From NCBI GenBank assembly GCA_030019365.1, contig JASEFA010000001.1, forward strand, positions 334,953 through 398,952: a stretch of 64,000 nucleotides of DNA. The letters run 5' to 3'. Below, one piece after another: positions 1-64,000 of the stretch. The stretch comes from Bacillota bacterium. GTDB taxonomy: Bacteria > Bacillota > Sulfobacillia > JACIYH01. The stretch's first letter is position 1, and each line of letters opens with the position of its first letter. A program made the position numbers and the translations under genes. The notes beneath the pieces were generated by a model. It saw only the letters and a list, made by a program, of their open reading frames with translations. It did not search any database and was not told the origin of the DNA.

Positions 1-285
1 GGTTAACGTGGCACTGACGTTCCGCGGCCGCTACTATCGCCCGGACGGGACCCGGGCCCGGGGCTAAGTGAACTGCTGACAGGAGCAGCACTCCCTACGG
101 TCGCCCGGATTGACTTGCTCGCGGGGCAAGCGGCAGCCACCGGTGTAAGGGGTGACAGCACGTGCCCGGCAACCCGAGCGGGTCGAAGGCAAAACGCCTG
201 CTCGTCCCGCCAGTCCTTCCCCTGGCCGCCATCGTCGTCGTCAAACACGAGGCTTCTGGCCGTCCGCGGCGACGGAGGGCCCGGG

Positions 286-1077
286 CTAAAGAGGGAAGCG
301 GGCCCGAGCGCCTCCGTCCACCAGAAGAACGGAACCTGTACAGAATACGGACGCGGGACCGCAGAAGAAGAGCACGGCTTCCGCCACGTCTTCGGCACGT
401 CCCCAGCGGCCAATGGGTGGGAGCGGCCAGGAGAGGTAGTCCTCGCCGGGCCGTTCCGGCTCCCCTGGTTTGAGCATGTAGCGCATGCCGGGGACGGTGT
501 CGCCGGGACAAACTACGTTTACGCGGATGCGCGGTGCCAGGTCCACGGCCAGCATCTTCCCCATCATGATCACGGCGGCCTTGCTCACCGAGTAAGCGCC
601 GATGGCGGGTTCGCCCAGCACACCGGCGTCCGAGGAGATGAGCACCACGGCGGGGTCGTCCCCCGTCAGGTGGGGGCGGGCGGCCTGGACCGCCAGGAGA
701 TAGCCCTTGACGTTGATCGCCATGATGCGGTCGAAGTCTGCTTCCCCGGTGTCGATGAGGGGTGCCACCAGGCCTACGCCGGCGTTGGCCACCAGGATGT
801 CGATCCTCCCCCACCGGGCGGCCACCTCGGCCATGGCCTGCTCCGTCTGCGTGCGCGAGCTGGCTTCGGCGGCAAGGAACATGACATCGACCGCTTCGGC
901 GGCCAGTTGATCCCGGGCCCGTGCCCCGCGCTGACGATCCCGCCCCGTTATGGCCACCCGTACGCCTTCCCGGCCGAGGCGCCGCGCCGTCGCCAGTCCG
1001 ATGCCAGAGGTACCGCCTGTGATTACCGCCACCTTCCCAGCCAAGACCTTTGACATTGAGGTCTCCAGGCGGCTCAT
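286..1077 (-). CDS. SDR family short-chain dehydrogenase/reductase
   Basis: N-terminal Rossmann motif 'VITGGTSGIGLA', SDR length (263 aa) and the catalytic-region pattern 'YSVSKAA'. The 4-nt overlap with the upstream gene suggests an operon. Confidence 0.85.
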   Translation of the reverse strand: MSRLETSMSKVLAGKVAVITGGTSGIGLATARRLGREGVRVAITGRDRQRGARARDQLAAEAVDVMFLAAEASSRTQTEQAMAEVAARWGRIDILVANAGVGLVAPLIDTGEADFDRIMAINVKGYLLAVQAARPHLTGDDPAVVLISSDAGVLGEPAIGAYSVSKAAVIMMGKMLAVDLAPRIRVNVVCPGDTVPGMRYMLKPGEPERPGEDYLSWPLPPIGRWGRAEDVAEAVLFFCGPASVFCTGSVLLVDGGARARFPL

Positions 1078-2345
1078 GCGGCCAGGTACGATTGCAGGGC
1101 GGCGATGAGGCGCTCGACCTCCTCGGGGGTGTTATAGGGCGCCATCCCCACCCGCACCAGGCCCCCGCTGTCGCGCAGGCCCAGCCTTTCCACCAGCGTG
1201 GTGGCGTAGAAGTCCCCCGCCCACACGAACAGGCCGCGGGATCCCAGGTAGGCGGCCACCCGCGCGGGGTGATGACCGGCCACCGTGAAAGATACGGTGG
1301 GCGTACGTTCTTCGCCAGGTCCCGGACCGTAGATGGTGATGCCCGGCAGGTCGGCGAGGGCGTCCAGGAGTCGCCCGGCCAGCATCCCCTCATACTCCCC
1401 GATGGCGGCCATAGCGTGCAGTATCGCCTGGCGGCGCCCGGGCACCGGTTCACCGGCCACGTGCTCCCCCAGCCAGGCGATGAAGTCCACGGCGGCGGCG
1501 GCGCCGGCCAGCCCCTCGTGGTTGAGGGTGCCGGCCTCGATCTTCTCGGGGGGCTCGGAGGACTGGGGGCGAACGCGATAGGCCTTCAGGCGGGTGAAGG
1601 CCTCCCTCCTGCCGTAGAGGACGCCCACGTGGGGTCCGAAGAACTTGTATGCCGAGCAGAGCAGGAAATCCGCGCCCAGGGCATGGCAGTCGATGGGGCC
1701 GTGGGGGGCGTAGTGCACGGCGTCCACCACGGTGGTCGCCCCCACCTGCCCGGCCAGGCGGATGGCCTCGCGCACGTCGTTGATGGTACCCACGGCATTG
1801 GAGGCGTAACCGATGGCCAGGACGCGGGTACTGGGTCCCACCAGGGAGGCCAGTTGGTCCACGTCCAGGGTGCAGCGCGGAGAGATCACCGGGACCGCCC
1901 GCACCACTATCCCCCGCTCCTGCAGCGCCCGCCAGGGGGAGATGTTGGCCTCGTGGTCGAGGTCGGTCACCACCACCTCGTCGCCGGGTACCAGGTCTCG
2001 GGCCAGGGCCTGCGACAGGGCGAAGTTGAGGGTGGTCATGTTGGCGCCGAAGGCGATTTCGTCGGGGTCGGCCCCCAGGAAATCGGCCATGGCCTCCCGG
2101 GCCTGCCGGATCACACCGTCGGTGGCCCGGCTGGTGGCGAAGTGACCGTGGGTGTTGGAGTTCTTCTCGCTGAGGTAATCGCTCATGGCCGCGATTACGG
2201 TGTCGGGCACCTGGGTGCCGCCCGGCCCGTCGAAGAAGGCGACCGGATGGCCGTCCACGCGCAACCCCAGGGCCGGAAAGCGCGGGCGGCAGATGCGGGC
2301 CAGGTCCGGAGGTTCTGCCCCGGCAGGATGCGGCAAGAGGACCAC
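1074..2345 (-). CDS. class-V aminotransferase / cysteine desulfurase-like PLP enzyme
   Basis: 423 aa with the 'SAYKFFGPHVGVLYG' PLP-lysine region typical of the cysteine desulfurase/selenocysteine lyase family. Domain order matches CsdA/SufS-like proteins. Confidence 0.8.
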   Translation of the reverse strand: MVLLPHPAGAEPPDLARICRPRFPALGLRVDGHPVAFFDGPGGTQVPDTVIAAMSDYLSEKNSNTHGHFATSRATDGVIRQAREAMADFLGADPDEIAFGANMTTLNFALSQALARDLVPGDEVVVTDLDHEANISPWRALQERGIVVRAVPVISPRCTLDVDQLASLVGPSTRVLAIGYASNAVGTINDVREAIRLAGQVGATTVVDAVHYAPHGPIDCHALGADFLLCSAYKFFGPHVGVLYGRREAFTRLKAYRVRPQSSEPPEKIEAGTLNHEGLAGAAAAVDFIAWLGEHVAGEPVPGRRQAILHAMAAIGEYEGMLAGRLLDALADLPGITIYGPGPGEERTPTVSFTVAGHHPARVAAYLGSRGLFVWAGDFYATTLVERLGLRDSGGLVRVGMAPYNTPEEVERLIAALQSYLAA

Positions 2346-2459
2346 TTCCCTTCTGCTTCATTGCGGTAGCCGATTCATTACGGCAGCAGGAAATTCTCTC
2401 CCGGCCGCCGCTTCCCCTTCCTGCCGGCCTGCCGATGGGTGCGGGGATTCAGTCGCTGC

Positions 2460-3695
2460 CTAACCGGCTGTGGCCAGCTCGGTGGCCCGGCTGGCCAGCC
2501 CCAGGGCACGGTGGGCATCTTCCAGGGTGACAGCTGGGCGCCGGCCGGATTCGAGCAGGCAGGTGGCCAGGTCCTCCAGACCGGCCCGGATGGCACGGCG
2601 GTAAATGGCCGTACGATCCGGATACTCGATCGCCAGGCGTGCCCGGTAACGCAGCACTGCCTCCGGCACAGGTGAGCCACCGGCCTCCCCTCCCCCCGGC
2701 GGGCCGCCCTCCTCCCCCGCCCAGGCGGGATCGCGGTCCGGCTGGGGTGGCTCGACGGGGTCCACCGCCCGCCCCAGGCACTCCTCCAGCCAGCGGGCTT
2801 CGCGTTCCGTCACCAGCACCTCGCCCCGCAGGGCTGTGGGTATCCACCCCTCCATGTCCAGGAAGCCGCGGTGCAGTACCAGGTGCCAGTCTGCCCGCTC
2901 GAACCGCTCCACCGTGGTGAAGGAGTGGTAGTAGGTGGCCAGCACCGGCGAAGGGGAACCCCCGTGCAGGCAGGTGCAAAGGACCCGATCCACAGGGGCG
3001 TCTTTCCACCGGGTGCGGCGGAGGGCGAGGGCGTCCCTGACCTCCCCCATCCCGAACCACCAGTTGCCCATGTCAAAGAAGTGAACACCATGCTCCACGA
3101 AGATGCCGCCCGAGAGAGCCGGGTTCCAGAACCAGTGACCCTCGGGAAGCCGCTCGTCGTGAGCCACGTTTTCCAGCACCGCCCTTTCCACCGGTCCCAG
3201 CACCCCGCTGCCCACAATGCGCGCCACCAGGGCGGCCAGGGGGGTGCAGCGGAGGACGAAGTCCACCGATGCCGGGACACCCGCCCGCCCGGCCAGGGCG
3301 GCCAGCTCCTCCATCTCCGCAGGCCGCAGCGCCCCGGGCTTCTCCAGGAACACGGCCTTGCCCTGCTCCAGGGCCAGCCTGGCCAGGGGGTAATGGAGGT
3401 AAGGCGGCGCCAGTACCCACACCAGGTCGACGTCGGGGTCCCGGCAGACCTCGGCACCGTCTTCATAAACCCGTACCGCCGGCTCGACTGGCCGGGTGGC
3501 CAGCGAAGCCGTCGCCCCCACGGGCAGGCCGCCGCGTTCGTGCCAGACGCGCACCGCTTGCAGGCGGCACTCTTCGCGGGGGTCGGCTACCGCCACCAGC
3601 GAGATCAGCGGCAAATCAGCCACCGCACCCAGGGCAAAGCGCGCGAAAGACCCGCAGCCCACCAGGCCGATGCGGACGGGACCCGGTCGCGTCAC
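2460..3695 (-). CDS. Gfo/Idh/MocA family oxidoreductase
   Basis: N-terminal 'VRIGLVGCGSFARFA' NAD(P)-binding Rossmann start typical of the Gfo/Idh/MocA family. The C-terminal half is divergent. End overlaps the downstream gene by 4 nt. Confidence 0.65.
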   Translation of the reverse strand: MTRPGPVRIGLVGCGSFARFALGAVADLPLISLVAVADPREECRLQAVRVWHERGGLPVGATASLATRPVEPAVRVYEDGAEVCRDPDVDLVWVLAPPYLHYPLARLALEQGKAVFLEKPGALRPAEMEELAALAGRAGVPASVDFVLRCTPLAALVARIVGSGVLGPVERAVLENVAHDERLPEGHWFWNPALSGGIFVEHGVHFFDMGNWWFGMGEVRDALALRRTRWKDAPVDRVLCTCLHGGSPSPVLATYYHSFTTVERFERADWHLVLHRGFLDMEGWIPTALRGEVLVTEREARWLEECLGRAVDPVEPPQPDRDPAWAGEEGGPPGGGEAGGSPVPEAVLRYRARLAIEYPDRTAIYRRAIRAGLEDLATCLLESGRRPAVTLEDAHRALGLASRATELATAG

Positions 3696-4903
3696 ACGTG
3701 CACCCCCCGGGCAGCATAGTGAGCGTAGCGGGCCGGGTCTCGGGCACGGCGTTGCGCCCAGCGGTAGATGTCCAGGTGACGGCGGGCCACGCGATCCCAG
3801 GCGATGACTCCGGTCACGTACCTGCGGGCCGCCCGGGAAAGCCGGCGGCGCAGGCTGGCGTCCCGTATGAGGCGCACGATGGCCTGCTCCAGTTCCTCGT
3901 CATCGCGCACCAGGAGTCCGGCCCGGCTCGCCTCCACCGAGGACTTGAGCCCCTCAATGGCGGACACCACCACGGGCAGGCCCACCTGGTAGGCGTGGGC
4001 CAGGTTGCCGGATTGGGTGGCATACGTGTACGGCAACACCATCAGGTCGAAGGCGGACAGGATGGCCAGGTAGCGGTCGGGCGAGAAGGTGCCCAGCACC
4101 ACCCGGATGGATTGGGCGGCGGGTGACTCTCGGGCCAGGGAGAGGTAGTCCTGCCGCACCCGGGGGCCCGCCGGGCTGCCCGGGCGCGCCTCCCCTGCCA
4201 GGACCAGCACTGCCCCGGGACACTCTCTGCTGACGTGGGGCCACAGGCGCAGCACACGGTCGAATCCTTTGTTGGGCTCCAACCAGCCCATCATCCCCAC
4301 CGCTACGGCTCTCTCCCCCACCCCGATCTCGTGCCGCACCTGCCGGCGGGCCGGGGCCGGAGGACGCTCCCGCCCGGCGCCGTGGGGGACCACGAACACG
4401 TTGTCGGGCACCCGCCCCAGGTTGTAGGGAAGGTGAGTCTTCTGGATGGGCTCGTGCACGATGTTGGCTGCCGCCAGGGACATCATGTGGTCGTAGTAAA
4501 CGGCCTCCGGGTGAGTGAGGTGGGTGAACACCGAGTGGTAGGTGACCACCACCGGGCGGCGCCTGATCTGCCAGCGGAACAGGGGCACGGCCAGACGGAA
4601 GGCATCCTCGGGGGCGAAGCTGAACTCGCCGGTGGGCAGGGGCGTGGCGAAGAGCCCGAATTCGTGCTGGATGTGTACCACGTCCGGGTCGAGCCTTTCC
4701 ACGGCCTGCTCCAGCCTCTCGGGCCAGCCGGGGTCGGCCTGGTCTATGACCGCCTTCACGCCCCCGATGGCGGCATCGGTGTGGGCCACGAGGGAAACGC
4801 GCATGCCGGCGCGTTGGAGGGCAGCGCACAGCTCGGCCGCATAGATGGCGATACCGCACCAGCGCGGCGCCCACGATGTGACCATGGCCACGTGCAGCGC
4901 CAT
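3692..4903 (-). CDS. glycosyltransferase family 4 (GT1/GT4-like)
   Basis: 403 aa. N-terminal 'VAMVTSW…CGIAIYAAEL' and C-terminal 'E…GLPVV' retaining-GT-B motifs. First gene of an apparent GT–oxidoreductase–desulfurase-like–SDR operon. Confidence 0.7.
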   Translation of the reverse strand: MALHVAMVTSWAPRWCGIAIYAAELCAALQRAGMRVSLVAHTDAAIGGVKAVIDQADPGWPERLEQAVERLDPDVVHIQHEFGLFATPLPTGEFSFAPEDAFRLAVPLFRWQIRRRPVVVTYHSVFTHLTHPEAVYYDHMMSLAAANIVHEPIQKTHLPYNLGRVPDNVFVVPHGAGRERPPAPARRQVRHEIGVGERAVAVGMMGWLEPNKGFDRVLRLWPHVSRECPGAVLVLAGEARPGSPAGPRVRQDYLSLARESPAAQSIRVVLGTFSPDRYLAILSAFDLMVLPYTYATQSGNLAHAYQVGLPVVVSAIEGLKSSVEASRAGLLVRDDEELEQAIVRLIRDASLRRRLSRAARRYVTGVIAWDRVARRHLDIYRWAQRRARDPARYAHYAARGVHV

Positions 4904-4959
4904 CCCCTGCTCCCTCCCGTGGTCCCACCTGCCCGGCCGTACCGGAATCCTGCCGCGGC

Positions 4960-5003
4960 CCCTACGGGAAGCTTACCCTGGTCCCTACGGAAGCTTACCT
5001 TGG
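4960..5003. repeat. tandem direct repeat (2 × ~22 bp, each with an AAGCTT-centred near-palindrome) in a promoter region
   Basis: 'ccctacgggaagcttaccctgg' followed by 'ccctacggaagcttaccttgg' lies directly upstream of the glycosyltransferase start (4903, minus). It is an operator-like architecture. Confidence 0.5.
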
Positions 5004-5045
5004 CCCCTGCCGCCCTCATGCGTTCCTGGCCGCTTCGGGACGGGG

Positions 5046-5285
5046 TCAGCCCCCCGAGGCGGGGCTGATCAGGAGCAGTTCGTCTGCGTCGCTCACCAGG
5101 TCGTCCTTGCTGGCCGGTCTGCCGTTGAGGAAGACCTTCATGATCAACCTGGGGTTCACACCCAGGTCGGTGATAACCTGGCTCACCGGCACCGGTTGAG
5201 GCAGGGCCACCGCATGTGCGCGGCGGCCCCCCGGGAAGAACTCAGCCACGTGTCCGTGCACGATGATGCGCGCCATACCTCTCAC
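5046..5285 (-). CDS. MoaD/ThiS-family sulfur-carrier (ubiquitin-like) protein
   Basis: 79 aa ending in Gly-Gly ('…ISPASGG'), with a beta-grasp-like pattern. The GTG start overlaps the AOR TGA stop as GTGA. A hairpin (5041–5068) covers its stop. Confidence 0.65.
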   Translation of the reverse strand: MRGMARIIVHGHVAEFFPGGRRAHAVALPQPVPVSQVITDLGVNPRLIMKVFLNGRPASKDDLVSDADELLLISPASGG

Positions 5286-7153
5286 ATCGCAGCGTGAACA
5301 GTGTCATTCGGCAGCTTATCACCCAGCGCGCGGGCCACGTCCTCTAGGCCCAGTTCCTGCAGCTTGCGCCGCGTGGGCAGGCCGTCGGAAGACCAGCCCC
5401 GCAGGCGGTAGTAGTCGTCCAGGAGGGCATCCAGGCGCTCGCGGGGGATGAACTTGCCCTGGGCCGGACCGGTGGGGACGGGTTCCTCCCACACGCGGGC
5501 GGGCGGGTAGTCCCAGCTACGCCCGAATCCCGGGATCTCCCGGACGTCGAAGCAGCGGTTCTGGTTCCAGATCTTCTCGGAGATGCGTAAGAGATCTTCC
5601 CAGGAATAGTCCCGGCCGGTGACCAGGGGGAAGATCTCCGCATAGTGCTTGAGGTCAAAGCCGATCTCCACCCACTGCAAACGGCAGAGGCCCAGGGCGT
5701 CGAAGAGGGGCCGGATGTGCTGCAGCTCGATCACCCGCTGCGCCTTACCCTCCACCTTATCCTGCCCCACCTGCACGTCGTAGGTGATGGCCCAGGCCCG
5801 GTTGTGGTGGGCGCCGATGTCACAGGTCATGTAGGCCAGCATCATGGCCGGCGCGTAGCGCGACTCGTACCCCGACAACTCCAGTCCCTTGACGTGCGGG
5901 GCGATGCGCTGCGCCTCCGGGCCCAGCTCCGCCGCCGCCTTCTTGACGCCGTCGGCCAGCAGGTCACCGATCCCCTCGCGGGCGGCGATCTTCTGTGCCA
6001 GGTAGAGGACCGCTTCCGGGTCGCCGAAGGCCAGCTCCCTCCCCACCGCCTCGCGGGAGAGAATCCCCTTCTGGTAGCACTCGATGGCGAACCCGATCAC
6101 GGCACCGCCGGAGATGGTGTCGATGCCCAGGTCGTCCAGCACGTGGTTGAGGTAGCCCACATCTTCGATGTTGCCGATCCCGCAGTTGCCGCCCACCAGG
6201 GCGATGGTTTCGTACTCGGGGCCCTCCACCCACGCTTCACCCAGGCGCGACCGGGTGAAGGAGTACTTGCCGCAGGGGGTGGGACAGCCGTGACATCCCT
6301 TGTGGGTGCGCACCAGCCGGTCCAGCAGCGCCTGCCCGTTGATCTGCCTGTACGCCTCGAAGTAGGAACTGGAGAAGTTGCGGGTGGGGAAAGCACCCAC
6401 CTCATTGACCCAGTCGGTCACGCCCGCCGTCCCCTGGGGCGTCCACTGGGCCAGCCCGGGGTTGTCGAAGCAGGCCCGGTACATCTCTTTGCCCTTCTCC
6501 CAGGCTTCCCGGGGACGGGCCAGAGGGATGGACCGCGATCCCCGCACGGCGATGGCCTTCACCTGCTTGTGACCCAGAACGGTGCCCACACCCGTGCGAC
6601 CCGCCTGCCGGCCGAAGTCGTGGCTGATGCAGGCATAGCGCACCAGCTTCTCGGCGGCGGGGCCCACGGCGGCGATCTGGAACTCCTCGCCCAGGTCGTT
6701 CTTGAGGGCTTCCTCTGCCTTAAGACAGCCCATGCCCCAGTACCGCGAGGCGTCCCGCAGCTCCACCCGGTCATCGTCGATCACCAGCAGGACGGGGGAA
6801 TCCGCGCGACCGCGGAAGATGACCATGTCGTAGCCGGCGTGTTTCAGTTCGGCAGCCAGGTGCCCGCCCATGTTGGAATCCCCGTACCCCCCCGTGGCCG
6901 GGGACCTGGTGCCGAAGTGGATCTTTCCCGAGCCGGGCAGGAAGCACCCGGCCAGGGGCCCGGAGGCCATGATGACCAGGTTATCGGGGCTCAGGGGGTC
7001 GGTACCGGGTGACAGCTCCTGCCACAGGATGCGGGATACAAATCCCCGCCCCCCCAGCCAGTTGCGCGCCAGGCTCTCCGGGAGAGGTTCTCTGCTCACC
7101 GAGCGCGAGGTGAGATCCACGCGCAGGACCTGCCCGCCGTACCCGTACAGCAT
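5282..7153 (-). CDS. aor: aldehyde:ferredoxin oxidoreductase (tungstopterin AOR family)
   Basis: ~620 aa with the AOR N-terminal 'YGYGGQVLRVDLT', the C-terminal AFOR domain and Fe-S cysteine motifs. Start assigned to the ATG at 7153, which has a GGAGGTG SD 6 nt upstream and shares 1 nt with the ferredoxin stop. Confidence 0.9.
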   Translation of the reverse strand: MLYGYGGQVLRVDLTSRSVSREPLPESLARNWLGGRGFVSRILWQELSPGTDPLSPDNLVIMASGPLAGCFLPGSGKIHFGTRSPATGGYGDSNMGGHLAAELKHAGYDMVIFRGRADSPVLLVIDDDRVELRDASRYWGMGCLKAEEALKNDLGEEFQIAAVGPAAEKLVRYACISHDFGRQAGRTGVGTVLGHKQVKAIAVRGSRSIPLARPREAWEKGKEMYRACFDNPGLAQWTPQGTAGVTDWVNEVGAFPTRNFSSSYFEAYRQINGQALLDRLVRTHKGCHGCPTPCGKYSFTRSRLGEAWVEGPEYETIALVGGNCGIGNIEDVGYLNHVLDDLGIDTISGGAVIGFAIECYQKGILSREAVGRELAFGDPEAVLYLAQKIAAREGIGDLLADGVKKAAAELGPEAQRIAPHVKGLELSGYESRYAPAMMLAYMTCDIGAHHNRAWAITYDVQVGQDKVEGKAQRVIELQHIRPLFDALGLCRLQWVEIGFDLKHYAEIFPLVTGRDYSWEDLLRISEKIWNQNRCFDVREIPGFGRSWDYPPARVWEEPVPTGPAQGKFIPRERLDALLDDYYRLRGWSSDGLPTRRKLQELGLEDVARALGDKLPNDTVHAAM

Positions 7154-7566
7154 CAGTACCACCTCCGTTCGGCGATCTCACCTTCGAGGTCGAAAACCGC
7201 GCTGCGCGGGCAGAACCTCATGCAGTCGCCGCACAGGGTGCACTTGAAGGGAACGTCGTCGTCGGGGTGTGTGCGCATGGCGCCGGTGGGGCACGCCTCC
7301 ACACAGGCCAGGCACCCGGTGCAGGCTTCCCGGTCGATCACGTAAGCGCCGTTCTCTGCCAGGGTGATGCATTCCACCGGGCAAACTTGGGCGCACTCGC
7401 CGCACTGGTCGCACACCAGGATGCGGTACCGCCCGGGAGCGGGAAACTCGCCCTTCACCACGATGGCCGACTTCTTGGGGTTCAGTTCTCCGAACAGGTT
7501 GAGCGAACACGCCATCTCGCACGTCAGACACCCCGAACAGCGTTCTTCCTTCAGCCCGATCTTCAT
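7153..7566 (-). CDS. 4Fe-4S dicluster ferredoxin-domain protein
   Basis: 137 aa with four CxxCxxCxxxCP-type motifs. It sits immediately upstream of and translationally coupled to AOR. Confidence 0.85.
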   Translation of the reverse strand: MKIGLKEERCSGCLTCEMACSLNLFGELNPKKSAIVVKGEFPAPGRYRILVCDQCGECAQVCPVECITLAENGAYVIDREACTGCLACVEACPTGAMRTHPDDDVPFKCTLCGDCMRFCPRSAVFDLEGEIAERRWY

Positions 7567-7662
7567 CCCTTACCCCCCCTGGCACCGGCATGTCCCCGCC
7601 GGCCACACTTCCTCAGGACCTGACTGCCGTCGAAGCCCAACCGGGCCCCTTGCCCATACACT

Positions 7663-7899
7663 TTACCGGCACGTCGAGCAGGACCGCGACGAGCAACCGG
7701 CGCAGCCACCGCCGGAACCGTTGCCACCGCCGGAGCTGCCGGCGGAGCCGCCTCCCATCACCCGGAAGGCGGATACCAGCCGGCTCAGGCTCCCAGAGCC
7801 GCAATGGGGACACTCCAGTCCCGCGCCGGTTTCTCCCATACGGCAAAGCGTTTCGAATTTGTGACCACAATTACTGCACCTGAACTCGTAAATGGGCAT
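7663..7899 (-). CDS. FmdB-family zinc-ribbon protein with Gly/Ser/Cys-rich tail
   Basis: Begins 'MPIYEFRCSNCGHKFE…CPHCGS', the FmdB family signature. The ORF-track start at 7968 is trimmed to this Met. Confidence 0.65.
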   Translation of the reverse strand: MPIYEFRCSNCGHKFETLCRMGETGAGLECPHCGSGSLSRLVSAFRVMGGGSAGSSGGGNGSGGGCAGCSSRSCSTCR

Positions 7900-8133
7900 C
7901 TGCCCACTCTCCTTCCGCTTCATACATCTTCTGCATTGAGTGTACTTCCCCTTCCCCGGGGCTGTCAACGCGGGCCCTCAACGGCCGCCAACGCGGGCTG
8001 GCCACGGCGGGCCTCAATGGCGCCAGCGCGGGATGCCAGCGCATTGCGGGCCCGTGCATTCATGCCATCATCCCATTTCCTGGGAAATGCGGGCGGCACG
8101 TGTGACGCTGGCGGCGGGTCCAGCAAATGACGA

Positions 8134-8161
8134 AATGACGCACCGGGGTGCGTGCACAATA
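8134..8161 (+). promoter_or_regulatory. candidate forespore (sigma-G/F-like) promoter upstream of the SASP gene
   Basis: A 'CACAATA' -10-like element (8155–8161) sits ~18 bp after a 'GAAAT' element, in a locally AT-richer island. This is by consensus resemblance only. Confidence 0.25.
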
Positions 8162-8194
8162 TCATCCGAGGAGGTGAGGAGCGTGCCCAAATTC

Positions 8195-8425
8195 ATGAAC
8201 CAGCCCAAGGTGCTCCCAGATCACGTACTTGATAACTTCAAGTACGAGCTCGCGGACGAACTTGGCATCACGCCCAAGATCCGCGACGGGTACTGGGGTG
8301 ACGTTCCTGCGCGCGAATGCGGCAAGGTGGGCGGCAAGATCGGGGGCAACATCGTGAAAGTTATGATCCGCCACGCCGAGCAGGCGCTGGAACAAAACCA
8401 GGGCCAGGGTCGCTCTAACCTCTAG
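8195..8425 (+). CDS. small acid-soluble spore protein, alpha/beta type
   Basis: Core 'FKYELADELGI…GKVGGKIGGNIVKVMIRHAEQAL' matches the alpha/beta SASP DNA-binding signature. The ATG at 8195 lies 13 nt downstream of GGAGGTGAGGAG. Confidence 0.85.
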   Translation: MNQPKVLPDHVLDNFKYELADELGITPKIRDGYWGDVPARECGKVGGKIGGNIVKVMIRHAEQALEQNQGQGRSNL

Positions 8426-8644
8426 CGAGGGACCGCCGGGCGCGGCCCTCTCGCGGGGGCGGGGTGCTCCCCCGCCCCCTCTCTGCGTCCGGTTTGCCGC
8501 CGGTGACAGCCCAGTCAGTGGCCTCGCTGCAAATGGAATTCGGGGTGCCGGGCCCGGCAGCGCTCGAGCATTCGGGGCGCATGAGTCGGCGAGGAAGAGG
8601 GTCGGCGGAATGGCCTGGGACGGTGAGGAACAGGGCGGTGCTGG

Positions 8645-9451
8645 TTGCGACCATCCGCGGGCGGGAATGGACTGCGTCCTGTTGCCTTCCTCCTTCAGGA
8701 GTTGCTCAAAACGCACACCTGGCAGCAGGTGGCGCTGGGCGCGTCATTATGCCAGGTATTTGACTTGATGCCACACGGCGGGGGACCATGCGTCTACCTG
8801 AAGGTATCAGGCCCCACGTCCGGGTGCCAAGTCAGGCGGGAACGAGACCGGTTGGTGTGGCTGCGGGGCAGGATCCCCATCCCCGAGGTGCTGGGATACG
8901 TGGAGTATGCCGGGCGGCAGTATCTGCTTACCACCGGGATTGCGGGCGTGCCCGCCTCTGACCCCTCCCTGGGAGGCAACCTGCCCCGGTTGGTGTCGCT
9001 CCTGGCTGAGGGACTGAAGCTGATCCACGCAGTGCCGTTCGAGCATTGCCCTTTTGACGCCAGGTTGGAGGTGGAGGTGGTCCGGGCGCACGGACGGATG
9101 GTCGCCGGCCTGGCGGATGAGGAGGATTTCGACCCGGTTCGTAAGGGCAAGACCGCCCGAGAGCTGTATGACATGCTCATCGAGACCCGGCCCGCCCGCG
9201 AAGACCTGGTGTTCACCCACGGTGACTACTGCCTGCCCAACGTGATCATCAACGACGGTGAGATCAGCGGCTTCGTCGACCTGGGCAGTGCCGGAGTCGG
9301 GGACCGCTACCGGGATCTTGCGCTGGCCGCCAGAAGCATCGGGGGGAACCTGGGCCTCCGTTGGGTCAGACCCTTCTTCCAGGCGTATGGCATCCACGAC
9401 CCGGACTGGGCCAGGGTAGAGTTCTATCAGCTGCTGGACGAGTTCTTTTGA
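8645..9451 (+). CDS. aminoglycoside 3'-phosphotransferase, APH(3') family
   Basis: 268 aa, apparently co-linear over its length with NptII-type APH(3'). Shared motifs are 'VFTHGDYCLPNVI', 'GFVDLGSAGVGDRYRDLALAARS' and the C-terminal 'FYQLLDEFF'. TTG start at 8645. Confidence 0.85.
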   Translation: MRPSAGGNGLRPVAFLLQELLKTHTWQQVALGASLCQVFDLMPHGGGPCVYLKVSGPTSGCQVRRERDRLVWLRGRIPIPEVLGYVEYAGRQYLLTTGIAGVPASDPSLGGNLPRLVSLLAEGLKLIHAVPFEHCPFDARLEVEVVRAHGRMVAGLADEEDFDPVRKGKTARELYDMLIETRPAREDLVFTHGDYCLPNVIINDGEISGFVDLGSAGVGDRYRDLALAARSIGGNLGLRWVRPFFQAYGIHDPDWARVEFYQLLDEFF

Positions 9452-10291
9452 TCAGGGAAGCCTCTTGCCCACCAGGGGGGCCAGCCGACGCACATCGTGC
9501 ATGAGCGCGGCAAAGTCGAGGGGGCCGAGGGATTGAGGCCCTTCGCACAGGGCGCGGTGGGGATCGGGGTGAACCCTGACCATGAGGCCGTTGGTGCCGG
9601 CGGCCACCGCCGCGCGGGCCATGGCACAGATGAGGTCAGGGGAGCCCGGGTGGCAGCAGGGATCGGTGACCACGGGCAGGTGGCTCAACTGCCTCACCAG
9701 GGCCACTGCCGCCAGGTCAAGGGTCGTCCCTGCAGCGGTGTCAAAGGTGCGGATACCTTTCTCACAGAGGACTACCTGCGGGTTGCCCGCATCCAGGATG
9801 CACTGTGCGGCCAGCAGCCATTCCTCGATGGTGGCAGCCGGTCCCTTCTCGAGGAACACCGGCCTGCGCCCCAGTCCGACCTCCCTGAGCAGGGGGATGT
9901 TTTGCATGTCCCGTGCGGCGATCCCGAGCCCATCTGCGTACTCGAGCACCAGGCCCACGTCGCGGGGATCACCGACCTCCGTCAGAACCGGGATACCTGC
10001 CTCATCGCCCGCGTCCCGGAGCATCCTCAGGGCGTTCACTCCCAGGCCCTGGAACTCATGTGGAGAGGCCTTTGACGGGAAGACGCCTGCTTTCAGTATC
10101 GCTCCCCCCAGCCTCTTGACCACACGCGCGGCCGCTCTGATCTGCTCCTGGCTTTCCACGGTGGCCGGCCCGGCGATTACCACCAGGTGGTGGGACCCGA
10201 TGGGGACGCCGCCCACGTGAACCACAGTCTCTTCGCCGGCTTCTACGCGCCTGACTCCGCCCGGGGCCTTGACCTCTAGCATCTGTACCAC
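9452..10291 (-). CDS. aroF: 3-deoxy-7-phosphoheptulonate (DAHP) synthase, AroF/KDO8PS-like class
   Basis: 279 aa with 'LVVIAGPATVES' and the DAHP-synthase I-beta fold. GGGGGAG SD 9 nt upstream of the ATG. Preceded by a T-box leader. Confidence 0.9.
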   Translation of the reverse strand: MVQMLEVKAPGGVRRVEAGEETVVHVGGVPIGSHHLVVIAGPATVESQEQIRAAARVVKRLGGAILKAGVFPSKASPHEFQGLGVNALRMLRDAGDEAGIPVLTEVGDPRDVGLVLEYADGLGIAARDMQNIPLLREVGLGRRPVFLEKGPAATIEEWLLAAQCILDAGNPQVVLCEKGIRTFDTAAGTTLDLAAVALVRQLSHLPVVTDPCCHPGSPDLICAMARAAVAAGTNGLMVRVHPDPHRALCEGPQSLGPLDFAALMHDVRRLAPLVGKRLP

Positions 10292-10420
10292 TCCCCCTTC
10301 TCCCAGAGGTGCCTCGCGCCCTCCGCCCCTGGCACCGGCGGTCCCCTTCCGCCCTCGCCTGCGGCGGTCACCCTCTCGCCGCGCCAGTGACGACTGCCGC
10401 TACAGGCGGCGCGGCGGACG

Positions 10421-10451
10421 CAAAAAGCCCCGTCCCGGCAAGGGACGGGGC
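10421..10451 (-). terminator. intrinsic terminator of the T-box leader
   Basis: Hairpin GCCCCGTCCC–GGCAAG–GGGACGGGGC followed by UUUUU on the minus strand, ~130 nt upstream of the aroF start. Confidence 0.6.
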
Positions 10452-10805
10452 TCTCACTCCCGCGGTACCACCCTGATTGCTTCCGGCGCGCCGGGCTGGC
10501 GACAGCCGGATGCCACTCCGTTCGAGTACGGGACCGGCGACGCCGATCCGTATACCCGCTTCCGTGCTAACGGTGGAAGGTCCGTCTGCGCCTACTCGGC
10601 CCGGGGTTACCGGCCGGTCCGTCCGCAGGTCGCCGGCCGGCCATCCGGCCTCCGGTACCGTTCAGGCAGCCGCTCCCGGGAGAACTTCACGTCGCCTGGA
10701 GTCGCCCGGCTTCCACCGTCCCCGGCTCGCTAGAAACCCGACGGCGAGCTACTTTTCCCGTTCATGGCGTTTACGGGGGTATGCCTGCCTTCCCCCGTAT
10801 GATTT
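10421..10805 (-). promoter_or_regulatory. T-box riboswitch leader (tRNA-sensing) controlling aroF
   Basis: Minus strand carries the canonical T-box sequence 'AAUCAGGGUGGUACCGCGGGAG' (plus 10459–10480). It is immediately followed by a GC hairpin and a U-tract. The leader 5' end has the GA-motif region. Specifier not resolved (possibly Tyr UAC/UAU). Confidence 0.65.
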
Positions 10806-10811
10806 TGGGCT

Positions 10812-10841
10812 AATCTACCACGGGCGGTCCGGTACAGTCAA
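10812..10841 (-). promoter_or_regulatory. sigma-A-like promoter for the T-box/aroF transcript
   Basis: Minus strand has TTGACT (-35), an 18-nt spacer and TAGATT (-10). The predicted TSS lies just before the first leader hairpin. Confidence 0.35.
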
Positions 10842-10959
10842 TGGATAGGGATGCCAGTGCTCGCCCCGCGGGCGCATGGCGGGAGCGGAAACCGCGAAAC
10901 CTATGCATCGACCGGTGGGAGGCCGAAAGCCCCTGGTGCGCAATCGGAGGTGTTGACCG

Positions 10960-11472
10960 GTGGCGAAAGACAAGTCCCAAAACATAGACCTGTTGCGGCA
11001 GAGCCTGGGCCCCATCCCCTCCCCCGGCAGTGCCCAGACGCCGGCGGGGTATCTCACCCAGGCCGTCACCACCATGCAGAACATCCTGCGGCAGGAGCAG
11101 TTCACCTCGGAGCAGGAACTGCAGAGCAGCCTGACCCAGTCTTCCACGAAGGTGTCGCAGTCCCAGCGTCTGGACCAGATGCTGGCCCTGGCCAACCAAC
11201 TGGTGCAGACGGCCCAGGGGGGAGCCGACGCCGTGCGCCAGAACCTGCCCCACTTCCAGCAAGCCCTGCAGGAATTGAAGACGCAGATCGCCGACGAGGA
11301 AACCCAGATCGGCACCCAGGTTTCCCAGGCGTTGCAGCAGGCGGTGTCCAGCCTGGCGCAGGCCCACGCTGCCATGGTGCAGGGCCAGTCATTCCGCGAC
11401 CTCAACCGCCTGGTGGCGGAAGCCGAGCACCTGGTGGGCCAGATTCAGAAGCCCACGGACGTGGTCTCCTGA
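10960..11472 (+). CDS. hypothetical Gln-rich coiled-coil protein
   Basis: 170 aa with natural composition (Q/L/A/S/T) and a heptad-like 'QxLxxL' periodicity. The opposite-strand ORF here is P/G/R-rich and judged spurious. No homolog recognised. Confidence 0.5.
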   Translation: MAKDKSQNIDLLRQSLGPIPSPGSAQTPAGYLTQAVTTMQNILRQEQFTSEQELQSSLTQSSTKVSQSQRLDQMLALANQLVQTAQGGADAVRQNLPHFQQALQELKTQIADEETQIGTQVSQALQQAVSSLAQAHAAMVQGQSFRDLNRLVAEAEHLVGQIQKPTDVVS

Positions 11473-11611
11473 TACTCCCGTGACGTTCCCACTCGCCTGC
11501 AGGAAAACCGTCGCTCGGGGTCGAAGCTAGGCCTAAACGAAAACGGCGATGGGGCTCGCCATATGTTGTGGTCCGCAACTGATGGCTCCTGGCTGACAGG
11601 CCGGGAGCCAT

Positions 11612-12325
11612 TTGCATCAGAGGAGGTGTGGGGTCCTGCTTTCTGTAGAGTTGCTTCCCCAGGTCTCCGCCTGGGTCACGGAGTTGACGCTCCCTCAGCT
11701 GCACGCTGCCCTTCAACAGGGGGCTGCGTACCTGCTGGGTCGCGACACGTTTGCCCAGGAAAGTGATCTGTGCGATTACATCGAAAGCCTGGCGGAGCTC
11801 TCGGCTCTTGCCGCCCAGGCCTTCCGTCTGGAAAGGGAACAACGGGAGCTGGAGGCGGAGGAACGGGAGCTCAAGCAAGAGGCAAATGCGCTGGCCGCCG
11901 GGCGGGTGAAGGATTGGGGCGGGCGCGTTGGGTTCCAAAGAGCGGACACAGAAAGACCCGAGGCCCGTTCGGGTTCTACACCGCGCCTGGTCGCCACCGC
12001 TGTGCCCCTCCCCGCTTCCGGGGGCGAGGGGGCAGATGCCGGCGGGGATCTGGCGGGCCGGCTGGGCAAGCTGGCGGCTGAGAAGGGATGGGATGAGGCT
12101 GCCGCAGTACGCAGCGCCCTCACGTGTGCCTTCGCCCTGGCACGGGTAAGCGTCGCTGACCGGGAGGAGTTGGCGAAGGAGAGCAAGCTGTTCGGCCGGC
12201 AGTGCGCAGTGCTCCGCTACCGCATCTGGGTTCTGCTGCAGGACAACCGCATCATCCGCATGCACCTGGCGGGACTGAGAGCGCGCGTGGCCCGCCTCCA
12301 GGCCATGGACTACGACGTTCGCTGA
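11612..12325 (+). CDS. hypothetical protein (charged coiled-coil segment 'REQRELEAEERELKQEA')
   Basis: 237-aa ORF preceded by an AGAGGAGGTG SD. The true start may be a CTG/TTG a few codons in. No recognisable family. Confidence 0.45.
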   Translation: MHQRRCGVLLSVELLPQVSAWVTELTLPQLHAALQQGAAYLLGRDTFAQESDLCDYIESLAELSALAAQAFRLEREQRELEAEERELKQEANALAAGRVKDWGGRVGFQRADTERPEARSGSTPRLVATAVPLPASGGEGADAGGDLAGRLGKLAAEKGWDEAAAVRSALTCAFALARVSVADREELAKESKLFGRQCAVLRYRIWVLLQDNRIIRMHLAGLRARVARLQAMDYDVR

Positions 12326-12398
12326 CCGTGGGCCGCGACTCTGCTCCGGGCGTAAGGGATTGCTGGCCGGGTCGTTGCGAGTGCCCGGCGCTGGCCGG

Positions 12399-13283
12399 TT
12401 AGCACCGGCCGATGTGCCTTATCGCTCCGCGCAGGGCCTGTCTCCAGAGTTCGATGTGCGCAACCTGGAACGGGCCGGGCGGCACCTGCGTCATCCAGCT
12501 CTTGATCTCCCTGGCGGCGATGACGACCGCGTCCCTGTACAGGTCCTGGCGGTCCCACCGGCTGGCGAGGCTCTCGAGCAGTTCGATTCGCTCGACGGGT
12601 GGGCGCGAGAAAAGCAGAAACAGGGCGGGGTCGTAGGAAGGGGGGCGCAACGACGCATATTCCCAGTCCACCAGCCAGTAGCTCCCACCCCGGTCGAGCA
12701 GGATATTGGCCGGCAACAGGTCCCCGTGGCTCAAGACGAGTTTGGCTGCGGTGGTCCAGGACCGCGAGGCGTCCTCGAGAAACGAGAGCGTGTCGGATTC
12801 CAGTTCGCGAGCGATCACGGGCAGGTACTTCCCCAATCTGCTTCCGCGCTCATATTCCGGGCGGAGGCTGCCAGGCGGGTCCACATTCTGCAGGTGCAGC
12901 ACGTCCTCCAGGATGGCGTCGACCTGCGCGCCCTCGCGGAGGCGGAAGGCGTTACGCTTTTCCGCCAGCGGTACCGCGTCCAGGCGGTCGAACAGGAGGA
13001 TCACCAGGTCGTCCGAAACGTAATGGCCGCGCAGGGCCGGCACCCGCACGGGCAGGCCTGGACACGTCTGCAGGAAGCGGAGTTCGTGGCGCAACGCGCT
13101 GAGGCCGTGTGGGTCCCCCCGGGTGCGGGCCTTCACGAACCAGCGGGCCGAGGGGATGGCCACCCGGGCACTGTGCGCGAGCAGGTCGACCAGCCGGTCT
13201 ACTTCCTCCGGGCCGAGGAAGGGCTCCAGCGCCGCGAGCAAGGGTTCCATCACCTGCCGCCTGCCGGCGCCACCCGGCCTCAT
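12399..13283 (-). CDS. APH/ChoK-family phosphotransferase (CotS/bacterial-spore-kinase-like)
   Basis: Kinase Brenner-like motif 'LSHGDLLPANILL' and 'WLVDWEYA'. Start set to the ATG at 13283, which has a GGAGGAG SD 5 nt upstream, not the R/G-rich ORF extension to 13436. Confidence 0.7.
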   Translation of the reverse strand: MRPGGAGRRQVMEPLLAALEPFLGPEEVDRLVDLLAHSARVAIPSARWFVKARTRGDPHGLSALRHELRFLQTCPGLPVRVPALRGHYVSDDLVILLFDRLDAVPLAEKRNAFRLREGAQVDAILEDVLHLQNVDPPGSLRPEYERGSRLGKYLPVIARELESDTLSFLEDASRSWTTAAKLVLSHGDLLPANILLDRGGSYWLVDWEYASLRPPSYDPALFLLFSRPPVERIELLESLASRWDRQDLYRDAVVIAAREIKSWMTQVPPGPFQVAHIELWRQALRGAIRHIGRC

Positions 13284-13516
13284 CCTTGCTCCTCCTGCAG
13301 TTGGGAAGCGGAAAGGTGGTAGAACTCGCCCCGTCGCCGCAGCAGGACATCGGCGGTGCCGGTTTCCACCGCGGCGCGACGCACCACCCCCACGTCGACT
13401 ATGGCTCCGGTCACCTCCCCACCCGAGACCAGTCAATCGCCAGGATCAGCGCTACGCGGCGGTGCAATGTGCAGTGCAGCCGCGTGACCCACGCGCGGTA
13501 GCCGGCCGAAGCGCAG

Positions 13517-14284
13517 TCATGCCCCGGCCAGGGCCGCCGCGTGGTCGCAGATCTCCATGAGACCGCAATATCCCGATCGGAACAGGGCCCGCAACCGGGC
13601 GGGATCGTGACGCACTTCCGACCAGCGCCACACTCCCGCGAAGAAGGCATCCAGGCTACCGGAAGGGCACCAGGGGTCAACCACGGGCAGCACGTCGGCC
13701 ACGCTCCGACGCCATACCTCCAGAGGCGGTTCACCGCGCAGAATGGCGGCGTGGTACACTGCGGGCTTCACGCTCGTCCCAAACAGTCGCACGTAGGAGG
13801 CCAGCCGGGAGTCCGGTTTGTCGGCAATCCTGCCGATGAAGGCCTGGGCTTCCCGCCGCGCCCACGGGAAGAACGACCGTGCCTTCGTGACGATCTCGTC
13901 GGGCTGCGGTTGGGGCAAATCCGGAGGCAGGCTTCCGTAAACAAGCTCATACGTTCCCGGGATGGGCGGAGTCCGATCGGACGGGTAGTTCGGCCCGTCC
14001 AGGAAATAGACCTGGATGGTACTGACGCCGAACGCCTCCGGATCCAGCCCGCCCATAGCGGCCTGGAAGGCCAGAGCCCTGTCCAGGGCCGGGGTACGGC
14101 CATCCACCATGGGCACCACCGACGACCGGAGGAAAAGATGCATGTCGAAGTCCGAGTAGCCGGGGACGAAGTCCCCCTTCACCGCCGACCCCTTGAGGAT
14201 GGCGGTGACCAGTCCGTCGCCGAACACCTCCAGCCCCGCCGCCAGGAGCAGGCCGGCTAGTGCTGCGCGGTCGCGCTCGGGCAT
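13517..14284 (-). CDS. AadA/ANT-like nucleotidyltransferase (Pol-beta NTase fold plus helical C-domain)
   Basis: 'LKGSAVKGDFVPGYSDFDMHLFL' matches the 'LYGSAVDGGLKPHSDIDLLV' catalytic motif of ANT(3'')/AadA. The ~30-aa N-terminal lead and ~255-aa size also agree. RBS is weak. Confidence 0.6.
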   Translation of the reverse strand: MPERDRAALAGLLLAAGLEVFGDGLVTAILKGSAVKGDFVPGYSDFDMHLFLRSSVVPMVDGRTPALDRALAFQAAMGGLDPEAFGVSTIQVYFLDGPNYPSDRTPPIPGTYELVYGSLPPDLPQPQPDEIVTKARSFFPWARREAQAFIGRIADKPDSRLASYVRLFGTSVKPAVYHAAILRGEPPLEVWRRSVADVLPVVDPWCPSGSLDAFFAGVWRWSEVRHDPARLRALFRSGYCGLMEICDHAAALAGA

Positions 14285-14438
14285 GGGGGGAAGAGGATTG
14301 ACGGGCACTGCCAGCCGTTCACTTCCTCTCAAGGGTCGCTGCGGTTGCCGCCGGCCGCGCCCACGGCTTGGGCAGAGCCATCCTACCACGCTCCTCCGCG
14401 GCGATCAACTCGCGCTTGCCGCGTGGGCCGGTACCTCC

Positions 14439-15485
14439 ATGGTGGGCCCTCGGCGTTCCCTGGTTTATAATGGTCTCACGGGCCCGCCCGCGGGTCTGGT
14501 GCCGGGGTGGGCGAGCACCGCGGTGGTGGTGAGGTTGCCGGGGGACAGGCCGGGGAACGACATCCTGCTGTGCGACCTGGATGCCTTCTTCGCGTCCGTG
14601 GAGCAGCGGGACCACCCCGAGCTGCGGGGCAAGCCGGTCGTCGTCGGGGGCGATGCCTCCAGGCGGGGGGTGGTGGCCGCCTGCTCCTATGAGGCCCGCG
14701 CATACGGAGTGCGCTCCGCCATGCCCATGCGACGGGCTCTCGACCTGTGCCCTCAGGCCATCGTGCTGCCCGTGCGCATGGCCCGATACCGCGAGGCGTC
14801 CGACCGCGTCTTCTCCATCTTCGACCGCTTCACCCCCGACCTGGAAGCGGTGTCCATCGACGAGGCGTACCTGGCCGTCCCCGCGGGCCAGGGTGCGGGC
14901 ATTGCCGAGCAGATCCGTGCTCTCGTGCGCAGGGAGCTCGACCTTCCCCTATCCGTTGGGGTCTCCTGCAACAAGGTGCTGGCCAAGATAGCCTGCCAGT
15001 TGGCCAAACCGGACGGGATCCGGCTGCTCTGGCCGGATCAGGTGGCCACCGTCCTCTGGCCTCTGCCGGTGGGAACCCTGCCCGGGGTGGGTCCCAAAGC
15101 GGAAGAAAGGCTGGTGCGGGCAGGCCTCCGCACCGTGGGGGACGTGGCGGCCGCCTCTTCCCAGCTCATGGAAACCCTCCTGGGGTCCGCCGGTCGCACC
15201 ATCTACCAGTACGCCCACGGCCGGGATGATCGGCCTGTGCTGACGGAGCATCAGGCCCGCTCCCTTTCCGAGGAGATGACCTTCGCCACCGACGTGGGCG
15301 ACCCCGAGCAGGTCCTCTCCGCCCTCATGGAAATGGCCGAGGAACTGGGTCACCGCCTGCGCACGGCCGGTCTCCGGGCCCGCACCATCGGCATCAAGTT
15401 GCGCTTCCCCGATTTCCGCACCATCACCCGGGCCACCACGCTGCGGCAGGCCACGGACAGCGATGCTGCCCTGTATTTTCGGTAA
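14439..15485 (+). CDS. dinB: DNA polymerase IV (Y-family, DinB)
   Basis: 'ILLCDLDAFFASVEQRD', 'SIDEAYL' and little-finger region. Start ambiguous between the ATG at 14439 and GTG/TTG codons at 14523–14535 downstream of a TTTATAAT island at 14464–14471. Confidence 0.8.
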   Translation: MVGPRRSLVYNGLTGPPAGLVPGWASTAVVVRLPGDRPGNDILLCDLDAFFASVEQRDHPELRGKPVVVGGDASRRGVVAACSYEARAYGVRSAMPMRRALDLCPQAIVLPVRMARYREASDRVFSIFDRFTPDLEAVSIDEAYLAVPAGQGAGIAEQIRALVRRELDLPLSVGVSCNKVLAKIACQLAKPDGIRLLWPDQVATVLWPLPVGTLPGVGPKAEERLVRAGLRTVGDVAAASSQLMETLLGSAGRTIYQYAHGRDDRPVLTEHQARSLSEEMTFATDVGDPEQVLSALMEMAEELGHRLRTAGLRARTIGIKLRFPDFRTITRATTLRQATDSDAALYFR

Positions 15486-15821
15486 ACCGGTGGTCTTCCG
15501 CGCCCGGCGCCTGCAACCTCTGGCTCAGGCCCACCAGGCGTCGCCTGTCGTCTCACCCCGCTCAAAGGTCAGCGGCCGACCGCCGGGCTCGTCGGACGTC
15601 GGCGCCTACGGGACGACCCGGGAGGAGTAGGAACTGGGCGTGCCAGAAGAAACCACCAGGGACCCGCAGCACTCCGGCGTGCTGTAACCCCTCGATCCCG
15701 GTGCGGCCTTCCCCCCAGATCCAAGACCCTTGCAACTGCTGGAGGATTGAGGGACCTCGCCCTGTGCCGGCGGGGATTGTCGCCACCGGCCACCTGGTCC
15801 GAGCGCACGGGCGAATCGATG

Positions 15822-16214
15822 CTACGGGGTGGTTATGTAGCGGCCGGTGGCGGTGGCCAGTTCCTGTCCCTGTGCCCCCAGCAGCCGGGCTGTGACCTCC
15901 ACCATCCTCCCCTTGCGGCGCCCGGCGCGCGCCTCCACGCTCAGGGGCCGGTGCAGTGGGACGGAGGCCCGGAACCGCACCTCCAGGCGGGCCGTGTGAC
16001 CCTCGCACCCGATGGCGTGCAAGGCATAGGCCATGGCCTCGTCCAGCAGGGTGCACACCAGGCCGCCGTGCACCATGCCCGGGTAGCCCTGGTGCTCGGC
16101 CCGGGGCGAGAAAGAAGCGCGCGCCACTCCATCTTCGCAGGTGAACCGCAGGGCCAGGCCGATGGGATTCTCTCTGCCGCAGCCAAAGCACAATGGATAC
16201 TCACGGATGAGCAC
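15822..16214 (-). CDS. PaaI-family hotdog-fold acyl-CoA thioesterase
   Basis: 130 aa with the 'HGG…DEA' hotdog thioesterase core ('GMVHGGLVCTLLDEAMAYA'). Confidence 0.75.
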   Translation of the reverse strand: MLIREYPLCFGCGRENPIGLALRFTCEDGVARASFSPRAEHQGYPGMVHGGLVCTLLDEAMAYALHAIGCEGHTARLEVRFRASVPLHRPLSVEARAGRRKGRMVEVTARLLGAQGQELATATGRYITTP

Positions 16215-16497
16215 CTGCTCGCCTCCCGGTCGGAACTGGGCACCTGAAGTGGCACTCGTTGGGCACGACCGCTGCCCGCCGAAGCGCAGTCAGCGGCGCC
16301 GATGGACCGCAACGCGGGTGCCCCGGTCCAGTTCTCCGGGGCACCCGGTTACTCCTTTCCACCGTCGGCGGCGGCGACCAGCCTGCCGGGCCGTCAAGGT
16401 GGGCTGGGGATACGGGCAGGAGGGCGGCGGTCAGTAGCGGGTGCCTCCTCTCCCCTGCCCTCGGTCGCGCCGCTGGGACGGGCCGGCCGCACGAAGT

Positions 16498-17625
16498 TCA
16501 GGGAACGCCCAGTTCGGAGAGGGTGACGAGACGGGCGCCCGCGGCGGTGAGCAAACGCACCAGGTTGTCCACCAAGGCGGCGGTGCCCGGCCGGTCAGCG
16601 TGAAGCATCACAATGTACCCGTCGTAGCAGCGCACGGCAATGCGACGGGCCAGTTCCTCTGCAGGAAGGGGGCAGTCGTCGGTGGCTCCCACGTTGTGCC
16701 AGAGAACGGTGGTGAGGCCCTGGCGGGCAGCGGCGGCCGCGACCGCCCGATCCAAGGCTCCACCAGGGGGGCGGAAAAGCAGAGGCTTTCGTCCCGCGAC
16801 CGAGGCGACGGCGGCCTGGGCGGCGGAGAGGTCCTTCTCCACGTCGGCCGGGTCGTGGCCCACCAGGATGCGATGGCAATACGAGTGGTTGCCCAGCTCG
16901 TGGCCTGCTGCGACCATCCTCAGAACCTGGTCGCGGTTCTGGGCTATCCTTTCCCCGATCAAAAAGAAGGTTGCCCTCACCCCATGCCTGGCGAGCACCT
17001 CCAGGATGGCCCCGGTGCCGGCATGGGGAGCATCGTCGAAGGTGAGGGCGACTCGGGCCCCCAGCAGGCCGGACCGTGGTGACTCCGGGGAGGATGTGCC
17101 CGGCAGGAACGTCTCCCAGGCCGGGCCTTCCTCAGGTTGGGGCGCATCCGATACCGGTTGAGATGGCGAGTCCGCCGGCTCGGGCGTGGACCGGCCCTGT
17201 TGGGCGCCGGTGCCCAGATCCCGCACCACGAGCTTCTGCCCCGGGCGAATCAGGTCGGGGTCCCTGATGCCGTTGACCTGGCACAGCCACTTCACAGTCA
17301 CGCCGTAGCTGGCAGCGATCTCGTTCAGCGTGTCCCCTTTGCGCACCACATAGGTCGCCGCCGCCCGTCGCAGGGCGGCCATGGTGGTCGGGCCCACCAC
17401 CCCGTCCGCCGCCAGACCGTGCTCCTTCTGGAAACGCAAGATGGCCGATTCCGTGGCCGGCCCGCGGATGCCATCGAGGGCCCCGCGGTAGTAGCCGGTC
17501 TGCTTGAGGAGGGACTGGTATTCCCTTACATAGGCGCTAGATTGAGGTGTGGCGTGGGCCGGGCTCAACGCAACAAGCTCGAGCAGCGCCACGAGCAGCG
17601 CGCAAACGAGGCAAAAGCGAGTCAT
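16498..17625 (-). CDS. secreted polysaccharide deacetylase with peptidoglycan-binding and LysM domains
   Basis: Signal peptide; PG_binding_1 ('GIRGPATESAILRFQKEHGLAADGVVGPTT'); LysM ('YVVRKGDTLNEIAASYGVTVKWLCQVNGI'); NodB/CE4 deacetylase core ('LTFDDAPH…RPPGG'). Likely a cortex/cell-wall deacetylase. Confidence 0.85.
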   Translation of the reverse strand: MTRFCLVCALLVALLELVALSPAHATPQSSAYVREYQSLLKQTGYYRGALDGIRGPATESAILRFQKEHGLAADGVVGPTTMAALRRAAATYVVRKGDTLNEIAASYGVTVKWLCQVNGIRDPDLIRPGQKLVVRDLGTGAQQGRSTPEPADSPSQPVSDAPQPEEGPAWETFLPGTSSPESPRSGLLGARVALTFDDAPHAGTGAILEVLARHGVRATFFLIGERIAQNRDQVLRMVAAGHELGNHSYCHRILVGHDPADVEKDLSAAQAAVASVAGRKPLLFRPPGGALDRAVAAAAARQGLTTVLWHNVGATDDCPLPAEELARRIAVRCYDGYIVMLHADRPGTAALVDNLVRLLTAAGARLVTLSELGVP

Positions 17626-17689
17626 GGCTACCCCCCAATCCCGGGGTAGCTTCTCCCCGCCGCCGTCCCATTATGCCGGTGCGGGACGA

Positions 17690-18085
17690 TCAGAAGTTGA
17701 CGCCCACGATGCCCCCCAGAGCCCCGAGGACAACACCGACCGCGAGTCTGATAAGCCAGGGCCACAGGGCGAAAGTTGCTCCGAAGAAGAGGACGCCGAT
17801 GATGAGTGCCACGAGTGTGAACAGGAGCCCGGCGATGGCACCGTGGACGAGACCCCGCGCCCGGGCCCGCTGCCCCGCCACGAAACCGGCCACCAGAGCC
17901 CCGACTCCGCCCAACACGTCCATGATCACGCGGGCGGGACGGTCGTCGATGTCCACCCAGAGCATGACGATGGCCAGCAGGCAAAGGAGGAGCACAGTCA
18001 CCAGCAGCCCCACTACCGCCCCCCGTACCACGCCGCCCAGGGCCCAGCCCGTCTCTTCCTCCCTCAGCGACCTTACCGGGCGCAT
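17690..18085 (-). CDS. small polytopic membrane protein (TIGR04086-like)
   Basis: 131 aa, four hydrophobic helices rich in G/A/L/V. No enzymatic motif. Confidence 0.5.
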   Translation of the reverse strand: MRPVRSLREEETGWALGGVVRGAVVGLLVTVLLLCLLAIVMLWVDIDDRPARVIMDVLGGVGALVAGFVAGQRARARGLVHGAIAGLLFTLVALIIGVLFFGATFALWPWLIRLAVGVVLGALGGIVGVNF

Positions 18086-18180
18086 CCTTTCACCCCCCGG
18101 CCCGGTATGCTATATGCCCGGCAGGCCGCCCCTATGCCATTGGAAAACGATTGGGGGGAGCCCGGGCTCCCCCCGCGGGG

Positions 18181-18417
18181 TCAGCCGCCCTGCCGTTGGT
18201 CGTCCTGTCCCCGCTCGCGGGCCAGGTCTTGCTCGGCGAAGCGCACCATGCGGCGCACCATCTGGCCTCCGATATGGCCCACCTCGCGGGTGGTCATGTC
18301 GCCCCACCCGCGCCGCTCCACATCGTCAGTCAGACCGAGGTCTTGGGCAACCTCGTACTTCAGCCGATCCAGCCCGCGCCGCGCCTCGGGGAGCACGATG
18401 CGACGCCTCCGTGGCAT
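18181..18417 (-). CDS. small acid-soluble spore protein, alpha/beta type (second copy)
   Basis: 'LKYEVAQDLGL…GHIGGQMVRRMVRFAEQDLA' signature. ATG with an AAGGAGGG SD 6 nt upstream. An AT-rich island (18440–18500) lies upstream in otherwise GC-rich DNA. Confidence 0.85.
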   Translation of the reverse strand: MPRRRRIVLPEARRGLDRLKYEVAQDLGLTDDVERRGWGDMTTREVGHIGGQMVRRMVRFAEQDLARERGQDDQRQGG

Positions 18418-18625
18418 GGGCGCCCTCCTTTCCGCCCCTCCGGCGCCGGCGGCATTATTAGCTTTTGCGCGCCGCTTACGGTTATGTAAACAGCTTTCCC
18501 CAGTTTTGAGACAAGTTTGCGCGGCTTGCATGGTCGGGCCTCAGCCTTCCCGTTCAGCGGCCTTACATCCCCGCTTACCTTTGCAGTGGGGCCGCCCAGC
18601 AGGCCGTCCACCATAGGTCCCCGCT

Positions 18626-19447
18626 TCAGCCGGCCGGCTCAGTGTCCCGGCCCGCCTGCCCTCGCAGGCAGCGGTCCAGGGTGCCACTCAGATCCCACGC
18701 CCGCATGGTTTTTACCATGTCGTGGTGGGTGAGGTCCAGGTGGACGGGAGTTACCGAGATCAGGTTCTGGCGCAGGGCCATCACGTCCGAGTCCTCCGGC
18801 TCCTCGCCGTCCACGGCTTCCCCCGTGAGCCAGTAATACACGCGCCCGCGGGGGTCCACCCGCCGATCGAAGATGTTGCGGTAATGCCGCACGCCCAGGC
18901 GAGTGACAGCCACTCCCGCGATTTCGTAAGGCTCGAGGGGAGGCACGTTCACGTTGAGGAGGACGCCGGCCGGCCACCCCCGGCGCAGGGCTTCCCGCGC
19001 CAGGTACCGGGAGAACCGCGCCGCCAGGCCGTAATCGCCATCTTCGTATGCGGCCAGGGATACGGCCAGGGACGGTATCCCCAGGATGGTCCCCTCTATG
19101 GCCGCCGATACCGTGCCGGAATAAAACACATCGGACCCCAGGTTGGGACCCCGGTTCACCCCGGAGATGACCAGGTCGGGAGGGCGGGGCAGGACCGCCC
19201 CCACCGCCAGCTTCACCGCATCGGCCGGCGTCCCGCCCACCGACCACCCCTTCACCAGGCTGCCCGGGAAGACGACCTCTTCCACCATCAGGGGGCGGAA
19301 GAGGGTGATGGCATGACCGGACGCCGACCGCTCTTCGGCCGGAGCTACCACGTATACCTCGCAGTCCTCCTGTTGCTCCCAGGCCTCCCGCAGGGCCCGC
19401 AGGCCCGGGGCAAATATACCGTCGTCGTTGGTGAGCAAGATCAGCAC
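18626..19447 (-). CDS. surE: 5'/3'-nucleotidase SurE
   Basis: 'ILLTNDDGIFAPGLRAL…GHAIT…VISGVNRGPNLG…YSGTVSAA' SurE signature. GTG start at 19447 with a GAGGTG SD. The ORF-track N-terminal extension is rejected. Confidence 0.85.
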   Translation of the reverse strand: MLILLTNDDGIFAPGLRALREAWEQQEDCEVYVVAPAEERSASGHAITLFRPLMVEEVVFPGSLVKGWSVGGTPADAVKLAVGAVLPRPPDLVISGVNRGPNLGSDVFYSGTVSAAIEGTILGIPSLAVSLAAYEDGDYGLAARFSRYLAREALRRGWPAGVLLNVNVPPLEPYEIAGVAVTRLGVRHYRNIFDRRVDPRGRVYYWLTGEAVDGEEPEDSDVMALRQNLISVTPVHLDLTHHDMVKTMRAWDLSGTLDRCLRGQAGRDTEPAG

Positions 19448-19499
19448 CGGTGAGCACCTCGCCACGCTATGATATACTGCTCCGGGGAGGCGAGACAAG

Positions 19500-20246
19500 G
19501 TGCAGATTGACGTCGCCTTGCGCGCCCAGGACATCGAGCCGGACCTGGTCCGTGACTCCTGGGCCGTGGTCATAGACGTGTTGCGCGCCACCACCACCAT
19601 CACCCAGGCCCTGGAGGCGGGATGTCGCGCCATCGTTCCCGCCCTTGAACCCGAGGAGGCCAGAGCCCTGGCCGCCGCCTGGGTGCGGGACGGCCGGGTG
19701 CCCCTGCTCGGGGGCGAGCGGGGATGCCGGCCCATCCCGGGTTTCGATCTCGGCAACTCGCCCCAGGCTTACGCGCCGGAGCGGGTGGGCGGTCGCCTGG
19801 TGTTCTTCACCACCACCAACGGCACCCGCGCCCTGCGCCGCTGCCGCGCCTCCCACGTGACCCTGTGTGCCTGCCTGCGGAACGCCGGGGGCGTGGTGGA
19901 CTATCTCCTTGAGCGCCGGCCCGCCCGCGTGCTCCTGGCGTGCTCGGGCCGGGAAGGTGCGGTGGCACCTGAGGATATGGCGGTGGCGGGGCTGCTGGCC
20001 ACCAGGCTGGCGGCACGGGGAGGGGAACTCCTGCCCCGGGCCCGGGAGGCGGCTGACCTGGCGACCTCCCTCACCGACTGGCACAGCTTCTTCACAGAGG
20101 TGCCGGCCGGGCGCAACCTGCTCGAGCTGGGATACCACCAGGACGTCTCCTTTTGCCTGGAAAGAGACTGCAGCCCCGTGGTGCCCCGCTATGTGGGGGG
20201 CGTGGTCACGAGAGCACGGTGGCCAGGCGTCCGTGGGCGATCCTGA
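19500..20246 (+). CDS. 2-phosphosulfolactate phosphatase (ComB) family protein
   Basis: 248 aa. N-terminal 'VVIDVLRATTTI' and the ComB family pattern. GTG start. One of the few plus-strand genes here. Confidence 0.7.
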   Translation: MQIDVALRAQDIEPDLVRDSWAVVIDVLRATTTITQALEAGCRAIVPALEPEEARALAAAWVRDGRVPLLGGERGCRPIPGFDLGNSPQAYAPERVGGRLVFFTTTNGTRALRRCRASHVTLCACLRNAGGVVDYLLERRPARVLLACSGREGAVAPEDMAVAGLLATRLAARGGELLPRAREAADLATSLTDWHSFFTEVPAGRNLLELGYHQDVSFCLERDCSPVVPRYVGGVVTRARWPGVRGRS

Positions 20247-21258
20247 GCTTGTCCCGGATGGGAAGCTGATAGGGGCAGCGGGTCTCGCAGTCTCCGCATT
20301 GCGCGCAGGTATCCGCCTGAGGCGCCAGCCCGGCGTATTGCTCGCGGGCCCATTCCTCCTGCCCGTAGCGCACGAAGCAGCCATCCAACCGGAAGACTGT
20401 GGGGATGCTGATGCCCACCGTGCAGGGCAGGCAGTACCCGCACTGGCGGCAGAAGTCCAGTCCCAACTCCCGGCCCTTTCGCCACAGGAACTCTTCTTCG
20501 TCGGAACTCAGGGGCCTGGGATTGTACCCCGGCTCCACATCCGTCTCCACCTCGGCCAGGGTACCCATCCCCGGCACGGCAGAGCTGACGGCCTGCCCGA
20601 GGCAGTAGCGGATCGCCAGCCGGGCGTGATCTTTGAGGGCACCCCCCGCCAGGGGTTTCATGGCCAGCACCCCGATGTCGTGCTCGGAGCAATGTGGCAG
20701 CAACGTCTCTTCCGCCCCGTATATGTGCCGGTCCACGATGTTGACGGGGACCATCACCACGTCGAACCGGTGCTGCTTCAGGATCTGGAGGAGCAGGTCC
20801 GGCCGGTGGCCGCTAATGCCCGCATAGCGCACCTTTCCCTCCTCCTGCGCCCGGCAAAGGGTCTCCAGGGCTCCCCCGGGGCCCCTGATGGTCTCCCAGG
20901 TGCTCATCCGATCCACCGCGTGGAACATCCACACGTCCAGGTAATCGGTGGCCAGGCGGCGCAGGCTTTCCTCCAGGTGCTCCCGCGACCTGGCCGCGTC
21001 GGTGGCCTGGGTCTTGGTGCAGAGCACCACCCGGTCACGTACCGCTCGCAGGGCAGGTCCGATCTTGTCCTCGCTGGCGGAGACGGGCAGATCCGCCCGC
21101 CCGTAGGCCCGGGCGGTGTCGTAGAGCGTAACCCCCAGCTCGAAGGCGCGCTTCACCACCCTTTCTGCCTCGTCGTCCGGGGCGGTGATGATGGGGATGC
21201 CACCGAAGCCGATCACCGAAACCCACAAGCCCGTCTTGCCCAGCCTGCGCTGCTGCAC
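20206..21258 (-). CDS. aldo/keto reductase fused to a C-terminal Cys-rich Fe-S domain
   Basis: AKR core ('LGKTGLWVSVIGFG…YDTARAYG') followed by 'CRQCGYCLPC…CAQCGDCETRCP'. Confidence 0.8.
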   Translation of the reverse strand: MQQRRLGKTGLWVSVIGFGGIPIITAPDDEAERVVKRAFELGVTLYDTARAYGRADLPVSASEDKIGPALRAVRDRVVLCTKTQATDAARSREHLEESLRRLATDYLDVWMFHAVDRMSTWETIRGPGGALETLCRAQEEGKVRYAGISGHRPDLLLQILKQHRFDVVMVPVNIVDRHIYGAEETLLPHCSEHDIGVLAMKPLAGGALKDHARLAIRYCLGQAVSSAVPGMGTLAEVETDVEPGYNPRPLSSDEEEFLWRKGRELGLDFCRQCGYCLPCTVGISIPTVFRLDGCFVRYGQEEWAREQYAGLAPQADTCAQCGDCETRCPYQLPIRDKLRIAHGRLATVLS

Positions 21259-21419
21259 CTTCGCTCCCCCCGCCGTGATCGGACCCCGGCCGGGCCGGTG
21301 CGGCGTCCGGCACCGTTAGGGCGACGGGGCCGGTGCGACCCGAACCACCCTCCCGGGCTCCCTGAGCAGGAACTTTTCTTCGCCCTGCGAATTAGCTAGC
21401 GGAAAGAGGGAATCCGCCT

Positions 21420-22619
21420 TTGGAAACCGTCGAGCTGGCTGCTGCTTTCCTCGTCATCATCGTCCTGGCTGCCCTCCGTGTTCGTATCTCGATCACCATG
21501 GCGTCTGCCACCTCGGTCCTCCTCCTCTGGTCGGAGGCCCGCCCGGGGACAGCCCTGGCGGTAGCCGGGCGGGCGGCGGTCGACCCCGCCACCCTGGAGC
21601 TGGTGGTCACCGTCGGCCTCATCACCCTGCTGGCAGGACTGCTCCGGAACTTTGGCCTCCTGGCACCCATGAGCCGGTCCCTGGCCGGGACGCTGCGCAG
21701 CGACCGTCTGGCCTTCACCCTCGTGCCCGGCATCCTGGGATGCCTGCCCGTGCCGGGGGGAGCGGGCATGTCGGCCCCCATGGTTGACGGACTGGGCGAT
21801 ACCCTGGGCCTTTCCCGGCCCCGCAAGGCCGCCGCCAACATCCTGCTGCGCCATGCCTGGTTCTTCGTGTTCCCCTTCAGCCCTCCTCTTATCCTGGCCG
21901 CGCACCTCTCGGGCGTCACCGTGTCTTCCATCATCGGGCGCCAGTGGCCCCTGGCCATACTGGCCGTGCTCACGGCAACCCTACTTTTCCTCAGCGGACG
22001 TGCCGCAGGGCAGACCCCGTACGGAGCCTGGCGCGGCGAGGCCCGGGAGTTCCTCATCACTGCCTCGCCCATCCTCGTCAGCGTCGCCCTGTTCCTGGCA
22101 GCCGGGGTGCGGCTTCCCCTGGCCCTGGCAGCCGGGGTACTCCTGGCCGGGCTGGTAGCCCGTCAGCGGCACAGTTTCGCATGGAAGCTGGTGCGGGCCA
22201 GCGTTGACTGGGAGATGCCGCTGGCCACGGAGATCATCATGGTGTTTGCCGCCCTGGTGAGGGAGGCTCCCGGGCTGGGGGGCGTCATCGCGTCCGCCAG
22301 TTCGGGCTCGGTCCTCCCCGCCATCATGGTGACCTCGGCCCTGGCGGGTTTTCTCACCGCCAACCCGGTGGCCGGACTGGGCATCGCCATGCCCGCCCTG
22401 CTTCCCCTGGTACCGGGCGGTCACGACCTGGGGGCATACGCCTGCCTCATATTCGGGCTGACGTACCAGGCCTACCTGGTTTCGCCGCTGCACATGTGCC
22501 TGGTTCTCACCAACCGCTACTTCGATGTCAGCCTGGGCCGGACATACCGCCACCTGTTACCGGCGGTGATGGTGAACGCGCTCGGCGTCTTGCTGCTGTT
22601 CTTCTTCACCAGGTCCTGA
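21420..22619 (+). CDS. polytopic membrane protein of unknown function (DUF401-like)
   Basis: 399 aa, ~10–12 predicted TM helices. TTG start with an AAAGAGGGAA SD. Confidence 0.55.
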   Translation: METVELAAAFLVIIVLAALRVRISITMASATSVLLLWSEARPGTALAVAGRAAVDPATLELVVTVGLITLLAGLLRNFGLLAPMSRSLAGTLRSDRLAFTLVPGILGCLPVPGGAGMSAPMVDGLGDTLGLSRPRKAAANILLRHAWFFVFPFSPPLILAAHLSGVTVSSIIGRQWPLAILAVLTATLLFLSGRAAGQTPYGAWRGEAREFLITASPILVSVALFLAAGVRLPLALAAGVLLAGLVARQRHSFAWKLVRASVDWEMPLATEIIMVFAALVREAPGLGGVIASASSGSVLPAIMVTSALAGFLTANPVAGLGIAMPALLPLVPGGHDLGAYACLIFGLTYQAYLVSPLHMCLVLTNRYFDVSLGRTYRHLLPAVMVNALGVLLLFFFTRS

Positions 22620-22656
22620 AGGCCACCGGGGGTTCCCCGCTGGTCTGTCCCGGAGC

Positions 22657-23469
22657 TCAGGCCGGCAGATCTCCCGTGAGCAGGAGCTGCATCACGGAGG
22701 CGTTCTTTGCCGCCTGGCCGGCGTGGCAGTTGTTGAACAGGACGTATGTGCGCTCGGCCTGCCCTGCCATCTGCCGGATGCGGGGAACCCAGGACCTGAG
22801 CTCTTCCTCCGAGTAGAGGTAATCGTAGCGCTCCCAGGGGTGCTCGTGCTTCCACCACTTCCGGGCGTTGCGGCCGTGGAAACGCACGTAGGCCAGGGGC
22901 GAGGTGACCCAGGTCAGGGGAGGCATCAGCCCCTTCAGACGCGGTTCGTCCACGGCGCAGAACCCCAGCCCCGCCCGCGCCAGGGCCTGGCGGGTGTCGT
23001 CGGAGATCCACTGGCTGTTCCGGAACTCCACCACCAGGGGGAAGCCGGCTAGCAGTTCGGGCAGGCTTTCCACCAGCGCCCGGTTCTCCGGGGCGGGGCC
23101 GAAGCTCCACGGGAACTGCACCAGGACGCAGCCCAGCTTACCCGCAGCGCTCATGGGCTCCAGGGCTGAGGCAAACTGGCGACAGAGGGAACGCAATTCC
23201 TCCCCCTCCTGGGGACGCTCGTGGGTCATCTCACGGTAGGCTTTTACGCAGAACGTGAACCCCGGGGGTGTCTTGCGCTCTATCCCGGCCATGGTGCGGG
23301 GCGAAGGCATGCGGTAGTACGTGAAGTCGAGTTCTACCACCGGGAAGCGCTGGCTGTAATAGATCAGCATATCGCGGGCGGAGAGATCCGCCGGGTAGAA
23401 GGGCCCCCGCCAGTCCTCGTAGGAGAAACCCGATGTCCCTACCAGAATCAGTCCCCCGGCCAGGCCCAC
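22657..23469 (-). CDS. DUF72 (YecE-like) family protein
   Basis: '[12 protein letters not shown]…[11 protein letters not shown]…VEFR' DUF72 signature. Confidence 0.8.
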
Positions 23470-23903
23470 GGCTCATCGACCTTTCCCCAGGACAGCAACT
23501 CGTGCGGGGAGAAGAACAGGTCCACCTCGCGGGTGGCGGTTTCCACCGCATCCGACCCGTGCACCAGGTTGTGCCCCACGTCCAGGCCGAAGTCCCCCCG
23601 GATGGTGCCCGGGGCCGCCTTGCGGGCGTCGGTGGCACCCATGAGGTTGCGCACCACGGTGACCGCCTCGGGGCCCTCCCAGACCATGGCCACCACCGGG
23701 CCGGAGGTGATGAACTCGATGAGTCCGGGGAAGAAAGGCTTGCCGCGATGCACCTCGTAATGGCGCTCGGCCAGGTCGCGGCTGACCCGCATCATCTTGA
23801 CGCCCACCAGGCGCAGTCCCTTCTTCTCCAGCCGCGATATCACCTCACCCACCAGCCCCCGGTGCACTCCGTCGGGCTTGACCAGAACCAGCGTGCGCTC
23901 CAA
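23448..23903 (-). CDS. ndk: nucleoside-diphosphate kinase
   Basis: '[12 protein letters not shown]…NLVHGSD' Ndk signature. TTG start at 23903 with a GGAGGG SD 7 nt upstream. The ORF-track start at 23921 is also TTG. Confidence 0.9.
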
Positions 23904-23980
23904 CCCGTTTCCCTCCCCCAATTGGGCGGGGAGGCCGCTTCACGTGGGTACCCGGCCCCCGCCCACGGGCCCGGATCTCC

Positions 23981-25045
23981 CTACCTGACCAGCGATGCCA
24001 CCGTGGCCGCGTCCAGCCGCCCGATTACGGCCACCAGCAATTCCACCGCCTGTTCGAAATCTGCCTGGTCGATGATGCCGGTGTGACTGTGTATGTAGCG
24101 GCAGGGGACGCCGATCACCAGGCTGGGAACGCCGGCGGCGTTGATGTGGATGCGGCCGGCATCGGTCCCTCCGCCCGGCATGGCGTTCACCTGCCAGGGG
24201 ATGCCCTCTTTTTGAGCCGTCTCCATGACCAGGTCGCGCAGGCGGAAGCTGGGCACCATGGAAGCGTCATACAGAATCATGCTGGGCCCGCCTCCCAGTT
24301 TGGATTGGGCCTCGTGCTCGGCGATACCAGGGGTGTCACCCGGGATGTCTACTTCCAGGGCGAAGGCCACGTCCGGGTTCACCAGGTGGGCACTGGTGGT
24401 TGCACCCCGCAGGCCTACCTCCTCCTGCACCGTCCCCACCCCATACACGGTGTTGGGGTGATCCCGCTCCCGGAGGCGGCGCAGGACTTCCACGAACATG
24501 GCGCACCCCACCCGGTCGTCCCAGGCCTTGGCCATGAGGTAGTGACCGTTCTTCATCACCTGGAAGGGCGCATCGGGCACCACGGGGTCGCCCGGCCGGA
24601 TGCCCATCCTGGTGGCCTCTTCCCGTGAGGATGCCCCCACGTCGATGAACATGTCCTTCTTCTCCACCATCTTCTTGCGGTCGTCGGGGCTCAGGAGGTG
24701 AGGCGGCTTGGCGCCGATGATTCCGGGGATATCTCCGTCCCTTCCCTTCACCAGCACCCGCTGCGCCAGCATCACGTGCTCCCACCATCCTCCCAGGGTC
24801 TGAAAGCGCAGGAACCCCTTGTCGGTGATGTGGGTAACCATGAAGCCCACTTCATCCATGTGCCCGGCCAGCATCACCCGGGGACCGCCCGCCTTCCCCT
24901 CGCGGCGCGCGATGAGGCTACCCAGCCGATCCTGTTCGATCACCTCGTCCGCCAGGTAGCTCCTGAGCACTGCCCGCACTTCGTGTTCGAATCCGGGCAA
25001 ACCGGTGGCGCTGGTCAGGTCCCGCAACAGATCCTGCATGGCCAC
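23981..25045 (-). CDS. M42 family metallo-aminopeptidase (FrvX/YsdC-like)
   Basis: 354 aa with '[13 protein letters not shown]' and 'GGGTDAG' M42 metal-binding motifs. Confidence 0.85.
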
Positions 25046-25206
25046 ACCCCTCCTGCCCTATGTAACAGCAACCCCACCTGACAGCAGCCCTACGGCACCG
25101 CCGCCCCGCGCGCCGTAGGGCCACCAGTGTGTGGATCCTTGCTCCCTTTGCGCTTACGTCTAGGGCGCAAGATTTCACCGTCCTCCTTTTGATGCCCCTG
25201 CTCCCT

Positions 25207-25590
25207 TCACGACCCCACCGCCATGGCCACCGGCTGCTGGGCGAGGAGTATCCCGCGCTTGCTCTCGGTGGCGGTCATGTGAGAGGCCCGGAAGTGGGCC
25301 ACGATCAGGTCGCAGGCCAGCCAGGGGTCTACGCGTTCGCCACAGGTGAATATATCCAGCGCCGCATACGCCAGCTCCGGCCAGGTATGCACGGCCAGGT
25401 GGGACTCGGAGATCACCACCACCCCGGAAACTCCCTGTGGACTGAACTTGTGGAACGCCGTTTCCCGTACCTCCGCACCGGCTTCTTGAGCCGCCCGAAC
25501 CAGGATACGTTCTACGGCTCCGACGTCATTGAGGACGTTCGGATCACAACCGTAGACTTCCGCCAGCACGTGACGGCCCAGGGCTTGCAT
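25207..25590 (-). CDS. speH: S-adenosylmethionine decarboxylase proenzyme (SpeH class)
   Basis: 'ISESHLAVHTWPE' self-processing serine region. Trimmed to the ATG at 25590. Confidence 0.8.
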   Translation of the reverse strand: MQALGRHVLAEVYGCDPNVLNDVGAVERILVRAAQEAGAEVRETAFHKFSPQGVSGVVVISESHLAVHTWPELAYAALDIFTCGERVDPWLACDLIVAHFRASHMTATESKRGILLAQQPVAMAVGS

Positions 25591-25684
25591 CTCATTCCCA
25601 GCCCCCTTTCGGCACACTGCCCTAATAGGGGAACGGCCCCCGGGGGAGCGGCCCGGCAGCCAGTTCCACGATGATTTTAGCAGA

Positions 25685-26536
25685 CTAAGAGGGGGTGTCA
25701 ACTGCAATGTTTACCGGGTTGGCGAGTACCCCTACCCCCTCGACTTCCACCTCCGCCACGTCCCCGGGCCCGAGAGGCCCGATCCCCGCCGGAGTGCCGG
25801 TGAGCACCACATCGCCCGGCTCCAGCGTCATCACGTCGGAGATGAACGAGATCAGCTCGGCCACCGAGAAGATCAGATCCCGCGTGTTCCCCTGCTGGCA
25901 CACCCTGCCGTTGACGCGGCAGATTACTTCCAGGGCGGAGGGGTCGAGCCCCGGGGCCACCGCGGGGCCGAGAGGGCAAAAGGTATCGAAAGACTTGGAA
26001 CGCGTCCACTGCCCGTCCTTCTGCTGCAGGTCGCGGGCGGTGACATCGTTGCCACAGGTATACCCGAGCACGTAATCGAGGGCCTGGCGTACCGGGACGT
26101 GCTTCACCCGCCGCCCCATCACCACCGCCAGCTCCGCCTCGTAGTCCACTCTGCTCGACACGGGGGGAAGCACGATTGCGTCGCCCGGCCCGACTACCGC
26201 GCTCGCCGGCTTGAGGAATAGCACCGGTTCTTCGGGGAGCGGGGCACCGACCTCGCGGGCGTGATCCCGGTAGTTCAACCCCACGGCCACCACCTTGCCC
26301 GGTTCCACCGGGCAGAGCAACTCCGCCTCCTTCCCGCCTATGTACGGGAACCCGTGCGGGCGTTCGCCATTGCCCCGCAAGAACGCTGCCCACTCGGGTC
26401 GATCCCACGGCCACCTGCTCCCCACCAGGTAGACGCGACCATCATCCATGACGCCGTAAAAGACCCCCGCTGCCGTTCTCACCCGCACCAGCCGGACCCC
26501 TGCGTGCTCTGACACGTCTTTTGCCTCCTGTTGCAT
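25685..26536 (-). CDS. fumarylacetoacetate hydrolase (FAH) family protein
   Basis: FAH-fold motifs ('VGLNYRDHA…E…EAELAVVMG…GTPAGIG'). The called ORF runs through a tRNA gene, so the start was moved to the first ATG clear of it (26536). Confidence 0.8.
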   Translation of the reverse strand: MQQEAKDVSEHAGVRLVRVRTAAGVFYGVMDDGRVYLVGSRWPWDRPEWAAFLRGNGERPHGFPYIGGKEAELLCPVEPGKVVAVGLNYRDHAREVGAPLPEEPVLFLKPASAVVGPGDAIVLPPVSSRVDYEAELAVVMGRRVKHVPVRQALDYVLGYTCGNDVTARDLQQKDGQWTRSKSFDTFCPLGPAVAPGLDPSALEVICRVNGRVCQQGNTRDLIFSVAELISFISDVMTLEPGDVVLTGTPAGIGPLGPGDVAEVEVEGVGVLANPVNIAVDTPS

Positions 26537-26562
26537 GGCAAAGAGGGGCTCGAAAATAATGG

Positions 26563-26639
<77 letters not shown>

Positions 26640-26752
26640 ACCTTCATCCTGATTATAAGAGATTGCCGCCGGGAACGCAACCCGGCCAAGCGCGCGAATG
26701 GGCGACCTCACCCGATGGAGGATGACGGCGGGCGACGACGATGGAGAGTGAC

Positions 26753-26785
26753 CAGACGGGGACGATTGGCAATCGCCCCCGTCTG
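26753..26785 (-). terminator. GC-rich hairpin downstream of hbs (terminator-like, no U-tract)
   Basis: CAGACGGGG…CCCCGTCTG stem enclosing a nested GATTG/CAATC stem, ~50 nt after the HU stop. Confidence 0.3.
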
Positions 26786-26832
26786 ATGCGAAGTATGTGC
26801 CTCTTCCCGGGCGCGGAGAATGGTCCCCGGCA

Positions 26833-27105
26833 TCAACGTACCGCTTCCTTCAGGGCCTTGCCGGGCCGGAACACGGGCACCTTGCGGGCCCCGATCTTGA
26901 TCTCCGTGCCCGTCTGCGGGTTGCGCCCTTTGCGAGCGGCGCGCCTGCGCACCGAAAAGCTGCCAAAACCCACCAGGGAAATCTTGTTACCGGCCGCCAG
27001 ACCCTCGGTCATAGCATCGAACAGGGCCTCCACGAAACGAGCGGAGTCCTTCTTGGTGAAGCCGGTTCTCTCGGCCACCCTGTCAACCAGATCGGCCTTG
27101 GTCAC
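26833..27105 (-). CDS. hbs: DNA-binding protein HU
   Basis: 90 aa with '[10 protein letters not shown]…[44 protein letters not shown]'. GTG start with a GGAGGTG SD. Confidence 0.9.
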
Positions 27106-27311
27106 TGCAGCACCTCCTTTCCACCGGTTGCCGTGCCCGACGCGTATCTTATTCGACGGAGAGAGCCGTTTTCCTTTGTACCCGGCCTCCGAGCACGGCC
27201 CGGCTTCCCAGACGGCAGGCGGCGCCCCGCTCCCGGCACGAGGCGGGCCGGCACCGACCTCGCGGTGCCGGCCCCTCATCGGCCCCTTGGCGCCGGGGAT
27301 GATTGGTCTTC

Positions 27312-28790
27312 CTACAGGATTATGCAGATCAGGCCGCCCGTCCCCTCGTTCACGATACGCGTGAGGGTCTCCTGGAGCTTGGCCTGGGCGTGTTCGGGCA
27401 TGCGGTACAGCTTGCTCTGCATCCCCTCCCGAACCAGTTGCTCCAGGGATTTGCCGAACAGGTGGGCCTGCCAGATCTTGTGGGGTTCGTCCTCGAACTG
27501 GACGAGGAGGCTGCGCAGGAGCTCCTCTGATTGCTTCTCCGTGCCGATCACCGGGGTGATCTCGGTGGTCACGTCCGCCCTGATGAGGTGGACGGACGGG
27601 GCACTCGCCCGCAACCTGACTCCGAAGCGGTTTCCCTGGCGGATGAGCTGGGGCTCGTCGAACTTCATGTCTTCGAAGCGGGGGGACACCACGCCGTAGC
27701 CGGTCTGCCACAGTTCCTGCAGTCCCTCCGCCACCTTGTCGTACTCGCGCCTGGCGTGAGCCAGCTCCTTGATAGCCCGGATGAGGTCGTGCTTGCCCTC
27801 CAGGGCGTATCCAGACATCTCGCCCAGCACGCGGTAGAACACCTCTTCCCGGGCGGCTATGGCAACGGCCGCCCTGCCGCTGCCCAGCTCCAGGGCTTCC
27901 AGCGTTACATCTGCCACAAAGTCGGCTTCCCGCAGCCGGGCGATGGAGGGGTCCACGTCCCGCACGCGCCTGACCCCGGGGATAACCTCCTCCACCTTCT
28001 GGGCAAACTGGCGGTGCAGCCAGTGCTCGCGGCCCAGTTCTTCCACCCACTGGGGCAGCCTCACATTGACTTCGGTGACCGGGAACTCGTAGAGCGCCTG
28101 CTCCATGATCAGGTAGACGTCGTCCAGGTCCATGGTGGCCGCATTCACAGGCACAACCGCCACGTCGTACTCGGCCTCCAGTTCCCCCGCCAGCTCCCGG
28201 GTGGCCGGGTCGTCAGGGCAGGTGGAGTTGAGGACCACCAGGAAAGGCTTGCCCAGCTCCTTCAGTTCAGCCACCAGTCGCGCCTCCGGCCCGGCGTAGG
28301 CCGGTCGGGGCAGGTCCACGATCGAACCGTCGCTGGTTATGACCAGGGCCAGGGTGGAATGCTCGGTCACCACCTTGCGGGTACCCAGTTCGGCCGCCTC
28401 CGGGAAGGGGATGGGCTCTTCCACCCAGGGGGTTTGCACCATGCGGGGAAGCCCATCTTCCTCGTACCCCAGGGCTCCCGGGATGGGGTAACCGGGGCAG
28501 TCCACCATGCGTACCTCCATGGTGACGTTGTCCCGCAGGGTTACCTGCACAGCCTCGTCGGGGATGAACTTGGGTTCCGTGGTCATTACCAGGCGGCCGG
28601 CGCCTGCCTGGGGAAGGGCATCCACCGCTCGCTCGCGCTCGTGGAGATCCTGGATGTGGGGCAGCACCAGGAGTTCCATGAACCGCCGGATGAAGGTGGA
28701 TTTCCCCGTCCGCACCGGGCCCACCCCGCCGATGTAGATCTCTCCCCCCGTGCGCTCGGCCATATCCCGCAGAATATCAAACTTCTCCAT
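27312..28790 (-). CDS. spoIVA: stage IV sporulation protein A (spore coat morphogenetic ATPase)
   Basis: 492 aa with the Walker A '[13 protein letters not shown]' and SpoIVA-specific middle and C-terminal regions. ATG has a GGAGG SD 10 nt upstream. Confidence 0.9.
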
Positions 28791-28842
28791 GGCCCTTTTT
28801 CCTCCCCGGCACATGATGGCAGGCTGGCGCCTTTCTCCTCCA

Positions 28843-30174
28843 CTATATGCGTCTGCCAGTCCGGGTAGACATCCCTACCCCGGCCGGACGCCAGATCATG
28901 CGCAGGGGAGCACCTTCCCACTCAAAGGCTTCGCGCAACCTGGTTTCCAGGTATCGTCGATACGAAGCAGGAACGGCATCGGGGTCGCTGGCCGTCACCA
29001 CGAAGGTGGGGGGTGCACTGGCCACCTGCTTGAGCGAAGGGATTCGCACCCCACCCGGAGGAGGCGTGCGGGCCACGGCGTCGGCCAGAAACCGTGCCAG
29101 AGCGCTGGCAGCCACCTCACGCCGGTAGGCGGCCGCCACCCGGTCCACCGCCCCGAGCAGCCGGGTCAGGCCCCGCCCGGTCCGGGCGGAAACGGCCCAG
29201 AGGGGGGCGTAGGCGACGAAAGATAGCCGGGCCGCAGCCCGGGCCATCACCTCGGGGCTCTCGGGGCCGGCAACGAGATCCCACTTGTTGAGGGCCACCA
29301 CCAGAGCCCTGCCGCTCTCGTGGATGTATCCGGCCAGGCGCTGGTCCTGCTGCACCACGCCCAGAGTGGCGTCTATGACCAGGATGGCCACATGAGCGCG
29401 GTCGATGGCGCGCAGGGCGCGCATGACGGCGTAGCGCTCCAGGGTGCGGCCTACCCGATCGGGCCGCCGCACCCCGGCGGTATCGACCAGAACGTAGGCC
29501 CGCTCTCCCCGGCGGAGGAGGCAATCCACCGTGTCCCGGGTAGTACCCGGCACCTCGGAGACGATGAGGCGCTTTTCCCCAAGCAGGGCATTGACCAGGG
29601 AAGACTTACCTGCGTTGGGACGCCCCACCACCGCTACCCGCACGGCCTGATCTGTCCCCGCCGGCGGTTCGCCGGCGGGGACAGGGAGCAGAGACACCAC
29701 CCGGTCCAGCAGGTCACCCACCCCGCGACCATGCAGGGCGGAGACGGGCAGGGGATCGCCCAGCCCCAGGCGGTGGAACTCCGCCGCGGCGCCGGCCCGG
29801 GCGGCGTTGTCGGCCTTGCCGGCCGCCACCAGCACGGCCTTGCCTGCCCGGCGCAGGAAATCGGCCACTTCCTCGTCCAGGGGGTGCAGCCCCTCGGTTA
29901 CATCCACCACCAGGATCACCAGGTCGGCTGCGGCCACTGCCGCCTCGGCCTGCTCCCTGACCTCCCGGGCCAGGTCGATGCCCCCCTCGGCCATGCCCCC
30001 CGTGTCCACCAGCACCATTTCCCGTCCCGCCCAGTCGGCCTCGGCGTACACGGGATCGCGGGTCACGCCCGGGGTTTCTTCCACGATGGAGCGCCGTTGC
30101 CCGATGATGCGGTTGAACAGGGCCGACTTGCCCACGTTGGGCCGCCCCACCAGGGCCACCAAGGGCCTGCTCAC
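28843..30174 (-). CDS. der: ribosome-biogenesis GTPase Der (EngA)
   Basis: Two tandem GTPase domains ('GRPNVGKSALFN', 'GRPNAGKSSLVN') and a KH-like C-terminus. GTG start overlaps the DUF512 stop as GTGA with a GGAGGTG SD. The 60-aa G/R extension in the ORF track is rejected. Confidence 0.9.
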   Translation of the reverse strand: MSRPLVALVGRPNVGKSALFNRIIGQRRSIVEETPGVTRDPVYAEADWAGREMVLVDTGGMAEGGIDLAREVREQAEAAVAAADLVILVVDVTEGLHPLDEEVADFLRRAGKAVLVAAGKADNAARAGAAAEFHRLGLGDPLPVSALHGRGVGDLLDRVVSLLPVPAGEPPAGTDQAVRVAVVGRPNAGKSSLVNALLGEKRLIVSEVPGTTRDTVDCLLRRGERAYVLVDTAGVRRPDRVGRTLERYAVMRALRAIDRAHVAILVIDATLGVVQQDQRLAGYIHESGRALVVALNKWDLVAGPESPEVMARAAARLSFVAYAPLWAVSARTGRGLTRLLGAVDRVAAAYRREVAASALARFLADAVARTPPPGGVRIPSLKQVASAPPTFVVTASDPDAVPASYRRYLETRLREAFEWEGAPLRMIWRPAGVGMSTRTGRRI

Positions 30175-31607
30175 CCCTCCCCCACCTCCGCCCGCCCGAC
30201 CGCGACCCCTTCCCACGGCTCCGCCCCGCGCGCGGAGCCGCCCGCGCGGCAGTCGCGCGCCGCCACCTCCGCTGCCGCCCGCGCCCCCCGCGCCGGGGCG
30301 AACCCCAGGGCGGTCCGCCTCAGGGCGGCCGGGCCGGGCGGCACCGCCCATACGGGCACCCCCAGGCTGCCAGCCAGGTCACTTACGCAGCGGTCATCCA
30401 GGAAACGGCCCCTGCTGTCCACGGCCACGCCGGGCACCAGCACCACGTCGCCCAGCGTTCCCTGGCGTGGGACCAGCGCCGCCTCCAGGTCAGTACCGGT
30501 GAGCAGCCCGGCCACGTCCACTCCCTCGCCCCAAAACGGCGAGGGCACTGCCACCACCTGCACTTCCAGCCCGCCCACGCTGCCCAGGTCTTCCGCCACC
30601 GGGCGTAGCAGGGGTGCTGCTGCCCGGCCGGTGGCGATGGTCACCCGGAAGCGGCCGCGGGGGTGCCTGCGGGGAAGGTGAGGCCGCTGCCGGGCCCAAC
30701 CCCGGAGGAAACCGGCCACCATCCCCACCCCGCTTTCCCACTGGGGAAAATCGTCATAGCTGGAAGCCGGGGGAAGGGGCAGTGCGGCCCGCAGGTACAC
30801 CTCGTCCGCCAGGTAGAGCACCGCCCGGCCCCACCGGCGCCGCATGCGGGCCTGGTGTGGCTCCGCCCACGCCACCAGGGCCGCCGCGCCCCCCGCGTCC
30901 AGGGGCACCAGCCCACGGCGGTGGTAGCGCGTCAGGCCCACGGGCACCACCGCCAGGGAGGCGAGCCCCGGTACCAGGGGCTCGAGGTCCCGCCAGGTGG
31001 CCTCCAGCACATCGCCGTCGTTGTACCCGGGACAGAGCACCGCCTGGCCGTGGAAGGTGATCCCTGCCCCCACCAATCGTCTCAGCAGGGGCAGGATTTC
31101 CCCGGGCGGCGGGCAGCCGAGCAGCCTTCGCCTGAGCGCGGGGTCGCTGGCATGGATGGAAACCCGCAGGGGGCTGAGCCGCTGCCTTACGATGCGTTCT
31201 ACGTCGGCGGCGCCCACATTGGTCAGGGTGACGTAGTTACCGTTCAGGAAGGACAGGCGGTAGTCGTCCTCGCGCACGTACAAGGTGGGCCGCAACCCGG
31301 GCGGCAGTTGATCCAGGAAGCAGAAGAGGCAGCAGTTCTGGCACCTGCGCACCCCGTCAAAGAGGGGATGCGCGAAACGCAGCCCCAGGTCGTCGTCCCA
31401 GGCCTTGTCGGTTTCGATCCGGTACGGCCCCGCCCCCTCCCGCCACAGGTCCAGGGTGACCCTGGGTCCCGCCACCTCGAAGCGGAAATCCAGCCAGTCG
31501 CACGGGGACCTGCCGTTGACCGCGAGCAAGCGGTCGCCTGGACGTATCCCCAGGCGCCAGCCCGTACCGCCGTATCCCACCCGCTCGATCGATACTGCGC
31601 TGTGCAC
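30171..31607 (-). CDS. DUF512 family protein (PDZ plus radical-SAM-like domain), conserved der partner
   Basis: PDZ-like N-terminus ('GIRPGDRLLAVNG') and the DUF512 body. Gene order upstream of der is typical of Firmicutes. The C-terminal tail may be over-extended. Confidence 0.7.
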   Translation of the reverse strand: MHSAVSIERVGYGGTGWRLGIRPGDRLLAVNGRSPCDWLDFRFEVAGPRVTLDLWREGAGPYRIETDKAWDDDLGLRFAHPLFDGVRRCQNCCLFCFLDQLPPGLRPTLYVREDDYRLSFLNGNYVTLTNVGAADVERIVRQRLSPLRVSIHASDPALRRRLLGCPPPGEILPLLRRLVGAGITFHGQAVLCPGYNDGDVLEATWRDLEPLVPGLASLAVVPVGLTRYHRRGLVPLDAGGAAALVAWAEPHQARMRRRWGRAVLYLADEVYLRAALPLPPASSYDDFPQWESGVGMVAGFLRGWARQRPHLPRRHPRGRFRVTIATGRAAAPLLRPVAEDLGSVGGLEVQVVAVPSPFWGEGVDVAGLLTGTDLEAALVPRQGTLGDVVLVPGVAVDSRGRFLDDRCVSDLAGSLGVPVWAVPPGPAALRRTALGFAPARGARAAAEVAARDCRAGGSARGAEPWEGVAVGRAEVGEG

Positions 31608-31723
31608 TCCACCGGCATTATAGCCCAGGCCCGGCCGCAGTCAACCGTCACCGCCCGTCACGGGCCACCTGCGGCGGCTCATGCCTGCGCTGCGGGAGCG
31701 GGTGGGGTACACCTGCGGTGGCG

Positions 31724-32749
31724 TCATGCTGGTTGCTGGGGAACCGGGGGTTCGCCGCGAGCAAGGGGAGCCACCGTGGGCCGCCGGAGTTTCAGCGCCC
31801 ACAGGACGAGCAGCACCACCCCGGTGGCCAGCGTGGCCACGCCCACCAGGCGCTGGAACGCCAGCACCCCGGACGCCATCGTCTCCAGCCAGGCCCGGGC
31901 CGGAAGTCCGGCGAACGCCGGCGGCATCTGCACGGCTGCGCAACGTTGCAGCAGCCACGGCTCCGCCACCACACCGATTCCTGCCACGGTCACGCCGGCC
32001 AGCAGGAACACGCAACCCACCCAGGAGGCGCTCACCCGGGAACGTCCACAAGCCAGCCACACCATCAGGGCCAGGAGCACGGCCAGCACCCCGGCCGCCG
32101 GAACTGCCAGGGACACGGCCCGCACGACCGGGCGCACCTGCCCGAGGGTGTGCTCAAGCTGGGCCAACTGCGGCGTGGAGGTCCCGGTCAGCTCGTCGGG
32201 CACTTTCCGCACGAACTCCTTGAACCCCGCGACCAGACGCGGCTCGGCCCGGGCGGCAGCCAGGAACTGCAACGCCCGTTGCTTGGGCTCGCGCAGGTCG
32301 AGGGACAGGCCGAGCGTGTCCGTCCTGGCCCGCAAGTAGGCAAACACTTGATTGACCAGCGCTTCCACCTGGCTCTTCGTCCAGTCGGCGGGCAGTGCGT
32401 AAGCCAGGCCCTCATGCACCAGGCGGGACAGCTCCCTCTGCTTGGCGTCGTTGGCGGCCTGGCCGGCCGCCTGCCCGATGAGGGCGTCGGCGACAGCGCC
32501 CGGTAGCAGCGACGGCAGGTTCGCCTTCTCGAAGGCACCGGTGTGGAAGGTGGCGCTCAGCGCGGTGCGGTCGATCACCAGCGCCAACTCACCCAGGAGG
32601 AGCACGACCAGCAGGGTCCCACAGAGCCCTACCAGGGTGAGCACCCGGGCCACCCGGCGGGGCCACCCGGGAACCACCCACATCACCAGTAACACCAGGA
32701 GAATGAAGGCGAAAACCCCGAGGACCATCCCCGCCGGACCCATCGCCAC
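31724..32749 (-). CDS. hypothetical membrane protein
   Basis: 341 aa. An N-terminal TM pair and C-terminal TM helices flank an Ala/Leu-rich soluble region. No family recognised. Confidence 0.45.
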   Translation of the reverse strand: MAMGPAGMVLGVFAFILLVLLVMWVVPGWPRRVARVLTLVGLCGTLLVVLLLGELALVIDRTALSATFHTGAFEKANLPSLLPGAVADALIGQAAGQAANDAKQRELSRLVHEGLAYALPADWTKSQVEALVNQVFAYLRARTDTLGLSLDLREPKQRALQFLAAARAEPRLVAGFKEFVRKVPDELTGTSTPQLAQLEHTLGQVRPVVRAVSLAVPAAGVLAVLLALMVWLACGRSRVSASWVGCVFLLAGVTVAGIGVVAEPWLLQRCAAVQMPPAFAGLPARAWLETMASGVLAFQRLVGVATLATGVVLLVLWALKLRRPTVAPLARGEPPVPQQPA

Positions 32750-32907
32750 CCGCCCCCCCTTACCAGGCTACGCCGCCCGGCAGCAACCGGTCATCGACCG
32801 TCAGGAGATGTCGCTTTGGTCGTGCCTAAGCGCATCATAGCACACGCGCACCCCGGCGGGAAGATCTGCCTTCGCTGGCAGCATTCGTATGGCGTACGAC
32901 CGGGGGG

Positions 32908-33624
32908 CTACCCGGTTCCGCCAGGGGACCCGCGGGCCTGCTCCACCACCCGCAGCAGCCGGGGGATATCCCTGGTTATGCCCAGGGCGGCCAGGGTGCG
33001 CCCCGGCCGCACCAGGCCCAGCCGCCGCGACGTATAGCCGCCCAGCTTGGTGAGCGGTCCCGCGCAGGCCAGGGTGTCGTGGTTGGCCACCCGTCCGTCC
33101 AGGCCCAGAACGCGGAGGAGGGCACCCAGCACCAGGTCCGTTCCCCGGGAGTCCCGGCCCCTGCCCATGGCGTAAACCCGGCGCCCGCGGTCGTCAGTGC
33201 CCAGGTAGAGGGGCCACCCCCGTTCCCAGGTCGGGGTGTGGTCGAAGAGGGGAAGGCTGGCCACGTCTCGCCAGGAAGGCCGTTCCGGAAGCTTGCCCAG
33301 GTGAATGGCGCCCGCCACCACGGAAGTGTGGGCCCCACCGAAGCAGTGGTACACGACGCAACGGGTGCCGTCGGCCACCGCCTCCACCCCGGGGGGAGGG
33401 GGAGGAGCCGGCCGGTTTCCGGGGAGAAGAACCTCCACCCGGCCGGGCGCCAGAATGTGGGCCCAGGCGGAAACCACCCGCGCTGCCAGGGGCAGGTGCC
33501 GACCTACCCGCAGAATGAAACCTGGCCTTCCCTGCCCGTCCTCGCCCAGCGGAACCAGGTCACCGGCCGGGCCGGGGCGCAGGTGCAGCACGACCCTCCT
33601 ATTTCCTGCCATTACCCCGGCCAC
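32908..33624 (-). CDS. hypothetical protein (possibly DUF3189-like)
   Basis: 238 aa with a 'VVYHCFGGAHTSVVAGAIHLG' motif. Weak resemblance to a Firmicutes DUF, so low confidence. Confidence 0.4.
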   Translation of the reverse strand: MAGVMAGNRRVVLHLRPGPAGDLVPLGEDGQGRPGFILRVGRHLPLAARVVSAWAHILAPGRVEVLLPGNRPAPPPPPGVEAVADGTRCVVYHCFGGAHTSVVAGAIHLGKLPERPSWRDVASLPLFDHTPTWERGWPLYLGTDDRGRRVYAMGRGRDSRGTDLVLGALLRVLGLDGRVANHDTLACAGPLTKLGGYTSRRLGLVRPGRTLAALGITRDIPRLLRVVEQARGSPGGTG

Positions 33625-34789
33625 CGCGCAAGGTCACTTCTCCCAGCCAGCGCTCCAGGCGACGCCGGGCCTCTTCCCAGCTACCCGTGCTCAGCCACAG
33701 GTACGCCCCGCCCAGCACACCGGCCAGCCCCAGTATCCACCACAGGGCACGCAGGGCACCCGCCGCCTCTCCGCCCCCTCCCACGGCCGGCCCGACCGCG
33801 CCTGCGGCGACGGGGACCGCATCCCCGAGCAGGCTGGCCCCCCGCTGAGCCTGCTCCTGGGTTACCTTCTCCGTCCCCACCTCGATGAGGATGTTGCGCG
33901 GATAGGTATCCTGGTTGAACTTCCCGCTCACATAGAGGATGCCCCGTACCAGCCCCGGATACATCCTGTCCGCCACCGCTTTGAGTCGCTCTGCGAAGGA
34001 GCTGTTGGCGGAGGTCTGGGGATTCTGCCGGCCAATCACGATCATGACCTGGCTGGTGGGCTGTCCGCCGATGTCGCGCAGGTATTCCTGGGCCGGGCCG
34101 GAGTCGCGGTGGACGTCGAAGATGGCCAGGGGACGGGAGCCGGCCAGGGCCACTGCTCCCCGCCGCGAGCGCTCGTAGGCCCTGCCGTCGTGGGGCAAGT
34201 AGAGGGACATGTCATGGACGGGGGTGATGCCCTTCTCCTTCAGACGGGAGGCCAGGCTGGCCCCCACCGCGAATACGCCTCCCCTGCCCTCCACGCTGGC
34301 CGCACCCTGGGAAGGCTCATAAGACTCGTCACTGTGGGTGTGATAGATGCCGACTACCCTCTGGGGAGCCTGCACGGGTTGCCCGGCGGAAACACGGGCC
34401 AGAAAGGTCCCCAGCTTCTCCCGCCAGTTGCCCGGGCGCGGGGGGAAGGAGAGGTGCCCGGTGGCGGGCGGGTAAGTGCCGAGGGCCCTGGCGACGGCCT
34501 CCTCATCGGCCGGGGTGAGCAGCGCACCCAGGTCTTCCTCACCGATCAGGCGGACCACCGCCCGCCGGTTGATCACCCGCACCACCCGGTAGCGACGGTT
34601 GTCGGCCGCCAAAAGCTCATCTCCGGGCCTCAAGACCAACCCCGTGGTCATGAGGTGCTGCCCGCCTTCGTCCACCACGGTCATGTAGGCGGGCGGTGCC
34701 AGCTCTTCCTCGGCCCGGACCGGGCGGGCGTCCACGACCCCCCACACAAGGAGCAGGGCCAGGCAGATCAGGAGTACCGGTCTCCTCAT
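33599..34789 (-). CDS. spoIIP: stage II sporulation protein P (engulfment amidase/endopeptidase)
   Basis: Signal anchor, then 'IYHTHSDESYEP', 'DVHRDS' and 'ILIEVG' SpoIIP signatures. Confidence 0.85.
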   Translation of the reverse strand: MRRPVLLICLALLLVWGVVDARPVRAEEELAPPAYMTVVDEGGQHLMTTGLVLRPGDELLAADNRRYRVVRVINRRAVVRLIGEEDLGALLTPADEEAVARALGTYPPATGHLSFPPRPGNWREKLGTFLARVSAGQPVQAPQRVVGIYHTHSDESYEPSQGAASVEGRGGVFAVGASLASRLKEKGITPVHDMSLYLPHDGRAYERSRRGAVALAGSRPLAIFDVHRDSGPAQEYLRDIGGQPTSQVMIVIGRQNPQTSANSSFAERLKAVADRMYPGLVRGILYVSGKFNQDTYPRNILIEVGTEKVTQEQAQRGASLLGDAVPVAAGAVGPAVGGGGEAAGALRALWWILGLAGVLGGAYLWLSTGSWEEARRRLERWLGEVTLRGGRGNGRK

Positions 34790-35499
34790 CGTTGCTCCCC
34801 CTCCTCGCCCGCGCCACCAGGTGGGGACCGGTCGCCCGGCCCCGGGGAGGGTGGGGCCGATGGGGGGCGTGGGGCTACCCTCTCCCGCAGCTCGCCGGCC
34901 AGCTCGGCCAGCGCGACGGCCAGCAGGGCCGCGATCACCACGGCGTCGAAGGCTCCTGCTCCTCCCACCCAGGTGCGGGTGGGATAGGGGCGCGCAAACC
35001 CCTCCACCCAGTGACCCAGGTCAGCCAGGATGGTACCGGTTGCCCCGGCGGCAAAGGCCGCCCGCCGGGACCGCCCGGCCAGGTAGGCTATGAGGCCGGC
35101 CACCGGACCGAATACGTAGGCGGGATCGATCCACATGGTCTGCTCCTCGGGAGGGAGTATCCGACCCAGGAGATACACCGCACCGCCTGCCAGCAGGGCT
35201 GCCAGGGTGCCGCGCCCCCGCTCCCCGGTGGTGTCGGTGGTGGCCAGGAGATACACGCTGATCCCGAGGGGAACCAGGCCGCCGCCCACGTTGATCACCA
35301 GTTCCCGCGGAGGTGGTACCAGGCGGAAATTGACCAGGCTGCCTGCCGCCATCACCAGCAGAACGACCAGGGCGGCGCGGTCACTCAGGCGCATGCGGTC
35401 CAGCACCCGGTGACCGGCCCCCAGGTAGATCAGCACCGCAACCGCGAGCAAAAGTACAGATCCCCAGGGCACGTACGACCCCTCCCCGGTCTTGGGCAA
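34786..35499 (-). CDS. DUF1614-like membrane protein
   Basis: 237 aa, multi-TM, with a Gly-rich loop 'NVGGGLVPLG'. 4-nt overlap with spoIIP. Confidence 0.5.
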   Translation of the reverse strand: MPKTGEGSYVPWGSVLLLAVAVLIYLGAGHRVLDRMRLSDRAALVVLLVMAAGSLVNFRLVPPPRELVINVGGGLVPLGISVYLLATTDTTGERGRGTLAALLAGGAVYLLGRILPPEEQTMWIDPAYVFGPVAGLIAYLAGRSRRAAFAAGATGTILADLGHWVEGFARPYPTRTWVGGAGAFDAVVIAALLAVALAELAGELRERVAPRPPSAPPSPGPGDRSPPGGAGEEGEQR

Positions 35500-35596
35500 A
35501 GGTAGCTTGCCCGGCCGGGAAAGGGGCTATGCCGGCAATGAGAAGCCCCCGGCTCTGGTTTCCGGGGGCAACCCTGGCACCGGCCCAAACGGCAGG

Positions 35597-37993
35597 CTAA
35601 TGGTTTTCTCTGTTGTTCAGCACTTCGCTCACGGCCGTGCTGAGGGGACCCGAGTTTCCCGCGGTGAGAAAGCGCTTGATCTCGGCCCGCTCCTGGTCCT
35701 GGAGCACCTGGCGCAGGGACAGGCCTATGCGCCGGTCGTGCGGGCGCATCCGCAGGATCTTGACCTTGACCTCCTCGCCCACGTTGAGGACTTCATCGGC
35801 CCGGGACACCCGGTCGCTGGACAGCTCGGACAGGTGCACCAGCCCTTCCACGCCGGGCTCCAGTTCCACGAAGGCTCCGAATGGGGCCAGCCTGGTCACC
35901 CGGCCCGTCACCACGTTCCCCACCGGGTACCGCTCCTGCACCGTCTGCCAGGGATCGGGGACCGTCTGCTTGAGCCCGAGCGAGATCTTGCCCTTCTCGC
36001 GGTCGAGACGGAGCACCATCACGTTGACCTCCTGGCCCTCGCGGAGCACCTCGGAAGGGTGGTTCACCCGTCCCCACGACATTTCGGAGACGTGCAGCAG
36101 CCCGTCCACCCCGCCCACGTCGATGAAGGCGCCGAAGTCGGTGATGCTCTTCACGATGCCGCTCCTGACCTGCCCTTCGGCAATGGTGGACCAGGTTTCC
36201 TCCCGCCTGCACCGGCGCTCCTCCTCGAGCACCACGCGCTGGGAAAGGATGCAGCGGCCCTTGCCCCTGTCCAGCTCGATCACTTTCAGGCGCAGCTTCT
36301 TCCCCGCGTACCTGCCCAGGTCCTGCACGTAACCCCGCTCGATCTGGGAGGCAGGAACGAAGCCCCGCAAGCCCACGTCCACCACCAGGCCGCCCTTGAC
36401 TTCCTGGATTACTTCGGCCTCGACCACCTGGCCTTCCTGGCGCACCTGCTTGAGCTGCTCCCAGGCCAGGATCTCGTCAGCCCGCTTCTTGGAGAGCTTC
36501 AGGATCTGCTCCTGGTTGTCGACGGAGAGCACGTACACGGTTATCTCGTCCCCGGGGCGTACGATCTCGTCGGGCGAAGTGAAGCGCCGCCGGGCCAGCT
36601 CTCCCAGCGGAATCACGCCCTCGGACTTGTATCCCACGTCCACCACCACGCCCTGGGGTGTCACCTCCAGCACCCGTCCCTGTACCAGGTCCCCGGGCTG
36701 TATGAGGCCGAGGCTCTGCTCCAGGAGGCTGACGTCCGACTCCGGCACTGCGGACTCCGGGGTCTCGTCGCCGCTCTCTGCCACCGGTGCCTCGTCCGCG
36801 GCGGGGACGGCGCTCTCCTCCACCACCGGTGCCTCGTCCGCGGCGGGGACGGCGCTCTCCTCCACCACCGGTGCCTCGTCCGCGGCGGGGACGGCACTCT
36901 CCTCCACCACCGGTGCCTCGTCCGCGGCGGGGACGGCACTCTCCTCCACCACCGGTGCCTCGTCCGCGGCGGGGACGGCGCTCTCCTCCACCGGGAGCGC
37001 CTGATCCTCCCCGGGAAGGGCCTCCGCCTCAGCGGCCCTGGTCTCCTCCTCCGGTGGTGCCACCTGGGGTGCCACCACGGCCTCGGTCACCACGGCATCC
37101 AGAGCAGCCGCCTCCTCCGACGCCTCTTCCAGATCTCTGCGACCCTCCAACTCGCTGCGATCCTCCCCACCTAGCTCCTGCACCTTGGCCACGACCTCCT
37201 TTATGACCCATTCCGGGGTAGAAGCCCCAGCAACGATGCCCACCGTGCCAACCCCTTCCAGCCACCGGGGTTGGAGATCCTCCGCCCTTTCCACCAGGCG
37301 AGCGGGGCAACCCTCTGCGCGCGCGATCTCGAGCAGGCGCCGGGTGTTGGCGCTATTGCAGTCGCCCACCACCAGGACCAGATCGGCTTCCCGGGCCACC
37401 TCCCGGGTGGCCTGCTGGCGCTGGGTGGTGGCCGTGCAGATGGTGTCGGCTACCCTCAACTCGTCGCACCGCTCCCCCAGTGCAGCGGCAACCTGCTCCA
37501 GCATCTCCCGGGGAAGAGTGGTCTGGGCCACCACCCCCACCCGCCCGGCAGGACTGAGATGGTCGACCTCTTCCAGGTCGCGCACCACCCGGGCCTGCCC
37601 TCCCAGCCATTCCACCAGGGCCCGGATCTCGGGATGGGAGGGGTCACCCACCACCACCACCTGGTAGCCCTGGTCGGCCAGGCGCTGCGCTTCCTCGCGG
37701 GCGCGCCTCACGAACGGGCAGGTGGCATCCAGCACTCTCAGCCCCCGGCACTGAGCTTCCTCGTATGACGAGGGGCCCGCGCCGTGGGTGCGGAAGATCA
37801 CGGTCTCCAGAGCATCGTCGAGGGACGAAACGCACCGGACGCCGGCCGCCTCCAGCTCGGCGACCACCCGCCGGTTATGGATAAGGGGCCCGAGAGTGGC
37901 CAGCGGGCCTTTCCCCGCCGCCTCCCGGGCCATGTGCACCGCTCTTTCCACCCCGAAACAGAAGCCAAAGTGCCTAGCCAGCAGTACCCTCAC
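35597..37993 (-). CDS. ispH-rpsA: bifunctional 4-hydroxy-3-methylbut-2-enyl diphosphate reductase (IspH/LytB) / ribosomal protein S1 fusion
   Basis: N-terminal IspH ('MRVLLARHFGFCFGVERAV…') followed by four S1 domains. The two parts are joined by a linker of five 14-aa repeats. Confidence 0.9.
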   Translation of the reverse strand: MRVLLARHFGFCFGVERAVHMAREAAGKGPLATLGPLIHNRRVVAELEAAGVRCVSSLDDALETVIFRTHGAGPSSYEEAQCRGLRVLDATCPFVRRAREEAQRLADQGYQVVVVGDPSHPEIRALVEWLGGQARVVRDLEEVDHLSPAGRVGVVAQTTLPREMLEQVAAALGERCDELRVADTICTATTQRQQATREVAREADLVLVVGDCNSANTRRLLEIARAEGCPARLVERAEDLQPRWLEGVGTVGIVAGASTPEWVIKEVVAKVQELGGEDRSELEGRRDLEEASEEAAALDAVVTEAVVAPQVAPPEEETRAAEAEALPGEDQALPVEESAVPAADEAPVVEESAVPAADEAPVVEESAVPAADEAPVVEESAVPAADEAPVVEESAVPAADEAPVAESGDETPESAVPESDVSLLEQSLGLIQPGDLVQGRVLEVTPQGVVVDVGYKSEGVIPLGELARRRFTSPDEIVRPGDEITVYVLSVDNQEQILKLSKKRADEILAWEQLKQVRQEGQVVEAEVIQEVKGGLVVDVGLRGFVPASQIERGYVQDLGRYAGKKLRLKVIELDRGKGRCILSQRVVLEEERRCRREETWSTIAEGQVRSGIVKSITDFGAFIDVGGVDGLLHVSEMSWGRVNHPSEVLREGQEVNVMVLRLDREKGKISLGLKQTVPDPWQTVQERYPVGNVVTGRVTRLAPFGAFVELEPGVEGLVHLSELSSDRVSRADEVLNVGEEVKVKILRMRPHDRRIGLSLRQVLQDQERAEIKRFLTAGNSGPLSTAVSEVLNNRENH
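36782..36991 (-). repeat. in-frame 42-bp tandem repeat ×5 (encodes 'EESAVPAADEAPVV' ×5) in the IspH–S1 linker
   Basis: Five copies of 'caccggtgcctcgtccgcggcggggacggcgctctcctccac', four identical to each other and one differing at 1 nt. Confidence 0.9.
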
Positions 37994-38612
37994 GACGCTT
38001 GCCTGCCTCGCTTGAAATAGAGCCTTCCAGCAACCCGGCTATCGCCCGGGCCATCTCGTCCCGGACCGCCCTCACCTTCTCCCTGGTGGGATTGGTATCC
38101 CGGCCGAGGTAGAGGGGCTTTCCGATACGGACGTGCAGCGGCTGAAACAGCCGGTAGGGACCGACGATGGCCATGGGTACCACCGCTGCCCCCGTGCGCA
38201 GCGCCAGCTTGGCTCCTCCGGTGCGCAGGGGCCCCAGCTGGCCGGTGCGGCTCCTGGTCCCTTCAGGGAACACGCCCACCGCCCGCCCCTGCTCCAGCAG
38301 TTGCAGGGACCTGCGCACGGTGGAGAGGTCTGCCCGCTGGCGGTCGACCGGATACGCGCCCAGGGCGGCGATGACGCTGCGCAGCACCGGTATCCGCCAG
38401 AGCTCCCGCTTGGCCATGAAGTACACCTGCCGGGTGGCGGCACATCCCACCACGGGTGGATCCCATGCGCTCAGGTGGTTGCAGCAGAACAGAACCGGCC
38501 CCTGGGGAGGGATGTGCTGCCGCCCCTCCACCTTCCAGAAGAACAGCACCTTGAGGACCGCCGTGACCAGATACCGCGCCAGCCGGTAGGCCAGGGTTAC
38601 CCGTCCTGACAC
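37974..38612 (-). CDS. plsC: 1-acyl-sn-glycerol-3-phosphate acyltransferase
   Basis: 'FCCNHLSAWDPPV' (HxxxxD) and 'VFPEGTRS' motifs. GTG start at 38612 with a GGAGGCGGTG SD. The 150-aa G/R-rich extension is rejected. Confidence 0.8.
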   Translation of the reverse strand: MSGRVTLAYRLARYLVTAVLKVLFFWKVEGRQHIPPQGPVLFCCNHLSAWDPPVVGCAATRQVYFMAKRELWRIPVLRSVIAALGAYPVDRQRADLSTVRRSLQLLEQGRAVGVFPEGTRSRTGQLGPLRTGGAKLALRTGAAVVPMAIVGPYRLFQPLHVRIGKPLYLGRDTNPTREKVRAVRDEMARAIAGLLEGSISSEAGKRREGTAG

Positions 38613-39313
38613 AGCCGCAACACCGCCTCCACTGTGTCTTCTATGCCCAGCCCGGTGGTATCGATCACCACTGCGTCCTCCACCACCGTCAGAGGAGCCA
38701 ATCCCCGCCGGGTGTCGGCCTCGTCCCGGGATGCCAGGTTTTCCCGGACCTCCTCCAGGGACACCGCGTACCCCAGCTCCCTGAGCTCCTGCCACCTCCG
38801 CCTCGCCCGCTCCCCGAGGGAAGCCGTAAGGAAAACCTTTGGATCGGCATCGGGAACAACGCAGCTGCCTGTGTCGCGACCCTCCAGGACCGCTCCTCCA
38901 GCCCTGGCCAGATCCCGCATGCGCCGGGTGAGGATATCCCGCACCGCGCGCGATCGTGCCACCCGGCTGACGGCCGCGGAGACCGCAGGCCCGCGAATGA
39001 CGGAGGCGACGTCTTCCCCGTCCAGGAGTACGTGGCCTGTGCCGGGTTGCACAGAAATGCACGAGCCGGCGGCCAGCTGTGCCAGGGCACCCTCGTCGTC
39101 CAGGTCCACTCCTGCGCGCAAAGCCTTCAAGGTGAGGGCCCGGTACATTCCCCCGGTATCGATGTAGACCAATCCCAGCCTGGCCGCTACCCGCTGCGCC
39201 ACCGTGCTCTTTCCCGCCCCCGCCGGCCCATCGATGGCAACAATCCGCACCCGGCGGCTTGTTTTGCCTTCCCTTTCGACAATGAACTGCTCTTTCCCTT
39301 TTTCGCTCTTCAT
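38597..39313 (-). CDS. cmk: cytidylate kinase
   Basis: 'IAIDGPAGAGKSTVA' P-loop and the Cmk body. ATG at 39313 chosen, but start is uncertain. Confidence 0.85.
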   Translation of the reverse strand: MKSEKGKEQFIVEREGKTSRRVRIVAIDGPAGAGKSTVAQRVAARLGLVYIDTGGMYRALTLKALRAGVDLDDEGALAQLAAGSCISVQPGTGHVLLDGEDVASVIRGPAVSAAVSRVARSRAVRDILTRRMRDLARAGGAVLEGRDTGSCVVPDADPKVFLTASLGERARRRWQELRELGYAVSLEEVRENLASRDEADTRRGLAPLTVVEDAVVIDTTGLGIEDTVEAVLRLCQDG

Positions 39314-39348
39314 ACAGCCCCGCCCGCCAGCCACCCTTTTCCCCGCCC

Positions 39349-40305
39349 TCACCCGGCCAGGCGCAGACCCGCGCGCCGCGCTGTTTCGAGGCCCGCCACG
39401 TACTCCTTCGTCGTGACCGGCCGGGCCAACTCTTCCGTTTCCCGGGCCCGATAGCACGGCCGGTACTGTCCCATGATATTCACGTAGGTGCGGGGCGAAA
39501 TGTCTTCCGCCAGGAAGCGGACCACCTCCTCGGTCCCCGCCAGGCCGCGGGGCAGGATCAGGTGGCGGACGATGAGTCCTCTCCTGGCCAACCCCTGGTC
39601 CATCACCAGGTCGCCCACCTGGCGGTGCATCTCCCGCACGGCCTCCCGGTTACGCTCGGGATAGTCGGATACGCCCGACAACCGCCTGCCCACTTCCGCA
39701 TCAGAGTATTTCATATCGGGCATGTAGATGTCCACTATGCCGTCGAGGAGACGTAAGGTGGAGACAGCATCGTATCCCCCGGTATTGTACACCAGCGGCA
39801 GGGCAAGGCCCTGTTCAGCCGCTATGGCTAGGGCGGAAAGGATCTGGGGCACCACGTGACTGGGGCTGACCAGGTTGACGTTATGGCACCCCCGCTGCTG
39901 GAGGGTGAGCATCATCTGTGCCAGCTCCAGGTCGCCTACTTCGCGACCCTCTCCCTCCTGGCTGATCTGGTAGTTTTGACAGTAGATGCAGCGCAGGTTG
40001 CACCACGCGAAGAATATCGTGCCAGACCCCCGCCATCCCGTGAGAGGAGGTTCCTCCCCGAAGTGTGGTCCATAGCTGGACACCACGGCCCGCCCTGCCG
40101 TCCGGCACACCCCTGCCTCCCCATGCCGTCGCCGGACCCCGCACTCCCGCGGGCAGAGACGGCAGGGGTCGGCCAGTTCCCAGGCTGCCTCGGCCCGCGC
40201 CCTTATCAACCCCGGACCGTGCCGCCTGTACGCCGGGCCACTTGCCGGCAAGACACCACCCCCCACACCGTAGAGTGCGCAGCTCACCCTGTCCGGTAGC
40301 CACAC
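39349..40305 (-). CDS. radical SAM protein, PflX/pyruvate-formate-lyase-activase-like
   Basis: 'CNLRCIYCQN' radical-SAM cluster plus 'CRLCPRECGV' N-terminal Cys motif typical of the PflX family. Confidence 0.75.
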   Translation of the reverse strand: MWLPDRVSCALYGVGGGVLPASGPAYRRHGPGLIRARAEAAWELADPCRLCPRECGVRRRHGEAGVCRTAGRAVVSSYGPHFGEEPPLTGWRGSGTIFFAWCNLRCIYCQNYQISQEGEGREVGDLELAQMMLTLQQRGCHNVNLVSPSHVVPQILSALAIAAEQGLALPLVYNTGGYDAVSTLRLLDGIVDIYMPDMKYSDAEVGRRLSGVSDYPERNREAVREMHRQVGDLVMDQGLARRGLIVRHLILPRGLAGTEEVVRFLAEDISPRTYVNIMGQYRPCYRARETEELARPVTTKEYVAGLETARRAGLRLAG

Positions 40306-40318
40306 TCAAACCGGCGGG

Positions 40319-40591
40319 CTAGTGTCCTTTGAGACCCAGAACCAGGCCCAGGAGCAACCCCAGGAGGAACGTCCCGGCGGTGACGGCCAGGAACAGGCCG
40401 GGCCGGGCAAAGGGATTCCACTGCCGCCCCCGCGGCCGCCGGGGCGCACGGGATGAAGGCGGTCGCCGGGGCATGCGGGACGACGCCGCCGGCCGGGTCC
40501 GGTCGCGAGTCGCGTCGGGCCGGCGGGCGCCGCGGGCCCGCGGGGGTGCCGGGAATACCCGGGTAGGTTCGGCCCCGTCCCTGCCTTTCAC
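40319..40591 (-). CDS. possible small tail-anchored membrane protein
   Basis: Arg/Pro-rich N-terminus then a single C-terminal TM helix ('LFLAVTAGTFLLGLLLGLVLGL'). Could be a spurious ORF. Confidence 0.3.
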   Translation of the reverse strand: MKGRDGAEPTRVFPAPPRARGARRPDATRDRTRPAASSRMPRRPPSSRAPRRPRGRQWNPFARPGLFLAVTAGTFLLGLLLGLVLGLKGH

Positions 40592-41607
40592 AGAATCTTC
40601 TGCAGCCGGGTGCCGGGGGTGATGCCCGGGATGCGACCCCGCTTGGCTATCGGCTGCCCGGCAACCTCCTTCAGGTCCAGGGTCATGTCGATGGGTCTGG
40701 TCCCGGAGATGTAGCTGCCCACCCCGAAGGCATCCGCCCCTGCCTCGGCCAGCAGGGCGATGCGCGCCGGGTCAAGCCCGCCCGAGACGAAGATCTTCAC
40801 ATGGGAGAATCCGGCCTGGTCCAGTCGCTGCCTGACCTCCCGCACCAGGTCCGGTGTCACCCCGCCCCGTTCCGCCGGAGTATCCAGCCTGACGCCATTC
40901 AGGGCAGGACCGAGAGCCTGTGCCACCCGCAGGGCCTCCTCGGCCTCGTCCTTGAAGGTGTCCACCAGGATGATGCGGGGCGCGTCGGCAGGCATGTAGC
41001 GGTCGTAAGCCCGGGCCACCTCCACCGTGTCGCCCGCGATCAGGATGGCCGCGTGGGGTATGGTACCGGAAGGGAGTCTCCCGGCCAGCCGGGCGGCCAT
41101 GATGCAGCTGGCTCCGCCGGCACCGCCCACCAGCGCTGCCCGCTCCATCACCGGTGCCACCGCGGGATGGACGTGCCGGGCCCCGAAACAGATCACCAGC
41201 CTGTCCCCGGCCGCCTTCCGGCACTCGCGGGCGGCTGTGGCCCAGGCGCAGCTGGATGCCAGAATGCCCAGCAGGGCGGTTTCCAGCAATCCGAACTCCA
41301 CGTATGGACCGGCGATGCGCATCACCACTTCCTTCCCGCCGAACTCCTCTCCCTCGGGTAGAGCCCAGACTCCCACCTTGCGGCCGGCCAGGAGTTGCTG
41401 GCATTCCGGAACCCCGGCCATTACCCCGGCCCGGCTGGTGAAAATCTCGGCCACTACCGGGGTGTCGAGCCTGCCCAGGCGCTCCAGGATCTCGTACGTC
41501 CGCAGGAAGTAGATGTCGGTGGTGGCCCCTCTGGCCACTTCGTCGGGGGTGGCCGAATACAGAAGGCGGGGCCCAGGATCATAATTTGGCACTTCGGATA
41601 GGCGCAT
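40588..41607 (-). CDS. pncB: nicotinate phosphoribosyltransferase (archaeal/Clostridial short type)
   Basis: 339 aa from the ATG at 41607, which is 12 nt after the pncA stop. 'DTFKDE' and phosphoribosyltransferase-barrel motifs. Confidence 0.75.
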   Translation of the reverse strand: MRLSEVPNYDPGPRLLYSATPDEVARGATTDIYFLRTYEILERLGRLDTPVVAEIFTSRAGVMAGVPECQQLLAGRKVGVWALPEGEEFGGKEVVMRIAGPYVEFGLLETALLGILASSCAWATAARECRKAAGDRLVICFGARHVHPAVAPVMERAALVGGAGGASCIMAARLAGRLPSGTIPHAAILIAGDTVEVARAYDRYMPADAPRIILVDTFKDEAEEALRVAQALGPALNGVRLDTPAERGGVTPDLVREVRQRLDQAGFSHVKIFVSGGLDPARIALLAEAGADAFGVGSYISGTRPIDMTLDLKEVAGQPIAKRGRIPGITPGTRLQKIL

Positions 41608-41618
41608 GAATGGCGGTC

Positions 41619-42140
41619 TCACAGCACGCGCACCCCCAGCACTTTCTCCATCTGCCCCAAAGCCCATCGGTGGGCTTCGGGATCGAAAGAAGCCACCTTG
41701 TCCGCAGGCACCTCTACCCGGTAACCCCGCATGCGCGCATCGGCGGCCGTGTAAAGCACGCAGATGTTGGTGCATACCCCGACCAGGCGTAGCCGGTCGA
41801 CCTCGAGCTCGCGCAGGCTGAGATCGAGGTCGGTGCCGAAGAACCCGCTGAAACGCCGCTTGGCTGTGATCCGATCATCCGGACGTGGCGCAAGGGCCGC
41901 AACCACCTCGGCTCCCGGGGTGCCCTCGACGCAGTGGGGCGGAAACATGGCGAACTCGGGATCATCGGGCCGGTGGCGATCGCACACGTAGATCACGGGA
42001 GCTCCTTCCCGGCGTGCCTGCTGGATTTCTGCTGCCACAGGCTCGACCAGGGCGGATGCGGCCGGACCGCAGTACAGGCTGCCTTCCTCCGCCACAAAGT
42101 CCCGCAACATGTCGATTACCACCAGGGCTCGCCTCTCCAT
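41619..42140 (-). CDS. pncA: isochorismatase-family cysteine hydrolase (nicotinamidase-like)
   Basis: 'LVVIDMLRDF', the catalytic Cys 'VGVCTNICV' and a conserved Lys. It lies directly upstream of the NAPRTase. Confidence 0.8.
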   Translation of the reverse strand: MERRALVVIDMLRDFVAEEGSLYCGPAASALVEPVAAEIQQARREGAPVIYVCDRHRPDDPEFAMFPPHCVEGTPGAEVVAALAPRPDDRITAKRRFSGFFGTDLDLSLRELEVDRLRLVGVCTNICVLYTAADARMRGYRVEVPADKVASFDPEAHRWALGQMEKVLGVRVL

Positions 42141-42144
42141 CCGC

Positions 42145-42909
42145 TCACCCCCCGCGCCTTGATATTCGCCTCTGCACAGGGCTTTCCTCCCGCGCCACCG
42201 CCCGGCGCAGGGCGGCCACTTCCCGCTCGGACAGGAACCGGAAGCGTCCCGGGGGGAGACGCCCGAGGCGGAGCGGCCCCATGCCGATGCGCACCAGGCG
42301 CAGGACGGGGTGCCCGACCGCTTCCGTCATCAGCTTGACCTGGTGGTATCTGCCCTCCCGGACGGTGATCTCCAGCCAGGCATCCCCCACCTCTTTGCCT
42401 GCCACGCGCACATCGGCCGGGGCTGTGCGCCTGCCCGCCACCTGGACGCCCCGGCGCAGCCGCACAAGCGCCCTGGGCGAGGGCATCCCCCGTACCAGGG
42501 CGCGGTACGTGCGGGCCACCCCGAAGCGGGGATGAGTGAGACGGAATGCCAGGGCCCCATCGTTGGTGAGCAGGAGCAACCCGGAGGTGTCCCAGTCCAG
42601 CCTGCCCACCGGATACACCCGGGTATCGCAGGGCACCAGGTCCAGCACCGTGGGCCTTCCCAGGGGGTCCTGCACCGTGCTCACGTACCCGGGTGGCTTG
42701 TGCAACAGGATGTAAACATGCTCCTGGGGGTGCACCTGGTGGCCGTCCACCGTCACCCGATCCCCGGCGGCGTCCACCGTGGTGGCCGGGTCGGTGGTCA
42801 CCCGGCCGTTAACCTCCACCCTCCCCGCCCGGATCAGTTCCTCGCACCTGCGCCGCGCCCCCAGGCCGCAACGGGCCAGGTAGCGGTTCAGCCTTTCCCT
42901 GGGTCCCAA
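42145..42909 (-). CDS. RsuA/RluB-family pseudouridine synthase
   Basis: S4 domain ('RLNRYLARCGLGARRR') and catalytic 'GRLDWDTSGLLLLTNDG'. TTG start with a GGAGGAGGG SD 5 nt upstream. Confidence 0.85.
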   Translation of the reverse strand: MGPRERLNRYLARCGLGARRRCEELIRAGRVEVNGRVTTDPATTVDAAGDRVTVDGHQVHPQEHVYILLHKPPGYVSTVQDPLGRPTVLDLVPCDTRVYPVGRLDWDTSGLLLLTNDGALAFRLTHPRFGVARTYRALVRGMPSPRALVRLRRGVQVAGRRTAPADVRVAGKEVGDAWLEITVREGRYHQVKLMTEAVGHPVLRLVRIGMGPLRLGRLPPGRFRFLSEREVAALRRAVAREESPVQRRISRRGG

Positions 42910-43924
42910 ACAAGCCCTCCTCCACCGCCCGCCACAGCTCTGCGGCACCATCGTGACGGACATCCACTGCCGGCACGCGCCCGCCGGCAGCGGCCGCCAC
43001 GCGGGACCGGAGATCGTGCGCATCTACGAAAGCCGCCGCGAAACGGCCCGGCCCGAGCGGCTGCGGGTAATAGGGGCTGACCGTCACCGCCAGTATAGCA
43101 GGGCCGCTCCCCACTGCCAAACCCACACCCAGGCTCCCCAGATGTCCCAGCACCGTCATAACCTGCGGGGGCGAGCCTGCGAGGAGGAGCTGTACGGGGT
43201 GGGCGAACACAATCCTCCCCCCGTGTGGCCGGGCGTCAGCGAGCAGGCCGGCCAGACTGGCCAGGGCCGGCAGGGTTACCACCCCGGGAACCAGGATTTG
43301 TTCGCCTGCGCTCAGGTACCGGACCGCCTGGCGGCAGTCTGATTCCGATTGCAGGTGATGCAGCCAGCGCCCCCGCAATGGGCTGCGGGGCAGGGAAAAC
43401 ACTTGGACAATGGCCCCGGTCTCCCGGGCCAGAACGTCCGGGTCGCGGGAGCGGGCCGCCCCCGTGGATATCACCACGCCGCTCGCCCCTGCCAGGGGCG
43501 AGAGCCGACCGAAGGCTCCGTCCACCAGCACCAGATCCGGACCCGCAGCGGCAAGGAGACGGCACAGGCGGCGCAGGCCGCGCCGGTATGCCGGCCCCGC
43601 CAGGATGACCCGCCCGGGAGAAGTCACCTGGGCCAGCACCAGCGGGCCCAGCGCCGTGGCGGTCCCGCAGTCGGCCAGGAGCTCCCATCCCAGAGGGGAT
43701 TTCTCCAGGCAGGGGCGGGCGCTCGCCACCAGGTCTCCCGGGTGCACCTCGACCCGCGGCTTGGGAAGGCCGGTAAGGTTGTCCAGTTCTTCCCCGTCGT
43801 ACCCTATGCTGGTCAGGGCCACCCCGTACCCGCGTGCCCGCGCCTCGTGCAGGATGGCGGTGAGAGCGGTGGTCTTGCCCGCGTTCTTGGCGGTGCCCAC
43901 GCACCCCAGCACCGGCGGGCCCAT
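42809..43924 (-). CDS. P-loop NTPase (BioD/CobQ/Pta-N-like fold), function unknown
   Basis: N-terminal 'GCVGTAKNAGKTTALTAIL…GYGVALTSIGYDGE' resembles the dethiobiotin-synthase-like ATPase fold. Starts 1 nt after the aminomutase stop. Its 3' end overlaps rluB by ~100 nt. Confidence 0.5.
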   Translation of the reverse strand: MGPPVLGCVGTAKNAGKTTALTAILHEARARGYGVALTSIGYDGEELDNLTGLPKPRVEVHPGDLVASARPCLEKSPLGWELLADCGTATALGPLVLAQVTSPGRVILAGPAYRRGLRRLCRLLAAAGPDLVLVDGAFGRLSPLAGASGVVISTGAARSRDPDVLARETGAIVQVFSLPRSPLRGRWLHHLQSESDCRQAVRYLSAGEQILVPGVVTLPALASLAGLLADARPHGGRIVFAHPVQLLLAGSPPQVMTVLGHLGSLGVGLAVGSGPAILAVTVSPYYPQPLGPGRFAAAFVDAHDLRSRVAAAAGGRVPAVDVRHDGAAELWRAVEEGLFGTQGKAEPLPGPLRPGGAAQVRGTDPGGEGGG

Positions 43925-45757
43925 CTACGCCGACCCCACCCGGGACACACCGCTGCCGCCGGACCGGGAGACGGTGCCCCTGCCCGCCCGGCCGGGATTG
44001 CCCCCCTCCTCGCGGCTGCCGAACACACCCGCGTAGAGGGCGTCGCAGAACGAAGGATGGTCGAGGGCCGTCTCCAGGGTGGCGGCCACGCCCCCCAGCA
44101 GCTCCTCGGCCAGGCGTTCTGCCCTGGCCGTCGGAGAGACGGCTGCCTCTCCCAGGAAGCGGAATGCCTCCCCCACCGCGCGCAGGGAATCCACCCGGGC
44201 CGCTGCGCTGATGGGGCCGCGGGAGTAGGCTTCGTCTGTGGAGGCGATGGTGATGGCATCCACGCCCAGGGAGGCGGCCAGGCCGGCATGGAGGGCCGTG
44301 GTCACCCCTGACTGCACCCGTTCCTCGGTGTGGGTGAGGAACCCGATGGGGGCTCCCGGCCACACCGGGGCGTCGATGATGCGCCGGAGGGCAATCACCT
44401 TGGCCGCATTCCAGTCCACGTAGTCGCGGTCCATGTACCCTTCCAGCATGGCCTCGGGAGAGTAGCAGAACAGGGGCTGCAGGATGGGCCGTGCCCCCAG
44501 TTCCAGGCCCGTCGCCACCACCACCAGCATGCCGGCGATGGCCTTGTGGGCCGGCACCCCGCCCAGCTCCTCGTTGGTCACCACGTCAAAGGGCAGGCCG
44601 TAGGAGGCAGCCAGACGCATAGCAGAAAGGGCATCCACCAGGAGCCGCTCCGGGTCCGTTCCCCCGCCCAGAGAACCGTATACGGGGTTGATCTTGGTCA
44701 GGTCGGCGCCGGTGATAGCAGCCCACACCACCGTCTCAGGGGTGTTCAGCCCGCGATGGGCGCGCACCTGCCAGAGCAGGTGGGTGCCGGCTGCCTGCCG
44801 GAAGAAGCGCAGGTTCTCAGGGGTATAGAAAGTGCCGTCCGCACTCCAGGAGAGCAAACCGCGGGGCAGCCCCTCATGGCGGGCACTCCAGGCGGGATCG
44901 AAATGGACGGTGCCCTGGGCGCCCCACCGGGTGGCCACCACCGCGTGCAGGGCGTCCATGATGGGGCACCCGGTACCGTACTGCACGAATACCACGGGAC
45001 GGCGGTCGGGGGTTCTAACCAGCGGATGCCACCCTCTGCCCCTCGCCAGGACTTCCAGGGCCCGCTCCCCTTCCTCGGGGCCGATAAGCCGGCAGTGAGA
45101 GGGCAGTTCCCCCTGCCTCATGGCCGCCACTTCCGGGCTGCAAAGCTGGAGGTATTCCTCCTCGAGATGCCTGAGATCGGAGCCGCCGGCCCGGGCCATG
45201 GCCTGCACCAGGGCAGCCCGCCGGGTTCCCGGGGTGGTGGCACCCTCACCCCAGGCGATGAACCCGCGGGCCAGCTCCCGGGCCAGATCCCCAATGGGCG
45301 CGTCCTTCCACCCGTAACCGTAGCCGGCACACAGGCCGGGTTTCTGGAGGGTCAGAGCCTCCTCTCCGGCCGTCAGGGGCGTCCCTTCCACAAAGGCGAC
45401 TGCCGCCTGCGGGGGTGTCCCCGGGCCGAACCCGGCATCGTACCCCATCTCGGCGGCCAGCTCCGGCCGCACGGCCATCCCACCCACGGCCACCCGCATG
45501 CGTGGCCTGAGACCGGCTCCGTCCAGGAGGTCGGCCAGCCGGGCCAGCAGCTCCGCCGCCTCGTATCCCACCGTGCGGCTGACCAGCAGGGCATCGGGGT
45601 GCTCGGCCAGAGCGGCCCGGGTCACCTCTTCCGGGGTGAGGTCAGGGGAGAGCAGGGTTACCCGGTGACCCTGCCCCTCGAGCTGTTTCTTGATGAGCTT
45701 GAGGCCCACGTCGTGCACGGGGTCCAGGGGCGCCAGCAGGACCCGCTTACCCGGCAT
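43925..45757 (-). CDS. cobalamin-dependent aminomutase E-like subunit with rearranged domain order
   Basis: Residues 1–125 form a B12-binding Rossmann domain with DxHxxG ('DPVHDVG'). Their C-terminus 'MGYDAGFGPGTPPQAAVAFV' closely matches the KamE/OraE C-terminal signature 'LGYDAGFGPGRFADDVATFAV'. The remaining ~485 aa matches KamD/OraE TIM-barrel size, but its family is not confirmed by eye. Confidence 0.6.
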   Translation of the reverse strand: MPGKRVLLAPLDPVHDVGLKLIKKQLEGQGHRVTLLSPDLTPEEVTRAALAEHPDALLVSRTVGYEAAELLARLADLLDGAGLRPRMRVAVGGMAVRPELAAEMGYDAGFGPGTPPQAAVAFVEGTPLTAGEEALTLQKPGLCAGYGYGWKDAPIGDLARELARGFIAWGEGATTPGTRRAALVQAMARAGGSDLRHLEEEYLQLCSPEVAAMRQGELPSHCRLIGPEEGERALEVLARGRGWHPLVRTPDRRPVVFVQYGTGCPIMDALHAVVATRWGAQGTVHFDPAWSARHEGLPRGLLSWSADGTFYTPENLRFFRQAAGTHLLWQVRAHRGLNTPETVVWAAITGADLTKINPVYGSLGGGTDPERLLVDALSAMRLAASYGLPFDVVTNEELGGVPAHKAIAGMLVVVATGLELGARPILQPLFCYSPEAMLEGYMDRDYVDWNAAKVIALRRIIDAPVWPGAPIGFLTHTEERVQSGVTTALHAGLAASLGVDAITIASTDEAYSRGPISAAARVDSLRAVGEAFRFLGEAAVSPTARAERLAEELLGGVAATLETALDHPSFCDALYAGVFGSREEGGNPGRAGRGTVSRSGGSGVSRVGSA

Positions 45758-45989
45758 GGGGCACCACCCTCTTCAGCCAGCCGTAGGTCCCGCCGGGCCG
45801 GTGTACGTAGGCACGCAGTCGCACCCTGGCCCCCAGGCCCCGGTACTGCAGCGAAATCACGTCGCACTCCGGGAGGCCCAGCTCCTCCATCAGAGCGCGC
45901 GCCAACCGGAGGCACTCTTCTTCGGTTTGCCCCAGCAAAAACGTTTCCACGTCGATGGCATCGGCCACCCGGTCCAGCGCCTCTCCCAT
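45747..45989 (-). CDS. small subunit resembling KamE N-terminal domain / OraS
   Basis: 80 aa. 'EEECLRLARALMEELGLPECDVISLQYRGLGARVRLRAYV' parallels KamE 'ERSAEAAKQIALKMGLEEPSVVMQQSLDEEFTFFVVYG'. Its TAA stop lies 11 nt inside the next gene's start (ATGCCGGGTAA) with a [10 protein letters not shown]. Confidence 0.5.
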   Translation of the reverse strand: MGEALDRVADAIDVETFLLGQTEEECLRLARALMEELGLPECDVISLQYRGLGARVRLRAYVHRPGGTYGWLKRVVPHAG

Positions 45990-46123
45990 TTGTCCGCCTC
46001 CACCTCATCACTGATGACCAGCCCCGCCTGTGGCTCCCTGGCACCGACTGAGTTGCGCCGCGCCAGCCGCAGGAGCCGCGGCCCCGGCTATGGTGGCCCC
46101 GGTCCGACTGCCGGCGGGTGGTG

Positions 46124-46858
46124 TCAGGTGTTCGGGCTGGCCCCGCTCGCCTGCTCCTCCCAGAACCTGAGCACGTCGCGGATGATGCTGTCGATGTGCC
46201 CGGCCATGGCCTGCTGGGCACCCTCCGGGTCGTGGGCCATCACCTTCTCCAGGATGGTGCGGTGGTCCGTGACCATGACGCTCCCCACCCGTCCCCGGAT
46301 GTACTCCAGGACGGGGGAAAGCTGGCCTTCTTCCCGCACCAGCTCGCTGGCCGCCAGAAGGACGCGGTTTCCCGCCGCCTGGGCGAGCAGGCGATGGAAA
46401 GAGGCATCTTCCTGCCAGCCCGTGAGCCGGGCGCTGACCTGGGTCTGGTGACGGTTCACCGCCCCCGCCATCTGCTCCAGCAGGGCGGGCGTCGCGCGCA
46501 GGGCGGCGAGCCGGGCCACCTCGCTCTCGATGGCCCGGCGGGCCTCCAGGATCTCCAGCAGTTGCTCGCGGTTGTGGGCGCGCAGGGCCTGCAGGAAGGC
46601 ATGCTGGTTCAGGGACGTCCGCCGTTCCCGCTGCAGGGCCTCCAGGCGGTCCTGCCCCCGGGGGGTGAGCACTCTCCCGCGGAAGCCCTGCCGTGCGGTG
46701 AACCCGCGCCGGTCCATCTCCCTGAGGATGCGGCCGGCGGTGGCCTCCGACAGCCTGATGCCCGCCTGCACCAGCCCGTCCCGCAGGCTCCAGGAGCCCA
46801 GGGGCTCGGGGGCCTCGGCCACGGCCTTCAAGGCCAGGTACTCAAGCTCCTGTTCCAC
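46124..46858 (-). CDS. FCD-domain transcriptional regulator (GntR/FadR-like C-terminal domain)
   Basis: C-terminal FCD-like helical bundle, with a winged-helix-like N-terminus 'SEATAGRILREMDRRGF'. Confidence 0.6.
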   Translation of the reverse strand: MEQELEYLALKAVAEAPEPLGSWSLRDGLVQAGIRLSEATAGRILREMDRRGFTARQGFRGRVLTPRGQDRLEALQRERRTSLNQHAFLQALRAHNREQLLEILEARRAIESEVARLAALRATPALLEQMAGAVNRHQTQVSARLTGWQEDASFHRLLAQAAGNRVLLAASELVREEGQLSPVLEYIRGRVGSVMVTDHRTILEKVMAHDPEGAQQAMAGHIDSIIRDVLRFWEEQASGASPNT

Positions 46859-46961
46859 TTTGCCCTCCCTCTCGTGCCACCTTGCCGTCTCATCTCCGTG
46901 TCAGCGATACCTGCCCGCGCCGCCGTCCTCCCCGGGCGCAGCGCGGGTGTTTAGCGGCGCC

Positions 46962-48425
46962 TCAGGCCAGCCCGGACCAGCGGGCCACGATGTCCAGCAC
47001 CCGCACCAGGCCGCGCACCGCCAGGCGCGTGCGGTCGGGGATGAGGTTGCCCTCCGGGTCGCTGGTGCCCATGCCGGGCGAGATGAAGATGTTGGCATCG
47101 TAGCAGATGGTCGGGATGATCCCCATCTGGGAAAGGCCGGTCTGGATGAGGTGGCTGCCGGCGTACATGTCCTCGATGGAGAAGACCGGCAGTCCCATCC
47201 CGTCCTGCCACGTGCGCTCGTAGTTGATCTCGACCGTGCCCGAGTTGTACGACTTGCTGACCACCAGGCCAGCGCGCACCTTTTCGGGTAGCCCGGCCAG
47301 CTCCTCCCGCACGATGGTCTCCAGTTCCTCCACCGGACGGGTGAGTACCTCGGGCCGGTCGCGCAGCACCTTGAGGGCCTGGATCTGGGTGAGGAGCGCC
47401 TCTTTGCCCGGGTCCTGGGTGACGTAGGCCGCCTTGCCGTATGAGGCCGTGGTACCGTAACGATCCCCGTGCATGCCCAGGGCCCGCCGGATGGGTACCA
47501 TCACGTCTTCGCGGCCGATGATGAGGCCGCTGGTGGCCGCCCCCGAAGCCTTGTCCATGCTGTACACCATTACGTCCGCCCCGATGGCGCGGGGGTCAGT
47601 ACCCACAAAGGGGAGGCCCCAGGCGTTGTCCACCACGTACGGCACGTTGTAGCGGCGGGCCAGTTCCCCCACGTGCTTGAGCAGCACGGGCGTACCCTTC
47701 TCGTCCTTCACTCCGTAACCGTACCCGGGGGTGTCGTACCCCAGGGAACTGAACCCGCTCAGGAGGCTGCGGTGCCTCTCCGCCGCTTCGGCCAAGGCCT
47801 CCCGGCTCGCCTCCGGGTTCACGCCCAGCATGAAGGGCACCGGGTGGTACTTGATGCCGTGATTGGGGTACTGCGCTCCGGGCAGGGGGACGATGACCGT
47901 GTCCAGGTTGTTCAGCCGCTTGCCATAGAAGCCCAGCTCCCCCGCCGTGCAACCGCGGTCGGCCAGGATGTCCTTGTACCTGGGCGGGAAGGGCCGCCCG
48001 TATGCTCCCTGGTGGTGGAGGTGCTTTTCGTAAGGGACGATATAGCGGGCCCGGTAGTTGTCGCCCCGGCCCAGGTTGGGCGGCGTGCACAGGCAGTCGA
48101 AGGAAACCCAGAGGCCCGCCTCGCAGGTGTTTACCGGGCAGACGTCCCAATCGTCCCCGTAGACGTCCTTGACGATCTCCCGGATCTCGTCCACCAGGCG
48201 GGCGAGGGGGATCACCTCGCCCGCGCCCTTCTCGCTGGCCTCCAGGATGTCCTGGCGCAGGGGGGCGGGAGCACCGGAAATGGCCCCCGTGAGGCCGAAC
48301 CTGCCCCGGAGCTCGGGCGGAATCCCGATCTCGTCCGCTGCCCTGCGCATCTCCTCGTAGATGCGCCCCGTGTTCTGCTGCAGGTAGCGGTAAAGCTGAA
48401 ACCGATACGAGAAACCCATCCTCAC
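46962..48425 (-). CDS. SelA-like PLP-dependent enzyme (fold-type I; DgaE/possibly OrtB-like)
   Basis: PLP-lysine region 'YSMDKASGAATSGLIIGRED' parallels SelA 'FSGDKLLGGPQAGII'. 487 aa. Confidence 0.55.
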   Translation of the reverse strand: MRMGFSYRFQLYRYLQQNTGRIYEEMRRAADEIGIPPELRGRFGLTGAISGAPAPLRQDILEASEKGAGEVIPLARLVDEIREIVKDVYGDDWDVCPVNTCEAGLWVSFDCLCTPPNLGRGDNYRARYIVPYEKHLHHQGAYGRPFPPRYKDILADRGCTAGELGFYGKRLNNLDTVIVPLPGAQYPNHGIKYHPVPFMLGVNPEASREALAEAAERHRSLLSGFSSLGYDTPGYGYGVKDEKGTPVLLKHVGELARRYNVPYVVDNAWGLPFVGTDPRAIGADVMVYSMDKASGAATSGLIIGREDVMVPIRRALGMHGDRYGTTASYGKAAYVTQDPGKEALLTQIQALKVLRDRPEVLTRPVEELETIVREELAGLPEKVRAGLVVSKSYNSGTVEINYERTWQDGMGLPVFSIEDMYAGSHLIQTGLSQMGIIPTICYDANIFISPGMGTSDPEGNLIPDRTRLAVRGLVRVLDIVARWSGLA

Positions 48426-48486
48426 CCCTCCCGATATGTTGCATAGTTCTTCATCGCCGTCCCCGGCTCACGGGCGCTGCCGCGGC

Positions 48487-49020
48487 TCAGGCGGGAGAAC
48501 CTCCGATAACCACCTGGTCGCCCAGCCCGAAGCGCCAGGCCAGCCCGTCCAGGGCCACCCTGCCCTTGAGCACCACGTTGAGGTGGTTGGGCATGTGGGT
48601 GGCGTCAAACCCCGCTATCTCGCCTATCACCGACCCCCGCACCCTGACGTCGTCGCCCGCCACCACCACTCCCCCCTGCTTCACTTCGAAGAAGCCCAGG
48701 TAGGAGATGGCGTCCACCCGGGAACCGGGGCCAGCGTCCTCGGTGGTGAGGATGAGCTCGTGCACTTCTCCCCCGCACAAGACCCGCGACGGTTGCGGGA
48801 TCAGTTCCAGCCCCCGGTCGGGCAGGGAACCCGCCAGGATCGCCACCACCACGCCGGTGACCGGGCGGTGACGCACGAACCGGGCCGGGGGAATGCCCCC
48901 GAGGTAGGGATCGCGCCTTTCCTCGCCCGCGCTCTTCCCCTCGCCCACCCTCTTCCCCTCGCCCACCCTCTTCCCCTCGCCCACCCTCTTCCCCTCGCCC
49001 ACGCTCCTCCCCTTGCTCAT
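48487..49020 (-). CDS. hypothetical protein with N-terminal (R/S)VGEGK hexapeptide repeats; possible PTS-IIA(glucitol)-like/OrtA-like fold
   Basis: C-terminal ~120 aa loosely resembles the GutA/SrlB pattern ('VRGSVIGEIAGFDATHMPNHLNVVLKG'). Its start overlaps the FAD oxidoreductase stop. Confidence 0.4.
   Translation of the reverse strand: MSKGRSVGEGKRVGEGKRVGEGKRVGEGKSAGEERRDPYLGGIPPARFVRHRPVTGVVVAILAGSLPDRGLELIPQPSRVLCGGEVHELILTTEDAGPGSRVDAISYLGFFEVKQGGVVVAGDDVRVRGSVIGEIAGFDATHMPNHLNVVLKGRVALDGLAWRFGLGDQVVIGGSPA
48921..49010 (-). repeat. in-frame 18-bp tandem repeat ×5 (three exact, two degenerate) encoding (R/S)VGEGK
   Basis: 'cctcgcccaccctcttcc' ×3 exact, flanked by two one- or two-nt variants. 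Confidence 0.85.
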
Positions 49021-50348
49021 GAGCTCTCATCCCGGGCGACGGCCGCCTCGGCCCGGGCCAGGCCGGAAAAGACGCCCTCCAGTCCCGCCTGGCGCACCCG
49101 CTGCCGGATCTGCATGCGATCGGTGGTATACAGGCCCAGGGCCTTCATGCGGGCGAAGTACACCGACCCCGAAAAGGTGTACTTCTCGGTCAACCCCTCT
49201 TCCGGCCCCCGCATGCGCTCGGTGACCTGGGCGATGGCATCGCCCACCGCCAGGCTGGTGGGCAGAACCAGCAAGGGCAGCCCCTGCGCCCGGCGGGCGG
49301 CGTTGTGGCCGGCCAGGGTACCCGTGCAGATGGCCTCGCTGTGGCCCACCACGGGTCCGGCCTTCTCCCCGCCGCAGAACAGGTTGGTCACCCCTTCCAC
49401 CTTGAGGGCCTCGTCGTGGGGACTCATGGCCAGGTAGCGGATGGAGTTGCCCACCCCGGCGGCGTAGGGGTCCTCGTAGCGGGCGTTCTCCATACCCGGT
49501 ATGGAACGCAGGGCTTCCAGCGGGAAGTAGCTGGTCATGAGCTTGGCGTGCCCGGTGTCCAGCAGCACCAGGTTCTCGGCGAAATCGGGCAGGGCGTACT
49601 GCTGGCACGCCTTCTTGGAGAGGTCGGCCTTGCGCAAATGGGGCGGTAGGGGCAGGACCACCACCCCGTCGCGGTCAAGTGCCTGCTGCAGTTCGCGAGC
49701 CAGGGAATCCTTGAGGATCTTGCAGGAACCGCTCATGGAACCCACCTGCCCGGCGGGGGTGCGGGCCATCTTCTCCTTTACCCCTACCCTTTCCGCCACG
49801 CTCACCCGCGGGCCGAAAGAGGGGCAGCGCAGGATGCACATGCAGCACCCGTGCCCGTACCGGGTGCAGTTTCCCTGGGGGCCGGCGCTGCCCGTCGCGT
49901 CCACGAACACGTCGCCCTCCCAGCGGTTCCTGCCCCCGGAGGAAGCAGCCTGCACGGCCTCCACCCCGCCCCCGCCCGGCTCGACCGCAGTCACCCGGTG
50001 CTGCAGGTGGATCTCTACCCCGGCATCCTGCAGTATCCTGCGCACCCGGGGTTCGATGCGGGCTACGTCGTACAGGGTGGCATGCCTGTGCCCGGGGAAA
50101 TCGACGTTACGGTGCCTGGCCAGCTCGTCGCAGGCCAGGAACAGCTCGCCCGCCCCCAGGGCGATCATCTCCTCCGCGGCGGTGAAGCGGCCGTTGTTGC
50201 GCATGATCCCGCCCACCAGCCCCGTGCCCAGCAACTGGTCGGTGCGTTCCAGCAGTACCACCTCGGCACCCGCCTTGCGCGCGGCCAGGGAAGCGGCGCA
50301 CCCGGACCATCCTCCGCCGACCACCACCACGCGCGCCACACCTTTCAC
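49017..50348 (-). CDS. FAD-dependent oxidoreductase
   Basis: 'VVVVGGGWSGCAASLAARKAG' dinucleotide-binding motif. 443 aa with a Cys cluster 'GHGCCMCILRCP'. Confidence 0.65.
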   Translation of the reverse strand: MKGVARVVVVGGGWSGCAASLAARKAGAEVVLLERTDQLLGTGLVGGIMRNNGRFTAAEEMIALGAGELFLACDELARHRNVDFPGHRHATLYDVARIEPRVRRILQDAGVEIHLQHRVTAVEPGGGGVEAVQAASSGGRNRWEGDVFVDATGSAGPQGNCTRYGHGCCMCILRCPSFGPRVSVAERVGVKEKMARTPAGQVGSMSGSCKILKDSLARELQQALDRDGVVVLPLPPHLRKADLSKKACQQYALPDFAENLVLLDTGHAKLMTSYFPLEALRSIPGMENARYEDPYAAGVGNSIRYLAMSPHDEALKVEGVTNLFCGGEKAGPVVGHSEAICTGTLAGHNAARRAQGLPLLVLPTSLAVGDAIAQVTERMRGPEEGLTEKYTFSGSVYFARMKALGLYTTDRMQIRQRVRQAGLEGVFSGLARAEAAVARDESS

Positions 50349-50403
50349 CTCCCGTTCCGAGTGGGGAGGGGAAATCGGGCGATCTCCCCTCCCCAGTGTC
50401 CAC

Positions 50404-51798
50404 CTAAGCCAGGAACATGGTCAAGATGGTGGCCGCCCCCAGAGCAGCCACCGTGGGGAGGAAGTTCCTGCGCGTGAGGTCCATGGGCGAAACCCCGGTG
50501 ATGCCCGACACGGGCAGCACCGCCCACGGGATCAGGGTGCCGCCGCCCACCCAGATGCCGCCCAGCTGGCCCATGGCAGTCAGGGTGGCCAGGCTGCGGC
50601 CCGTGGCGGTGGCGAACACCTTGGCGGTGGAACCGGCCAGGTTCAACCCGGAGAAGCCGGAGCCGTCCAGGCCGGTGATGGACCCGACCGCGGTCTGGCC
50701 GATGGCCGCCGCCACCACGTTGAGCGGTATGGCGGCTGCCAGGGCGGCACCGAAGTCACCGAATATGCCCAGGGAACCCTGGGGCAGGAAGTCGCCCACG
50801 ATGGCCTTGAAGGGACTCACCTCGCCCATCACGAAGAAGCCGTAGATGGGCAGCACGGGACCGAACACCCGCAGGCCGAAGACGAAGCCTTCCACCAGGT
50901 GCTGGGTGAGCTTCTCCAGGGCCTTGTCCCCCAGGGCCCAGAAGGAGAAGATCGCCATGATGATGAAGGCGGTGCCGCCCACCAGGGCGGTGGCATCCCC
51001 ACCCCGCAGGTCGAGGACGAACATGCCCACCACGTCCAGCAGGAAGGCGATGGGCACCACGATGGCCGCGGTGCGCGAAGCCCTTTCGCTGCCGGGCACG
51101 ACCTCCTGCTTCTCTGCTTCCAGGCGACCGGTCAGGTTCACGCCCGCGATCCGCCCCGCCGCCATGTCGCGCTGCAGCAGGATGTAGCCCACGATGAGGG
51201 CGGTCACACCCGAGACCAGCACCAGCGGCCAGGAAGCCACGATGACGTCGTTCACCGGGATACCGGCGGACGAACTGGTGATGCGGGGCGCCCCCTGGAT
51301 CACGAAGTCCCCCGACAGCGCCGCCCCGTGCCCGGCCAGGTTGATGGCCGAAGCGAAGCCGATGGCGGGCAGGCCCCCGGCGACTGCCGCCGGCATGAGC
51401 ACGGCTCCCACCAGGGCGGTGGCCGGGGACGGCCAGAAGAACAGGGAGAATACGAACATGATGACCGCGCTGCCGAAGTAGGCCAGGGCCGGGGTGCGCA
51501 TGAATCCGCGGAAGGGCGCTATCATGCGCTCCATGGCCCCGATCTCGTTGAGCACCCGCGACATGGCCACGATGACGGAAATGACGGCAATGGTGCTGAA
51601 AAGGTCCACTCCCGCGAATACCACACCGTCGAAGGTGCTGCGGATCGCCCTCACCAGGCTGCCCGAGGCCACCCAGCTCACCGCCAGGATGCCCAGCAGG
51701 CAGACCGCCACCGGGTCGCGACGCTTGATCATGAACAGCAGCACCAGGACAACGAAGGCCAGGTAAACCCAGTGGTACGGTGTCAGTACCGGCATCAT
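50404..51798 (-). CDS. polytopic membrane transporter (NhaC-like size/topology; family unconfirmed)
   Basis: 464 aa with ~11–12 hydrophobic helices. It is the first gene of the minus-strand run that continues into the aminomutase module. Confidence 0.5.
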   Translation of the reverse strand: MMPVLTPYHWVYLAFVVLVLLFMIKRRDPVAVCLLGILAVSWVASGSLVRAIRSTFDGVVFAGVDLFSTIAVISVIVAMSRVLNEIGAMERMIAPFRGFMRTPALAYFGSAVIMFVFSLFFWPSPATALVGAVLMPAAVAGGLPAIGFASAINLAGHGAALSGDFVIQGAPRITSSSAGIPVNDVIVASWPLVLVSGVTALIVGYILLQRDMAAGRIAGVNLTGRLEAEKQEVVPGSERASRTAAIVVPIAFLLDVVGMFVLDLRGGDATALVGGTAFIIMAIFSFWALGDKALEKLTQHLVEGFVFGLRVFGPVLPIYGFFVMGEVSPFKAIVGDFLPQGSLGIFGDFGAALAAAIPLNVVAAAIGQTAVGSITGLDGSGFSGLNLAGSTAKVFATATGRSLATLTAMGQLGGIWVGGGTLIPWAVLPVSGITGVSPMDLTRRNFLPTVAALGAATILTMFLA

Positions 51799-51980
51799 AC
51801 CCCTACCTCACCTCCTATTGACCAGAGTAACCGGACCTCTCCCCGCTTCTTCCTCTGCCTGCCGGCGCGTCTCGCCTCCGTTCCTCCTCATCAATGAGTA
51901 GTACCCCACCCGCTTGTCCAATTCGCCATGACGCGGGGAAATCCTTCCCCACGCCGGCCGCTCCCTGCCCGGCAGCGCAG

Positions 51981-52514
51981 CTACGAAAGCAGCATCCGCC
52001 AGAGCAGCACTCCTGCCAGGAAGGCGATGGCATCGCCGAACAGGCACACCCCCAGGGCATAGCGGGGATGGCGAACGCCCACCGAACCCAGGTAGAGGCT
52101 CAACACGTAGAATGTGGTGTCCGTCGAGCCCTGCAGGACGGAAGCGAGCAACCCCGCCGGGCTGTCCGGTCCGTGACGGCGCAGGAGGTCGGTGGTCACC
52201 GCCAGAGCTCCGCTCCCCGACAGGGGCCGAATGAGGACCAGCGGGAGGACGTCGGCGGGAACGCCCCACCTGTCCAGCAACGGCCCCAGCAGATCCTGGA
52301 CCGCCTCCAGCAGTCCGGACGTGCGCAGGGCGGCCAGTGCCACCATGATGGCCACCAGGTAGGGAAGGATGCGCAGGGAAACCTCCAGTCCCTGGGCGGC
52401 CCCTTCCACGAAGGCGTCATAGACGGGTACCCCCTTCCAGGCTCCGTACAGCGGGATCAGCACCAGCAGGGCCGGTACCATCCAGCGGCTGGCCTCCTGC
52501 ATCACCTCTGCCAC
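51981..52514 (-). CDS. spmB: spore maturation protein B (nucleoside-recognition/Gate domain)
   Basis: 177-aa membrane protein matching the SpmB pattern. Directly downstream of spmA. Confidence 0.75.
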   Translation of the reverse strand: MAEVMQEASRWMVPALLVLIPLYGAWKGVPVYDAFVEGAAQGLEVSLRILPYLVAIMVALAALRTSGLLEAVQDLLGPLLDRWGVPADVLPLVLIRPLSGSGALAVTTDLLRRHGPDSPAGLLASVLQGSTDTTFYVLSLYLGSVGVRHPRYALGVCLFGDAIAFLAGVLLWRMLLS

Positions 52515-52542
52515 GGCCGCTTCCTCCCGTCCCGCGTCGTGT

Positions 52543-53136
52543 TCAGCGCCCTCGCGAACGCCAGCGGATGAAGGCGTCCAGCAGCATGCAGCTTACCCAG
52601 GAGATGCCACTGACCAGGGCTATCACCGGCACCACTGCCGCCGGCGCCTCCGATCTGCAGGCGGAACGGACGGCCAGCAGTGCCGAAGGCACGAGCAGGA
52701 GCACGGAGGAGTTGAGGGCCAGGAAGGTGCACATGGCGGCTGACGCCTCCCGCGGCCGGGGATTGAGCTCCTGCAGCCTGCTCATGGCGGCCAGCCCGAA
52801 AGGTGTGGCTGCGCTCCCCACCCCGAGGATATTGGCGCTCAGGTTCATGGCCATGGTCCCCAGGACGGGGTCCCCGCGGGGTATGCCGGGAAAAAGCGGA
52901 CCCAGCAACCGGCACACCCCGCGGGCCAGGAGTTGGAGCAGACCCGCTTTTTCGCCGATGCGCAGGATGCCCAACCAGAGGCACATGGCCCCTACCATTT
53001 CCAGCGTGTACGTGACGGCCCGCTCTGCCGACGCGAATACTTCCGCTGTGAGAAGGTCTGTGCGACCGTGAGCGGCTGCCGCGGCGACGCCGACCACGAT
53101 GAGAAACAACCATATTGCGTTGAGCAAATGCCTCAC
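52543..53136 (-). CDS. spmA: spore maturation protein A
   Basis: 'LNAIWLFLIVVGVAAA' N-terminus as in SpmA, plus a Gate domain. GTG start at 53136 has a weak RBS; alternative ATG at 53184. Confidence 0.75.
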   Translation of the reverse strand: MRHLLNAIWLFLIVVGVAAAAAHGRTDLLTAEVFASAERAVTYTLEMVGAMCLWLGILRIGEKAGLLQLLARGVCRLLGPLFPGIPRGDPVLGTMAMNLSANILGVGSAATPFGLAAMSRLQELNPRPREASAAMCTFLALNSSVLLLVPSALLAVRSACRSEAPAAVVPVIALVSGISWVSCMLLDAFIRWRSRGR

Positions 53137-53600
53137 CCGGCAAACCCTACGCGGCCCCCGGTTAAAAATGCAGGGCCCGGGCACAATAGCTAGCGAGGTC
53201 CGCGGTAGCCGGGCGAAGGCTGCTGCACGTTCCCCAAGGGGACGTGCCGTGGCCGGGCAAAGGTCACCGTCGTCCTGGGTGCACGAGAATTCCTCGCTGA
53301 CGATGGGCGACGGTGGCCGGAGCGCAGATCATCATGGGCCCTCCAGGGTACTGCCAGGTGCCCGAGGGCGCCTGGTGGGCCTGATTGACGGTCCATGGTG
53401 GTCGAGCCAAGTCTGACCCGGGGCCTGGCGAGATCGGTCACGCGCCGCGAGGTGCGGACCGGTCAAAGCAGCGAGGACTCCGGGCAGACGGGCCAAGGTT
53501 ACCGTGTGTTCCGTAAGGGTTCATCCGGGCCGAAAGGTCCGGGTGAGCTCTGCAGGGATGCACGGTGGCCGGTGCGAAGGTTGCCGCGGGCCTCAAATCG

Positions 53601-54521
53601 TTACTGCAACGGGAGGGCGTGCAGGAGGTCGCTGATTTCCCCCAGCCGGTGGCCCCGCTCGAGCAGCCCCGCGGCCAGATCTCCGCGGCGCTCAAGGCGG
53701 TTGGGCATGGTGCGGACGGTGAACTCGCCCGGGGAGACGTGCTCCAACTCATCCCAGGCGAAAGGAGCCGAAACAGGAGCACCGGGCAGGGGCCGGGGGC
53801 TGTAGGGGGCCACCATGGTCTTGCCGCGGGCGTTCTGAAGGTAATCGACGTAGACCTTTCCCGTGCGCCTCTTCACCGTCCTCTCCAGGGTTATCAGGTC
53901 CGGCCGGGCGGCGTGGAGGACCCGCGCCAGCGCCTCCGCCGTCCCCGTCACGTCTTCGGGACCACCTTCTGGCACCAGGGGTATGAACACGTGGATGCCG
54001 GTGGCGCCCGAGGTCTTGGGGAAACTCCTGATCCTCAACTCCTGGAGGAGCGTGCGCACCATGATGGCCACCCGGCGCGCGTCTTCGAAGGTGGCCGGGG
54101 CCGCCGGGTCCAGGTCGATCACCAGCCGGTCGGGTCGATCGGGGTGGGATGACTTCCAGGGTGCGGGGTGTATCTCCAGGCAGGCCTGATTCCCCAGCCA
54201 GGCCAGGGTGGCGCGGTCCTGGGCAAGGACGAACCGAATCACGTGCTCCTCACCACGATACGGAAACACCCTGATCCAATCCGGAGCGTGCCCGGGCAGG
54301 TCCTTCTGGTAAAACGATTCGCCGGCGATGCCGTCGGGATATCGCGTGAAGGTGAGGGGGCGGCCCTCCAGGTGAGGAAGGAGGACGTCGGCCACCTTCA
54401 GGTAGTACTCGATGAGGTCGGCCTTGCGGATGCCATCGTCCGGCCAGAGGGGCTTGTCCAGGTTGCTCAGGCGCAGTTCCCGCCCGTCGACCAGCACCCG
54501 TCGACCTGCTCTCGCCGCCAT
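53601..54521 (-). CDS. NHEJ LigD polymerase/primase domain protein (stand-alone)
   Basis: 'DLDP…' and the LigD-Pol (archaeo-eukaryotic-primase-like) pattern ('FYQKDLP…SGATGIHVFIPL…YVDYLQN'). Confidence 0.85.
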   Translation of the reverse strand: MAARAGRRVLVDGRELRLSNLDKPLWPDDGIRKADLIEYYLKVADVLLPHLEGRPLTFTRYPDGIAGESFYQKDLPGHAPDWIRVFPYRGEEHVIRFVLAQDRATLAWLGNQACLEIHPAPWKSSHPDRPDRLVIDLDPAAPATFEDARRVAIMVRTLLQELRIRSFPKTSGATGIHVFIPLVPEGGPEDVTGTAEALARVLHAARPDLITLERTVKRRTGKVYVDYLQNARGKTMVAPYSPRPLPGAPVSAPFAWDELEHVSPGEFTVRTMPNRLERRGDLAAGLLERGHRLGEISDLLHALPLQ

Positions 54522-54547
54522 CCCGTTTGGCCTCCTTCCCCTGTCGG

Positions 54548-55567
54548 TCACCACACCGGTTCGGGCGGACCCGCGCCCCCGCCCACCTCGCCCGCGTCGG
54601 TGCCCAGGTCCCGTTCCGGACCGGCTTCGCGGGGGTCAAGGTCAGGCCGCAGGCCCAGGAAGCTGGTGTGGCGCAGCATACCGTCCCGGGTGACCTCCAG
54701 ATATGCAACGCTGCATACCAGCCGGGGCTCCACCCAGGTGATGTCGCGGCGCAGCTCCCCGGGGATGCGGGCGGGGGGCGGGCCCGGCCGCAGGAGCGAA
54801 AGGATGCGGCCGCCCATCGCGCGGTCCCACCCCGTCCCCACGTGTCCCACCACCCGCCATTCGCCCTCTGCCGGTATGGCCAGGGCCAGGGACCCCAGCT
54901 CACCACCGGGCGCCAGCCGGTATCCCACGATGACGCAGTCGGCCGTGCGCCTCACCTTGACCTTGAGCCAGTACCGGGAACGCTGGCCGGGCAGGTAGGG
55001 ACTGCCCCGCTCCTTCCCCACCACCCCTTCCAGCCCGAGGGCGGCCGCCCGCGCGAACAGGTCCCGCCCCTTCCCGGGCACCACCGGCGAGAGGACCAGG
55101 TCGCCCGCCCCTTGGGGGTCGCCCGCCCCTTGGGGGTCGCCCGCCCCTTGGGGGTTGACGGCCGCCTCGGGGGTTACCACCCGCTCCAGGGCCTCCCGGC
55201 GCTCTTCCAGGGGCCGGTCCAGCAGCTCCCGTCCCCCGTTTTCCAGCAGGTCAAAAGCCACAAAGACCAGGCGGCCCGCCCGGGCCTGGAGCGCGGAGAA
55301 GGAGGGCCGGCCCCCTTGCCAGGCGGTGATCTCGCCGTCCAACACCGCCTGCCGTGCCCGCACCAGCCGGTGCAACCCTGCCAGGGAAGGGAGCTCCGCC
55401 GTGATGTCGCGGAGATTGCGGCTCTGCAGGCGGGTCGTCCCGGACTCCAGGAAGGCCAGGCAGCGGTAGCCATCCCACTTAGGCTCAAAGAGGTGATGGG
55501 GCGAATCGAAAGGCTCCCGGACCGCGTATGCCAGCATGGGGCGCACCTGGCCGGGATGCAGGGGCAT
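54548..55567 (-). CDS. ATP-dependent DNA ligase (LigD ligase-domain-type, stand-alone)
   Basis: Adenylation motif I 'EPKWDGYR' and the OB domain. Contains the PQGAGD×3 repeat. Confidence 0.85.
   Translation of the reverse strand: MPLHPGQVRPMLAYAVREPFDSPHHLFEPKWDGYRCLAFLESGTTRLQSRNLRDITAELPSLAGLHRLVRARQAVLDGEITAWQGGRPSFSALQARAGRLVFVAFDLLENGGRELLDRPLEERREALERVVTPEAAVNPQGAGDPQGAGDPQGAGDLVLSPVVPGKGRDLFARAAALGLEGVVGKERGSPYLPGQRSRYWLKVKVRRTADCVIVGYRLAPGGELGSLALAIPAEGEWRVVGHVGTGWDRAMGGRILSLLRPGPPPARIPGELRRDITWVEPRLVCSVAYLEVTRDGMLRHTSFLGLRPDLDPREAGPERDLGTDAGEVGGGAGPPEPVW
55101..55154 (-). repeat. in-frame 18-bp perfect tandem repeat ×3 (encodes PQGAGD ×3) inside the ligase
   Basis: 'tcgcccgccccttggggg' ×3. 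Confidence 0.9.
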
Positions 55568-55575
55568 GGGGCGGC

Positions 55576-56370
55576 CTACTTCCTGGCGCCTGCGGTGGCA
55601 TCCTCGGCCAGGCGCACGCTTTCCCGCAGGGCCTCCAGCAGGCTCTCCACCCCCACCGGCTCCTGGGGCCGGGGCAGCTCCCATTTCTGGCCCTGGGCCT
55701 TCCTGGCCACCAACTCCAGCAGGGCCTCGCGGTACCGGTCGCGGTACTTGCCCGGGTCGAAAGACACCGTAAGACGCTCGATCAGGGTGTGGGCCAGCTC
55801 CAGCTCGCGGGGATCGACCTCCATCTCCTGCTCCGCGCCGCGCAGGGGCGAGGGGTCGCGTACCTCGTCGGGGTAGTGCATGGTCTCCAGCACCAGCACC
55901 CGGCCGCCGTACACCCGGACCAGGGACAGGTGCTCCTTCTGGCGGAACGCCACCTGGGCCACGGCCACCCGGTCTGACTCCCGCATGGCCCGCCGGAGGA
56001 GCGCGTAGGAGCGCTCCGCACCGTCCATGGGCTCGAGGTAATACGGGCGGTCAAAGTAAATGGGGTCGATGTCTGTCAGGCTCACGAAATCCAGGATGCG
56101 AATGGCGTGCCCGGCCGCCGGAGGCAGGCGCTCGAGCTCCTCTTCCTCCACGGGGACGTATACGTCCCGCTGCCACTCGTAGGCACGGACTATCTCGTCC
56201 GCAGGAACCGTCTCCCCGCAGGTGGGGCAGAAGCGCTGGTAGCGGATGGGGGTACGACACTCCCGGTGCAGGAGGTGGAAGTGGACGTCCCTGTCTTCGG
56301 TGGCGGCATAGAGGCGCACGGGGATGTTGACCAGTCCGAAGGAGATACTGCCCTTCCAGAGACTGCGCAC
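55576..56370 (-). CDS. ku: Ku protein (NHEJ DNA-end-binding)
   Basis: 'SLWKGSISFGLVNIPVRLYAA' Ku N-terminus. 264 aa. Its end overlaps the ligase start by ~10 nt. Confidence 0.9.
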   Translation of the reverse strand: MRSLWKGSISFGLVNIPVRLYAATEDRDVHFHLLHRECRTPIRYQRFCPTCGETVPADEIVRAYEWQRDVYVPVEEEELERLPPAAGHAIRILDFVSLTDIDPIYFDRPYYLEPMDGAERSYALLRRAMRESDRVAVAQVAFRQKEHLSLVRVYGGRVLVLETMHYPDEVRDPSPLRGAEQEMEVDPRELELAHTLIERLTVSFDPGKYRDRYREALLELVARKAQGQKWELPRPQEPVGVESLLEALRESVRLAEDATAGARK

Positions 56371-56385
56371 GGCCGCCTCCGCCCC

Positions 56386-56880
56386 CTAGGCAGGCCGGTA
56401 GCGCCCCGGCTCGTTTTCCTGCCGCTCGCCACCCTCATGCCGCCGACGATCCCGCGTCCGTCCGCCCCCACCCTGGGTCAGCGACCAGACCTGGTCTATC
56501 ACCTGGGGGGCCATGTCGATCAGGCGGTCGTAGAAGGCGCTGCGGTCCACGGGCAGAAGGCGCACATTCCCCTGCCCCACCACCAGGAATCCCACTGGTT
56601 GAACGGTGACGCCCCCCCCGCTCCCGCCGGCGAAAGGAAGGGGTCCTTCCTCTTCTGCCCCGCCTCCCCCGGCTCCGCCCCGCCCGCCGCCCCCCCCGAT
56701 TTCATACTCGCCTCCCCCGGCGGCAAAGCCGAAGCTTACCCGCGACACCGGGACGATGACCGAGCCGTCGGGCGTCTCCACGGCATCGCCCACCACCGTC
56801 CCCACGTTCACCATCTGGCGGATATTCTCCATGGCGGTCTTCATCAGAGTAGCGATGGGATGCTCCGGCACGGCGTCCAA
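56386..56880 (-). CDS. ytfJ: sporulation protein YtfJ (GerW family)
   Basis: 'LMKTAMENIRQMVNVGTVVGDAVETPDGSVIVPVSRVSFGFAAGG' matches the YtfJ signature. A Gly-rich insert follows. Confidence 0.8.
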   Translation of the reverse strand: MDAVPEHPIATLMKTAMENIRQMVNVGTVVGDAVETPDGSVIVPVSRVSFGFAAGGGEYEIGGGGGRGGAGGGGAEEEGPLPFAGGSGGGVTVQPVGFLVVGQGNVRLLPVDRSAFYDRLIDMAPQVIDQVWSLTQGGGGRTRDRRRHEGGERQENEPGRYRPA

Positions 56881-56982
56881 CCCCCTTTGCGCGCGGATGG
56901 CCCACGACGGGACCGCCCGGCGCTCATAGCATGGGCACCGGGCGGGTGCGCTATGCGACCCCCCAGCGCGCAGACTGCCGCC

Positions 56983-57612
56983 TCAATCCATGGCGGACCT
57001 GCCTCGCGGCTCGGGTGATGGCCGATCTTGCGAGCAGCCACGCAGTGGAGCCAGCACCAGCAGACCCGCAGCCAGGATCCGGGCCGGCGGCACCCTCACG
57101 GTGCAGTCGAGAAAGGTGTCCAGGCCCAGGCGGCGGTAGTCGGGATATGCCCGGATGTCCAGGGGTGATAGCGGGCGGGCCCGCGAGGCCGCCAGCCCGG
57201 CCGCCGTCTGCCCCATCTGGATCGCAGTCGCCGCCAGGGCGCACAGCTCCGCATCGGGCAGCCCGACGCGCGTGTGCCAGACCAGGCGGACGACGCGCAG
57301 GTGAGCGGCCAGGTAACGGAGTCCCCTGGCCAGCGCGGGTACCAGCAGGCGGGCCCGGTCCCACGCCCCGCCCGGGAGCGAGAGCCGTCGCGCCAGAAAC
57401 CGGTCCCACGGTACGGCACGCCGCCCGGCGCGGCGCCTCCCGCCGCGGGTGAGCGGGGCGGGAAGGGTCGCAGTCCAGAGCCACTTTCGCCAGACGGCCA
57501 CCCGGGCAGTGACACGAAGGGCACTACCCGGCTTCACCTCTCCCCGCAATTGCAGGCGCAGGGGCCAGGGCAGTACCAGGATGAAGGCGAGGGCCACGAC
57601 GCCCGCTGCCAC
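56983..57612 (-). CDS. YtfI-like DUF2953 sporulation-associated membrane protein
   Basis: TM helix plus 'LRLQLRGEV…VTARVAVWRKWLW' pattern. Position upstream of ytfJ is as in B. subtilis. Start (GTG 57612) uncertain. Confidence 0.45.
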   Translation of the reverse strand: MAAGVVALAFILVLPWPLRLQLRGEVKPGSALRVTARVAVWRKWLWTATLPAPLTRGGRRRAGRRAVPWDRFLARRLSLPGGAWDRARLLVPALARGLRYLAAHLRVVRLVWHTRVGLPDAELCALAATAIQMGQTAAGLAASRARPLSPLDIRAYPDYRRLGLDTFLDCTVRVPPARILAAGLLVLAPLRGCSQDRPSPEPRGRSAMD

Positions 57613-57629
57613 GGCGGACCAGAGAAGGC

Positions 57630-58193
57630 TCAGTCTTTCTCCCCCGGATATATTGCCCAGGTGTCCAGGGGCGGCAACTGCCCCAGGTCTTCCAGACCGA
57701 GCAGGCGGAGGAACTCCGGCGTGGTACTGTAGAGAATGGGGCGCCCCACCGTGTCTTTGCGGCCGACCTCCCGCACCAGCTTGCGCTCGCTCAGGGTGCG
57801 CAGGACGGCATCGCAATCTACCCCGCGCACCGACTCGATGTCCGACCGGGTGAGAGGTTGCATGTACGCCACCACGGCCAGGGTCTCGAGGGCCGCCCGG
57901 GAAAGGGGCTGGGGCTTGGGACGCAGGAGCTTTTCTATGTACGGGGCATATTCCGGCCGGGTGGTTATCTGGTAACCACCTGCCACTCTCTGCACCTGCA
58001 GGGCACTGCCACTCCGGTACCGCTCCTCCAGCAGGGCGAGGGCAGCCTTCACCTGTTCGGGCTCCGCCCCGCTCACCTGGGCCACCTGCTCGGGGCTGAC
58101 AGGCGACGGGGATGCCCACAGCAGCGCCTCGCAGACCGCGGGCAGCTCTTCAGGCGTTGGCGGGCACTGCGCCTGGCCGGCGTCCGTCTGCAC
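57630..58193 (-). CDS. scpB: segregation and condensation protein B
   Basis: Two winged-helix repeats ('LEALLWASPSPVSPEQVAQV', 'ETLAVVAYMQPLTRSDIESVRGV'). Confidence 0.9.
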   Translation of the reverse strand: MQTDAGQAQCPPTPEELPAVCEALLWASPSPVSPEQVAQVSGAEPEQVKAALALLEERYRSGSALQVQRVAGGYQITTRPEYAPYIEKLLRPKPQPLSRAALETLAVVAYMQPLTRSDIESVRGVDCDAVLRTLSERKLVREVGRKDTVGRPILYSTTPEFLRLLGLEDLGQLPPLDTWAIYPGEKD

Positions 58194-58899
58194 CTGGCAT
58201 CCCCCTCCCGGCGGGGAAAACGAGTATCTCCCCGAAAAGTCCCTCCTGGCGCACGGCGATGCGCCTCAGCCGGAGCAGTTCCAGGAGGGCCAGGAAAGTT
58301 ACCACCACCTGCTCCCTCCCCGCTCCGGGAGGCAGCAGGTTCCCGAAGCGAATTCCGGCGGGGCTTCTCCGCAGGCGCCACACGATCTCCCGCATTTTCT
58401 GCCGCACGCTCACCCGTCGCCGGGCCACTTCCATCACCGGTGCCCTCTGTTTGAGCAGGGCCCGCAGCATCTCCAGCAGGCGGCTCACCGCCAGTTCCCC
58501 GGCAGCCACCTCGCCCGCAGGCGTCTTGCCCCCGCGCAGGTAGCACCGCCCCTGCCTGGCCATCAGTTCCTCCAGGTAGGCACCGGCCTGTTTGAACTTG
58601 CGATAGACGACCAGCCGCTCCACCAGGTCCTGGCGGGGGTCCGGTTCCTGCGGCTGCGCGGGCACGGGCGGACGGGGCAGCAGCATGCGGGCCTTTATCT
58701 CCAGCAGGGTGGCTGCCATCACCACGAACTCGGCGGCCGCGTCCACGTCCACGGCTGAGAGCGCGGCCAGGTACTGCAGGTACTGCTCCGCGATTTGGGC
58801 CACCGGGATGTCATACACATCCACCCGGTTGGCTTCCACCAGGTGCAGGAGCAGGTCCAGGGGACCCTCAAACACCGACAGGCGGACCGCATAGTTCAT
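58150..58899 (-). CDS. scpA: segregation and condensation protein A
   Basis: 'FEGPLDLLLHLVEANRVDVYDIPVAQIAEQYLQYL' kleisin N-terminus. Confidence 0.9.
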   Translation of the reverse strand: MNYAVRLSVFEGPLDLLLHLVEANRVDVYDIPVAQIAEQYLQYLAALSAVDVDAAAEFVVMAATLLEIKARMLLPRPPVPAQPQEPDPRQDLVERLVVYRKFKQAGAYLEELMARQGRCYLRGGKTPAGEVAAGELAVSRLLEMLRALLKQRAPVMEVARRRVSVRQKMREIVWRLRRSPAGIRFGNLLPPGAGREQVVVTFLALLELLRLRRIAVRQEGLFGEILVFPAGRGMPGADGRRPGAVPANA

Positions 58900-58932
58900 G
58901 GATGACCATATCCCGCCCTGGTACCGCCCGTT

Positions 58933-59913
58933 TCACAGGCGGAAGATTCCCACCGCCCGGCGCGCTTCCTCCAGAGTGGCCTTCGCCACCTGGCGCGCCC
59001 GGTCGCGTCCGGCCAGCAGGATTTCCCTCACTTCCTCGGGCCGCTGCTCCAGGGACCGGCGCCGCTCCTGAATCGGTGCCAGCCACTCCACCAGGGCATC
59101 ACCCAGCATCTGCTTGCACTCCACGCACCCGCGGGCGGCCCTACGACACGCCTCGGCGCGCTCGTCCTGCACCTGGGGGGCAAAGACCCGGTAAAACATG
59201 TGCACGGAGCACTCCTCCGGGTGCCCGGGATCCCGGCGGTAGACGCGGGTGGGGTCGGTGACCATCTGGGCCACCTTGCGCCGGATTTCCTCGGGGGGAT
59301 CGGCGATGTTGATCTGGTTGCCGTACGACTTGGACATCTTGCGCCCGTCGATGCCCGGCAGGATCTTGACCACGTTCAGGAGGGCCTGGGGCTCCGGGAA
59401 TACGGGGCCGTACAGGTAGTTGAAGCGACGGGCGATCTCCCGCGTCAGCTCCACGTGGGGGACCTGATCCTCCCCCACCGGCACCCCGTCCGCCCTGTAT
59501 ATCAGGATGTCGGCTGCCTGCAGCACCGGGTACCCCAGAAAGCCGTGGGTGGAGAGATCCCGGTCCGGCATCTCCTGCATTTGCTGCTTGTAGGTGGGCA
59601 CCCGCTCCAGCCATCCGACGGGGGTGATCATGGACAGGAGAAGCTGCAACTCCGCGTGCTCGGACACCTGGGACTGGACGAAGATGACGGACCGGGCCGG
59701 GTCGAGACCGGCGGCCAGGTAGTCCATCACCACCTCCCACACGTTATCCGCCAGCTCGGAGGTGTCGGCGTACCCGGTGGTGAGGGCGTGCCAGTCGGCC
59801 ACCAGGAAGTAGCACTCGTGCTCCTCCTGCAGTCGCAGCCAGTTCTGCAGGGCCCCCACCAGGTTACCGAGATGCAGCTTGCCTGTAGGACGCATTCCAC
59901 TCAATATACGCAA
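58933..59913 (-). CDS. trpS: tryptophan--tRNA ligase
   Basis: 'PTGKLHLGN' (HIGH) and 'KMSKS'. 326 aa. Confidence 0.9.
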   Translation of the reverse strand: MRILSGMRPTGKLHLGNLVGALQNWLRLQEEHECYFLVADWHALTTGYADTSELADNVWEVVMDYLAAGLDPARSVIFVQSQVSEHAELQLLLSMITPVGWLERVPTYKQQMQEMPDRDLSTHGFLGYPVLQAADILIYRADGVPVGEDQVPHVELTREIARRFNYLYGPVFPEPQALLNVVKILPGIDGRKMSKSYGNQINIADPPEEIRRKVAQMVTDPTRVYRRDPGHPEECSVHMFYRVFAPQVQDERAEACRRAARGCVECKQMLGDALVEWLAPIQERRRSLEQRPEEVREILLAGRDRARQVAKATLEEARRAVGIFRL

Positions 59914-59973
59914 GGTCAGAACACCTCCGCCGGGTGCCGGGTGGGCGGCCGGGGCACGGCTGGCCCGTGCCGC

Positions 59974-60576
59974 CTACCCCAGCCACCTGGTGGCAAGATC
60001 GAGAAGGCGGTATACGTGAATGGCCAGGGGGCCCAGGATGCGGCCGATGCCGCCCGTGGCCAGGAGCAGGAGCAGGAACACCCATCCGTACCTTTCCACC
60101 GTCTCCACCCAGGAGCCGCGGGTGAACTTCTCCACCACCCTCCAGCCGTCCAGCGGGGGCACCGGCAGCAGATTGAAGACGGCCAGATTGACGTTGTAGC
60201 GCACGAAGGCGGAAAAGAGGATGGTCCCGGCCAGGCCCAGGGAGTATCCCAGTGCCTTGGTGACGGCCACCCCCAGCCAGGCCATGGTCAGGTTGGCAAA
60301 GGGTCCCGCCAGCGCCACCAGCAGCAGCCCGGTACTGCGGTTTCCCCGGAAGAAATAGGGATTGACCTGCACGGGTCGGGCCCAGCCGAAACCCAGCAGC
60401 CACAGGCAGAGAATGCCCACCGGGTCCAGGTGAGCAAGGGGGTTGAGGGTGAGTCGGCCCATCCGGCGCGGGGTGGGGTCGCCCAGGGCGTCTGCGACCA
60501 GGCCGTGGGCGTATTCGTGCCCCACGATGGCCAGGAGCAGGGCAGGCAATCCCACGATGAGGGAGATGTCGAACAA
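59974..60576 (-). CDS. site-2 protease family (M50) membrane metalloprotease
   Basis: 'HEYAH' zinc motif, 'NLLPVPPLDG' and a multi-TM body. Confidence 0.8.
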   Translation of the reverse strand: MFDISLIVGLPALLLAIVGHEYAHGLVADALGDPTPRRMGRLTLNPLAHLDPVGILCLWLLGFGWARPVQVNPYFFRGNRSTGLLLVALAGPFANLTMAWLGVAVTKALGYSLGLAGTILFSAFVRYNVNLAVFNLLPVPPLDGWRVVEKFTRGSWVETVERYGWVFLLLLLATGGIGRILGPLAIHVYRLLDLATRWLG

Positions 60577-60577
60577 C

Positions 60578-60847
60578 TCAGGCCTCCCGGCTTGCCTCCA
60601 GGGCCTTGCGCAGCTCGGATTCGCACACGTAGGCGGCGGTAGGCGGCCTTCCCGTCTGCGCAGGGCCCAGGGGCTCTTCGAAGCGGCGCACCTTGTGCGC
60701 CCGGCAAAGCTGAAGGAGCTGCTTGCGGCGCAAGCCGTAACGGGCGCAAGCTATGTCCATCAGCAGGAACCTCTCCTCGCCCACCAGCTTTTCCTGGTCC
60801 AAGCCCGTCACTCCCCCCGGCTCACTGGGTCCCATAGTATCATACAA
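60578..60847 (-). CDS. hypothetical small protein
   Basis: 89-aa ORF between lysA and the S2P gene. No family recognised. Confidence 0.35.
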   Translation of the reverse strand: MYDTMGPSEPGGVTGLDQEKLVGEERFLLMDIACARYGLRRKQLLQLCRAHKVRRFEEPLGPAQTGRPPTAAYVCESELRKALEASREA

Positions 60848-60915
60848 CGCCCGGCGGAAAAAGACCCCGTCGCCCAGGCGACGGGGTTAGAGGAGGGGTG
60901 TATGGGAAAGACTGT

Positions 60916-62244
60916 TCAGCTGCTGGCGGCGGCGTCGGCAGACATCCACCCGGGCAGCCGGTCGCGCGCCACCACGTCCCGGTACGTCTCGCGGGCCACC
61001 ACCGTTTCCGCCCGCCCCGCCCGCGCGAACACCACCGCCGGCCGGGGCAGGCGGTTGTAATTGGACGCCATGGTGAACTGGTATGCCCCGGCGGTGAAAA
61101 CTGCCAGCACCTCCCCCGCCCGGGGACGGGGCAGGGGGATGTCCCTCACCAGCACGTCTCCCGACTCGCAATTCTTGCCCACGACCCAGAAGCTGCCCGC
61201 CGGCGGTTCCGTGACCCGACCGGCCAGGCTGGCGCGGTACCTGGCCCCGTACAGGGCGGGACGGGGGTTGTCGTGCAGCCCGCCATCGACCACCACATAC
61301 GACCGCCCGGGCACCTGCTTTACCGCCTGCACCGTGTACAGGGCCACGGCCGCCTCGGCCACCACGGCACGGCCCGGTTCCAGTATCAGACGGGGCAGGG
61401 GGACGCCATCCCGCTGGCACGCCTGCCTCAGACGGCAGGCGACCTCGCCCACCACCTCATGGGGGCTTACGGGATCATCTTCCTCGGTGTAGCGTGCACC
61501 CAGGCCACCTCCCAGGTCCAGCTCCCATTCCGGAGCCCAGGGGAATTCCCGCGCCACCCGGATGGCCGCGTCGGCTGCAGCCGAGAAGGGCTCTGCGACA
61601 AGGATCTGAGAGCCCACGTGGCAGGACAGCCCCGCCAGCTCCAGCACGGGCGATTCCCGCGCGGTGCGGACCGCCGCCTCCAGGTCCGAGCCCGGGAGAA
61701 AACCGAACTTGGAATGCATGGTGCCCGTGCTCAGGTGATCGTGGGCACCCGCTTCCACTCCGGGGGCAAAGCGCAGGAGCACCCTGATCCGCCGTCGCCG
61801 CGGCCGGCCCAGGCGTTCCAGGCGAGCCAGCTCCTCGTGATTGTCCACCACGATGTGGCCCACTCCCTCTTCCAGAGCCAGCTCCAGTTCATCCGGGCTC
61901 TTACCGTTGCCCTGGAAGTAGATGCGCGACGCCGGGAACCCCGCGGTCAGCGCTGTCCACAGTTCACCACCCGAGCACACGTCCATCCCCAGGCCCTCTT
62001 CGCGCACCAGGGCAGCCATGGCCACCGTGCTGAAGGCCTTGGCGGCATAGAGGACCTTCCCGCCCGGCCACCACCGGGCCACAGCCCCCTGCCAGGCCCG
62101 GCACCGCCGCCTGATTTCCTCTTCGTCATAAACGTACAAGGGAGTCCCGAAACGGGCAGCCAGATCAAGGGCGTCGCACCCCGCTATCTCCAGACGCCCT
62201 CGCCCGTCAATCCCGATCCCGGGCAATGCTTCCCAAAGATACAA
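60916..62244 (-). CDS. lysA: diaminopimelate decarboxylase
   Basis: Fold-type III PLP decarboxylase ('GTPLYVYDEEEI…', 'ESGD' C-domain). TTG start with a GGGGGAGGG SD. Preceded by an L-box. Confidence 0.9.
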   Translation of the reverse strand: MYLWEALPGIGIDGRGRLEIAGCDALDLAARFGTPLYVYDEEEIRRRCRAWQGAVARWWPGGKVLYAAKAFSTVAMAALVREEGLGMDVCSGGELWTALTAGFPASRIYFQGNGKSPDELELALEEGVGHIVVDNHEELARLERLGRPRRRRIRVLLRFAPGVEAGAHDHLSTGTMHSKFGFLPGSDLEAAVRTARESPVLELAGLSCHVGSQILVAEPFSAAADAAIRVAREFPWAPEWELDLGGGLGARYTEEDDPVSPHEVVGEVACRLRQACQRDGVPLPRLILEPGRAVVAEAAVALYTVQAVKQVPGRSYVVVDGGLHDNPRPALYGARYRASLAGRVTEPPAGSFWVVGKNCESGDVLVRDIPLPRPRAGEVLAVFTAGAYQFTMASNYNRLPRPAVVFARAGRAETVVARETYRDVVARDRLPGWMSADAAASS

Positions 62245-62294
62245 GTTGCCCTCCCCCCTTCACGGCAAGGGAGGAAGGCGACCAGGGTCCGGCG

Positions 62295-62492
62295 CCTTGC
62301 TCCCCTGGCGTGAGATAGCGCTCCACCGGGGAGCAGGGGTCTCCACCGGTGACAGTGCTGCACCTATTCGGTGCAACCCCAGCCGCAGGAGGCGGCCTCC
62401 CTGCAGCTTCGGCGACGACCCCTTTCCCGGCGGCTCACGGCCTGCCCGGCTCCCCGCCGGTACTGATGGTCATCGCGCCTCTACCCCACCTC
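62295..62492 (-). promoter_or_regulatory. lysine riboswitch (L-box) in the lysA leader
   Basis: Minus strand contains the L-box conserved blocks 'GUAGAGGCGCGAUGACC', 'GUCGUCGCCGAAGC', 'GCACUGUCACCGG' and 'GGUGGAGCGCUAUCUCACGCC'. A downstream hairpin can pair CCUCC with the lysA SD. Confidence 0.6.
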
Positions 62493-62632
62493 CAGAGGAG
62501 ATGAGGCCGTTACTTGCCCCCCATCATAGCAGAAGCTGCCCCCGCCGTCAACTGCATGATCTTCCACTTGTTCCCTTCCAATGTTATCTTCCGGCTGCCT
62601 TACCTTCCAGTTCTGCTACCGTTTTCCCCGGG

Positions 62633-63970
62633 CTAGCGGCGGCGGGCCGTTTTCTGTTCCCTGGGCTTGAGAATGGAAGGCCGGACGTGGCGGGCCGGCG
62701 TGGGCAGCCGCAGGGTGACCGCCTTGAGGGCGCCCCAGTCCGGGGGTATGAGCGGCCACAGGTAGGGCACCCCGAAGGAGCGACTGAACCCGAGGAACAC
62801 CAGTTGCAGGAGGAAGACCACCGCCACCCCCCACAACCGGAATACGCCGGCGGCTCCCAACAGCAGCAGGCGCATGAGGCGTACCGCCATGGCGAACTCC
62901 ATGCTGGGGGTGGCAAACCCACCCAGTGCAGCCAGGGCCACGTAGAGCACCGTCTCGCTGGTGAGGAGGCCCACTTCGGCGGCAATCTGGCCCAGCAGGA
63001 CGGTGCCGATGAACCCGAGGGCGGTGGACACCGGTTCGGGGGTGTGAATGAGGGCCAGGCGCACCAGATCGAGGACGATTTCGCCGATGAAGAACTGCAG
63101 GGGCAGGGGAACCGTGCCTGCCTTCTTGGGGCCCAGGAGCTGCCACGCCGGGGGAAGCACGTCCTTGCTGAGCACCAGGGCGACCCAGAGCGGCGGGCCA
63201 ACCCAGGCCAGCATGATCCCCATGAACCGCACCAGCCGCAGGTACGTTCCCACGCAAACGTCCTCCCGGTATTCCTCGGCGTGCTGGAGGTGGTGGAAGA
63301 AGGTGACCGGCAGGATCATGGCCGAGGGGGAGGTATCGACGAGGATCACCAGGTGCCCCTCGAACAGGTGGACGGCGGCCACGTCGGGACGCTCGGTGTA
63401 GCGCACCAAGGGGAAGGGGTTCCACCACTGGGAAGGGCGGGACTGCAGGTACTCCTCGATGCTCTTCTCCGCCATGGGGATGGCGTCTACGTGGATCTCC
63501 TTCAACCGGTCCCGCACCTGGGCCACCAGCTTGGGATTAGCCACATCCTGCAGGTAGAGCAGGACCACGTCCGTCTTGGAGCGTCGGCCCACCTGGAACC
63601 GCTCCACCCGCAGGCGGGGGTCGCGGATGCGCCTTCTCACCAGGGCGGTGTTGGACACCAGGGTTTCCACGAAGCCGTCCCGCGAACCCCGCAGGACCCT
63701 CTCCAGCTGGGGCTCCTGGGGCAAGCGGGCGGGATAGGTGCGCACGTCGATGGCGAAGGCGGTGTCCATGCCGTCCACCAGCAGGACGACCGGGCCGCTC
63801 AGCACCTGGTCGATCACGGCACCGTAAGTGGTGACGGCGTTGACCTCAATGTGGGGGATTCCCTCCTGGAAGAGGGAGCGCACGGCGTCCGGAGTGAGAT
63901 CCTCCCGTTGCAGGCGCAGCATGGTGCGCAGGATGTTGGTGAGGATGGTATCGTTGACCAGCCCGTCCAC
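62633..63970 (-). CDS. spore germination protein, GerA/GerKA family A subunit (5' end beyond window)
   Basis: The GerA-family soluble N-domain and C-terminal TM region are recognisable. The start lies past position 64000. Confidence 0.85.
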   Translation of the reverse strand: MDGLVNDTILTNILRTMLRLQREDLTPDAVRSLFQEGIPHIEVNAVTTYGAVIDQVLSGPVVLLVDGMDTAFAIDVRTYPARLPQEPQLERVLRGSRDGFVETLVSNTALVRRRIRDPRLRVERFQVGRRSKTDVVLLYLQDVANPKLVAQVRDRLKEIHVDAIPMAEKSIEEYLQSRPSQWWNPFPLVRYTERPDVAAVHLFEGHLVILVDTSPSAMILPVTFFHHLQHAEEYREDVCVGTYLRLVRFMGIMLAWVGPPLWVALVLSKDVLPPAWQLLGPKKAGTVPLPLQFFIGEIVLDLVRLALIHTPEPVSTALGFIGTVLLGQIAAEVGLLTSETVLYVALAALGGFATPSMEFAMAVRLMRLLLLGAAGVFRLWGVAVVFLLQLVFLGFSRSFGVPYLWPLIPPDWGALKAVTLRLPTPARHVRPSILKPREQKTARRR

Positions 63971-64000
63971 ACCCAGCAGGGCGGCGTCCCGCCCCCCGAT

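Follow-up and report, generated by a model that had tools for sequence, protein, structure and literature searches.

We consider it likely that the three antibiotic-modification-type enzyme genes described here are independently transcribed neighbours arising from the gene order of this genome, forming neither a resistance island nor an operon, and that their locus is ordinary chromosome. The 64-kb window (the whole stretch of DNA analysed) comes from the chromosome of an uncultured spore-forming Bacillota bacterium of ~68% GC. The features of the locus are as follows.

8645..9451, plus strand: APH(3')-family gene (NCBIfam NF033068, 1ND4 alignment)
9452..10282, minus strand: aroF (TIGR01361, PF00793)
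10422..10452, minus strand: intrinsic terminator of the T-box leader (read from the sequence and a terminator scan)
10438..10774, minus strand: T-box leader of aroF (RF00230)
10812..10841, minus strand: promoter-like site 5' of the T-box leader (TTGACT, 18 nt, TAGATT, TG extension)
10960..11472, plus strand: cc170, a 170-aa ORF (no family; kept in two relatives)
11612..12325, plus strand: cc237, a 237-aa ORF (no family; gene call in L006)
12399..13283, minus strand: kinase 2, 294 aa (PF01636, fold)
13517..14284, minus strand: nucleotidyltransferase, 255 aa (AlphaFold/Foldseek, family profile)

No transposase or integrase was found within ~20 kb around the locus, where only housekeeping and sporulation genes lie; SASP genes are located at 8183-8425 and at ~18.2 kb of the window. 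GC3 across all locus genes was 0.75-0.89. The three enzyme genes are on different strands with aroF and unrelated ORFs between them, and their co-location was seen in this genome only. The order APH(3')-aroF-cc170-kinase-dinB was kept in the relative MAG-73, whose contig spans the whole region, and in the contig of a second relative only the dinB-to-cc170 part is visible. The nucleotidyltransferase was found between kinase 2 and dinB in neither of the two relatives, and the MAG-73 backbone also lacks the 237-aa ORF. The arrangement in which kinase 2 adjoins dinB is kept within the lineage. A sequence-only reading had described the three genes as a chromosomal, non-mobile cluster; the chromosomal setting was upheld, but the word cluster is not supported in a functional sense, as the strands differ, the nucleotidyltransferase is missing in MAG-73, and both the nucleotidyltransferase and kinase 2 have homologues in unrelated contexts.

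The gene at 8645-9451 has an uncertain start codon; read from TTG, its product is 268 aa long. The protein passed the NCBIfam APH(3') equivalog model NF033068 (284.7 bits, cut-off 205), and its alignment with 1ND4 (APH(3')-IIa/NptII) was colinear from query residues 19-268 to residues 17-264 (E 1.6e-49). HGDYCLPN, DLG and the C-terminal DEFF are kept and the protein ends in ...FYQLLDEFF, which confirms the NptII-type colinearity, terminal FYQLLDEFF included, claimed earlier. Its score was under the cut-off of every subtype named in NCBIfam (I-VIII, XV), with 237 bits against 360 for the APH(3')-II model; identity to plasmid APH(3')-II genes was ~41%, and all plasmid matches were <60%. The MAG-73 orthologue, in the same position, was 66% identical. 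Judged by its sequence, the gene is a genuine but divergent member of the APH(3') family, closest to APH(3')-II, and it would be a vertically inherited gene of the intrinsic resistome rather than an acquired one. Most likely, the enzyme would move the gamma-phosphate of ATP to the 3'-hydroxyl of a putative 4,6- or 4,5-disubstituted aminoglycoside substrate. Compared with 1ND4, E160 is replaced by P, R211 by S, D227 by S and E230 by G. We take these four positions to be kanamycin contacts in APH(3')-IIa, and because they are substituted, the substrate range of even this enzyme is uncertain.

The neighbouring aroF converges with the APH(3') gene with zero intergenic bases and encodes a Bacillus-type (class I-beta) DAHP synthase with no fused regulatory domain (TIGR01361, 287.1 bits, cut-off 267.75; PF00793, E 1.1e-53). 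Its ATG at 10282 gives the 276-aa gene call in L006, and the longest ORF runs from GTG 10291. T-box leaders are documented as regulators of amino-acid biosynthesis genes (PMC2494555). The leader of aroF matched the full RF00230 model (positions 1-219) with 65.5 bits (E 7.2e-14), which is under the Rfam gathering score of 93, so that it is not reported at this threshold; we attribute the low score to insertions of 67 and ~39 nt. The leader contains the AGGGUGGUACCGCG box, and its terminator consists of GCCCCGUCCC, a loop and GGGACGGGGC followed by UUUUU, that is, a GC hairpin and U-tract, with a terminator scan match at 10443-10428. In the related genome L011 the leader is conserved and the terminator is identical. 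The T-box that had been placed before aroF was thus borne out by E-value, promoter, terminator and conservation, with the gathering score as a caveat, and by these sequence features it is taken as a real leader of the transcription attenuation type. The 3' side of the specifier loop reads GAAGUUCU, and the specifier is probably UUC (Phe). Uncharged tRNA, in this case probably the UUC-reading tRNA-Phe, would stabilise an antiterminator over the GC hairpin/U-tract terminator.

Both ORFs between the T-box leader and kinase 2 had been called unannotatable, and indeed neither matched a curated family. The Gln-rich orphan cc170 (18% Q) gave weak matches to coiled-coil segments only. It was 96% identical in two relatives, with 30 synonymous against 6 non-synonymous codon differences and a GC3 of 0.89, and only 3 homologue clusters were found. 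These values point to a lineage-restricted protein under very strong purifying selection. The hypothetical cc237 is rich in Ala, Leu, Arg and Glu. Its coding signal is weaker (GC1/2/3 = 0.75/0.49/0.75), although L006 has a gene call for it; it is missing from the relatives, and tblastn against L011 was empty.

Kinase 2 carries the motifs SHGDLLPANIL and VDWEYA. It passed the Pfam APH model PF01636 (47.4 bits, cut-off 23.2), fell short of Choline_kinase PF01633 (28.3 bits, cut-off 29), and passed no NCBIfam model, the aminoglycoside-kinase models included. Its match to named models was confined to the catalytic-loop region. The AlphaFold model (pLDDT 88.9) had LicA as its best Foldseek match (TM 0.58). 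Only 10 homologues were found, and their neighbourhoods differ outside the lineage. The earlier assignment to the APH/ChoK fold therefore stands, but the affinity to aminoglycoside kinases does not extend beyond the catalytic loop. The DWEY motif and the best structure are choline-kinase-like, and an aminoglycoside kinase is not supported as the identity of this protein. Sequence and model together suggest an orphan small-molecule kinase of the APH/choline-kinase fold, closer to choline and thiamine kinases than to aminoglycoside kinases.

The nucleotidyltransferase matched no Pfam or NCBIfam model and, as a single sequence, no PDB sequence. Its family, which has no name, comprises ~375 clusters and has the motif KGSAVKGDFVPGYSDFDMH. 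With its AlphaFold model (pLDDT 96), all of the top 21 Foldseek matches in the PDB were aminoglycoside nucleotidyltransferases (ANT(4')-Ia, AadA, ANT(3'')(9)), at a structural-alignment identity of 10-16% and TM 0.39-0.55. The family profile reached AadA with E 5.6e-6 and an hhalign probability of 92.8%, over the N-terminal motif only. The AadA/ANT-like label given earlier is thus apt for the fold and for a remote N-terminal profile match, but not for membership of the AadA, ANT(3'') or ANT(9) family. The protein is modelled as a two-domain Pol-beta type nucleotidyltransferase, with a fold nearest ANT(4')-Ia, AadA and ANT(3'')(9). Six homologue contexts were examined and all were different, one of them archaeal-looking; the gene is a stand-alone accessory gene of an uncharacterised family. 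The model suggests that Mg-NTP is probably bound via G32-S33, D45 and D47, and the NMP would then be passed to a small-molecule hydroxyl between the catalytic and helical C-terminal domains, as in ANT enzymes. Two of the homologues adjoin MFS or MarR genes, which hints weakly at a connection with drugs.

Kinase 2 is encoded on the same strand as the nucleotidyltransferase; 233 bp separate the two genes, no terminator is predicted between them, and co-transcription is possible. This arrangement, together with a distant kinase homologue (47% identical) whose next gene but one encodes a nucleotidyltransferase of another family (PF14907), would suit an operon of the two genes whose enzymes modify the same metabolite or xenobiotic, either in succession or as alternatives. 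We consider such an operon unlikely, since both relatives carry the kinase alone, the pairing is missing from all six nucleotidyltransferase contexts, and 233 bp would be a long spacer within an operon.

Three antibiotic-modification-type folds occur in 5.6 kb, and the remaining 58 kb of the window contain no paralogue of any of them, which could exceed coincidence, although a single window yields no statistic. Since all three folds are those of APH/ANT resistance enzymes, and APH(2'')-Ia was among the top fold matches of kinase 2, the locus might be a functional chromosomal multi-enzyme aminoglycoside-resistance locus whose enzymes all modify aminoglycosides, e.g., for self-protection or defence against neighbouring producers. 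This is very unlikely: in the resistance-gene and HMM searches that had been proposed, the APH(3') protein passed its family model, whereas kinase 2, with its choline-kinase-type motif and LicA match, and the nucleotidyltransferase passed no resistance-gene model; both relatives are without the nucleotidyltransferase while the other genes are kept; aroF lies between genes of differing strand; and the ~20 kb around the locus showed no genes for aminoglycoside biosynthesis. Least probable of all is the suggestion that kinase 2 belongs to the spore-coat kinases of the CotS/YtaA type, with cc170 and/or cc237 as coat partners, for which the host's SASP genes, the conservation and codon bias of cc170 (like those of an abundant structural protein), its proximity to kinase 2 in MAG-73 (512 bp) and the presence of YtaA (2Q83, TM 0.53) among the fold matches speak, but which is opposed by a YsxE model score of 16 bits against 263.55, no listed CotS or YutH model, a 47th place for YtaA after LicA and APH(2'') structures, the absence of cc237 from the relatives, the separation of kinase and cc170 in GCA_030024035 by five genes (two for ACAD, one AMP-binding, an HTH regulator and a fifth), and homologues in Thermosporothrix (Chloroflexota, 35% identical) and in a glycosyltransferase cluster (47%).

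Taking the three genes as independent neighbours, the locus is largely ordinary; its small novelty comes from the family of the orphan nucleotidyltransferase and from the Gln-rich 170-aa protein with its extreme conservation.

Compared with known systems, the nucleotidyltransferase shares a Pol-beta core, a helical C-terminal domain and a length of ~255 aa with AadA/ANT(3'')(9) (6FZB, 7UY4) and ANT(4')-Ia (6NMK), and its GS...DxD motif aligns with AadA residues 5-56. In contrast, the sequence likeness to AadA ends after ~75 residues, no ANT model of NCBIfam is matched, and a near-invariant Q91 lies on the strand of the canonical third carboxylate (AadA Glu87), an equivalence drawn from topology rather than superposition. 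Kinase 2 has the LicA choline kinase (4R77) and the thiamine kinase ThiK as its best sequence and fold matches and shares HxDLxPxN and (L/I)DWEY with them, but at ~15% identity and with no lic or thiamine gene context. With the CotS/YtaA/YsxE kinases it shares the superfamily fold and a spore-forming host, whereas their family HMMs are unmatched and YtaA is not its preferred structural neighbour. Like other aromatic amino-acid T-box leaders of RF00230, the aroF leader has the Stem I GA/AGUA/GAA elements, the T-box sequence, a mutually exclusive terminator and an amino-acid biosynthesis target; it differs by its two insertions and by a U after UUC, where a purine is usual. The APH(3') protein shares with APH(3')-IIa full-length colinearity, a Gly-rich loop with Lys (YLK), HGDxxxPN, DLG and the LLDEFF end, but it stands outside every named subtype, and unlike the transposon-borne APH(3')-IIa, the window gene is chromosomal and syntenic in one relative.

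The genes from 8645 to 14284 had been described, from the sequence alone, as three antibiotic-modifying-enzyme-like genes clustered around a T-box-regulated aroF. That observation was confirmed in part and its interpretation was supported in part. The features of this region are as follows.

8645-9451, + strand: APH(3')-family gene, 268 aa, TTG start
9452-10282 or 9452-10291, - strand: aroF, Bacillus-type DAHP synthase (TIGR01361)
10841-10812, - strand: promoter-like site TTGACT-18-TAGATT, from a sequence scan
10960-11472, + strand: cc170, a 170-aa orphan with GC3 0.89, a GGAGG ribosome-binding site upstream and 18% Gln
11612-12325, + strand: cc237, a 237-aa hypothetical ORF with a weaker codon-position signal than cc170
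12399-13283, - strand: kinase 2, an APH/choline-kinase-fold protein
13517-14284, - strand: nucleotidyltransferase, 255 aa

The region around the three enzyme genes has housekeeping and sporulation surroundings, with two alpha/beta-type SASPs, a LysM/polysaccharide deacetylase, SurE, an aldehyde:ferredoxin oxidoreductase, dinB and a 4HBT thioesterase as neighbours, and the GC content is ~65-72% throughout the window. No transposase, integrase or phage gene was found in the ~20 kb that is also present on Logan contig L006, in agreement with the earlier view of the locus as chromosomal and non-mobile. Two MAGs from uncultured bacteria, both labelled 'Bacillota bacterium', are the closest public genomes: JACIYH010000060 (MAG-73, locus L011) and GCA_030024035 (locus L007). 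The search of genome contigs with cc170 returned one relative, and synteny was judged from the two related MAGs plus scattered metagenome contigs.

The whole protein encoded by 8645-9451 passed NF033068, the NCBIfam APH(3') equivalog model (284.7 bits against a cut-off of 205), and its residues 19-268 aligned with residues 17-264 of 1ND4, the APH(3')-IIa/NptII structure (E 1.6e-49), which bears out the proposal of an NptII-type APH(3') colinear to its end. Common to APH(3')-IIa/NptII and this protein are the YLK lysine, the THGDYCLPN catalytic loop, the Mg-binding VDLG and the terminal FYQLLDEFF. The best named subtype was APH(3')-II (237.2 bits against a cut-off of 360), and the protein missed the NCBIfam cut-off of every subtype compared (I, II, III, IV, V, VI, VII, VIII and XV). 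Plasmid-borne APH(3')-II genes showed ~41% identity to it, no match among at least 5000 plasmid matches exceeded 60% identity, and MAG-73 carries an orthologue at the same position with 66% identity. Taken together, the model score, the NptII alignment, the plasmid identities and the MAG-73 orthologue show this gene to be a new and divergent addition to the well-known APH(3') family, inherited vertically.

On the identical Logan contig (L006), automatic annotation placed the APH(3') start 70 codons later, giving a 198-aa protein and dropping window positions 8645-8857. Such a call would delete the ATP-binding N-lobe, the part that aligns with NptII, and the 268-aa form is preferred for this reason; the TTG at 8645 has no good ribosome-binding site upstream, and the start is uncertain. 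Several positions that contact kanamycin in APH(3')-IIa are changed when the protein is aligned with 1ND4 (E160 to P, R211 to S, D227 to S and E230 to G), so the substrate range of the enzyme is not predictable. With this gene the environmental intrinsic resistome gains one more divergent, vertically inherited APH(3'), here from an uncultured Bacillota lineage of high GC; clinical aph(3') alleles are presumed to come from a reservoir of such genes, of which examples are already numerous.

Convergent with this gene lies aroF, whose ORF at 9452-10282/10291(-) scored 287.1 bits with TIGR01361 (DAHP synthase, Bacillus subtilis type; cut-off 267.75). The stop codons of the two genes abut at 9449-9454, with no intergenic base and no terminator; the same junction measures ~100 bp in MAG-73. 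Antisense read-through from one gene into the other is possible.

At the Rfam gathering threshold no T-box was reported in the window. A focused search with an E-value threshold placed RF00230 at 10438-10774(-) (65.5 bits against a gathering score of 93, E 7.2e-14, model positions 1-219), the low score being due to insertions of 67 and ~39 nt in the leader. About 140 nt upstream of aroF, AGGGUGGUACCGCG overlaps the 5' arm of a hairpin made up of GCCCCGUCCC, a loop and GGGACGGGGC and followed by UUUUU, and the same hairpin with its UUUUU was detected by the terminator scan. The conserved T-box sequence thus belongs to an antiterminator in competition with an intrinsic terminator, ahead of an amino-acid-related gene. 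The leader of MAG-73 (L011) keeps the specifier region and the terminator, while its inserted hairpins differ. Together with the promoter-like site, these features show that the T-box leader is real and is a transcription attenuator, and the T-box regulation proposed for aroF was upheld. That T-boxes control genes of amino-acid biosynthesis, and that they use specifier codons, is documented (PMC2494555). Here the 3' side of the specifier loop is GAAGUUCU, and the base that follows is not the usual purine. UUC (Phe), the sole aromatic codon in the loop, would fit the aroF pathway as specifier; GUU (Val), in an alternative register, could also be read. Below the gathering score, this leader would be missed by standard annotation. 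The sole gathering-level Rfam matches in the window were a lysine riboswitch at 62308-62491(-) (113.5 bits) and a tRNA gene at 26566-26639(-).

Neither cc170 nor cc237 matched a curated family, and the description of the ORFs at 10960-12325 as unannotatable held. cc170 is clearly a true gene, and gave weak matches only, to coiled-coil segments of SMC-like or dynein proteins. It is 96% identical in both MAGs (L011:4953-5465 and L007:13644-14156(-)), between genomes whose flanking orthologues are 66-69% identical. Compared with MAG-73, it shows 30 synonymous and 6 non-synonymous codon differences, against 62-70 synonymous and 86-90 non-synonymous differences in the orthologues of APH(3') and kinase 2 on either side. 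Only 3 homologue clusters were found among 5.8 billion proteins. cc170 has the look of an abundant structural protein under strong constraint and limited to this lineage, and this extremely conserved orphan is one of the two parts of the locus with some discovery value.

cc237 is absent from MAG-73 and was retained as a weakly supported orphan. Two alternatives were considered, that cc237 is a non-coding artefact or that an opposite-strand 287-aa ORF is the true gene; the opposite ORF has the worse codon-position GC pattern. Between cc170 and kinase 2 the content varies: the interval contains cc237 in the window (11473-12398), spans 512 bp without genes in MAG-73 (L011:5466-5978), and contains five unrelated genes in GCA_030024035 (L007:8895-13643), including two acyl-CoA dehydrogenases, an AMP-binding ligase and an HTH regulator.

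Kinase 2 passed Pfam APH (47.4 bits against 23.2), and as a second APH/ChoK-fold kinase it stands, without aminoglycoside-specific support. PF01633 Choline_kinase was narrowly missed (28.3 against 29 bits, residues 228-274 only). The NCBIfam scores were far below their cut-offs (thiamine kinase 23 against 299, APH(3') 21 against 205, YsxE (TIGR02904) 16.0-16.4 against 263.55), and all of these matches cover the catalytic loop only. LicA choline kinase came first in both the PDB sequence and profile searches and was the best fold match of the AlphaFold model (pLDDT 88.9; TM 0.58), followed by APH(2'')-Ia and fructosamine-3-kinase. phmmer found no connection between kinase 2 and the window's APH(3') protein. 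The CotS-type alternative failed as well: beyond the low YsxE score, no CotS or YutH model was listed at E <= 0.1, and B. subtilis YtaA ranked 47th by fold. The aminoglycoside reading and the CotS reading are both without specific support, and kinase 2 is best regarded as an orphan small-molecule kinase. Its family is small (10 matches), with the invariant motifs SHGDLxPxNI and DWE; members adjoin dinB within the lineage and elsewhere lie among glycosyltransferases or small hypothetical genes. At L010:518-3597, a locus of another organism, a 47%-identical homologue sits in a glycosyltransferase cluster two genes downstream of a PF14907 (NTP_transf_5) nucleotidyltransferase, which is a different kinase-nucleotidyltransferase pairing.

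The three-enzyme cluster of the sequence-only reading was not supported. Gene order and strand are APH(3')+, aroF-, two + ORFs, kinase 2 - and nucleotidyltransferase -, and the last two, separated by 233 bp with no predicted terminator, are the only pair able to share a transcript. The conserved lineage backbone is APH(3')-aroF-T-box-cc170-kinase 2-dinB; in both relatives (L011 and L007) kinase 2 and dinB have no nucleotidyltransferase between them, and, like cc237, the gene occurs at this locus in this genome only. No paralogue of the three genes was found elsewhere in the window, a single window that yields no statistic. We conclude that the neighbourhood of APH(3'), kinase 2 and the nucleotidyltransferase is incidental, because the orientations are separate and the backbone in the relatives lacks the nucleotidyltransferase and cc237. 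With PADLOC and PHROGs no match was obtained for kinase 2, cc237 or the nucleotidyltransferase, and this speaks against an origin in a defence system or a phage. A recent horizontal origin of the nucleotidyltransferase was also considered; the gene shows no compositional anomaly (GC3 0.80) and no flanking mobile genes, and with two related genomes gain and loss are indistinguishable. Kinase 2 and the nucleotidyltransferase are orphans within very large superfamilies of enzymes. Neighbours with a resistance fold, such as a kinase of the generic APH/ChoK fold and a nucleotidyltransferase of the Pol-beta type, need evidence at family level and conserved synteny before they are taken for resistance genes or for an island.

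The nucleotidyltransferase family is the other part with some discovery value, and with cc170 the only one. By itself the window protein had no Pfam, NCBIfam or PDB-sequence match (the last by phmmer), and none to the AadA/ANT models NF012157, NF012212 and NF010309 at E <= 0.01; distant family members reached at most 28 bits with ANT(9)/AadA models (cut-offs 193-505), and only their N-terminal ~50 residues were covered. PF01909 was weakly matched by 9 of the 11 close homologues from a word-indexed search (best E 4.6e-4), with the window protein below detection. A profile search of 1.84 billion representatives (50% identity clusters) recovered 375 clusters at E <= 1e-3, 70 of them at E <= 1e-30. 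The homologues whose surroundings were examined have six unrelated contexts: MFS or MarR genes are close to two of them, and one adjoins archaeal-looking L13/L18e ribosomal genes, which suggests that the family probably occurs in archaea too. The homologue at L013:1271-2044, which adjoins the ribosomal L13 and L18e-type genes, is 39% identical to the window protein.

The segment KGSAVKGDFVPGYSDFDxH corresponds to the classical hG[GS]...DxD signature, and the motif hG[GS]...[DE]h[DE]h of the Pol-beta-type superfamily (PF01909/PF18765) is present in KGSAVKGDFVPGYSDFDMH, where G32, S33, D45 and D47 are invariant or nearly so. Across a set of 75 diverse members, G32 never varies, and conservation is at least 90% at S33, S44, D45, D47, Q91, G117 and R166. 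The AlphaFold model (pLDDT 96, pTM 0.90) had only aminoglycoside nucleotidyltransferases among its top 21 Foldseek matches in the PDB, including ANT(4')-Ia (E 1.5e-4), AadA (TM 0.52) and ANT(3'')(9) (TM 0.55), the latter two with probability 1.00, as well as AAD(9) and ANT(4')-IIb; LinB, CD-NTases and MNT antitoxins ranked lower. A profile of the 11 homologues gave insignificant PDB matches only, and the 75-sequence profile reached Salmonella AadA (E 5.6e-6) and ANT(3'')(9) (E 8.5e-5). With an AadA1 query 100% identical to plasmid aadA genes, hhalign gave 92.8% probability over 40-52 N-terminal columns, short of the E87 region; profile and hhalign alignments to AadA/ANT were confined to ~50-75 N-terminal residues. 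Accordingly, the label 'AadA/ANT-like' holds at the level of fold and superfamily (Foldseek and hG[GS]...DxD) and not for family membership, since no ANT model was matched.

The protein may represent an unnamed family (~375 clusters) of stand-alone two-domain nucleotidyltransferases. Its predicted structure shares the two-domain fold of AadA/ANT(3'')-ANT(9), a nucleotidyltransferase core with a helical C-terminal domain. In AadA the catalytic base Glu87 lies on the strand after DxD, and the putatively corresponding strand at 90-96 (IQVYFLD) of the modelled protein carries Gln91, near-invariant in the 75 members, the equivalence being drawn from fold topology. We consider it unlikely that the family forms a new class of antibiotic/xenobiotic nucleotidylyltransferases with Gln at the canonical third-carboxylate/catalytic Glu position; if it did, Gln in place of that residue within the ANT(4')/AadA fold would imply a different catalytic base or a different substrate class.

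Follow-up and report, generated by a model that had tools for sequence, protein, structure and literature searches.

A T-box riboswitch had been predicted upstream of a DAHP synthase gene (aroF) on the minus strand of a 64-kb stretch of DNA from a Bacillota bacterium, referred to here as the window. The prediction raises the question of whether the locus carries a genuine T-box and, if so, which tRNA the RNA reads. The elements on which the original prediction rested, a T-box block, a GC hairpin and a run of five U residues ahead of aroF, are all present on the minus strand and can be read from the sequence. The analysis confirmed that the T-box leader upstream of the DAHP synthase gene is real, complete and encoded on the minus strand. 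As had been proposed, promoter, antiterminator and terminator precede the gene, as evidenced by a match to the Rfam T-box family RF00230 (E 7e-14), by the folds of the RNA and by a promoter found in five loci. The analysis itself shows the modules of the leader, their covariation, the mutually exclusive folds, the conservation of the promoter and the genes around it.

The regulated gene (9452–10282, minus strand) encodes a type I-beta DAHP synthase of 276 residues that consists of the catalytic core only. The ORF, which runs from 10282 to 9452, matches PF00793 (E 1e-53), TIGR01361 (287.1 bits, cutoff 267.75) and NF006421, and its ATG is preceded by a GGGGGAG Shine-Dalgarno sequence. The next gene, which encodes an APH-family phosphotransferase (8645–9451, plus strand), runs towards the DAHP synthase gene from the opposite strand, and the leader therefore controls a single gene. 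The same convergent arrangement is observed at loci L091 and L094. L094 encodes an identical protein, and its gene calls leave a 677-nt region without genes upstream of the DAHP synthase gene. Two minus-strand ORFs of the window, 10815–11405 and 11402–12265, match no family and are probably spurious; the true upstream neighbour is a divergent plus-strand ORF (10960–11472) that is called as a gene in L094.

Eleven homologous leaders were identified upstream of DAHP synthase genes by protein-guided searches (L001, L006, L046, L091–L093 and L095–L099). L094 was left out of this count, as it repeats the window's own locus. The encoded enzymes are 85% (L001, a Bacillota MAG), 82% (L091), 55–61% (L046, L092 and L093) and 51% (L006) identical to the window enzyme. 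L095, L096 and L097 are related to L006; L098 carries the gene for a protein of Zhaonella formicivorans, and L099 is from Moorella sp. Hama-1. The T-box core was not found at most other sampled DAHP synthase loci, many of which are from other phyla. A metagenome scan with the window protein found no close relatives and added only one leader, L046.

In L006 (2809–4675), L095, L096 and L097, the homologous T-box heads a two-gene aroF-pheA operon. The second gene of L006 encodes a prephenate dehydratase (NF008865, 277.7 bits, cutoff 219; PF00800, E 9e-61), and its counterparts in L095–L097 feature PDT and ACT domains. Prephenate dehydratase commits the pathway to phenylalanine. In L095–L097 the genes around the operon, prs-rplY(L25)-pth, are conserved, and mfd is located downstream in L095 and L096.

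The TTGACT-18-TAGATT promoter of the original prediction maps to 10841–10812 on the minus strand, and additionally features a TG extension. Its -35 hexamer, TTGACT, is found at 10836–10841, and its extended -10 element, TGG-TAGATT, at 10812–10820, TG preceding the -10 hexamer. This is the sole promoter-like site detected by the promoter scan between 9400 and 11500, where shuffled sequences are expected to yield 0.1. The pattern TTGAC(T/G)-18-TGnTAnAnT is common to the window, L001, L091, L046 and L093, and the flanking sequences have diverged. The latter four loci retain TTGAC(T/G), the 18-nt spacing and a -10 consensus of TGnTA(G/C)A(T/G)T. As deduced from spacing, transcription most likely starts near 10805, about 7 nt past the -10 element. 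The leader spans about 520 nt from the promoter to the DAHP synthase gene.

The last part of this leader, from the terminator to the start codon, is a transcribed GC-rich spacer of 139 nt (10283–10421, minus strand) that contains two tandem 26-nt units (10370–10319) and the Shine-Dalgarno sequence. It is poorly conserved relative to L001. At the mRNA level, each of the two 26-nt units (10319–10370) could fold into a CCGCC...GGCGG hairpin. Tandem repeats also occur in the corresponding spacer of L092, which features about seven copies of the 12-nt unit GCAGGGTACCGT (L092 341–424), and two to three copies of a similar unit are present in the spacers of L046 and L093.

The expected match to the T-box covariance model was obtained in part. 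At the curated cutoff the element is missed: a default Rfam scan of the whole window reported no T-box, as the RF00230 gathering score is 93 bits. With permissive filters and an E-value threshold, a full-length match (model positions 1–219) is found at 10774–10438 on the minus strand, with a score of 65.5 bits and an E-value of 7.2e-14 (local) or 5.7e-12 (whole window). The match is far above chance and statistically unambiguous, and it overrules the default-scan miss as a refutation of the T-box. The alignment contains two large insertions, one of 67 nt in distal Stem II and one of 39 nt between the Stem IIA/B pseudoknot and Stem III, which most likely account for the shortfall in score. The cutoff of 93 bits is also missed by the leader of L006 (92.3 bits), which lacks the Stem II expansion and falls narrowly short, and by a bona fide glyS T-box in L024 (72.8 bits). 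The L024 element (4824–5011, plus strand), found in a MAG of Herpetosiphonaceae (Chloroflexota), is a glycine-type T-box followed by an intrinsic terminator before a glycine-tRNA ligase gene, about 1 kb downstream of the L024 DAHP synthase gene.

Other T-boxes were searched for as comparators within the 64-kb window, and none was found. Two further RNA elements were noted. A sub-threshold match to the fluoride riboswitch RF01734 (31.1 bits, gathering score 34; E 1.1e-4; model 1–64) lies at 11536–11598 on the plus strand; a GGCUCC...GGGAGCC hairpin and AUUUG come after it. Farther downstream, the plus-strand ORFs 11612–12325 and 12360–13322 have no Pfam match, and neither CrcB nor ClC-F was identified there. 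A lysine riboswitch aptamer (RF00168) is clearly recognizable at 62308–62491 on the minus strand (113.5 bits, E 1.7e-29).

The RF00230 alignment places Stem I at 10672–10768 (minus strand), comprising a K-turn, a specifier loop with an S-turn, an AG bulge and a distal loop. At the base of the stem, the K-turn reads GC-CAU-GA ... GA-GC. The S-turn is formed by AGUA (10753–10750) and GAA (10688–10686), and the codon lies close to the loop's 3' end; these features are aligned with high posterior probability. The AG bulge, AGCGA (10731–10727), and the distal loop, with GGUGGAA (10720–10710), align to AGAGA and UGGUGaaA of the model, the sequences that form the tRNA-elbow platform.

Stem II (10586–10669, minus strand) likewise features an S-turn, GAA (10663–10661) with AGUA (10596–10593), and carries the 67-nt GC-rich distal expansion. 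The expansion is common only to the window, L001 and L091, and is absent in L046, L092, L093 and L006. The Stem IIA/B pseudoknot follows at 10559–10584, where helix IIA is CGG/CCG, the loop CUUCC pairs with the downstream GGAAG, and the F-box reads CCGUUA. The elements CUUCC/GGAAG and CCGUUA are invariant in an alignment of seven leaders.

A hairpin specific to this class of leaders occupies 10524–10557 (minus strand), between the pseudoknot and Stem III, and corresponds to the 39 nt inserted relative to RF00230. All 12 aroF leaders possess it, whereas the glyS T-box of L024 does not. The sequences that close it, (R)GGUAUCGG...CC(C/U)GUACY, are near-invariant. In the window they read GGGUAU(A)CGG ... 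CCCGUAC, where the A is a 1-nt insertion in the otherwise invariant GGUAUCGG. The inner stem is variable and covaries (helix 12), and the hairpin contains a conserved internal C-C/C-U mismatch. In the Moorella leader, L099, a long insertion is located inside this hairpin.

Downstream of the extra hairpin, the 5' part of the discriminator domain (10477–10518, minus strand) consists of GAGUG, corresponding to RRRxG, Stem III (10513–10479) and AA (10478–10477); Stem III is aligned by the covariance model. Together with helices A1 and A2 of the antiterminator, the UGGUACC bulge and the G10463-U10445 pair, it provides a complete discriminator. The diagnostic motifs of T-boxes (RRRxG-Stem III-AA, the terminal G-U pair of A2, the K-turn, the S-turns and the pseudoknot) have been defined previously (PMC7583486), and all of them are present in the window leader.

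The folding suggested along with the original prediction recovered only some of these elements. Minimum free energy folding yielded the antiterminator and terminator alternatives, but did not reproduce the T-box architecture, either for the whole leader (z = -2.0) or for Stem I (z = 0.30, no better than shuffles). Single-sequence folding of an RNA with 69% GC is uninformative, and a comparative analysis was therefore used. A T-box structure specified by hand, including the K-turn stem, Stems I and II, IIA, the IIB pseudoknot, the extra hairpin and the antiterminator, was evaluated on the seven-leader alignment. In this structure, 93.3% of the cells are paired, compared with 41–49% when partners are slid by 1–3 columns, and 18 pairs show compensatory change, compared with 1–5 in the slid controls; none of 500 shuffles reached the observed values. 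A four-leader version of the test agrees with this result. Compensatory pairs occur in helices 2–6, including the helices that flank the specifier loop. Helices 9 and 10, which form the pseudoknot, are 100% paired yet invariant; they are consistent with the structure and provide no proof of covariation. Taken together, the comparison of the seven leaders supports the T-box fold in full.

The T-box block, AAUCAGGGUGGUACCGCGGGAG, is found at 10478–10457 on the minus strand. The antiterminator (10441–10474) was identified by folding and by comparison of the seven leaders. It consists of helix A1 (AGGG/CCCU), a 7-nt bulge (UGGUACC, 10470–10464) and helix A2 (GCGGG/CCCGU), which ends in the G10463-U10445 wobble pair. 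In the window it folds at -12.5 kcal/mol when the 3' arm of the terminator is omitted, and its pairs are conserved in the seven leaders. As most of these pairs never vary, they are consistent with the structure and uninformative on covariation.

The intrinsic terminator (10422–10451, minus strand) has the form GCCCCGUCCC-UUGCC-GGGACGGGGC (10451–10427), followed by five U residues (10426–10422). It is a 10-bp GC-rich stem, the inner part of which (10443–10428) was caught by the terminator scan, and it forms the core of the 3' region of the leader, which folds at -35.7 kcal/mol. The 5' arm of the terminator (10451–10442) contains the 3' strands of the antiterminator (10449–10441), and the two folds are consequently mutually exclusive. 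The competing antiterminator that the original prediction called for is thus available: in all four leaders tested, removal of the terminator's 3' arm yields an antiterminator with the UGGUACC bulge (-9 to -12.5 kcal/mol), and the full sequence yields a much more stable terminator that reuses the CCGUCCC strand (-18 to -36 kcal/mol). This is how T-boxes are classically arranged, with a weak antiterminator dependent on the tRNA to compete with a strong terminator.

These data bear on whether the element is still functional. A decaying T-box, with termination or readthrough having become constitutive, would be in line with the sub-gathering score, with the large insertions, with a G-G mismatch in the distal Stem I helix of the window (alignment columns 147/167, where relatives have C-G or G-C) and with the A inserted in GGUAUCGG. 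Such a relic is nonetheless very improbable. All functional modules are intact, the nearest relatives, L001 and L091, share the insertions and keep all pairs, and the compensatory changes indicate continuing selection on the fold. Moreover, an intact strong terminator before an intact biosynthetic gene requires working antitermination, and a score below the Rfam cutoff is also found for L006 and for the glyS T-box of L024.

Given a functional element, the identity of the tRNA depends on the specifier codon. In the specifier loop, the 3' strand reads GAA-G-UUC-U (10688–10681; GAAGUUCU in the window); it aligns without indels to the 8-nt loop of the model, so that UUC falls in the RF00230 codon columns. 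The triplet lies at 10682–10684 (minus strand), after GAA-G and before U10681, and GAAGUUC is invariant in the 12 leaders. On this alignment, the specifier is UUC (Phe) rather than UAC or UAU. The latter two, the tyrosine candidates of the original prediction, do not occur in the specifier loop.

Several observations favour specificity for phenylalanine. The frame of the codon columns is validated by the L024 control, in which the loop GAA-U-GGC-G occupies the same model columns and gives GGC (Gly) ahead of a gene that encodes glycine-tRNA ligase (NF003211, 602.7 bits, cutoff 312). The regulated genes are consistent with this reading: the window gene encodes DAHP synthase, and in four homologous operons the next gene encodes prephenate dehydratase, an enzyme of the Phe branch. 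Because homologous leaders drive aroF-pheA in L006, L095, L096 and L097, Phe is the favoured identity. The UGGU of the antiterminator bulge predicts A73 as the discriminator base, which bacterial tRNA-Phe generally has. UUC also dominates among the Phe specifiers in TBDB (99%), and GUU, the triplet that overlaps it in the loop, is rare for Val (8% of Val specifiers). No tRNA-Phe gene is found in the 64-kb window, the sole tRNA being a tRNA-Pro(GGG) at 26563–26639 on the minus strand.

A tyrosine specificity would have precedents at the first step of the pathway. In RegPrecise, aroA, which denotes DAHP synthase in B. subtilis nomenclature, appears among the targets of Tyr T-boxes for Bacillus cereus ATCC 14579 and Clostridium cellulolyticum H10 (PMC3766115 supplement), and UAU and UAC triplets do exist in the window leader. 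However, these triplets sit in the arms of the extra hairpin (GGGUAUACGG and CCCGUACUCG, 10557–10524), 3' of Stem II and the pseudoknot and hence outside the specifier loop, the 3' strand of which is invariant over GAAGUUC in the 12 leaders. We therefore give a Tyr specifier almost no credence, less than any other reading considered here.

The base that follows the codon is unusual. In canonical T-boxes, an unpaired purine is conserved 3' of the specifier codon (PMC2879506, PMC7583486); the window has U10681 at this position, and U or C is found in 12 of the 12 leaders. In the seven-leader alignment, the post-codon base covaries with the facing 5' base, the two forming A-U in six leaders and G-C in one. 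Across the wider set, the pair is A-U in the group of the window and in L098 and relatives, and G-C in L006, L095, L096 and L097. RNAalifold pairs the post-codon base with this 5' base, and in the window U10681 can pair with A10756. From this comparison, the post-codon pyrimidine is probably base-paired with A10756.

If the A10756-U10681 pair forms, the loop might instead be read as GAA-GUU-C, with GUU directly after GAA as in the glyQS-type layout, and the element would be a valine T-box. The covariation of the post-codon base with its 5' partner (A-U in six leaders, G-C in one, and further G-C cases), together with its pairing by RNAalifold, agrees with this frame. The UGGU bulge would suit it as well, as tRNA-Val has discriminator A73. 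In contrast, control of DAHP synthase and prephenate dehydratase by valine is metabolically senseless, and the equivalent frame applied to L024 glyS gives UGG (Trp), which is wrong, whereas the codon columns give GGC. The valine frame also leaves a pyrimidine in the post-codon position, and it relies on a triplet that makes up only 8% of the Val specifiers in TBDB, where U-ending specifiers with a matching host tRNA are rare (8.6%). A valine T-box thus appears highly unlikely. A search for homologous leaders with another codon found none, since all nine contigs sampled via the two protein searches carry UUC; natural variation therefore does not fix the codon frame, and the reading of UUC as a Phe specifier draws on the L024 control, the gene context and the TBDB frequencies.

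Considering the sequence evidence as a whole, the leader is very likely a functional transcriptional T-box that responds to tRNA-Phe and controls a monocistronic DAHP synthase gene. Binding of the tRNA, the response to its charging and the effect in vivo are here modelled on the established mechanism of the family. Transcription would begin about 7 nt past the TGG-TAGATT -10 element. Stem I would capture tRNA-Phe by pairing of the anticodon GAA with UUC (10684–10682), and the tRNA elbow would stack on the platform formed by the AG bulge and the distal loop, while the S-turn of Stem II and the IIA/B pseudoknot would brace the codon-anticodon duplex. With an uncharged tRNA, the 3' ACCA end would pair with UGGU (10470–10467) and stabilize the antiterminator (10474–10441), so that RNA polymerase would continue into the DAHP synthase gene. 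With a charged tRNA, the antiterminator would not be stabilized, the terminator (10451–10427 and the five U residues) would form, and transcription would stop. The entry step of aromatic amino acid synthesis would, in this organism, respond to the charging of tRNA-Phe.

The domain composition of the enzyme may give this control additional weight. The NF006421 match of the window DAHP synthase starts at position 76 of the 338 positions of the profile. The N-terminal ferredoxin-like domain, PF18152, is absent from the window enzyme and its nearest relatives (proteins P0001–P0005), and is carried by most homologues that are about 50% identical, including the T-box-controlled enzymes of L006 and L095–L099. 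As the window enzyme lacks the usual feedback-sensing domain, the riboswitch may be the main end-product control. Two more far-reaching readings, which we regard as unlikely, are that the T-box became the sole end-product control after loss of the allosteric domain, and that the extra hairpin is a dedicated module of the aroF/Phe class that, from its place where the decoding and discriminator domains meet at a hinge, might add a contact with tRNA-Phe or sense a second input. If the T-box were the sole end-product control, RNA-level feedback would have replaced protein-level feedback in the lineage of the window. A practical consequence concerns annotation, as T-boxes of high-GC Bacillota with large Stem II expansions are silently missed at the curated Rfam cutoff.

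Compared with the transcriptional class of RF00230, as represented by Bacillus subtilis tyrS and pheS, the window leader shares the K-turn, both S-turns, the AG bulge and distal loop, the pseudoknot with its F-box, the RRRxG-Stem III-AA arrangement, the UGGN bulge, the G-U pair of A2 and the overlapping terminator. It differs in that U10681, a pyrimidine probably paired with A10756, replaces the post-codon purine, and it adds the 67-nt Stem II expansion and the extra hairpin, with a score below gathering. The glyQS-type glycine T-box of L024 belongs to the same family, but it lacks both the Stem II domain and the extra hairpin and has the canonical post-codon purine. For the T-box family, Stem II lengths of 10–200 nt are on record, as are lineage-specific insertions in each of the domains (PMC7583486). 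As the family accommodates such insertions and DAHP synthase is a catalogued target, the general understanding of T-boxes is unchanged.

A T-box for tyrosine biosynthesis has been described in the B. cereus group by Wels et al. (PMC2494555). The window leader has in common with the Tyr-class aroA T-boxes the control of the entry enzyme of the aromatic pathway; by class listing, it differs from them in carrying UUC (Phe) and in being linked to pheA in relatives. In a table of 93 genomes (PMC3766115 supplement), neither aro genes nor pheA are listed with a T-box of the Phe class, and pheA gives 0 matches.

The closest counterparts are the leaders of L006 and L095–L099, which share with the window the specifier loop with GAAGUUC followed by a pyrimidine, the GGUAUCGG...CCYGUAC hairpin, the pseudoknot and the T-box core. 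All of them lack the 67-nt Stem II expansion. Their enzymes carry PF18152, whereas that of the window is core-only, and in four of them (L006 and L095–L097) the gene is co-transcribed with pheA, whereas the window gene is monocistronic. T-boxes of this class are present in many Bacillota, and the window leader adds little that is new; a Phe-class aroF leader occurring in cultured genera such as Moorella and Zhaonella is very probably already included in T-box databases.
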